Source: an uncultured Candidatus Cloacimonadota bacterium (GTDB lineage Bacteria > Cloacimonadota > Cloacimonadia > Cloacimonadales > TCS61). Taken from it: 37,808 nt of DNA. Position numbers and translations under genes: made by a program. Shown here piece by piece: positions 1 through 37,808 of the stretch (position 1 is the stretch's first letter; each line of letters opens with the position of its first letter). The notes under the pieces were generated by a model. That model was not told where the DNA came from. It worked only from the letters and a program-made list of their open reading frames with translations, and did not search any database. The DNA is taken from positions 1 through 37,808 of the forward strand of contig CAZAHZ010000001.1 of NCBI GenBank assembly GCA_964485055.1. Reading direction: 5' to 3'.

Positions 1-51
1 AGATCTAAGCATTTATTAAAAATAATTATTACACCAATAACTGTTATTAGA

Positions 52-528
52 ATGGATCAGAAGGATAGCCATAGTACCACAGGTTTATGGGATACTGGTG
101 CATCAGGATCTATGATTACATCGTCTTTAGTTAAAAAACTTAAATTAATGCCGGTTGGAAAGATGGAAGTTCATGGTGTAAATGGGAAAAAAATTACTAA
201 TTTGTATTATGTTGTATTAGAGATTTACACAAACAGAGTGAAGATTAGATTAAGAGTATCTGAATGTGAAAAATTATCAAATACCGGAGCTGAAATGCTG
301 ATTGGTATGGATGTAATAATGTTAGGTGATTTTGCGATTACTAATTATAACAACAAAACTACAATGACTTATAGGATTCCTTCTATTAATGAAATAGATT
401 TTGTCAAAGATCACAACAATCGTCTGAAAATAATGAAAATGTCATCTGAATCTAAACCTGCGAGAAATGATAAATGCCCTTGTGGCAGTGGAAGTAAATA
501 TAAAAACTGCTGCGGTAAGGCTAAATAA
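52..528 (+). CDS. retropepsin-like (clan AA) aspartic protease domain protein with C-terminal SEC-C zinc-binding motif; possibly 5'-truncated by the window edge
   Basis: ORF track. Clan-AA signature GLWDTGASGSMI and flap-like MLIGMDVIMLGDF. The C-terminus CPCGSGSKYKNCCGKAK is a SEC-C (SecA C-terminal type) metal-binding motif. There is no SD before the ATG at 52, and the same frame is stop-free from nt 1 (..IITPITVIR-MDQ..), so the real start may lie left of the window. Confidence 0.7.
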   Translation: MDQKDSHSTTGLWDTGASGSMITSSLVKKLKLMPVGKMEVHGVNGKKITNLYYVVLEIYTNRVKIRLRVSECEKLSNTGAEMLIGMDVIMLGDFAITNYNNKTTMTYRIPSINEIDFVKDHNNRLKIMKMSSESKPARNDKCPCGSGSKYKNCCGKAK

Positions 529-904
529 ATAATAATTATAAATCACTTTCTATTCCCTATTAATCTTATTTCCATATCAGAATAATATCGTAATCAGCTT
601 GTAGTAATATCAAAGAATCTCAACCATTTTACATTCACTTCATATTTTCACCCATTTCCTAATAACAACTTAAATCCAGACCAGGATAATCTAGTTACAC
701 AATATTAATATCGGATTACTTCATCTATCCCAAATCCTGAATCACGAGAAGCAAGTTATCAGTCACACGTCCGCCGTCCCGACACAGCCGTTGATCGGGA
801 AGGGGGAAGAATGGAAAATATTTTTTGCGGATAAAAAAACTGGACGATAAATCTGGTGATTGACAATTGTAAATGCTGAAATATCTGAAAAGGAAGTGGA
901 ATAA

Positions 905-2008
905 ATGCGGAGAATAGATAGTAATGTTATAAAGTGGTATCTGATAATGATTTCGTCATTATTAATGTGTGGTGTTTTGGCGGGGAGTGAGTTACTTGAG
1001 CCTCAGATAGCTTTTAATCCCAGGACTTATGCAGTGCCTAAGATAGATGATTACATTTATATAGACGGGGAGCTGTCAGAAACAGAGTGGCTGTTTGCAG
1101 CCTGGACGGATCATTTTGTGGATATTGAAGGCGGAGACATGCCTGAGCCGAGACTAAAGACTCAGGTTAAGATGCTGTGGAATGACTATTATTTATATAT
1201 AGGAGCAAGGCTGGTAGATCCTCATATCTGGGGAACGCTGCAGAAGCGGGATTCGGTGATATTTCACGATAATGATTTTGAAGTATTTATAGATCCGGAC
1301 GGAGATACGCATAATTATTTTGAGCTGGAGATCAATGCGCTGGGCACGGTGTGGGATCTTTTGCTGCTGCATCCCTATCGCGAGGGAGGTCAGGTGGCAA
1401 TAGACAGTTGGGATATTCCGGGTCTGCAGAGCGGAGTATTTGTGGATGGGACGGTGAATGATCCTTTGAGCCGTGATAAAGCGTGGTATGTGGAACTGGG
1501 GATACCGTGGGACGTATTGGGCGAATGTGCCGGTCAGGTGCCGCCTAAGGAAGGCGATTACTGGAGAATGAATTTTTCACGCGTGCAATGGCAGCATGAA
1601 ATAGTGAATGATAAATATCAGAAAGTGGAAGGCACTAAGGAAAATAACTGGGTATGGAGTCCGCAGGGCGTGATCAACATGCATTATCCTGAGATGTGGG
1701 GTTATGTATATTTCTTTGAAGAGCTGCCCAGCAGCGATGGTAAGATGCAGGGATATATCGCGGAGGAGCAGGGGAAATGGGTATTGCGTCAATTATATTA
1801 CAAGATGTATAATTTTTATCAATTAAATGGATATTACACCAGCGATCTGGAAGCATTGGGATTTACGGATATTGTTGGTGGCACTTTTGATATGCCGCCT
1901 AAAATAGAGATAACAACCTCTATGTATGAAGCCAGTCTAACACGTCAGGGTTCACAGAAGATAATCCATATAGACAACATGGGCAGAACCTGGAATAGTA
2001 TAAAATAA
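905..2008 (+). CDS. secreted carbohydrate-binding family 9 (CBM9/DOMON-like) domain protein
   Basis: ORF track. SD-like AAGGAAG lies upstream. N-terminal hydrophobic signal-like segment (LIMISSLLMCGVLAG). The pattern DGELSETEW ... WNDYYLYIGARL ... HDNDFEVFIDPDGDTHNYFELEINALGTVWD is what I recognise as the CBM9-like fold. Family assignment is from memory only. Confidence 0.6.
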   Translation: MRRIDSNVIKWYLIMISSLLMCGVLAGSELLEPQIAFNPRTYAVPKIDDYIYIDGELSETEWLFAAWTDHFVDIEGGDMPEPRLKTQVKMLWNDYYLYIGARLVDPHIWGTLQKRDSVIFHDNDFEVFIDPDGDTHNYFELEINALGTVWDLLLLHPYREGGQVAIDSWDIPGLQSGVFVDGTVNDPLSRDKAWYVELGIPWDVLGECAGQVPPKEGDYWRMNFSRVQWQHEIVNDKYQKVEGTKENNWVWSPQGVINMHYPEMWGYVYFFEELPSSDGKMQGYIAEEQGKWVLRQLYYKMYNFYQLNGYYTSDLEALGFTDIVGGTFDMPPKIEITTSMYEASLTRQGSQKIIHIDNMGRTWNSIK

Positions 2009-2053
2009 AGAATTAACCCAGAAGGTGCCGGAAATAAATTAAAGGAGAGAATA

Positions 2054-3460
2054 ATGCAGGAACAGAAGCAAAAAAAAGAGAAAATCGAGGTAAATGTAAG
2101 CCGGGAATTCAGCAGATTTGATGATAGAGAAAGTAATAGATTAATTCTTCAATACCTGGCAATGGATCAGATTATCACAGAGATTTCGGAGCGGAAGTTG
2201 AATATTGCTCTGAAACTCAAGCATTTTAATAGCTGGTTAAATGCATTTCTATCGGGAAACTGGGACTTTGAATTTAATGCTGAGATGACAGAAGTTGTCT
2301 GCAGCTATCAGCCCTTGGATTTATCAGAATACAATGAACATCTGGTCAATCTTTTTGAAATGATCAGTGGTAATACAATTGATATAGAAACTATTGAACT
2401 TGAGATGATAAACATCGGAATAATAGTTAACAGTGAACCGGATACAACCGCTGAAAAGATTGGCATCAATGAGATGCAGTATATAAACTCTATACATAAG
2501 ATCAATGTTGTTTTGATAGTCTTGCATATTATCATGTCATTCCTGAAAGAGGATTTTGATGAGTGTCTGGAATTATGGAAGGAAGAAGAATTTTTTTATA
2601 AAGATGTAGAAGAATATTCACTAATAATTCATTTGATAAATATCTACTTAGACTTATTCCAGGGCAAAGCTGGTGAAGCTTTGGATTTAATAGAAGAATT
2701 TAGTAATGAAGTCGAAGAAGATGAATATAACACGGAATTAAAACCCGGGATATACCTGCTGACACTCAGATACTTGAACAGTAAGGATAAACAGGGCTTA
2801 AAAAGAATACTGCGTGATAAGACCTTTCCAGAGAGTGAAAAATTTTTATTATTATTTACTCTTTATCAACATTCCCATTTCGAAGATGAATATAAGGACA
2901 AGATAAGCTATCTGAATATGGCAAGGAAGTATGCCGGTAAAGAAATACCGCTTAATGCGATACTGATCAATCAGTATATTAAAATGGAAATGCCTAAAGT
3001 TGCGTTACATATTGCATCTGGACTGGAAAATAGTAACCCGGAAAACCAGGCGTTGCAATTCTTGAAATCGAAAGCTCTGATAAGTATTGGACATTTTCAG
3101 GAAGCCCTGGGATTATTAGATGGAATACTGGCAGATGGAAATGAAGACAATACGGATATGCTGGTGGAAAAAGGCATATGCCTGGTTGAGTTCGGCAGAA
3201 TAGACGAGGGAAAAGCGTGCTGGTTTAGAGCCTTGGAAATTGAGCCTGATTTTACTGAAGCTCTGTTAAACCTGGCAGCGTTTAACTATTTTGAAGCCAA
3301 AGATATGCGTCAGGCTTTGCATTATTTTCTGGCAGCAGAGAAAACAGGAGCCTTGCATTACGCCTATTATGAAGTCATAGCAGAAATATATGAGAAACTG
3401 GGTTTAATGATGAAAAAGCATGAATATCTGCTGAAAGCGGAACGTGCGGAAGACATGTAG
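2054..3460 (+). CDS. TPR-repeat protein (C-terminal TPRs, N-terminal region unknown)
   Basis: ORF track. Strong SD (AAAGGAGAG) upstream. The C-terminal ~150 aa show TPR-type repeats (GHFQEALGLLDGIL; GKACWFRALEIEPDFTEALLNLAAFNY; DMRQALHYFLAAEK). The first ~300 aa have no motif I recognise. Confidence 0.6.
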   Translation: MQEQKQKKEKIEVNVSREFSRFDDRESNRLILQYLAMDQIITEISERKLNIALKLKHFNSWLNAFLSGNWDFEFNAEMTEVVCSYQPLDLSEYNEHLVNLFEMISGNTIDIETIELEMINIGIIVNSEPDTTAEKIGINEMQYINSIHKINVVLIVLHIIMSFLKEDFDECLELWKEEEFFYKDVEEYSLIIHLINIYLDLFQGKAGEALDLIEEFSNEVEEDEYNTELKPGIYLLTLRYLNSKDKQGLKRILRDKTFPESEKFLLLFTLYQHSHFEDEYKDKISYLNMARKYAGKEIPLNAILINQYIKMEMPKVALHIASGLENSNPENQALQFLKSKALISIGHFQEALGLLDGILADGNEDNTDMLVEKGICLVEFGRIDEGKACWFRALEIEPDFTEALLNLAAFNYFEAKDMRQALHYFLAAEKTGALHYAYYEVIAEIYEKLGLMMKKHEYLLKAERAEDM

Positions 3461-3710
3461 AAACAGACTAAATCTTGAGCCCACTCCTAAAAGTCTATTA
3501 ACAACGAATAGCCTCCGATGATTAAGGCTCATCAAGAAAACGCGAATATCACGAACAAAAACTAATTATATGCCATGACTGTTTTTTTTAACTTATTTTA
3601 CATTATATAGATATGCTTTTTGTTTAAGTATATTTTTATTCTTTTTTGTGTGTTTCGTGCCTTTCGTTGTAGAAATATTATATTTATAGGTTTTTAGATT
3701 GGACTCAAAC

Positions 3711-5147
3711 TTAGAACTGGTAAAACAACCTGACAAAACTGTCCACCGGGTGCCGGTTGTTTTTATCAGGCAGATAATTATTGATCATAACGGTAAAGAC
3801 AATATCTTTATTCCTTCTGGTGGTCATATAACCGGAAATACATTCTATCCTGCTCATACTGCCAGTTTTCGCAAAAATACTCATATTCATAAGGTCGCTG
3901 CGTTCTGCCAGTGTACCATAACTGCCGGGCTGGGAAAGGCAGGAGCGGAACTCCGGGATATTGTTCATATAAAGCAGGGTTTTATTAAGAGCCGAAGGCG
4001 TGAGCAGGTTGTAGCGAGAGAGCCCGCAGGCATCGGCAAGACGATACTCTTTTTTTGTGACACCGATATTTTCGAGGAATACTTCCATTACCATGATAGC
4101 ATTATTAAAAGAGCCAAAACCGGTTTCCTGCCAGGCAATATGACGCAGAAGTGCTTCACCAGCCTGATTGTTGCTATCCTGCAGAAACTGCCTGATAACC
4201 AGCGAAAGCGGAGGTGAATAATGAGTGAACACGGGCTTAATATTCTCCGGTTTTTCGTTGAGGTCATCAATATCACGGGCATATCCGCTAATAGTAATTC
4301 CATTTTTTTCCAGAACAGCTTTTAAAAGCAAGGCATAGAAAAGAGTAGGATTGTTAGCGGTGATCATTTTAGCGTAACTTTTATTTTCAGTACTGTAATT
4401 TCCGTACACAGACAGGATATTAGTTCCGGTCATCCTGCGGGTATGAATCTGTTCCGGGAGAGAATCCAGATACGTAACTTTGTTCTGAAAAGTGAAATAT
4501 TCAAAGGGCAGATTGTCCATGATAGAAAATTCATCATCATCCTTATCAGGGGGATTAATAAAAAATTCCACAGTAGTGTTATCAACCATCAGTGGACCGA
4601 ATTCAGCCGCATAGGTAAAGCTGAGATCATCCCAAGCCCAGCCATTTCCCAGGTTCATTTCATCAAAAAGATTATCATTGCCGATAATATCACCGCGGAT
4701 TTCGCTGATGCCATGAGCGATAAGCGAATCTGCCCAGGCTGAGAATACAACCTGAGGATCAAGCCAGTGTCTTCTATCCAGCGTGGGATCGCCAGTTCCG
4801 GTTACGATAAGATTTCCGAATAAAATGTTATTGTGAGTAAAGCCGTCATAACCGATAAAAGTGGGCAGAAGGTAGTCTGGACCCAGGAATTTCCAGGCTG
4901 CGGCTGCAGTCACCAGCTTGAGTGTGGAAGCTGGCAGCATCAATTTATTTTGATGGTAGCAGAGCAGCGTGTCCGCATCAGTATCCTGGACAATAATCCC
5001 ATAAACAGCTTCGTGAGACAGCAGTTTTTCGATCGAAAGATCAGGCTGCTCCGGCTCCGGGATGAGATATACTATTCTCTTTCCGGAGCAGGAGACCATC
5101 AGCAGAATACTTATTGCTGCCATCAGGTAATTCACAATCATTTTCAT
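3711..5147 (-). CDS. dacB: D-alanyl-D-alanine carboxypeptidase/endopeptidase, PBP4 family (peptidase S13)
   Basis: ORF track. Lipoprotein-type signal (ISILLMVSCSG). Three penicillin-binding boxes are present in the right order: SxxK (PASTLKL), SxN (DSNNQAGE) and KTG (FAKTGSM). Size is typical of PBP4. Confidence 0.85.
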   Translation of the reverse strand: MKMIVNYLMAAISILLMVSCSGKRIVYLIPEPEQPDLSIEKLLSHEAVYGIIVQDTDADTLLCYHQNKLMLPASTLKLVTAAAAWKFLGPDYLLPTFIGYDGFTHNNILFGNLIVTGTGDPTLDRRHWLDPQVVFSAWADSLIAHGISEIRGDIIGNDNLFDEMNLGNGWAWDDLSFTYAAEFGPLMVDNTTVEFFINPPDKDDDEFSIMDNLPFEYFTFQNKVTYLDSLPEQIHTRRMTGTNILSVYGNYSTENKSYAKMITANNPTLFYALLLKAVLEKNGITISGYARDIDDLNEKPENIKPVFTHYSPPLSLVIRQFLQDSNNQAGEALLRHIAWQETGFGSFNNAIMVMEVFLENIGVTKKEYRLADACGLSRYNLLTPSALNKTLLYMNNIPEFRSCLSQPGSYGTLAERSDLMNMSIFAKTGSMSRIECISGYMTTRRNKDIVFTVMINNYLPDKNNRHPVDSFVRLFYQF

Positions 5148-5250
5148 ACATGCAGAAAGTTATGGACAAAGGGCGGAGTCAAGAGAATTCTAATTTGAAA
5201 ACAGGAACATTTTATGCTCTAAGTAAAATAAAATGTTAGAGAGATGAGTA

Positions 5251-7347
5251 ATGAGAAATAAAAAGATATTAACGGCAATAATGCTGTTGCCGTTCTTACT
5301 GCTGCTGGCTGAGCCGGAAGCTCCGGTAGCCGCAGAAAAACAGCATGAATTTGAGATACACGGTTACACCCTGGTTGACGAATTTAACTGGTTAAAGGAT
5401 AAAACCCGCAGTAACGCGGATGTCATTGCCTATCTGGAGTCGGAAAATCACTATACTGACGTAATGATGTCAGCAACAACCGGTTTACAGGACACACTTT
5501 ATCAGGAATTCCGCAGCCGTATCCCGGAAGAGGACTGTACTGTGCCCTACAAACTGGGAAGCTACTGGTATTACAGCCGGGAAGAAGCAGGAAAACAGTA
5601 TTCTATTTACTGCAGACGTCGGGGTAATATGAATGCGGCTGAGGAAATTTATCTTGATCTGAATGAACTGGCGGAAAGCAAAGATTATCTGGCAGTGAAC
5701 GGTATGAAAATATCAAGGGGAGAAGACCTGCTGGCATATCTGGCAGATTATAACGGCTCCGAAATCTATACGCTATATGTGAAGAATATTTTTACTGGAG
5801 AATTGCAGCCGGACAGCCTGGACAATGTTGATGACATCTGCTGGGCAAATGATAATGAGACGCTGTTTTATTGTACGCTGGATGAAGCGGGAAGAACGGA
5901 CAAGGTCTGGCGTCATCGGCTGGGAACGGATTTCAGTCGCGATGAATTGATCTTTTATGAAACCGATGATTCCTTTTATGCTTATGTATATCTGACTAAA
6001 AGCCATGAATTTATCATCGTGGGGTCTTCATCAAAAACCAGCTCAGAAATGCGGATACTCCGGGCTGATGATCCCTGGGGAGAATTGCAGATTGTTGAGC
6101 CAAGACGCCCGAATATCGAATATTATCTCAATCATCATGAAGATGAATTCTATGTTACAACCAACGAAACCGCCCCTGATTTCAAAGTTATGCGGGTTGA
6201 TGAAAATACTCCTCAGCGTCAAAACTGGCAGGAATTTATACCTTACCGCCAAAACGTCAGCTTCAACTTCTCGATCTTTAAAGACTATCTCATTCTCTTT
6301 GAAACTGAAAAGTATCAGGACAGGATCAGAGTGATCGGACTAATTTCCGGTGAAGATTACCTGATCATGCCTCCCAATAGCACGGCAAAACTATTTGCCG
6401 GCTTCATGCCCGAATATGACTGTGATAAATTACGCTATACTGTGGAATCCATGCAGACACCCTGGCAGACTTATGAATATGACCTCGTGACCAAAGAACA
6501 GAAATTATTGAAAGAGCAGGAAGTTTACGGCTACCATGACAGCATCTATGTGTCCGAGCGGATATTTGCCACAGCCGCTGACGGTGAACAGATACCTATC
6601 TCAATTGTCTATAACAATAAAGTATTCGAAAAGGATGGACAGCATCCGATGTTCCTGACCGCTTATGGTGCCTATGGAGATAACAGCAATCCCTATTTTT
6701 CCATCTCGAAAATGAGCCTGATGGACAGGGGCTACAGTTGGGCAATAGCCCATATCCGCGGTGGCGGAGAAATGGGCAGACGCTGGTATGACGAAGGCAG
6801 GATGATGCATAAGAAAAATACCTTCACGGATTTTATTGTCTGCACCGAATATCTGATTGCGGAGAAATATTCGTCTTCCAGCCGGCTCGCTATAGAAGGC
6901 GCCAGTGCCGGAGGACTTCTGATCGGAGCTGTGATGAATATGCGACCTGATCTGTTTCAGGTTGTCGTCGGTGATGTCCCTTTTGTGGATATGATGAATA
7001 CCATGCTCGACCCTTCGCTTTCTGCCACTGTCTCCGAATATGAGGAGTGGGGCAACCCCGACATTAAAAGCGAATTTGAGTATATGTATTCTTATTGCCC
7101 TTATTATAATGTCCGGGCACAGGATTATCCGAATATTCTCCTGCTGGGCGGTTTCCATGATCCGCGCGTTAATTACTGGGAACCGGCAAAACTGTGTGCC
7201 AGGCTGCGAAAATTGAAAACAGATGATAATCTGCTGCTGTTGAAGATCAATGACGCCGGACACGGTGGTTCTTCCGGCAGATATGACTATTTGAAAGAGA
7301 TTGCCTTTGAATTTGCCTTTATCATTGACAGGATAAGACAGAACTGA
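5251..7347 (+). CDS. ptrB: oligopeptidase B / prolyl oligopeptidase family serine protease (S9A)
   Basis: ORF track. Signal peptide, N-terminal propeller-like region, and a C-terminal alpha/beta hydrolase with nucleophile elbow IEGASAGGLLIG, Asp (GFHDPRV) and His (NDAGHGG) in S9 order. Overall it resembles protease II. Confidence 0.85.
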   Translation: MRNKKILTAIMLLPFLLLLAEPEAPVAAEKQHEFEIHGYTLVDEFNWLKDKTRSNADVIAYLESENHYTDVMMSATTGLQDTLYQEFRSRIPEEDCTVPYKLGSYWYYSREEAGKQYSIYCRRRGNMNAAEEIYLDLNELAESKDYLAVNGMKISRGEDLLAYLADYNGSEIYTLYVKNIFTGELQPDSLDNVDDICWANDNETLFYCTLDEAGRTDKVWRHRLGTDFSRDELIFYETDDSFYAYVYLTKSHEFIIVGSSSKTSSEMRILRADDPWGELQIVEPRRPNIEYYLNHHEDEFYVTTNETAPDFKVMRVDENTPQRQNWQEFIPYRQNVSFNFSIFKDYLILFETEKYQDRIRVIGLISGEDYLIMPPNSTAKLFAGFMPEYDCDKLRYTVESMQTPWQTYEYDLVTKEQKLLKEQEVYGYHDSIYVSERIFATAADGEQIPISIVYNNKVFEKDGQHPMFLTAYGAYGDNSNPYFSISKMSLMDRGYSWAIAHIRGGGEMGRRWYDEGRMMHKKNTFTDFIVCTEYLIAEKYSSSSRLAIEGASAGGLLIGAVMNMRPDLFQVVVGDVPFVDMMNTMLDPSLSATVSEYEEWGNPDIKSEFEYMYSYCPYYNVRAQDYPNILLLGGFHDPRVNYWEPAKLCARLRKLKTDDNLLLLKINDAGHGGSSGRYDYLKEIAFEFAFIIDRIRQN

Positions 7348-7386
7348 AATAAGCAGGATTAGAAATTTTGTTACAGGAGCGTTAGA

Positions 7387-9816
7387 TTGCAGCATCCGGT
7401 AGTTGCTTTTATAGATAGTTTTAATCTTATCCGGGTTACTATTACCCAGACTGATGAAAGAATAGCTTTCCAGGCTGAAAATTTTCACCTCCAGGATGAA
7501 AATGAAAACGAACTCAAGATAGTTTCTGCTGAAGTGGAACCGCAGGTTTTATACCTGACCGGTGTTTTCTTCAATTGGCTGCAGGTTCCCCAGGGAAAGA
7601 TGCTGTGGGATACTCAAAATCATTATTATTATTGTGAATTGCCGCGGGAACTGGTTGAAAATAAAAACTTTAAGTTTATTGAAAAGGGCTTTATCTGGTT
7701 TCCACATGGTGAAAACCTGATTGTTGACAGCCACGAAGGCTCGTTTCTCCAGAAAGGTTATCTCATCTGTGAAGATAAGGTGCGATTTATCCTCAAAAAT
7801 AAAATGTTCGGTTTTCAAAACTTCGAATTGATCCTCCGAACCAGTCAGAAATTAATGCCAGACCACAGTTATTTCCTCAATTACTGCTGCAGGAATAAGA
7901 TCAGATTGATCAATCGTGATATCTTCAATCAACCTGAATTCTACTATGAGAAAGATGATCTGGGCTTTAAATGGACTTCTTCGAAAACGGTCTTCAAGCT
8001 CTGGAGTCCCGTTGCAGATGAATTGAGAGTGTTGCTTTATAAGAATTCCACTGCCACTAAGCCAACCCTGACAAAAGAAATGCAAAAAAGCGAACATGGC
8101 GTCTGGGAAGCTGTTATTCCTAACAACTGGGAAAATTACTATTATCTTTATGAGATCAGGATTGACGAAAACACCTGGCGACAGATTGATCCCTACAGCC
8201 GGGCGTTATCGCTTAATAGTAAACGTTCCCTGGTCTTTGACGTCGGTAAAACCTTTCCCGAAGGCTGGCAGCAGCAAAAGGAACTTGTTCTGGAAAATCC
8301 TGCCGATGCCATTATATATGAGCTGCATATCCGCGATTTTTCCATCTCACCGCTCTGGCAGGGTCCGGAAGAATATCGTGGTAAATTCCTGGGACTCACC
8401 TGGTCAGGAGAACTTGAAGATAACGGTATTAAAGTTAAGATCGGCATCGAGCATCTCAGGGAACTCGGTATAAATATTATTCAGCTTTTACCGGTTTTTG
8501 ACTTCAACACTGTAGATGAGACCGGCAATGATAAGAATAAAATCCGCAACTGGGGTTATGATCCCGTGGCTTATAATGTCCCCGAAGGCAGTTATGCCGT
8601 GCACGCTGATGACAGCCGCAGGCTGCTGGAATTCCGCCAGATGATTATGGCTCTGCATAATAACGGCTTCAAAGTCGTGATGGATGTTGTCTATAACCAC
8701 ACGGCTAATGTGGGTACCTTCTCCTTTTTTGACACCTTTATGCCCGAATATTTCTACCGCATGGATAATGCCGGACATTATACCAATGGCTCTGGCTGTG
8801 GCAATGAGGTCGCCTCCGAAAAACCTATGGTTCGTAAATATATCCTTGACTCGCTGCAATACTGGCTGACGGAATATAAAATTGACGGCTTCCGCTTTGA
8901 TCTCATGGGACTGATTGACCTGGAAACCATGCAGCAGATAGTCACTCAACTCCAGGCAATTAAAAAAGATGTCCTCATTTATGGCGAACCCTGGGCGGGC
9001 GGAGCTTCTCCGCTGACCAATCCCGCCGTTACGGGCACTCAAAAAAATCTTGGTTTCGCTGTTTTTAATGACCACTTTCGTAACAGTCTGCGCGGTGACA
9101 CTGATGGCACTGCCAAAGGCTGGGTGATGGGTGCTCTGAATCTCAAAAACCAGGTTATTACCGGAATGATGGGCAGCATTGATGATTTCACGGCTTCGCC
9201 TTCTGAGACAATTAATTATGTCTCGGCTCACGATAACTACACCTGGTTTGACAAAATTGTCCATACCATGCCGGATGCCAGCCTGGAAACTCAGCTTAGA
9301 ATGGCACGTCTGGGACTGGCTATTGTCCTCACCAGTCAGGGTATTCCCTTCCTGCACGCCGGCTCAGAATTTATGCGCTCGAAAAGAATTCCCGGTGCCA
9401 GCGAAGATAACATCAGAAATTCCTATAAAGCATCCGATGAGATCAATAAAGTAGACTGGCAAAGCAAGATCACTTATTATAATTATTTCGATTATTTCAG
9501 GCACTTAATAGAAATCCGCCGGAAATATTCCGCCTTCCGTCTCACTGATACCCTCCAGATAAAAAAGCGGCTTATTATATTAAAAAAAGGCATTCCCGCT
9601 GAGGTAATAGCCCTCTTTATCAAGGGCATGGAAAAAGAAACCGACCTGATCATTATCCATAATCCCTTGCCAAAACACGCTGACCTTAAACTCCCCGATG
9701 GCATTTGGCGTATTATCTTCGATGATAATTTCCCTGATCTCCAGCAGCAAGCCCGTCACATAGACTCCAAAATCAAAATTCCCCCTATCTCCACCACCAT
9801 CCTCGAACTGGATTAA
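7387..9816 (+). CDS. pulA: type I pullulanase / alpha-1,6 debranching enzyme (GH13)
   Basis: ORF track. TTG start 7 nt after AGGAG (7375-7379). GH13 conserved regions: VVMDVVYNH, GFRFDLMG (nucleophile Asp), YGEPW (acid/base Glu), YVSAHDN. N-terminal module and size resemble AmyX/PulA type I enzymes. No signal peptide seen. Confidence 0.85.
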   Translation: MQHPVVAFIDSFNLIRVTITQTDERIAFQAENFHLQDENENELKIVSAEVEPQVLYLTGVFFNWLQVPQGKMLWDTQNHYYYCELPRELVENKNFKFIEKGFIWFPHGENLIVDSHEGSFLQKGYLICEDKVRFILKNKMFGFQNFELILRTSQKLMPDHSYFLNYCCRNKIRLINRDIFNQPEFYYEKDDLGFKWTSSKTVFKLWSPVADELRVLLYKNSTATKPTLTKEMQKSEHGVWEAVIPNNWENYYYLYEIRIDENTWRQIDPYSRALSLNSKRSLVFDVGKTFPEGWQQQKELVLENPADAIIYELHIRDFSISPLWQGPEEYRGKFLGLTWSGELEDNGIKVKIGIEHLRELGINIIQLLPVFDFNTVDETGNDKNKIRNWGYDPVAYNVPEGSYAVHADDSRRLLEFRQMIMALHNNGFKVVMDVVYNHTANVGTFSFFDTFMPEYFYRMDNAGHYTNGSGCGNEVASEKPMVRKYILDSLQYWLTEYKIDGFRFDLMGLIDLETMQQIVTQLQAIKKDVLIYGEPWAGGASPLTNPAVTGTQKNLGFAVFNDHFRNSLRGDTDGTAKGWVMGALNLKNQVITGMMGSIDDFTASPSETINYVSAHDNYTWFDKIVHTMPDASLETQLRMARLGLAIVLTSQGIPFLHAGSEFMRSKRIPGASEDNIRNSYKASDEINKVDWQSKITYYNYFDYFRHLIEIRRKYSAFRLTDTLQIKKRLIILKKGIPAEVIALFIKGMEKETDLIIIHNPLPKHADLKLPDGIWRIIFDDNFPDLQQQARHIDSKIKIPPISTTILELD

Positions 9817-9860
9817 TAATCAATATAAAAATCCTCCCAGACTAAGATAAACTCGAAAAT

Positions 9861-9879
9861 CATCCCGGATGCGGCGGGA
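9861..9879 (+). terminator. weak candidate terminator hairpin after pulA
   Basis: ATCCCG-GATGCGG-CGGGAT (6-bp stem) lies 45 nt after the pulA stop. The trailing sequence CACAATCTCATTTCC is only weakly T-rich. Confidence 0.25.
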
Positions 9880-10259
9880 TCACAATCTCATTTCCATAGT
9901 TATCCAATCCTTAGTTGTCAGAGGCTCTCAACAAAAATATAGATTTTCAAGACTACCTGCAAAATCTTCCCGCAAATACTGTAAAACCAGGATTTTCTTA
10001 CCTGTTCGGAGCAGCAAATTACTCATAAATAATATTTCTCATCTCAAAATTCCTCCTTAAGTTAAGCAATTGTGACAATTTTAGTTGTCTAGTAACAGAT
10101 TATTTAGACAAATAAATATCACTATTTTAACTTGCAATAATTCCTGGATATTTCACTTTTTTGACCAAAACAGAATTTAGGCTTAACCACAATTTAATTT
10201 TTTCACATATTTTCATCATTTACGTTCGTATCCTGCCATTTATAAGAAAGTCTTAAAGT

Positions 10260-10313
10260 GGAACAACAAAGCACAATCTGACATTTTATTGTTAGATTGT
10301 GCTTTGTTGTTTC
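10260..10313 (+). repeat. long hairpin element, family 1 copy 1 (24-bp stem, 6-nt loop); possible structured RNA
   Basis: GGAACAACAAAGCACAATCTGACA / TTTTAT / TGTTAGATTGTGCTTTGTTGTTTC. I paired it by hand: 22 Watson-Crick pairs plus 2 G-T. It is extendable to 10257-10316. The strand is assigned from the G-T (G-U) asymmetry. Confidence 0.9.
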
Positions 10314-10516
10314 ATTCTAATGTCAATAAGTGGATGATAAATATTTTAGTAATGGCAAATTATAGATGAAAAGTATAGCAAAATATAGTAAAAAACAGGA
10401 ATGTACAGGCAATTCATCAATAATGGGAATATTTTCGTGAAAATATTAATATAACAGTTGTACTTGCTAAGATGTAAGATATTCTGGTATTAGTGCGGAA
10501 TATTAAAATGTATTTG

Positions 10517-10631
10517 CTACCGTATGGGCAGACCCATGTGTCTGCCCTCTTTGCATGTTTCTAAGCTATCATAAATATAGCAGGGATTCAGGTTATATAA
10601 GGGCAGACACATGGGTCTGCCCGTACGGTAG
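10517..10631. repeat. REPIN-like inverted doublet of a GC-rich palindrome (GGGCAGAC-N6-GTCTGCCC)
   Basis: The 32-nt arms CTACCGTATGGGCAGACCCATGTGTCTGCCCT (10517-10548) and AGGGCAGACACATGGGTCTGCCCGTACGGTAG (10600-10631) are reverse complements (31 WC + 1 T-G), separated by 51 nt. Each arm is itself an 8-bp-stem hairpin. Confidence 0.85.
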
Positions 10632-10747
10632 AGGAGATATTTTTAAAATTTCGGGGGGATAGCGGTTTGTGGATAGACAAAACTTGACAGATAGAGTTGT
10701 AAAATCAGAGGTAGAAGCAGAAAATAAAAAAAGCTGAGGAGAATGCG

Positions 10748-11149
10748 ATGATCCATGAATACAGGCGGAGAGTATTCGGATATGAATGCGATATTTATGG
10801 TCATTTGAACAATGCAAATTACCTGCATTTATATGAAGAAGCGAGGTCAATATTCCTGCTAGATGTGGGACTGCCGATAAATATGCTTATTGAGATGGAG
10901 ATTGCGATTTTTATCACTAAGTTAGAGATGGAATTTATTCAGGCGATCCAGTTGGAATCAGAGGTTTTGATCAAGAGCTGGGTTGTATCGGGCAGCAGAT
11001 TAAGAGGATTATGGCAGCAGGAGATGTGGGTGGATGATGAATTATGCAGCCGCATCACTATTGAGGGAGTTTATGCCAATAATGGTAAACCACGTAGATT
11101 ACCCAAAGAAGTATTTGAGATATTTAAAAAGAGTATCGAACCCGAATAA
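10748..11149 (+). CDS. acyl-CoA thioesterase, 4HBT/YbgC-type hotdog fold
   Basis: ORF track. SD GAGGAG upstream. The N-terminal YRRRVFGYECDIYGHLNNANYLHLYEEAR matches the YbgC/4HBT active-site region. The 133 aa size is typical. Confidence 0.7.
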   Translation: MIHEYRRRVFGYECDIYGHLNNANYLHLYEEARSIFLLDVGLPINMLIEMEIAIFITKLEMEFIQAIQLESEVLIKSWVVSGSRLRGLWQQEMWVDDELCSRITIEGVYANNGKPRRLPKEVFEIFKKSIEPE

Positions 11150-11159
11150 TTTTACGGTA

Positions 11160-12005
11160 TTAATCACTGCTATACATTAAGGTGTAGATATTAGGAATAT
11201 CAGCGATCATGTCCTGGTATAAGTAGTATAGATCATTTCGCTTAAACTTGAAATCAGGAAAGGTCTCAGTGCCCTTGAGATCACCATAAATATGACGATA
11301 TACATATTGAAAATATTCTGTAGCATGGATAGCTTCAAAATGATTCCAGGTAATCGGATCATTCATATACATAATCAGGTTTCCATAATATTCATCTATC
11401 TCTTCATCCGTTTTCAGGTTCTTTCTCAGGTCATTTATTTCAATTTCATAAGTGCTGTAATCTATGATCAGGCGATAAATATGATTTGGGGTAAAATATC
11501 CAGCAGTAATATATTTTATAGTAGAATTATAATTCCTGGTAGTTACGAATATTGGTTCATGATTTCGCATGTATTCGATATCTTTTTCCGGCATAGTGAT
11601 AAATCCGTATAATTCACAGCCTCTATCATCCATCCAATCGAGGTACTCCATGCTGGTAATATTCTGCAAGCTGTCAAGATTGGTTATTTTATCCTCAGAG
11701 ACGACACTGACTTTTTCCGGGATATAGAAAATTTCTTCGGCAAAATATCTTTGTTGGATTTCTTTAGATAGATAGGGCATAATATCAGTTCCCTGAGGAA
11801 GTTTATAAAACTCATCATCATTGTCAATATCAAACACCTTAAAATTTGGCAGATCAAATCCATGTATGGTCGTAAATCCTTCGATGGAGGTATTATCCTG
11901 AAAATGCAGTCTTACTCTCACTGATCCTAAGCATCCATAGGGAAAATCAGCTAAAAGAGCATTAAAAAATAAAATGACCAGGACGAATACAAATAACTTT
12001 TTCAT
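11160..12005 (-). CDS. secreted hypothetical protein
   Basis: ORF track. GGAGG SD upstream of the ATG. Signal peptide (KKLFVFVLVILFFNALLA). No catalytic motif recognised. Its stop is only 10 nt from the stop of the convergent thioesterase gene. Confidence 0.6.
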   Translation of the reverse strand: MKKLFVFVLVILFFNALLADFPYGCLGSVRVRLHFQDNTSIEGFTTIHGFDLPNFKVFDIDNDDEFYKLPQGTDIMPYLSKEIQQRYFAEEIFYIPEKVSVVSEDKITNLDSLQNITSMEYLDWMDDRGCELYGFITMPEKDIEYMRNHEPIFVTTRNYNSTIKYITAGYFTPNHIYRLIIDYSTYEIEINDLRKNLKTDEEIDEYYGNLIMYMNDPITWNHFEAIHATEYFQYVYRHIYGDLKGTETFPDFKFKRNDLYYLYQDMIADIPNIYTLMYSSD

Positions 12006-12121
12006 TACAGTTCCTCCAGAAAAATTTAATCAACTATAAAACAGTAAGATAAACTAAAATGTAATTGTCAAGTATTACCTAAACTGATATTTCCTGGAGA
12101 ATGTTCAGATGCCCCCAGCTT

Positions 12122-12270
12122 AGCCCTTGCGATTGGTCGATAGACCTTCGCAAGGGTCGATCAGAAGATATGAAGTATATAACATATAATAATGAATATA
12201 GTTAGCAATGCAAGTAAACAGGTGATAACGGTCAACCATTGCGAAGGTGTAAACACCATTGGCAAGGTTT
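12122..12270. repeat. second inverted doublet of imperfect palindromic elements (CCNTTGCGA..GGTN-loop-NACC..GCAAGG)
   Basis: Element A is 12122-12160 and element B is 12232-12270. The reverse complement of A matches B at 29/39 positions without gaps, by my hand alignment. Each element folds on itself. Confidence 0.7.
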
Positions 12271-12296
12271 TTGCTGGATTAATTATTCAGGTTATT

Positions 12297-15200
12297 TTAG
12301 AAATCTTCTATGAGCCAGATGTAGTATTTGGGTTTGCTGACGAGGGAGAGATCGGTTGACCAGGCGATGTCAAATTTCAGGACGAAATAGCCCATATTAA
12401 GGCGGGGCCCGAAGCCGAATCCCATTTTGGGGGTATCAAGAATGCCATTTTTTTGGAACTCAAATTCATTATCGTTATCCCAGACTGCCCCAAGATCAAT
12501 AAAGGAAGAGCCTCGGATACCATAAATTCTGATAGGAAGCGGGAAGGCGATAGAGAGATTATCTATCATAGGGAATCTGAGTTCGGTGCTGAGGAGGATT
12601 TTTTTTGTTCCGGTGAGTTCATCGTCTTCAAAACCACGGACACCATAGAACCCGACGAGATCAAATTCTGTAGTAGTATCACCTACAATCCAGCCGGCAA
12701 GCAGCCGGTTAGCCCAGGCATAGCGTTTGGCGAAGAAGAAATATTGGCGTAGGTCGGTGTAGGCAAGGCTATATGAATCATCGGTGGAGAAACCGTGTTT
12801 TAGATTAAGTATCCCTTTCCAGCCGGAGACTGGACCTACGTTGCCGTAGAGAGTGTTATCATGCACAAAGCTGATTTCGGGAGCAACAAGCCAGGATTCT
12901 TCTTTGGTGGGAAGATTGAAACCTTGGGGAAGATATTGATCTATCCATTCACCGGTTTTATTATCCCACCAGTCACGAAATATCTGTTGTCTGAGTAAAG
13001 CAACCTGAATTTCTGCCCGCCAGTATTTATCGAAGGGGTGAATGAAGGCACCAAAGCATCCATATTGTCTGATTCGTCTGCGGAAATATTCATCCATAGC
13101 GAAATCGCCATAATAAACCTGGTAGATAGTTTCATCATTGAGATAGAAAACACCGCCGCCAAAGTCATTTCTTCGTTCCAGGTTGAGATATTGGAGCAGC
13201 AGGCTGGAATTTTCGATATTCCCAGAGACATTAAGGCTGCCATAAAGAGAATGATTTCCAAGGATGTCGGAAGCCCAGATATCAAGCATGGCATAGGTGC
13301 CGGAAGAGCTGTAGGCAAGTCCACCCCAGAAATAATCAATTTTCATCTTAGTTTTATAAGGCACAATTTCCGGTTCATGTGGTTCTGTAGGTTTTCGGTC
13401 GATTTTACGATTATATTCCACAATAGTGGTATCAGGACCATAATCAATCTTAATATCATCATACATTTCGGCGAGTTCGGGATCAATATTACGTTTAGGT
13501 CCAGGTTTTTTGAAAGCCAGATTTGTTTTGCCGAAGAACTTGATGCGTTCAAAATCAAATATTTCCCAGAAATCGTTTTCAAACTTAATTTCTTGGGGGA
13601 ACCGATATTCCTGCCAGTTAAGACTATCCAGGGGAGCAGCAGCCAGATACAGATCCCAGGCACCTTTATGGAAGCATGATAAGAAGAGGTTATCGTCTTT
13701 GGGAGAAAGGTCAAAATTAAGAACGCCAGAGAGGACATTAGTAACAACCGCTTGAGTGGCAGCGGTAATATCAATAACTCTGATATTGGAAACCATATCT
13801 TCGTCGGAGATGTAGAGAATTTGCGAGGAATCAGAATTCCAGACAGGCTGATAGCAATCCTGTTCGCTGAAAGTAACCTGGAAGAATTGAGCAGAAGACA
13901 GTTCATAATAATAAATATTCCTGACACAGCTATCAAAAATATGTTCCTCTTCGTTGGGATTCTGAGGAATTCGTTCGGAGTGGAAAGCGATTTTGGAGCC
14001 ATCAGGCGACCAGCGGGGAGCGCCATCATAATAGCGGTCGCTCATAAGTCTTTGCAGTTGTTCAGTTTCCAGATCATAGATAAAAATATCTGAATATGCG
14101 TCCTGAATACCACTGAAAACGATTTTTTTACCATCGGGCGAGATATCAATTTCGTAGATCACCTTGATGGAGTCAAAGCTGATAGATTTAGTGATATTGT
14201 GACTTTTGATATTCAGGCAATAAATGCGGTCACCGATTGAAGTATTAGCAGCGAAGGCGATTTGTAAGCTGTCCGGGAACCAGGCGAGATTATTTTTCTT
14301 GAAATGAAATTCTTCAACTTTGCCATTAACACCACTGCGATAGAGTTCGGTTTTTTTATTTAGGTCAAGTCTATCAGCGAGCCAGATAGCGTCAGTGATC
14401 TTTTTATTGGAGAACCAGGCATATCGCATTCCATCGGGAGCAAAGCGTGGGGCAGTATTAAGTGAAGAGCCATCCTTTTCAGATTCAGTGCGTTTTTCAT
14501 AAGCTTCATAGGGAATTTTGTAATCATTATAGATAGCGAAGTATTTTCTTTTAAGGTAATTTTCCCAGCGTTGCTGCAAATCCAAAAAAGAGCAATCGAA
14601 GATTTTTTTGGAAAAAGTATCATGATTGGAGGTTTTGGCAGAATAGAAAATCTGCATCACCTTATCTCTGCCATATTCGTCTTCAATAAATTTGAGAAAG
14701 GATTCGCCTTCGCGATAGGCATAATAACCGCCAACTTCTTCCAGATTGATCAGATTATTATTGATGACGAGGTCCAAAATGAACATATTATTATAGACGC
14801 TTTTGCCATTAACTGAGATAAATTCAGGAAGCCCTTCAGAGAGCCAGAAAGGCAGGGAGCGGGAGATCATCATACTTCGCTGACCGGCTGACAACTCGTT
14901 TACATAGGCATGCGTCAATTCGTGTATAAGGGTTTTTTCCATTTCGCGATAACTGCCGGAGAACGGCATCGCCACGCGATTATGGAGGCTTTCGGTGAAC
15001 CCACCCACGCCTTCATTGAGAAGATTGGGGATAATATTAGTAGCTTCAAATTCCTGGTGAGAGCTGTAGAAGATGATTGGGATTCTGCCCTTGATAGGTG
15101 TAAGAAAATCTTCTCGAAGATAGTAATAGGCTTCTTCAGCACAGAGAGCGACAATTCTGCCGAAATCATCATCATCATTGGGATAATAGATATCAAAATG

Positions 15201-15320
15201 CAAGGTCTGCATTTTATTCCAGTGGATCTTTTCTGCCTGGATCTTGTTTTTGCCGTAGTATTGAGCAGAAAGTGACAGGGTGAGGAAGGTGACAATGATA
15301 AGAAATATTATTTTTTTCAT
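12297..15320 (-). CDS. outer-membrane fusion protein: peptidase-MA-like HExxH domain + PD40/TolB-type beta-propeller repeats + C-terminal Omp85 (surface antigen D15) beta-barrel
   Basis: ORF track. Signal peptide (FLTLSLSAQ). HExxH in LIHELTHAYVNE with downstream WLSEGLPEF. PD40-like repeats (FAPDGMRYAWFS, ISPDGKKIVFSG, WSPDGSKIAFHS, WNSDSSQILYIS). C-terminal Omp85-type motifs (FYGVRGF, LLSTELRFP, GFGFGPRLNMGYFVLKFDIAW) and a terminal aromatic F. The start is 2 nt after the mlaD stop. Confidence 0.75.
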   Translation of the reverse strand: MKKIIFLIIVTFLTLSLSAQYYGKNKIQAEKIHWNKMQTLHFDIYYPNDDDDFGRIVALCAEEAYYYLREDFLTPIKGRIPIIFYSSHQEFEATNIIPNLLNEGVGGFTESLHNRVAMPFSGSYREMEKTLIHELTHAYVNELSAGQRSMMISRSLPFWLSEGLPEFISVNGKSVYNNMFILDLVINNNLINLEEVGGYYAYREGESFLKFIEDEYGRDKVMQIFYSAKTSNHDTFSKKIFDCSFLDLQQRWENYLKRKYFAIYNDYKIPYEAYEKRTESEKDGSSLNTAPRFAPDGMRYAWFSNKKITDAIWLADRLDLNKKTELYRSGVNGKVEEFHFKKNNLAWFPDSLQIAFAANTSIGDRIYCLNIKSHNITKSISFDSIKVIYEIDISPDGKKIVFSGIQDAYSDIFIYDLETEQLQRLMSDRYYDGAPRWSPDGSKIAFHSERIPQNPNEEEHIFDSCVRNIYYYELSSAQFFQVTFSEQDCYQPVWNSDSSQILYISDEDMVSNIRVIDITAATQAVVTNVLSGVLNFDLSPKDDNLFLSCFHKGAWDLYLAAAPLDSLNWQEYRFPQEIKFENDFWEIFDFERIKFFGKTNLAFKKPGPKRNIDPELAEMYDDIKIDYGPDTTIVEYNRKIDRKPTEPHEPEIVPYKTKMKIDYFWGGLAYSSSGTYAMLDIWASDILGNHSLYGSLNVSGNIENSSLLLQYLNLERRNDFGGGVFYLNDETIYQVYYGDFAMDEYFRRRIRQYGCFGAFIHPFDKYWRAEIQVALLRQQIFRDWWDNKTGEWIDQYLPQGFNLPTKEESWLVAPEISFVHDNTLYGNVGPVSGWKGILNLKHGFSTDDSYSLAYTDLRQYFFFAKRYAWANRLLAGWIVGDTTTEFDLVGFYGVRGFEDDELTGTKKILLSTELRFPMIDNLSIAFPLPIRIYGIRGSSFIDLGAVWDNDNEFEFQKNGILDTPKMGFGFGPRLNMGYFVLKFDIAWSTDLSLVSKPKYYIWLIEDF

Positions 15321-15322
15321 AT

Positions 15323-16222
15323 TTAGAATATCTTAACGGTCAGGTATTTTTTGGGATTTTTTTTAATATCAGAGAGCAGGCTGTCCAGGCTGGCAGTTGA
15401 TTTAAGAATTTTTCTATATAATTCATCATTAGTGGTAAGTTCAGTGAAAGTGGAATTTTCAGTTCGCAATTGCCGGGTAATAAGCAGCATCTGCTGAGCG
15501 AGTTCACGGAAAGAATTACTGGTCTGAGTCAGGTTAGCCAGGAACTCATCAGAGCCAGCCAGCGTGCTGTCAATATTTTCCCGGTTTCGGGTAATCAGGT
15601 CAGCGATTTGACTGCTAGTCTTAGCCAGGTTGGCAGTGGTAATAGCCAGGTTTTCCTGATTTTTTGTAAGGAGTTGATTAAGATTTCCGAGAGTTAATTG
15701 GAGAGTATCGGCAGCTTGTGAATATTTAGCAAATATATTGTCCGAAGCATTGAATTTTGCGAGGAGTTGATGTAATTCCGACAGCAGCGTTCCTGCTTCA
15801 GTAGTGAGGTCGCTGATCCCAGGACAGCTTGTACCTTGTAAGCCAGCGGAGAGATTGAGCAAGCCAGAGCCAGTGCCGGGATTGATAATTACGCGAGTGC
15901 TGCCCATCAGCGAAGTATTTCTGATGCTGAATTCGGTACCTGTTCTCAGAGGTTCCTGCAGTTTGACAGCCATGGAAACAAGGACTTTGTCACCAGCCAG
16001 ATCAAGAGAAGTCACCTTACCGCAACTAACTCCCAGAATAAGAACACCATCGCCGAGTTCAAGCCCGAAAGCATCAGGGAAAGCAACGGTCAATTTTGTG
16101 AGGCTGCCTTTTTCGAGGTAGTTGGTGAACCAGAGGTAGCCCAGAATGAGTATCACGAAGCCGATGACCACAAAAATCCCGACACGGAGATTAGTGCGGT
16201 TTTGTTTTTCATTAAATTTCAT
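15323..16222 (-). CDS. mlaD: MCE/MlaD-family protein with long C-terminal helical extension
   Basis: ORF track. N-terminal TM anchor (LRVGIFVVIGFVILILGYLWF), then an MCE domain (LTVAFPDAFGLELGDGVLILGVSCGKVTSLDL..), then ~170 aa of helical-looking, Leu/Thr/Asn/Gln-rich sequence. Confidence 0.8.
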   Translation of the reverse strand: MKFNEKQNRTNLRVGIFVVIGFVILILGYLWFTNYLEKGSLTKLTVAFPDAFGLELGDGVLILGVSCGKVTSLDLAGDKVLVSMAVKLQEPLRTGTEFSIRNTSLMGSTRVIINPGTGSGLLNLSAGLQGTSCPGISDLTTEAGTLLSELHQLLAKFNASDNIFAKYSQAADTLQLTLGNLNQLLTKNQENLAITTANLAKTSSQIADLITRNRENIDSTLAGSDEFLANLTQTSNSFRELAQQMLLITRQLRTENSTFTELTTNDELYRKILKSTASLDSLLSDIKKNPKKYLTVKIF

Positions 16223-16226
16223 AGCA

Positions 16227-16955
16227 TTACCTTTCTGTGGAATACAGAAACTTTTTTATTCTTTTATCGTTGGCATTTTTAAATTCGGTATAGCAGCCGT
16301 CAAAGATAATATCATTATCAGCCAGCATCACAAGTCTGCCGGAGATTTTATCTATGCAATACAGATCGTGAGTGACAATGATGGTGGCAGATTTCTGAGC
16401 GGTGTGGAGTTTACTGATAATCTTGATGATCTCAGCCGAGATAACGGGATCAAGTCCAGTGGTAGGTTCGTCATAAATGATGTAGCGGGGATTGGTGATG
16501 ATTGCCCGGGCGAAAGCAACGCGTTTCTTCATACCTCCGCTTAATTCCGAAGGCATTTTGGTGAGGATATCACCAAGTCCGACCAGATCGAGTTTTTCTC
16601 GCACGAGTTTTTCTATTTCCTGATGGGAGAGACTGGAGTGTTCAAAGAGTGGCAGAGCCACATTCTGATAAACATTCAAAGAGTCGAGCAGAGCACTACC
16701 TTGAAAAAGCATGGCAATCTTCTGGCGTATTTGAATGGCTTCTTTTCGGTTGCAGGAAAGCAGGCTATCACCATCTATCAGCACAGAACCATGGTCAGGC
16801 ATCAAAAGTCCGGCAATGATCTTCATCAGCACACTTTTGCCACAGCCACTTTTCCCAACCACCAGGATGGTTTTATTTTCTTCAATATCAAGGCAGATAT
16901 TTTGCAGAACAACTTGTTCGGCAAATGAGATGCCGACATCTTTGATCTCGATCAC
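16227..16955 (-). CDS. mlaF: ABC transporter ATP-binding protein, MlaF-like
   Basis: ORF track. Walker A GKSGCGKS, ABC signature LSGGMKKRVAFARA, Walker B IIYDEPTTGLD, H-loop VTHD. The start overlaps the mtaB stop by 4 nt (16952-16955). Confidence 0.85.
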   Translation of the reverse strand: MIEIKDVGISFAEQVVLQNICLDIEENKTILVVGKSGCGKSVLMKIIAGLLMPDHGSVLIDGDSLLSCNRKEAIQIRQKIAMLFQGSALLDSLNVYQNVALPLFEHSSLSHQEIEKLVREKLDLVGLGDILTKMPSELSGGMKKRVAFARAIITNPRYIIYDEPTTGLDPVISAEIIKIISKLHTAQKSATIIVTHDLYCIDKISGRLVMLADNDIIFDGCYTEFKNANDKRIKKFLYSTER

Positions 16956-18256
16956 GAGATAACCTCAATCAGCAGATCATTACCCCAAAGCATCAGAGGC
17001 ATGCCTTTGATCATTTTACCCTGATGGAAAGAATGATCCCGACAGTGAATGCGGATATAATGGTCACTGAGACCGGTTAAATTAGTACCGGAATGATTTT
17101 CCAAAACCGCTGTGAGGGTTACTTTTTTATTAATCAGCATCTGCCTGTAGGCAGTTTGTTTTGCTACTGATAATCCGGTTAGTTCCACCACTCGCTGATG
17201 AATGATTTCGCCATGAACCTGGTTCGGCATGGAAAAAGCACGTGTTCCGGGTCGCCTTGAGTAGGGGAAAACATGAAAATAAGCAAAAGGCAATTTTTCC
17301 AGAAGCTCTTTGGTTTTCAGAAATAATTCTTCAGATTCTCCGGGCAATCCAGTGATAACGTCAATCCCGATAGCAGCATCAGGAAAGATTTCCAGAAGTG
17401 AATTGAAAAGAATTCTGAATTCAGAGCGAGAATAATTTCTACCCATCTTTTTCAGCAATTCATCACTTCCTGATTGCAGCGGGATATGAAAATGGTGACA
17501 AATTTTGTCACTGTTACGGAAATAATTTATCAAGTCTTCAGTAAATAATTGTGGCTCAAGAGATGATAATCTCAGCTTCTGAACGCCGGGAATATTTTCC
17601 AGATCAGCGAGTAATTCAGGCAGGTGATAATGATCTTCTTTTTCCTGACCATAAAGCCCAAGATTGACACCCGCAAGGACAAATTCCTGATAACCATTAT
17701 CAGCTAAAGACTTCACCTGGTCGAGAATGTTCTGCCGTTCACGGCTGCGTGATGGACCTCGGGCAAGAGTAACTGCGCAATAGGCACAGGAATAATTGCA
17801 GCCATCCTGTATTTTGATGACAGCACGACTTCGCTTAATCATATTAGCAGTGGTTTGTTCGGCAAAAATAGTTTCTGTACTGATATCCGCAAAATCCGGC
17901 TCAAACATGGACTGGAATATCTGGAAAACCATATTTTTGTGATTATTATCTATGATATAATCCACAGGTCCGAGCTGAACAATATCCTGATAATTCAATT
18001 GAGAATAACAGCCGGTGACAATAACAACGCAATACTGGTATTTTTTTCTTTGCTGCAGGGCATTACGGATGGCATACCGGCTTTTATAATCAGACCTGTT
18101 AGTTACTGTGCAGGTATTGATCAGGTAAACATTTGCTTCCTTACTGAAATCTGTTTGTTCCCAGCCGTTCTGCAGGAATTCATTCAGAATGCAGGTAGTT
18201 TCATACTGATTAGTCTTGCAGCCAAAAGTGAGGGCAGCAATTTTCATAAGACGCAA
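16952..18256 (-). CDS. mtaB: radical-SAM methylthiotransferase, MtaB-like (tRNA ms2t6A37)
   Basis: ORF track. N-domain Cys triad (FGCKTN, NTCTVT, GCY), radical-SAM CNYSCAYC, and a C-terminal TRAM-like region. The ~430 aa size favours MtaB over MiaB/RimO, though that is less certain. The ORF-track start is TTG at 18256; the ATG at 18247 (MKIAALTFGC..) is an equally plausible start. Confidence 0.8.
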   Translation of the reverse strand: MRLMKIAALTFGCKTNQYETTCILNEFLQNGWEQTDFSKEANVYLINTCTVTNRSDYKSRYAIRNALQQRKKYQYCVVIVTGCYSQLNYQDIVQLGPVDYIIDNNHKNMVFQIFQSMFEPDFADISTETIFAEQTTANMIKRSRAVIKIQDGCNYSCAYCAVTLARGPSRSRERQNILDQVKSLADNGYQEFVLAGVNLGLYGQEKEDHYHLPELLADLENIPGVQKLRLSSLEPQLFTEDLINYFRNSDKICHHFHIPLQSGSDELLKKMGRNYSRSEFRILFNSLLEIFPDAAIGIDVITGLPGESEELFLKTKELLEKLPFAYFHVFPYSRRPGTRAFSMPNQVHGEIIHQRVVELTGLSVAKQTAYRQMLINKKVTLTAVLENHSGTNLTGLSDHYIRIHCRDHSFHQGKMIKGMPLMLWGNDLLIEVIS

Positions 18257-18265
18257 CCGGAAATA

Positions 18266-20056
<1,791 letters not shown>

Positions 20057-20158
20057 ATTTACTCCATTAACTCTATATTTTACAAGTACAATAAAAATTG
20101 AGAAAGAAATTCACTGCTTCTCAATTGTCAAGACAGAAATAAATCTCAGGTTCGGAAT

Positions 20159-20183
20159 AAAAAAAAGCCCCGTAACCGGGGCT
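20159..20183 (-). terminator. Rho-independent terminator of the gyrB-gyrA-lipoprotein unit
   Basis: On the - strand: AGCCCCG-GTTA-CGGGGCT (7-bp GC-rich stem, 4-nt loop, 20166-20183) followed by TTTTTTTT, 19 nt after the TGA at 20202-20204. Confidence 0.85.
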
Positions 20184-20201
20184 CGATATTTTACTATTTT
20201 A

Positions 20202-20792
20202 TCAGCGTCTGAATTTCATTTGCTGTGAACGGTAGATAAGTGTGAGTTCATCATTTTTGATATTGACCTTGGGGAAAAAAAGGTAACCAGTCCGTTTTGC
20301 CTGCGGAAATATCTCGCCGAAAGCAAAAGAATCACTGATCAGGTTACGCTTTGCCCGCCGCCATTCTTCCAGGGTATCCGTCTGATCCTGAAAAGTAACA
20401 TATTTCTGATCATCCTGTTCTTCAATATTCTTAACCACCAGATATTGTAGTTCATTATGCAGCAGGATGTCCTCGATCTGCCCAATGCTCAAAGGGTCAC
20501 TTTGATTGCCGTTCTGATCAAGCAGGGCAAAATCGTTATTTCTGACATTCAGTTTCTGGTTGGAACGATTCTTCACAGTAACGTAGAACGTGGTAAAATA
20601 GTCATTGAGATTTTGCGGATCGCGTACCCAATACCGATTTTGTGCTACCAGTTCCGACTCCTGATCCTGATACACGTAAGCGTCATTGATTACCTGAACA
20701 CCTTCTCCTCCCACGGGAAGGTAGTGAACAGCACAACCTGCGATTATCAGCAATAATATTACTATTCCACCATACTGCGCGGCTTTTCTCAT
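20202..20792 (-). CDS. lipoprotein of unknown function
   Basis: ORF track. Lipobox LLIIAGC. The start is 17 nt after the gyrA stop, and an intrinsic terminator follows directly. Confidence 0.65.
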   Translation of the reverse strand: MRKAAQYGGIVILLLIIAGCAVHYLPVGGEGVQVINDAYVYQDQESELVAQNRYWVRDPQNLNDYFTTFYVTVKNRSNQKLNVRNNDFALLDQNGNQSDPLSIGQIEDILLHNELQYLVVKNIEEQDDQKYVTFQDQTDTLEEWRRAKRNLISDSFAFGEIFPQAKRTGYLFFPKVNIKNDELTLIYRSQQMKFRR

Positions 20793-20809
20793 TTTTCCCT
20801 CGAGGTTAA

Positions 20810-23428
20810 TTAGAATTCAATCTCTTCCTGAACTACTTTTTTGTTTTCAGATTCTTTGGATTTCTCTTCAGGCTCTTCTTCTTCGTCAATCATATCATCC
20901 TCATCAATAACATCTTCCGCTTCTGAGGTGTCAATATTAATTTCCTCTTCTTCCTGCTCACCATTCTCACCATTCTCTATTTCCTGGTCTTCATCTTCTA
21001 CATCATCTGTCGGCGTGATCCTGGCAATATCATAAACTTTGTCGCCATCATTCAAATTGATCAAGCGAACGCCCTGAGTGGCTCTACCGATAATAGAAAT
21101 GCGGTCAATGCTTTGGCGAATGATCATTCCGTCTTTGGTGACAATCATCAGATCATCATTATCAACCACCTCCATTAGAGAGATCAAGTGCCCGTTTCTC
21201 GCACTGGTTCTGATTGTGATAACGCCTTTACCGCCTCGTTTGTTTTTTGTATAATCTTCTATAGGACTGCGTTTTCCATATCCGTTTTCGCTAATCGCCA
21301 AAAGTGTTCCTTCTCGTTTCACGATTACCATTGCCACAACTTCATCGCCTTTTCTCAACCTGATCCCACGTACCCCTCTTGAATTTCTACCAATAGACCG
21401 TACATCATCTTCATTGAACCTGTTGGCATATCCATATTTAGTAGCAAGTATGATATCATTATCTCCATTAGTCAATTGTGAATCGATCAGAATGTCGTCC
21501 TCATCCAGGTTTATAGCTATGATACCTGTTAAACGGGGATGACTGTAGGCTTGCAGCTTAGTCTTTTTTATTGTGCCATTTTTGGTTACCATTACTATAT
21601 ACCAGGGTTGAGTAAAATCACGAACTGTAACAAAAGACTCGATCTTTTCTTCCCGCTGCAACTGGAGAAGATTAACTATTGCCTTTCCACGGGCGGTACG
21701 ACTTACTTCCGGCACACGATGAACTTTAAGCCAGTAGCATTTGCCCAGATTAGAAAAGAACAAGATATAAGCATGAGTGGAAGCTACAAAGATGGACTCC
21801 ACAAAATCCTCTTCCTTCAGGTTAGAACCCGAAAGCCCTTTTCCACCACGACCCTGTTTGCGGTAAGTATCAATTGGCATACGCTTGATATATCCCTCAT
21901 GAGATATCGTAACCACCATATCCTCATCAGCGATCATATCCTCTGTTTCAATGTCTGAAGAACCTTCCAGGATCGTTGTCCGGCGTGGGTCATTGTATTT
22001 TTCCTTTATCTCTAAAGTCTCATTTTTTATGATTTCCATCCGTAATTCCCGCTTCGCCAGTATTTCCTGCAATTCTGCTACTGTTGCTACTATTTGATTA
22101 TATTCTGCTTCAATTTTTTCCCGCTCCAGTCCTGTCAGTCTCTGAAGACGCATTTCCAGTATTGCTTTTGCCTGGATTTCACTTAATTTAAATTGCTGCA
22201 GCAGGTTTTCACTCGCTTCGGCTGTTGTTGACGATGCCCGAATCGTCGCAATGATGGCATCTATATTATCCAAAGCTATCCGTAATCCTTCCAGTATATG
22301 AAGACGTCTCTGGGCATTGTCCAGCTCAAATTGTGTCCGGCGTACAACCACTTCATGCCGGAATTTGATAAATTCTTCCACCAGTTCCTTCATATTTAAT
22401 ATCTTGGGCACTCCATCCACCAGGCAGCGATTGTTCACACTGAAGCTTGTCTGCAACTGCGAATATTTATAGAGTTTGTTCAATACCGCATTGCCTTCAT
22501 GGTTACGCTTGATCGAGATCAACAGACGCATCCCCTGACGCCCGCTCTCATCACGAATATCTGATATACCTTCTACCCGTTTCTCCTTTACCAGACTCAC
22601 CATTTTTTCGATCAACTGTGTTTTTCCCACCATATAAGGGATTTCAGTAATGATAATGGACTCTGCTCCGTTATTCTTGGTTTCTATACCTGCTTTGGCT
22701 CGCATTATCACTCTGCCGTGACCTGTATCAAAATATTCTTTGATACCGCTTCTGCCAATTATGTAGCCTCCCGTGGGAAAATCAGGACCTTTAATATATT
22801 TCATCATCTCGAGGGGAGTCAGTTCAGGATTATTTATCATAGCAATGATCGCATCGCAGGTTTCTCCAATATTATGCGGTGACATATTTGTTGCCATACC
22901 GACCGCAATACCGGTTGAACCATTTACTATTAGATTAGGGAACTTGGAGGGAAAGACTTTAGGTTCCTGACGCGTGTCATCATAGTTTGTCTGGTAATCC
23001 ACTGTTTCTTTTTCCAGATCCGCCATTAGATCTACAGCTTCTTTTTGCAGTCTTGCTTCCGTATATCGCATTGCAGCGGGTGGATCCCCATCCTGAGAAC
23101 CAAAGTTTCCCTGACCGTCAACCAGCATATAACGCAGACTCCAGGGCTGTGCCATTCGAACTAAGGTTGGATAGATTACCTGCTCTCCATGTGGATGATA
23201 ATTACCGGAAGTGTCACCTGCGATCTTGGCACATTTACGAAACACTTTTCCAGGCGTCAGGTTCAATTCGTTCATGGCAAATAATATCCGGCGCTGGGAT
23301 GGTTTTAGTCCATCCCGCACATCCGGTAATGCCCTGGCTATGATCACGCTCATGGCGTATTCCAGATATGCTTTCTTCAATACTTCATCTATCTCTATGG
23401 CTTCTATTCTTGATCTGTCATGTATCAT
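20810..23428 (-). CDS. gyrA: DNA gyrase subunit A
   Basis: ORF track. Active-site region [51 protein letters not shown], GyrA-box QGRGGKG, beta-pinwheel CTD, and a ~70-aa Asp/Glu-rich tail. Confidence 0.97.
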
Positions 23429-23437
23429 TTATTCCCC

Positions 23438-25363
<1,926 letters not shown>

Positions 25364-25407
25364 TCACTCTTTTTTTAGTGAAATTTTTTCTTATTATTTA
25401 CAAGGTC

Positions 25408-25435
25408 AGTTTATTCTTCCTGCAAATGGTGTCAA
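25408..25435 (-). promoter_or_regulatory. sigma70-type promoter candidate for gyrBA
   Basis: On the - strand: TTGACA (25435-25430), a 16-nt spacer, then TAAACT (25413-25408). An AT-rich UP-like region lies upstream. This would give a ~55-nt leader. Confidence 0.4.
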
Positions 25436-25854
25436 ATATTTATTATATAAATAAGTTAGCTCACTTTTATGCCAAACCCCAATTTATAGGTAAATACTAT
25501 GTAAATGACTATATTATAACCATATATGATTTCGCCTTATACTTGCTCCGTGTTTTGCTCTCTCAAAACTTTTTTTATCCCCTTTATTAAGCTGTTTACA
25601 CTCCAATTTACCCGTTTTTACTATATTAGGTTACAATTTTAATAATTATAATCTTATATTGGCTTATTGCCTTATTATCAATATATTATATATAGTACAA
25701 ACCATTGTAACTTGTAGCTGATTGTTCTAACTATCTGCAATATTATATATTACATGAAATATATTACATATTTATTTACCTTCTTTTATTAATTATCCCC
25801 GCTGACACAATTATACCTGCTTCCTGCCAGCTCCTTCTAACTTGGCTGAAGAAA

Positions 25855-25920
25855 TAGAGAAGAACAACTAAACACAATCTGACATTTTTTTGTTAGATTG
25901 TGTTTAGTTGTTCTTCTCTA
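25855..25920 (+). repeat. long hairpin element, family 1 copy 2 (30-bp stem, 6-nt loop)
   Basis: TAGAGAAGAACAACTAAACACAATCTGACA / TTTTTT / TGTTAGATTGTGTTTAGTTGTTCTTCTCTA. 29 Watson-Crick pairs plus 1 G-T, at the same position as in copy 1. Confidence 0.9.
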
Positions 25921-25940
25921 GATTCAGGGTAAGGTTTTTC

Positions 25941-26027
25941 TGAAATGGGGGAGGGGGGGAGGGAATGGGAAGGGTAATTGGGAGGAGGAGAAGAAGGGGA
26001 AAGAGGTGAATGAGAAGGGAGATGGGG
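25941..26027 (+). other. 87-nt C-free, G-rich polypurine-like tract (G-free C-rich on - strand)
   Basis: There is no C between the C at 25940 and the C at 26028. By my count 49 of 87 nt are G. It contains GGGGGAGGGGGGGAGGGAATGGGAAGGG. Confidence 0.9.
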
Positions 26028-26033
26028 CTTACT

Positions 26034-26069
26034 TATAGGTCATATAGGTACTATAGGACTTATAAGACC
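26034..26069. repeat. 4 x 9-bp tandem repeat TATAGGNNN
   Basis: TATAGGTCA TATAGGTAC TATAGGACT TATAAGACC, read directly from the sequence. Confidence 0.85.
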
Positions 26070-26157
26070 GATAGATTATGGTCAATTAGATGTTATTGAT
26101 TTAGCTTAGAGGTTATAATTGATCAGAAGTGCATGTATTGGGGTTTAGGGGAAAGAA

Positions 26158-27510
26158 TTACAGGTCTTGGAGCAGGAAATCTATGGTTTGCTGACAGAGT
26201 ACTCTGCTACGGAGCTGGGATTCGCTCTCCACATAGACACGGACGATGGGTTCTGTGCCACTTTTGCGGATATGTATCCAGTGGCTGGGAGCGATGATCT
26301 TAATACCATCTGTAAAGTCAGATTGCTGATCACTGGCAAATTCTTCAGCTTTCTTCATTACGGCATCAAGTTGATCAGGTTCAACCTTGATCTTATTCTT
26401 TTGAAAATAGTAATGGGGAATGGCAGCCGCAAGTTGACTGACAGACTGATTCGATTGGGTCATATATGCCAGGATGAGAGCCATTCCGGCGGGAGCATCA
26501 CGGGTATAATGAACATCGGGGCAGATAATACCGCCATTACCTTCACCGCCAATGGGGCTTTTAAGTTCCATCATCTTTTTACCGACATTAATTTCTCCGA
26601 TACGGGTACGGACAACTGAGACGCCAAATTCTGCAGCAATATCTTCAGAAGCCATGGAGGATGAGAGATTGGTGACAATAATACCGGGACGATGGGCAAG
26701 GACGAATTTTTCTGCCAACAGCAGTGAAAATTCTTCTCCAAGGCAATTTCCATGTTCATCAATTATGCTGAGTCTATCCACATCGGGGTCAGTAGCAAAG
26801 CCAATATCTGCGTGATGAGTATGGACAGCTTCCAGTAACTGAGTTAGATTCTGGTTCAGAGGTTCGGGAGAATGAGCAAAAATGCCGTGAGGTTCTGAAT
26901 TGATCTCGATAACCTGGCATCCGAGTTCGGATAATAACCTTGGGGAGATCAAGCCTCCGGCGCCGTTGACAGAGTCTATAACGACCTTGAACCTGCGGGA
27001 ACGTATCTTGTCCAGTTCGAGGTAGGGAACTGCCAGTATTTTATTAATATGGTCAGAAATGGCAGAAGCGTAGAGAGACAATTTTCCGACCTGGTCATAT
27101 TTTACCCATTCGACAGGATCATCAAGGTGATTGAGGAAGGATTCGGCGTTTTCGGGGAAAAGGAACATTCCGTTAGCTCCGACGAATTTAAGGGCATTCC
27201 ACTCAGCGGGATTATGCGAGGCAGTGATGGCAATGCCACCACAGGCAAGAGGATCGTTTTCCACAGCCAGCAGGACAGTAGGAGTGGACACAATACCCAG
27301 ATCAGCGACATCACAACCAACGCCCAGTAAACCTGAAATAACGGCATGCAAAAGGGTGGGACCAGTGGTGCGGGAATCACGACCGACGAGGATCTTGCCA
27401 TTCTGAGAGAAAAGCCCGAACCGGGCAGCGAAATGCTGGATAATGGCGGGATCAATGGTATCACCAAAAATACCGCGTACACCGGAAACAGAGACCATGA
27501 GCTTGCTCAT
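26158..27510 (-). CDS. alpha-D-phosphohexomutase (phosphoglucosamine mutase / phosphomannomutase-phosphoglucomutase type)
   Basis: ORF track. AGGAGG SD upstream. Phosphoserine loop TASHNPAEWNALKF, metal loop FATDPDVDRL, sugar loop GGEGNGG, phosphate loop RKSGTEPIVRVY. The N-terminus SVSGVRG resembles the PMM/PGM-like subgroup more than classical GlmM, so substrate specificity is left open. Confidence 0.85.
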   Translation of the reverse strand: MSKLMVSVSGVRGIFGDTIDPAIIQHFAARFGLFSQNGKILVGRDSRTTGPTLLHAVISGLLGVGCDVADLGIVSTPTVLLAVENDPLACGGIAITASHNPAEWNALKFVGANGMFLFPENAESFLNHLDDPVEWVKYDQVGKLSLYASAISDHINKILAVPYLELDKIRSRRFKVVIDSVNGAGGLISPRLLSELGCQVIEINSEPHGIFAHSPEPLNQNLTQLLEAVHTHHADIGFATDPDVDRLSIIDEHGNCLGEEFSLLLAEKFVLAHRPGIIVTNLSSSMASEDIAAEFGVSVVRTRIGEINVGKKMMELKSPIGGEGNGGIICPDVHYTRDAPAGMALILAYMTQSNQSVSQLAAAIPHYYFQKNKIKVEPDQLDAVMKKAEEFASDQQSDFTDGIKIIAPSHWIHIRKSGTEPIVRVYVESESQLRSRVLCQQTIDFLLQDL

Positions 27511-27537
27511 AATTTAGAACCTCCTGAGACTAACTTA

Positions 27538-30500
27538 TCAGAGCTTGATTTTCAGAAAAACACCCTCTAAAATATCATAATGGTTTTTAGCAAAAAAAGG
27601 TATTTTTTTAAGTAATTCATTGTATTTTCGGATTTGATCTTCAGCAGTGATCTCACCGGTTTTATAGTCAATGACCTGTACCTGTTTTCGGGAATGGCTG
27701 ATCAGGAGACGATCAATTCTATATTCATTTTTGTTATTATCAAAGACAGACCATTCGCAGTAACACTGATCCCAGTTAGCAGGATCAAAGAGGGGGAAAT
27801 TTTCTGTTATGATGGCATCAACTTTTGTGATAATGGTAAGGATATCAGATGCGGGTATCAGGCTGCCATAAAAGGCAAGAGTTCTGTCGGCAGCCTGTTT
27901 TCTGGCTGCCTGAGAATCAAATCTGATCTGCTCCAGGTAATAATGAGCAATATTACCTAACACTTTTGCTCTGGCAAGCAGGTGATAATCTGCGGGAGGG
28001 ATTTGTATCTGCCAGTCGTCTCTGGCGGTGAATAATTCCGACGGGGTCGCAGAAAACCAGGCAGAAATATCAGAGAGACCAGAGAGAATGAGCGCATCAT
28101 CATCATGTCGGGTGTTATATTTGCTCAATTCACCCATTTTGATAATTAGAGAATTATCCACCTGCAAGCTTTCCGTGACAAATTCGGCAGCCAGAGAGCC
28201 GCAGATAAGTTTGTTAATATCGGGTTTTGCGTCATCAAAGCTGGAGTAGTATTTTTCCAGCCCGTCTTTCATGGAATATGCGATCAGGGCAAAGAGGTTT
28301 CTTTTAGCACGGGTGAGAGCAACATACCAGACGTTGATAGCTTCCACATCTTCGCGCTTTCTTTGCAGTTCGGAGAGTGGATCGGCAGGAGAATCCTTAA
28401 TCAGTGAAGTGAAATTATAGGTAAAAAGGCAGGAGCTTAAACCGGAGAAATCTGAGGTATATTCGGGATAAATGCTAAGTTCAGGTAATCTTCCTGTGGA
28501 GGAGCTGTTTTTTTGCATCATGATAACGGTATCAAATTCCAGTCCTTTGGATTTATGTATAGTGAGAATTTTGAGAACATTCTGGTGCTGGATACCGGTC
28601 TGGTTGAAATATTCGGCATTCTCATTATCAGCAAAATAACGCAGCAATCCACCGAGATCATGGGAATAATCGAGGTTGACAGCCAGGAATTCGGCGATAA
28701 GGTTGAGGAACTTGGTGATATTGGCAAAGTCAATTTCCTGATCGAATATCTTGATGAGGTTGAAATCAGTGATAATTGCTTTGGCAAGTATCAGCGGATC
28801 AGAGAGGTGTTTATGAAGAGCACCAAGTATGGCAATCTGGGGAATACGAGCGAATTTATCATATAGATCAGGGCAGAAAGGCAGCTCCAGTTTTTGGCAA
28901 GTCTGCCAGAATTCCAGAATGTCTTTGAGAGATTGCGAATTGAGGAGCACGGCATCACTGCGTAGAAATGTGATAAGATTATAAAAATCGAGGTTATAAA
29001 ACCAGTTCAGTAATGCCATAATGGGTTTTATAGCTCGCTGCTTCAGAATTGAGAGATTGGTTTCATCAATATAATCAATTTCGAGTTCACGCAGAACCGC
29101 AGCAACAGTATTCATTTCGTTGTGAGTCCTGGTGAGGATTGCGGTATCGGAGGGAGATATTTCACCGGAATTACAAGCCGGGAGATAAATATTGCGGATA
29201 AAATTGGCAATAACCTGGCTAAATTCAATATTATCGGGATTTCCGTAGAGATTAGTGATTTGCAGATAGCAATAACCGGGTTCATCCTTTTCGGTTTCAA
29301 TATGCGAGTACTCCCAGTTCAGATCAGCGGATTTGATGTTATCCAGGAAATATTGATCAGTAAAAAGGCGGTTAACAAAGTGGATTACAGCAAGGCTGCT
29401 GCGAAAGGAAGTCTTCAAGTCACTATGACGGAATTGGGCAGGCAGCAGGTTTTCCATATTGACCAGTAGTTCGCGTTCGCCGGAGCGCCAGGCGTAGATA
29501 GCCTGTTTCTCGTCACCGACAATTGTGAAGCTGCCGGCATCTGTGGCGCCATATCCGGCGATAATCTCTCTGATCAGTGGAGCAAATATATTCCATTGCA
29601 AGATACTGGTATCCTGGAATTCATCAATGAGAATAAAGCGAATGCGGTAAGAGAGCTGCTCATAAAAGAGATTAAGCACTTCTCCGGTATCTATGATCGA
29701 GATAGCCGGATCGTGGAGATATTTCCAGGTGTAGGTAGCCAGATCGTTATAGGTGAGGATTTTATCACGGAATTTGATCTGGTCATATTTCCGGAAGATG
29801 ACTTTACTGAGATCAAGGATGTCCTGATGTTCCGGGAGAACCCGTTCATAATAAAGAAAATGCTTCCAGATCAGGAGTAATTTTGCCTGAAGATCGAGCA
29901 TTAATTCCTTATCTTCAGCTTCGGCTTTCTTCCTGAAGAGACTGCTTCCGTTCCAGATATTCCCGGAATTGTTGATCAGGGAATATTGAGTTCGCAGGAA
30001 TTCACGATCTTTGAAGAGAGAGATGAGAATCTCCTCTATACCTTCTTTTAATGTATTATCCAGAATGTTATTATGGTCAATTGCCTTCAGCCAGTCACGA
30101 GGAAAAATTTTAGTCCAGGGTAGATCCGGATAATTAGTTTTAAGAATGTCAGCAAATCGCTGGCTGAATTCACGGGCAGTAATAACAACAGCATCATAAT
30201 ATTGATCAGACATGGATTTGAAATCAACATTCTGAATTTGGGATTTATCATAGAATTCAAAGAGCCAGCGGTTATCCAGAATAGCCTTGATGAATTCGTC
30301 GTAGGCAGAGATATTCCTGCTGCGTTTAAGTTTAAAAATATTCTGGACCAGCGGGAAGTGTTCATCCTGTAGGATGGTCTGATAAATTTCGGGCAGGATG
30401 CTGTCATTAATGAGAGGATCAATAGTATAACGGTTAATATTATGATAGGGAGCAATCAGTGATTTGAAGATGGAATTAATGAATGAATCCAGAGTGGAAA

Positions 30501-30840
30501 TATTCAGTCTGCTTTTATTAGAAATAATTTTCTGATAAACAGAGGTAAGATACTGAATATTTTCAGTAGAGAAATCAATATCGGGGTATATTTTGAGAAT
30601 GTTACCCTTGATCTCGGGAGCTTTTTTACCATTTTCTGCCAGGATATGGAGGAATTCGATGATGCGCTGCCTGATCTCGTCAGTAGCTTTTTTTGTGAAA
30701 GTGATAACGAGAATTTCATCGAACTCAAGCTGATCTTTTAATTTAAGAAGCAGGGAGATATATTCCAGTGAAAGACGATAGGTCTTGCCGGTGCCGGCAC
30801 TGGCTCTGATAATGTTAGGGGTTAAAACATCATTGTTCAT
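27538..30840 (-). CDS. addA: AddA/RexA-like UvrD-family helicase with C-terminal PD-(D/E)XK (RecB-type) nuclease
   Basis: ORF track. SF1 motifs: I ASAGTGKT, II LIDEFQDTS, V/VI TIHKSKGLEFD and YVALTRAK. C-terminal nuclease signature RIDRLL ... VIDYKTGE. The start overlaps the upstream gene's stop by 4 nt. Confidence 0.8.
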   Translation of the reverse strand: MNNDVLTPNIIRASAGTGKTYRLSLEYISLLLKLKDQLEFDEILVITFTKKATDEIRQRIIEFLHILAENGKKAPEIKGNILKIYPDIDFSTENIQYLTSVYQKIISNKSRLNISTLDSFINSIFKSLIAPYHNINRYTIDPLINDSILPEIYQTILQDEHFPLVQNIFKLKRSRNISAYDEFIKAILDNRWLFEFYDKSQIQNVDFKSMSDQYYDAVVITAREFSQRFADILKTNYPDLPWTKIFPRDWLKAIDHNNILDNTLKEGIEEILISLFKDREFLRTQYSLINNSGNIWNGSSLFRKKAEAEDKELMLDLQAKLLLIWKHFLYYERVLPEHQDILDLSKVIFRKYDQIKFRDKILTYNDLATYTWKYLHDPAISIIDTGEVLNLFYEQLSYRIRFILIDEFQDTSILQWNIFAPLIREIIAGYGATDAGSFTIVGDEKQAIYAWRSGERELLVNMENLLPAQFRHSDLKTSFRSSLAVIHFVNRLFTDQYFLDNIKSADLNWEYSHIETEKDEPGYCYLQITNLYGNPDNIEFSQVIANFIRNIYLPACNSGEISPSDTAILTRTHNEMNTVAAVLRELEIDYIDETNLSILKQRAIKPIMALLNWFYNLDFYNLITFLRSDAVLLNSQSLKDILEFWQTCQKLELPFCPDLYDKFARIPQIAILGALHKHLSDPLILAKAIITDFNLIKIFDQEIDFANITKFLNLIAEFLAVNLDYSHDLGGLLRYFADNENAEYFNQTGIQHQNVLKILTIHKSKGLEFDTVIMMQKNSSSTGRLPELSIYPEYTSDFSGLSSCLFTYNFTSLIKDSPADPLSELQRKREDVEAINVWYVALTRAKRNLFALIAYSMKDGLEKYYSSFDDAKPDINKLICGSLAAEFVTESLQVDNSLIIKMGELSKYNTRHDDDALILSGLSDISAWFSATPSELFTARDDWQIQIPPADYHLLARAKVLGNIAHYYLEQIRFDSQAARKQAADRTLAFYGSLIPASDILTIITKVDAIITENFPLFDPANWDQCYCEWSVFDNNKNEYRIDRLLISHSRKQVQVIDYKTGEITAEDQIRKYNELLKKIPFFAKNHYDILEGVFLKIKL

Positions 30841-33650
30841 TTGGTGCTCCGGGACAGTTTGTTTAGTAATCGGCGGGTGAGATCATCATCTTCATAAGGA
30901 TCGGCTTTATTACCAATAAAGTAGCCTGTTTTGAACACTTTTTGCAGGGACTCTTGCAGGTCAGAGATTTTATTGGAAAAGAACTCAGCATGTGATATTT
31001 TTTTCAGATTGGATTCCAGAAGTTCCTGATCAGTGACAAAATAGAGCCAGGATCTGGTAAGAGGCTCATGCTCGTAATAGAGAATTTCATACATGATCAA
31101 CTGGGTATAATAGATATCATGATAGTAAGCTTTATGCTTACCTGATTTATAGTCATAAATATGTTTTTCGGAAGTGGGAAGCACCTCAATTCTGAGATCA
31201 GCACGTCCTTTGAGAATAACAGGAATATTATCCAAGACAAATAATTGGCGTTCGCGGTTTTCTCTGCCTTTTTCGGGGATAATTCGAATCGGGATATTTG
31301 TATATTTTTCATCGCAGCTCTGGAGAAAAGAAGTGAGAGCATCAATGATCATGGGGCAGATCACTTTTTTAAAGTAGCTATCTGAATAGTTATGCGGTTT
31401 TTGAAGAACAACAGCGGGATTATGGATAAGATGGTGACTGAGGGCGCGTTCTGCGTAATTTTCCTGGTTGAAATTGAAGGGATGATGTACAGGATTATTC
31501 TGATAAAGTTTAAGAAGCCTCTGCCAGATATCAGCAAATGCTTCATGAACCAGAGAGCCGATCTGCAAAGGAGAATAATCCATCTCAATCTCAATTTGCC
31601 GATCTTTTATATTCAGCATGTCCTGGAGATAATAGTTAAAGGGATGTTCAATAATTTTCTGGAAATTACTGGGTTTCACTATAAAGCAGTCATTTTTAAG
31701 GTCGTTTTGCCGGCGAAACGGCAGGCTAAAGAAATCTTCCGGCAATTTTGGATGGTCAAGACTAATGCTGCCCGCAGGTAACCAGTTTTGGCAGTGCTCA
31801 GAAAAGAGAGTGGTGTGAGGCTTAACATCCTGTGAAAAGAGAGAGGGGAAGAAGATTTGAAGTTCTTCGAGAAAAGAGCTGATCTCGGTTCTATCTGAGG
31901 GACTTGTTCGGGAGAAGCAGTGGACCGTGTCAGCCTGGGCGATAAGGCGGAAAAGATAATATTTTTCGCGCAGGATAATATCTTCAAAGGTTTTCAGACC
32001 AAGTTTGCGTCTTTGAGCTTCCGTCAGCAGAAAGGGCGTTTGCCGGGCTGGTGGTATAACGCCTTCAATTGTATCAACAATCACCACATTGCTGTATTGC
32101 AGATTGCGGGTATTATGAAGGGATGTAAGCTGGATCCTATCAGGAGCTGGTTTATCGAAATAAAAATGAAAGGTTTTTGATTTGGCATATTCCAGAAAAA
32201 GGCGGAGAAATTCTGAACCAGCATAATAACAACTTGGGTGCTCAATAGTGAAGATGCATTTCCAGTCATTCAACAGGTTGATTGTATCAAGACTTGATAA
32301 ATCTTCGGTCAGGTTAAAGAAAGTATCTTCCAGATCAGTAAACTGCCTTTCATAAGGGATGATTATCTCGGCGGGTAGAAGACAATACGAAGAAGTAAAG
32401 ATACTAATGAGCTCAGAGAGAGAAGAAATATTGGAAAAATTATCTAACAGCATTTTCAGTTTACCAAATATCCGATTAACCGAGGGCTCAATTTTATATT
32501 CAGGAATAATATACCGAAGGCTGATATATTTATAATTATTATCAATTATGGTGTAAATAAATTTCTGGAGCTTCTCATAGACAGGCTCAATTTGAGAAGG
32601 CTCGAATTCGGTGAAACACCAGGCAAGGAAAGGAGTGGCAAAGAAGTGATTATTAAAAGCCGCAATAATTGAATTCAGAGAGATAAGATAATCATCCTGA
32701 TTTGGAATGATGGCAGAAAGCAATTCATGAACCTGTTCGTAAAACTGAAAAATGGAAGAATTGCAGAATTTGTAAGAATTGCCACAATCCAGTTGATGCC
32801 GGCATTCATAATTATCCACGTGCTGTTGCAATAATCCAAAATCCACAATCACATCAGGTTTTTTTGAATTAAGCTGATGAAATAAATAGTGCTTCAGCGA
32901 GAATTCATCAGTCAAGATATGATTATGGATTATGCGAGTACACAGATTTTCCAGGTGCTGGGAGTTGAACTCAGCCCGGCAGCACATATTGACTTTATCA
33001 TAGATATTTTCCGGCATCTGTAAATAGATGACAGTATTATCTTCAGGCAGGAGAAGCTTTTCCAGAGAAGTAAAATAAAACTGATTAACAACCACAATAT
33101 TCTGGAATTTATTAAGCCAGAGATTGTTTATATTTTCAGCTTTTTTCAGGAAAATAAGGTCTGTGAAATTCCTCGCGGTTATATATTTATAATAATTTCC
33201 CCTAATAGCCAGTAGAATTTTAAAAGTCTCAGATTGCCAGTTTTCAGCCGATTCAGTTTCACCAAAGACAGCTTGAACACGTTCGAGATCAACAATTTCT
33301 TCGGTAAGTTCATCAAAGAAGGTAAAGAAATCATAAGCGAGACTAACAGATTGGAAATAGTTGCTGAGATGGAATTTTTTCCTGTATTCGGGTTTGAGAG
33401 CAGCATAAAAAGCCAGAGTCCGTCTTTCTTCTTTGAGTATCGGAGTATCAATCTCAAGGCATTTAAGCTTGAAATTATCCAGAGTGGAGAATTCACTGCA
33501 ATTGAAGGTGGCAAGTTGCTGATAATGCAGTTTCAACTGCTTGAGGCTGGCATGATTAGGGCAGAGAAAAAGCGTCTCACTTTGAGAATTTTCCAGAGCA
33601 ACGCTTTTCAGAATATTATTATTAAAATCTACAAATTTAAAAACAGACAT
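30837..33650 (-). CDS. addB: AddB/RexB-like PD-(D/E)XK nuclease subunit (degenerate helicase-like N-terminus)
   Basis: ORF track. C-terminal RecB-family nuclease signature GRADLRIE ... IYDYKSGK. No Walker A in the N-terminus. Assigned from its size and its 4-nt translational coupling to the AddA-like gene. Recognition is weaker than for addA. Confidence 0.65.
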   Translation of the reverse strand: MSVFKFVDFNNNILKSVALENSQSETLFLCPNHASLKQLKLHYQQLATFNCSEFSTLDNFKLKCLEIDTPILKEERRTLAFYAALKPEYRKKFHLSNYFQSVSLAYDFFTFFDELTEEIVDLERVQAVFGETESAENWQSETFKILLAIRGNYYKYITARNFTDLIFLKKAENINNLWLNKFQNIVVVNQFYFTSLEKLLLPEDNTVIYLQMPENIYDKVNMCCRAEFNSQHLENLCTRIIHNHILTDEFSLKHYLFHQLNSKKPDVIVDFGLLQQHVDNYECRHQLDCGNSYKFCNSSIFQFYEQVHELLSAIIPNQDDYLISLNSIIAAFNNHFFATPFLAWCFTEFEPSQIEPVYEKLQKFIYTIIDNNYKYISLRYIIPEYKIEPSVNRIFGKLKMLLDNFSNISSLSELISIFTSSYCLLPAEIIIPYERQFTDLEDTFFNLTEDLSSLDTINLLNDWKCIFTIEHPSCYYAGSEFLRLFLEYAKSKTFHFYFDKPAPDRIQLTSLHNTRNLQYSNVVIVDTIEGVIPPARQTPFLLTEAQRRKLGLKTFEDIILREKYYLFRLIAQADTVHCFSRTSPSDRTEISSFLEELQIFFPSLFSQDVKPHTTLFSEHCQNWLPAGSISLDHPKLPEDFFSLPFRRQNDLKNDCFIVKPSNFQKIIEHPFNYYLQDMLNIKDRQIEIEMDYSPLQIGSLVHEAFADIWQRLLKLYQNNPVHHPFNFNQENYAERALSHHLIHNPAVVLQKPHNYSDSYFKKVICPMIIDALTSFLQSCDEKYTNIPIRIIPEKGRENRERQLFVLDNIPVILKGRADLRIEVLPTSEKHIYDYKSGKHKAYYHDIYYTQLIMYEILYYEHEPLTRSWLYFVTDQELLESNLKKISHAEFFSNKISDLQESLQKVFKTGYFIGNKADPYEDDDLTRRLLNKLSRSTK

Positions 33651-33757
33651 TTATTTTATTACCCCACAAGTGGTAGAAAGACAACATAGAGAAATATTAT
33701 TCCGAAGAATATAAAATCCTGGTAGAGTCCAGTCCATCAATTCTCCTTTTTTTAGGA

Positions 33758-34849
33758 TTAAAAAATTTTATCATGATTACTGATAACAATATATTCGTTG
33801 CTATCATAAAAAGGCAGGATAAGTTGTCTATTCTTTTTTTGTTCCATCCAGTCCAGATTACTAAGACACATGCCAAGCAGACGAACGGAGCGGGAACGAT
33901 CAAAAAGGGCAGAGAGCAGGTGCCCAGCTTGCCTGACCATGATCTCCTTTTCATCAAAGGAACGGCGTGCGGAGCAGCTTTTCTGGGCAATTTCAAAATC
34001 AGAATATTTTAATTTAACAGTCAATGTCCAGGCTTTGAACCTTTTTTCCTGCATTTTTGCAGATAAATCATCTGCCAGGGTAATCAGGTATTTTTTCAAT
34101 ACTGCAAGATCATTGATATCGCTGGAAAATGTCCTTTCCATGCTGATAGACTTCCTGACGCGAGTGGTTTCCACAGGACGATCATCAATGCCTCGGACTA
34201 TGTTATAATAGTATTTCCCCACTTTGCCAAATTGTTTTATCAGGTCTTTCAATTCCCATTTTCGAAGGTCTTCACCGGAACATATACCGAGGCATTTCAT
34301 TTTTTCTTCAGTAGCTTTGCCGATGCCATGGAATTTGCCGATAGGGAGTTTATTGAGAACAGCGATGGCGTTTTGTGGCGTGATCACGACCAAGCCATCG
34401 GGTTTATCAAGGTCAGAAGCAATTTTAGCGAGGAATTTGCAATAAGAGACACCCGCTGAGGCGGTCAGTTGTGTTTCCTTTTTTATTTTTTGCCGGATCT
34501 CTTCAGCCAGTCGAGTGGCTGAGGGATTATTTTTTTTATTCTCAGTAACATCAAGATATGCTTCGTCAATTGACACCGGTTCGACCAGATCAGTGTATTC
34601 ATGGAATATTTTTCGGATGATGGCAGAAGCTTGCCTGTAGGCTTCAAAATTACCGTGGACAAAAACGAGGTGCGGGCACAGCTTGATAGCCAGATTGGAG
34701 GACATGGCAGAATGAATACCAAATTTTCGGGCTTCATAGGAGCAGGTTGACACAACACCACGGCTGCCAGGTAAACCGCCTACAGCAATTGCTATTCCCC
34801 TGTACTGAGGATGATCTCGCTGCTCGACTGCTGCAAAGAAAGCATCCAT
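33758..34849 (-). CDS. dinB: DNA polymerase IV (Y-family); true start very likely upstream of the ATG, up to 34903
   Basis: ORF track. MDAFFAAVEQRD ... SIDEAYLDVT (catalytic D-E) and little-finger region. The ATG at 34849 is the internal Met of the conserved hhHhD-M-D motif. The frame is open upstream and encodes ARKIIHID, so the catalytic Asp lies 5' of the listed start (see finding). Confidence 0.9.
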   Translation of the reverse strand: MDAFFAAVEQRDHPQYRGIAIAVGGLPGSRGVVSTCSYEARKFGIHSAMSSNLAIKLCPHLVFVHGNFEAYRQASAIIRKIFHEYTDLVEPVSIDEAYLDVTENKKNNPSATRLAEEIRQKIKKETQLTASAGVSYCKFLAKIASDLDKPDGLVVITPQNAIAVLNKLPIGKFHGIGKATEEKMKCLGICSGEDLRKWELKDLIKQFGKVGKYYYNIVRGIDDRPVETTRVRKSISMERTFSSDINDLAVLKKYLITLADDLSAKMQEKRFKAWTLTVKLKYSDFEIAQKSCSARRSFDEKEIMVRQAGHLLSALFDRSRSVRLLGMCLSNLDWMEQKKNRQLILPFYDSNEYIVISNHDKIF

Positions 34850-34878
34850 ATCTATATGAATGATCTTTCTGGCAGAGC

Positions 34879-35166
34879 TTATTTCTTTTTTTTCCGGCTC
34901 CAGTGAGTTCCTCCGGTTATTACTCCAGCCCCCAGCAGGAAGCCCAGATTATAGAAAAAACCTGAATTATGAACTTCGTAAATGGTAACATTATCATTAA
35001 AGATCGAGATTATCAAAGTGATAACGCAGATCAGACCATGCCATAAGCCTTTAAAGAAACCAGCGATATTGCCTCTTGAATCCTTTTTATTGGTTTGATT
35101 ATTAGGTCCGGCAGTGCAGCTTAACAACATAATGACAATAATTAGAATAATAATAATTTTAATCAT
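34879..35166 (-). CDS. small membrane lipoprotein, unknown function, poly-Lys C-terminus
   Basis: ORF track gives a TTG start at 35184. I prefer the ATG at 35166-35164 (MIKIIIILII..), which sits 8 nt after AGGAGG (35180-35175). Lipobox MLLSCTAG, two further hydrophobic segments, ends SRKKKK. Confidence 0.6.
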   Translation of the reverse strand: MIKIIIILIIVIMLLSCTAGPNNQTNKKDSRGNIAGFFKGLWHGLICVITLIISIFNDNVTIYEVHNSGFFYNLGFLLGAGVITGGTHWSRKKKK

Positions 35167-35187
35167 TTTAAAAGCCTCCTGCAAGCA

Positions 35188-35216
35188 TTATTAAGAACCT
35201 GGCAAAAGAAAGTCAA
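35188..35216 (-). promoter_or_regulatory. sigma70-type promoter candidate for the small-lipoprotein-dinB-addBA unit
   Basis: On the - strand: TTGACT (35216-35211), a 17-nt spacer, then TAATAA (35193-35188), directly after the upstream terminator. The leader would be very short, with AGGAGG at about +1 to +8. Confidence 0.3.
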
Positions 35217-35220
35217 TAAC

Positions 35221-35247
35221 AAAAAAGCCTGCTCTCTTGAGCAGGCT
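35221..35247 (-). terminator. Rho-independent terminator of the 842-aa lipoprotein gene
   Basis: On the - strand: AGCCTGCTC-AAGA-GAGCAGGCT (9-bp stem, 35226-35247) followed by TTTTTTG, 30 nt after the TAA at 35277-35279. Confidence 0.8.
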
Positions 35248-35276
35248 TTAATTCATAGATAATTAAAATTTATATT

Positions 35277-37805
35277 TTACAGTCCCAGATCTGCCAGTAT
35301 TTCATTAAACATAGCTTTGACGTCCTCAACTTCCATATAAGGTAGAGCGAAGCCAAACATGTAGTTTGTATTCAAATCACTGGTATGCTTTATGCCAATG
35401 ATTTTGTTGTTGTAGCGATCATAATCTGCTTGGGTGGGTGGATATACGGTGGCTGAAGTATCTTTGCAGACATAAGAATAGATTGGCATGGGAGGAGTAA
35501 TAAAGGGATTGGATTCAAAAATATCATCTACAAAATAACTGCAGGCTCCAAGTCCTTGTCCCATGTTAACCAGATTGTCCCATATTATATCAGGACGAAG
35601 TTCCAGATCAAGAATTGCAGTAATTGGTAAAACAGGCGCTGCCTGGATCAGGAAGGGTTTCCCATTAACAGGATAATTACTGTCTGTAATTTTGACAACC
35701 ATTTCCGGATCATCTGTCAAACGCTTTATGGGAATCCCGAAATTATCTTCCAGGAGATTAAAGGCACTATTATTACAACCATTATACGCAGTATATGCAT
35801 GATCACCCAGACTGACAAGGATATTGCCACCTAACTGGAAGAATATATTAAGGCAGTCATTGTTTTTCTGGAAGTTTGTTCCACCTGTTGTTCCACCTCC
35901 TGCTTTGTCACTGTGATAGATGATCAGTTTATAATTCTGTATATCAATCGGGCAGACAGGATCAAGGTCAAAGTGAAGCAGGGAGTTATAAGTTTTTACT
36001 TCTGCAGCACTTTCAGAATTCTCTCTAAGGTCATAAGTATCAATGGTGCCATTAAAATCAGATAATGCTTCCATGTAGAAAGAATCGAGCAAAGCATCCT
36101 GAGTTAAATTACTGTTAGCATCATCATCAATGATCAGAATTCCTGATTTATCATCTTGCTCAACAGGATCAACAATGATAAATTTCATTTCTGCCGGAGA
36201 CGGGTCTCCAATATTGGAAAGATCAACAGCACGTACGCGGAATGTATGTTCACCTGATTCCAGATTGAACAGGATCGTATTTTGATCAATATCAGCTCCC
36301 ACAGGAATACGAGTCCATCCACCCAGAGAGTCATTATATGTCTCCACAACACCAGCTAAAGGTGGATAATGATAAGCCACTCCATCCAGTTGCAGATCAA
36401 AATATTTTAATTCAGAAAAATAGATTTCCTGAGTATTCTCATCGAGGACAATTCCCACTCGCTGGTTGAAAGGTGAATTGGTTACAGTGGTTGTAGCCTG
36501 ACCGATAACACCGTATTCACCCTGGAAACCCCAGTGCATATAGATCTTAAGATTAGGGCTGTTTATTGCAGTAAAATTATCATTTCTATCCATCCAAAGA
36601 GGAATAGCATAATGATAACCATTTGCAGTAATTTCTTCCGGTACGTCAATTGAACTTACGAACTCTGCTTTTCTGAAGGAATAATGATATTTGCCTATAG
36701 CAAAGATATCGTTATATGTGTAATTAGGCAAACCATCGCCATTGGGATCAAATCCGCAATAAATAAGGCTTCCCGGATAAAATCCTTCTTTGACAGCAAA
36801 GCTGATGGTTTTGGATTGAGAAGGAATCCCGGCAAGATCATAAGCAATAACTGTCAGGAAGGTTGAATCAAGGAAAGCATCTTCATTATTCGGATCAGGA
36901 GTATTATTAATAATATATGGACCTGGATTATTTTCACCTGCCGCTGCTTCGGGAATTAACATAAATTCTGTAACATCATCCTGAAACAAGGTGCTGTACC
37001 ATTCATCGGAATAGCCACCATTGGCTACACTAAGAGTATCTCCCTCAGTATTTATGATCTGCAGTTTAAACAGAAAATAATTAGGTTCATCCCCAATCAA
37101 AGGGTCTTTATCAGAAATACGGAATTTCAGTACTACACCAGTACCGATTCTCTTCCCGTCAATTGGTCCCTGAGTAGATTCTATCCCCAATATGGCAGGG
37201 GTTTTAGAAGTGGATTTAAAATAACGGCGGAAGATTTGAGATTCATCACCACGATCATCAATACATTTAATTTCAAAAATGCTGGTAACCGGGCTATAGA
37301 TATAATTATCATTTTCATCAAGTAAGGGATCGCCAGTAATGGGATCGAGCAGTTGCTCACCGTTTGCAGGAAAATTAATCTCTGCCCGAACTTTTTCAGT
37401 CCAGATGGTTTTTTGGGCAAAGGGATCACTGAGTGGAATTGTCTCATCAGCACCTGCTTCATAATGAAGAACCCAACCTTCATCCAGATCGGTCATGCCA
37501 TTTGAATTCTCATCGTCAACTATATATTCCTTTCCTGGAGTAGAGATTGCCATGCCATCTTCATTTAAAATTCTAAAAGCGAATGCTTCTACCCAGCCAT
37601 CAGAATCATATGCTTCCCAATATACAGTTTGCTGGAAAATTATGGAGTCACCTACTGCAACCAAAGAATCAACTCCACCATAAGAAGTAATATAGATTAT
37701 TGGCTCAGCATTCGGGTTAAGATCACCTCTGCGACCACAACTGCTTAACACAAAGAGAAGCGTGACCAGCAGAGCAAAGAAGATAATCTTTTTCCTAATC
37801 ATCAT
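35277..37805 (-). CDS. large lipoprotein of unknown function (842 aa)
   Basis: ORF track. Signal plus lipobox (LFVLSSCG). A long uninterrupted frame followed by an intrinsic terminator. No catalytic motif recognised. The start codon is 3 nt from the right window edge. Confidence 0.7.
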   Translation of the reverse strand: MMIRKKIIFFALLVTLLFVLSSCGRRGDLNPNAEPIIYITSYGGVDSLVAVGDSIIFQQTVYWEAYDSDGWVEAFAFRILNEDGMAISTPGKEYIVDDENSNGMTDLDEGWVLHYEAGADETIPLSDPFAQKTIWTEKVRAEINFPANGEQLLDPITGDPLLDENDNYIYSPVTSIFEIKCIDDRGDESQIFRRYFKSTSKTPAILGIESTQGPIDGKRIGTGVVLKFRISDKDPLIGDEPNYFLFKLQIINTEGDTLSVANGGYSDEWYSTLFQDDVTEFMLIPEAAAGENNPGPYIINNTPDPNNEDAFLDSTFLTVIAYDLAGIPSQSKTISFAVKEGFYPGSLIYCGFDPNGDGLPNYTYNDIFAIGKYHYSFRKAEFVSSIDVPEEITANGYHYAIPLWMDRNDNFTAINSPNLKIYMHWGFQGEYGVIGQATTTVTNSPFNQRVGIVLDENTQEIYFSELKYFDLQLDGVAYHYPPLAGVVETYNDSLGGWTRIPVGADIDQNTILFNLESGEHTFRVRAVDLSNIGDPSPAEMKFIIVDPVEQDDKSGILIIDDDANSNLTQDALLDSFYMEALSDFNGTIDTYDLRENSESAAEVKTYNSLLHFDLDPVCPIDIQNYKLIIYHSDKAGGGTTGGTNFQKNNDCLNIFFQLGGNILVSLGDHAYTAYNGCNNSAFNLLEDNFGIPIKRLTDDPEMVVKITDSNYPVNGKPFLIQAAPVLPITAILDLELRPDIIWDNLVNMGQGLGACSYFVDDIFESNPFITPPMPIYSYVCKDTSATVYPPTQADYDRYNNKIIGIKHTSDLNTNYMFGFALPYMEVEDVKAMFNEILADLGL

Positions 37806-37808
37806 TTA

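Follow-up and report, generated by a model that had tools for sequence, protein, structure and literature searches.

The Two Hairpins of the Window

The DNA analyzed here, referred to as the window, is a stretch of 37,808 nucleotides in which two long hairpins stand alone in spacers between housekeeping genes (Table 1). Copy 1 is found 444 nt past a pullulanase-like gene and 435 nt ahead of a thioesterase gene, and copy 2 follows glmM at 238 nt, with gyrB another 510 nt further on. Both were confirmed where the original prediction had placed them, copy 1 with the stem and loop then described and copy 2 with a longer stem whose arms are 97% complementary. Weaker, imperfect pairing widens copy 1 to 10250-10323, and interrupted pairing surrounds copy 2 out to about 25841-25933. 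The 5′ arms of the two copies differ by an A/T and a G/A exchange, each compensated in the 3′ arm, as had been reported; a third difference, confined to the 3′ arm, had been overlooked: copy 1 has an outermost G.T pair, copy 2 a G-C pair. The loop-proximal core is indeed identical in both copies, but it comprises 12 bp (CACAATCTGACA) and not 11 bp. Two further statements were borne out, namely that neither copy is a classical terminator and that no transposase, integrase or cas gene is located nearby.

Table 1. Hairpins and neighboring genes at the two loci of the window
Feature	Coordinates	Strand	Description
Pullulanase-like gene	ends 9816	+	
Hairpin repeat copy 1	10260..10313	.	24-bp stem, two G.T pairs on +, GGAACAACAAAGCACAATCTGACA / loop TTTTAT / TGTTAGATTGTGCTTTGTTGTTTC
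Thioesterase gene	starts 10748	+	
gyrB	23438-25345	-	
Hairpin repeat copy 2	25855..25920	.	30-bp stem, one G.T pair on +, loop TTTTTT
glmM	26158-27510	-	

The 30-nt core pattern has only these two sites in the window and was matched in none of 100 dinucleotide-preserving shuffles of it, the chance expectation being 0. Folding z-scores for copy 1 and copy 2, respectively, were -9.5 and -13.1 as RNA of the + strand, -7.9 and -12.4 as RNA of the - strand, and -7.2 and -12.1 as DNA. The hairpins are not an assembly artefact, since both are reproduced with 99.96-100% identity in three contigs of two other ENA assemblies (ERZ27248885 and ERZ27248922). No ORF of at least 34 aa crosses either hairpin, the only overlapping frames being short mechanical ones of 23-33 aa, and no tRNA or tmRNA was found. 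CRISPR, tandem array and coding readings were rejected, given that each copy occurs singly, clear of any real ORF. Rfam returned no family at the gathering threshold, and permissive scans gave only sub-threshold matches to generic hairpins, all of them eukaryotic miRNA precursors.

A Dispersed Palindrome Family in Cloacimonadota

Both hairpins belong to a dispersed family of long palindromes that is specific to one lineage. The genome-wide pattern scans and covariance model proposed with the original prediction refuted its notion of a two-member family, yielding 17 exact-core copies in at least five Cloacimonadota genomes or metagenomes. Seven of these belong to the MAG JAIPGO01, spread over seven contigs, one to JAIPGP01, seven to metagenome contigs (Ga0265594, Ga0307991 and Ga0268276) and two to the window. 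The covariance model, which scores copy 1 at 81.7 bits and copy 2 at 84.4 bits, adds four diverged relatives with other apexes (L026, L023, L037 and L040), and the resulting 21 hairpins constitute the alignment A4 used below. Two more copies are decayed: a relic in L002, also found by the covariance model, and an ortholog of copy 1 in L041. Copy number amounts to at least seven exact-core copies, and about ten copies, per MAG, with two in the 38 kb considered here.

Among 185,579 species genomes scanned, matches were obtained in two Cloacimonadota species only. The family occurs in a Cloacimonadota clade near Ca. Stygibacter and is apparently undescribed; a literature search found no interspersed repeat family described for Cloacimonadota, and searches of phage, plasmid and IMG/VR sequences gave no relevant match. 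Two matches in Staphylococcus plasmids, 41 nt long and located within a gene, appear to be due to chance. The other palindromes retrieved by the genome scan (L004-L007, L010, L011, L013 and L015) are operators or terminators of Proteobacteria, Lactococcus and other bacteria and have no relation to the family. The 11-nt half-site ACAATCTRACA occurs 34 times in 278,547 bases, which corresponds exactly to the two arms of 17 hairpins with no singletons. As the half-site is never found alone, the hairpin is the unit of the family.

Unit Architecture and Subfamilies

Each unit is composed of an A/C-rich 5′ arm, an A/T-rich asymmetric loop of 6 nt and a G/T-rich 3′ arm. From the outside inwards, a TAAGGAG-like flank is followed by ACAAC, four to five variable nucleotides, (G/A)CAC with a 9-nt apex, and the loop, after which the mirror image begins. 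The apex exists in the variants AATCTRACA, GTACCCACA, ATACCCGTA and GGCATAACA, several of which are present within one genome (subfamilies 1 and 4 in G51; 1 and 2 in G52). Across copies the stems measure 24-53 bp and are AT-rich (28-39% GC). Conservation is maximal at the apex and in the mid-stem, the outer stem is variable, and conservation is lowest at the outer ends.

Some features are specific to particular genomes. The G51 copies have the outer stem CCACAACAAGG and TAAGG motifs every 11 nt on both arms, which in their long forms appear as 11-nt periodic Shine-Dalgarno-like arrays (TAAGGAGG and CCTCCTTA on the two arms). The window lineage carries the same G.T pair in all six of its exact-core copies and in L041, at a position occupied by a plain A:T pair in most genomes. 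Flavours of this kind would be expected from proliferation within genomes or from concerted evolution. Across species the consensus is kept: over 52 nt, copies from the window and from G52 share 96% identity, yet the respective glmM proteins share only 79% identity, and between the window and L041 the hairpin matches at 56 of 64 positions inside an otherwise unalignable spacer. This retention fits recognition by a conserved trans-acting factor.

Pairing and Covariation of the Arms

In the 21 hairpins, 87.6% of cells are paired, compared with 34-45% when the partner column is slid. Both sides have changed in 27 of 33 pairs, a figure reached by none of 500 shuffles. The covariation of the arms is real, and a single selected structured RNA accounts for it no better than does a repeat family of hairpin-forming units. 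The original prediction of a selected secondary structure is upheld in part, in that pairing far exceeds chance when more members are included. Uncompensated stem mutations, which had been named as evidence against the prediction, are indeed present in part of the family: mismatches of this kind are found in L028, L029, L030, L031 and L034, L041 has five in its orthologous copy, and the L002 relic (3111-3182) folds no better than shuffled sequences (z = -0.08). The orthologs in L026 and L023 differ at four stem positions, all four compensated, and these differences need either selection for pairing or conversion from one arm to the other.

The wobble pairs of the window had been taken to mean that the + strand is the folded one. 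This does not hold in general: over the 17 exact-core copies, G.T mispairs (21) and A.C mispairs (19) are about equally common, so that no strand preference is shown, most genomes have A:T at the wobble position, and the element points either way with respect to its flanking genes about equally often (5:5).

The balance of G.T and A.C also suits a purely mechanical origin, according to which paired changes would arise as a by-product of templated repair or strand switching between the arms, which would copy mutations and lengthen the palindrome outwards in the absence of structural selection. Arm identity does peak at the apex and fall outwards in every long copy; L003, for instance, has 40 perfect base pairs before its arms diverge, and the 20-bp outer stem of L009 is unique and nearly perfectly paired, which is hard to reach via point mutation plus selection. 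This explanation nonetheless appears very improbable. The G.T pair of the window lineage is retained in copies from the window, Ga0265594 and Ga0268276 (three sample sets or more) and from a fourth sample, that of L041, and efficient arm-to-arm correction would have erased it. In addition, A.A and T.T mismatches remain at columns 18-19 in five copies, and the loop is asymmetric in every copy.

Genomic Context and Turnover between Relatives

All 21 hairpins of the alignment are intergenic. Of the 17 exact-core copies, five lie between divergent genes, two between convergent genes (L009 and L034) and about seven between tandem genes, and three have one side off the contig. In tandem contexts, arithmetic from the coordinates puts 8 of 10 copies nearer to the 3′ end of the upstream gene, at distances such as 43 nt in L012, 64 nt in L032, 66 nt in L033 and 20 nt in L026; the distance to gene starts is long and ranges widely (150-700 nt). 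No transposase, integrase or recombinase gene adjoins any examined copy, and Pfam scans of 30 flanking proteins revealed no shared mobile-element or nucleic-acid enzyme, the neighbors being unrelated. The host spacers are long and also hold other repeat families. A fixed composite with the ~300-bp repeat of G51 was rejected because distance and orientation differ among L001, L002 and L003. Local GC skew agreed with the orientation of the element in seven cases and disagreed in ten, a comparison that is uninformative on short contigs.

Orthologous spacers differ in occupancy. Between glmM and gyrB, no hairpin is present in L021 or in the closest relative, L020 (whose glmM is 92% identical), and L026, L023 and L040 carry other apex variants there. 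The spacer ahead of the thioesterase gene contains the element in the window, in L041 (same place and same orientation as copy 1) and in L037, where the outer stem is that of copy 1 and the apex is different; L036 and L039 lack it. Comparison of filled and empty glmM-gyrB spacers between the window and L020 gave no clean insertion boundaries, the spacer being too diverged, and the segment specific to the window is ~225 nt long, more than the hairpin alone. Inspection of the flanks of four copies (L003, L009, L012 and L016) revealed no target-site duplication, and no insertion or excision event was seen directly.

The occurrence of different apexes in the same spacers might be read as the mark of a novel hairpin element of modular build, in which a conserved ACAAC...GCAC stem carries an exchangeable 9-bp apex and 6-nt asymmetric loop, and an enzyme or recombinase would read the cruciform or single-stranded hairpin and swap the apexes of resident hairpins rather than insert new ones ("hairpin conversion"). 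We consider such a mechanism to have a slim chance of being correct. The 11-nt periodic arrays of G51 would add to it a second, unexplained layer.

One alternative is a cis-acting RNA hairpin under structural selection that would mark transcript ends irrespective of its orientation (bidirectionally), either as a terminator or as a site of 3′-end protection or RNase III cleavage. The upper stem would then be the terminator stem, with the base AACAACAAAG / CUUUGUUGUU in the role of A-tract and U-rich tract. The strongly maintained pairing, including the fully compensated L026/L023 orthologs, argues for this explanation, as do the excess of tandem copies near upstream 3′ ends and the two copies between convergent genes. 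Furthermore, both window copies are picked up by a lax terminator scan via the tails UUUGUUGUUUCAUUCU and UUGUUCUUCUCU, and copy 2 is preceded, in the sense of glmM, by a C-rich, G-free tract, which would agree with Rho-dependent termination followed by trimming back to a hairpin. However, the five copies between divergent genes have nothing to terminate, the long AT-rich stems, with their interrupted T/C-rich tails and no uninterrupted U run, differ from those of intrinsic terminators, which are short, GC-rich and followed by a U run, and classical terminators already follow glmM in L021, L023 and L040. Unrelated terminators would not be expected to share 24-nt arms across loci and species either. 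The unbiased wobble pairs, the even orientation with respect to gene sense, the absence of copy 2 from its closest relative and the uncompensated orthologous changes in L041 likewise count against it, and as the primary explanation for the family it is unlikely.

Comparison with Known Palindromic Elements

A second alternative places the function in double-stranded DNA or a cruciform bound by a sequence-specific protein, be it the core of a tyrosine recombinase (Xer/dif-like or lox-like) or an operator or nucleoid-protein site. The core would consist of two arms of 11-12 bp around an asymmetric 6-bp spacer, and the ACAAY and TAAGG motifs, repeated every 10-11 nt, would provide accessory contacts on one helix face. 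Sites of the dif and pdif type have 11-6-11 duplex cores, and attC sites are imperfect palindromes read as folded single strands. The 12-6-12 geometry CACAATCTAACA-N6-TGTTAGATTGTG, with a spacer that varies among copies, agrees with the layout of dif, pdif and lox-like cores, in which two inverted binding arms of 11-13 bp enclose a spacer of 6-8 bp. Consistent with a protein site are also the TAAGG periodicity on both arms of the G51 copies, the presence of about ten copies per genome, all intergenic and some in divergent promoter regions, the footprint-like conservation island in the diverged L041 spacer, and the independence of orientation. The apex even fits the integron R″/R′ consensus RYYYAAC...GTTRRRY (ATCTAAC...GTTAGAT), as an observation on sequence only. 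Against this proposal, a duplex site needs no arm covariation in an uncontacted variable block, yet the block is perfectly symmetric in 12 of 17 copies; the palindromy reaches far past any known core site; several apex variants occur in the same genome (G51, G52); no recombinase gene is found beside any copy; gene starts lie at long and variable distances; and many active recombination sites in both orientations would scramble the chromosome. A protein site of this sort is quite unlikely to explain the family.

In attC sites the consensus boxes are at the base of the hairpin, and the sites bound cassette arrays next to intI and have extrahelical bases. In the Cloacimonadota hairpins the match is at the apex, and there are no cassette arrays, no nearby integrase and no extrahelical bases. 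A different kind of inverted pair is formed by the uptake sequences DUS (Neisseria) and USS (Pasteurellaceae), which serve as terminators when paired and are also abundant singly, including inside genes. The present family is similar in that the same inverted pair recurs at many unrelated loci as a hairpin after genes, but its half-site never occurs singly in the 278 kb.

The hairpin-folding MITEs (e.g., Correia/NEMIS, RUP and Nezha) are similar in several respects: they too are small, AT-rich, non-coding, intergenic and multi-copy, vary in presence between relatives and build up in permissive spacers. They consist, however, of inverted terminal repeats around a unique interior, whereas the Cloacimonadota element is one palindrome with a 6-nt center; moreover, it has no target-site duplication and no conserved outer termini, and no related full-length IS was found.

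REP sequences and REPINs, that is, REP doublets that form hairpins and are mobilised by RAYT/TnpA-REP (PMC3116915, PMC8266576), are the elements that the family resembles most. The shared features are dispersed, extragenic, multi-copy palindromic repeats restricted to a lineage; a long hairpin of about 60-110 nt as the replicating unit; frequent compensatory changes, which are documented for hairpin-forming REP doublets (PMC3116915), together with decayed copies; individual copies without an adjoining transposase; and a consensus kept over long evolutionary distances. Nevertheless, the two differ in construction. GTAG 5′ of the stem is present in only one of the 21 copies (L030), the common flank being TAAGGAG- or TAAAG-like, and the arms (e.g., AACAACAAAGCACAATCTGACA) lack a small palindrome of their own. 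REPINs are most conserved distally, in contrast with the apex and mid-stem here, the Cloacimonadota stems are perfect for 24-53 bp, and REPs typically reach hundreds of copies against the about ten seen per MAG. REP/REPIN systems also have a cognate single-copy RAYT (Y1 HUH) gene in the genome, usually with REPs on its flanks. A tblastn search of 280 kb of Cloacimonadota loci with an approximate E. coli YafM query gave no match below E = 0.18, a weak test limited to those loci. Membership in either the REP/REPIN or the MITE class is not shown by these comparisons.

A REP/REPIN-like Reading and Its Significance

The repeat family, with its intergenic dispersal, arm covariation, presence, absence and variant turnover in orthologous spacers, and decayed copies, is most readily described as an interspersed palindrome of REP/REPIN-like character, restricted to one lineage, whose hairpin-forming DNA unit spreads or is homogenised and may have a secondary role as a transcript end. 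We give this proposal roughly even chances. Mobility, a single-stranded DNA intermediate and a trans-acting enzyme are what we infer from these patterns. Within a genome, the hairpin-forming unit would spread, be replaced and be homogenised as DNA, in the manner of REP/REPIN elements, with a trans-acting enzyme reading the folded single strand. Single copies would later decay neutrally or vanish. Some may have come to act as orientation-independent transcript-end or stabiliser hairpins, a secondary role suggested by the better survival of copies just after gene ends.

Signs of use at the host level count against this proposal: several species carry hairpins in the same two spacers, the L041 hairpin is an island of conservation, and 8 of 10 tandem copies are nearer to the upstream 3′ end.

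Cloacimonadota are uncultured bacteria that are abundant in anaerobic digesters and anoxic lakes. The family and its working covariance model provide a marker for strain typing in this group and a handle for finding the enzyme that reads the hairpin. They also present a case of hairpin repeats conserved at the apex and not at the base, with the same spacers occupied by different apex variants in different species, which bears on whether REP-like elements are selfish DNA, DNA maintained by the host, or both. If the element is simply an analogue of REP/REPIN sequences, the finding is useful but not surprising. A more practical aspect concerns genome reconstruction, as the family offers an explanation for breaks in MAG assemblies: contigs interrupted at hairpin repeats may hide further copies, and contig L035 begins exactly at base 10260, that is, at a hairpin.

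Two Hairpins in a Housekeeping Segment

The window is a bacterial chromosome segment carrying housekeeping genes, which include those for a prolyl oligopeptidase, a pullulanase-like enzyme and a thioesterase; an Omp85/PD40 protein, MlaD/ABC, a radical-SAM enzyme and aspS; and gyrA, gyrB, glmM, an AddAB-like helicase-nuclease and dinB. Its GlmM shares 80% identity with the Ca. Stygibacter australis protein; the remaining matches are from Cloacimonadota. Copy 1 is flanked by two + strand genes and copy 2 by two - strand genes, glmM and gyrB.

The observed hairpin pair is real. The stem and 6-nt loop originally predicted for copy 1 were recovered exactly, and the second copy, placed about 15.6 kb away, lies at a separation of 15,601 nt with 86% identity across a 58-nt common stretch. 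Two compensated differences per arm had also been described; both 5′-arm changes are indeed mirrored in the 3′ arm, but a third 3′-arm difference exists, the outermost pair being G.T in copy 1 and G-C in copy 2. Within the window, the 30-nt core pattern is confined to these two sites (0 matches in 100 shuffles), and the folding energies fall 8-13 SD under those of shuffles on either strand, with both RNA and DNA folding. Two independent ENA assemblies of the same strain contain both hairpins, on three contigs, at 99.96-100% identity. Base 10260 is the exact start of another contig of the same species, which hints at assembly breaking at the palindrome. No real ORF runs over either hairpin, overlaps being limited to short mechanical ORFs of 23-33 aa.

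Positions and properties of the hairpins and of other features of the window (L-numbers, loci collected for comparison; G51, MAG JAIPGO01)
Feature	Window	Other loci	Description
Copy 1	10260-10313		GGAACAACAAAGCACAATCTGACA / TTTTAT / TGTTAGATTGTGCTTTGTTGTTTC; 24-bp stem, two G.T pairs on + strand
Copy 2	25855-25920		30-bp stem, 97% complementary; loop TTTTTT
Second dispersed repeat	10505-10643	L030 437-579	~145 nt; two inverted GGGCAGAC-N6-GTCTGCCC hairpins; L030 copy 88% identical
Motif AAATTTCGGGGGGAT / ~300-bp G51 repeat	10645-10662	L001 5020-5350; L002 2597-2922; L003 4076-4345; L040 17552-17588	Motif ~30 nt before TTGACA box; shared with one end of the G51 repeat
Inverted-repeat spacer	12024-12270	L037/L038	Between 281-aa gene and Omp85/PD40 gene; 46-nt imperfect inverted repeat; 79-84% conserved in orthologous spacer
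Conserved blocks	25346-25680 (- strand)		~330 nt upstream of gyrB; conserved in six species; include GGTTTAAACNGCTTTATAAAGGGGATAAAAAAAGTTTT and TTGGCATAAAAGTGAGCTAACTTATTTATATAATAAATATTTGACA
G/A tract	25940-26027		~90 nt, solely G and A on + strand; directly between glmM and copy 2
Tandem 9-nt units	26030-26075	L020 2510-2545; L016 5393-5441; L023 about 11680-11715	Self-complementary motif CCTATAGGN, 3′ of glmM in several species; adjoining hairpin in L016

Members of the Family

The family is larger than the two members first proposed. A scan for the palindromic core in one genome from each of 185,579 species found true relatives only in two Cloacimonadota MAGs, with 7 copies on 7 contigs of JAIPGO01 (G51) and one in JAIPGP01 (G52); eight further matches were unrelated palindromes and were set aside. 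A metagenome scan added 7 copies on contigs of three metagenomes (Ga0265594, Ga0307991, and Ga0268276). A covariance model trained on the resulting 17 copies retrieved diverged relatives with other apexes, that is, other loop-proximal stems (L026/L027, L023/L025, L037/L038, and L040), and a decayed relic in L002. Nothing was found for the family in IMG/VR, GenBank phages or plasmids; in Rfam no family reached threshold, and permissive scans returned generic miRNA-precursor-like hairpins only. Literature searches gave no account of such repeats for Cloacimonadota, and the Stygibacter paper makes no mention of them. Apparently, these are interspersed palindromic repeats new to the literature of the phylum.

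Anatomy of the Unit

Aligned from the loop outwards, the copies share one plan. From the outside in, it consists of a TAAGGAG/TAAAG-like flank, ACAAC, a hypervariable block of 4-5 nt, (G/A)CAC plus a 9-nt apex ending in ACA, the loop, and the mirror image. The 6-nt loop is A/T-rich and T-rich on one strand (TTATTC, TAATTC, TTTTTT, TTTTAT, and TTATTT), and whichever DNA strand is read, A and C prevail in the 5′ arm and G and T in the 3′ arm. The apex AATCTRACA is found in the window, G51, G52 and the metagenome contigs, GGCATAACA in G52 and Stygibacter, GTACCCACA in L037, and ATACCCGTA in G51 (L040). L037 and window copy 1 have the outer stem GGAACAACAAAGCAC in common and differ in apex; L040 likewise joins a G51-type outer stem (CCACAACAAG) to another apex. 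In G51 the palindrome reaches 41-62 nt per arm with 37-53 paired positions, and both arms carry TAAGG motifs with an 11-nt period (TAAGGAGG on one, CCTCCTTA on the other). The family is unusual in its apex-centred conservation, its interchangeable apex modules in the same spacers and its stems of up to 53 bp, and G51 alone in its periodic Shine-Dalgarno-like arrays.

The 12-6-12 geometry of the core, the 11-nt periodicity of the flanks and the footprint-like conservation would suit a putative duplex or cruciform site for a protein. This is quite improbable, since the variable block covaries between arms and one genome holds several apex types. The 11-mer half-site has no solitary occurrence in 278 kb.

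Covariation and Its Limits

In the 17 core copies, 88.9% of cells are paired and 18 of 33 pairs have changed on both sides; with four diverged relatives (21 hairpins) the values are 87.6% and 27 of 33, neither set being reached by any of 500 shuffles. In the first 17 copies, columns 23-33 and 40-50 are fixed by the search pattern; the signal comes from the columns left free and from the four relatives found with the model. When the partner column was slid as a control, only 34-45% of cells paired. Pairing is maintained, as first proposed, but uncompensated copies occur and neither strand emerges as the folded one. A.A, T.T or A.G mismatches lie within the hypervariable block of five copies (L028, L029, L030, L031, and L034), and shuffled sequences fold as well as the L002 relic (z = -0.08). 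The L041 copy is the ortholog of window copy 1: the thioesterase is 84% identical, and the hairpin occupies the matching position in the matching orientation. Besides the G.T it contains five mismatches, and its fold energy is -25.6 vs -41.2 kcal/mol.

The choice of the + strand as the folded one, drawn from the G.T pairs, does not survive the family-wide count of mispairs (21 G.T vs 19 A.C), and the wobble position is A:T in most genomes. In the window lineage the G.T is kept in 6/6 exact-core copies (both window copies, L028, L030, L031, and L034), and the L041 ortholog has it too; in every case it goes with the T-rich loop strand. The asymmetry is therefore inherited by whole-unit copying and not erased by arm-to-arm correction. 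Pure templated repair between arms would account for outer stems that are unique yet perfectly paired, for example in L009, but this persistence and the A.A and T.T mismatches make it very unlikely.

Genomic Location and Turnover

The copies are intergenic without exception. Contexts of the 17 core copies are divergent (five), convergent (two) or tandem (about seven), three having one side off the contig. In the ten copies with an upstream gene, the loop strand is split about 5:5 relative to gene sense, and local GC skew is uninformative on orientation. The flanking genes are mutually unrelated and include no transposase, integrase or HUH enzyme. By their coordinates, 8/10 copies in tandem contexts are closer to the 3′ end of the upstream gene. 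This proximity to gene 3′ ends, together with U/C-rich tails, could indicate an element of RNA transcript ends, an unlikely explanation given the five copies between divergent genes, the AT-rich stems of 24-53 bp, the sequence common to different loci and the closest relative without the hairpin.

Seven of the 17 loci (L001, L002, L009, L014, L028, L031, and L033) adjoin T9SS-cargo or gingipain-like genes (Por_Secre_tail, Peptidase_C25, and Chlam_PMP), mostly with the hairpin upstream; either long repeat-tolerant spacers or a genuine association could lie behind this.

Orthologous spacers differ in occupancy. Between glmM and gyrB, L021 and the closest relative, L020 (glmM 92% identical), have no such hairpin; G52 and Stygibacter have the GGCATAACA variant there, and G51 has the ATACCCGTA variant. 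Ahead of the thioesterase gene, the window, L041 and L037 carry the element, and G52 (L036) and G51 (L039) do not. Between the window and L041, the hairpin is an island (56/64 positions identical) in a barely alignable spacer; the window and G52 copies share 96% identity over 52 nt, compared with 79% for glmM. The long spacers that bear hairpins also house other repeat families.

A Proposed REP/REPIN-like Repeat

The best fit, to which we would give about an even chance, is an interspersed hairpin-forming repeat resembling REP/REPIN elements, because the copies are dispersed, strictly intergenic and orientation-free; because their flavours are genome-specific, some have decayed, and orthologous spacers have gained, lost or replaced them; and because they co-reside with other repeats and keep a consensus across species with saturated neutral sites. 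As in those elements, the unit would proliferate or be homogenised within genomes, and individual copies would afterwards decay. For REPINs, compensatory changes between the two sides of the hairpin are on record (PMC3116915). The original interpretation is partly supported, a repeat family replacing a two-copy structured RNA.

However, GTAG is a defining determinant for TnpA-REP (PMC8266576), and the present family has no conserved GTAG, its arms are not themselves palindromes, and its conservation is highest at the apex, not distally. RAYT was not found in 280 kb of Cloacimonadota loci in a weak search with an approximate query. For these reasons the family is not filed under REP/REPIN; by analogy it would work like one, and its membership is putative. 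Nor does it pass as a MITE, since the four copies inspected show no target-site duplication and the termini are not conserved.

Other Repeats and Conserved Spacers

The ~145-nt dispersed repeat is absent from the orthologous L041 spacer and thus represents an insertion polymorphism. Copies of the ~300-bp G51 repeat, for which Rfam gave no match, are 87-92% identical, carry a 21-26-bp GC-rich hairpin (CCCCCCCATCCCATCGGCGC...), and lie 120-700 nt from the long hairpins in variable orientation. The inverted-repeat spacer may be a conserved leader or non-coding RNA, and the conserved blocks before gyrB are probably its promoter or leader. Read in the glmM sense, the G/A tract is consequently C/T-rich and free of G, and it could be a site resembling those for Rho utilisation. 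It is missing in L020; similar C-rich stretches occur downstream of glmM in L021 and L023 and next to the hairpins of L016 and L031.
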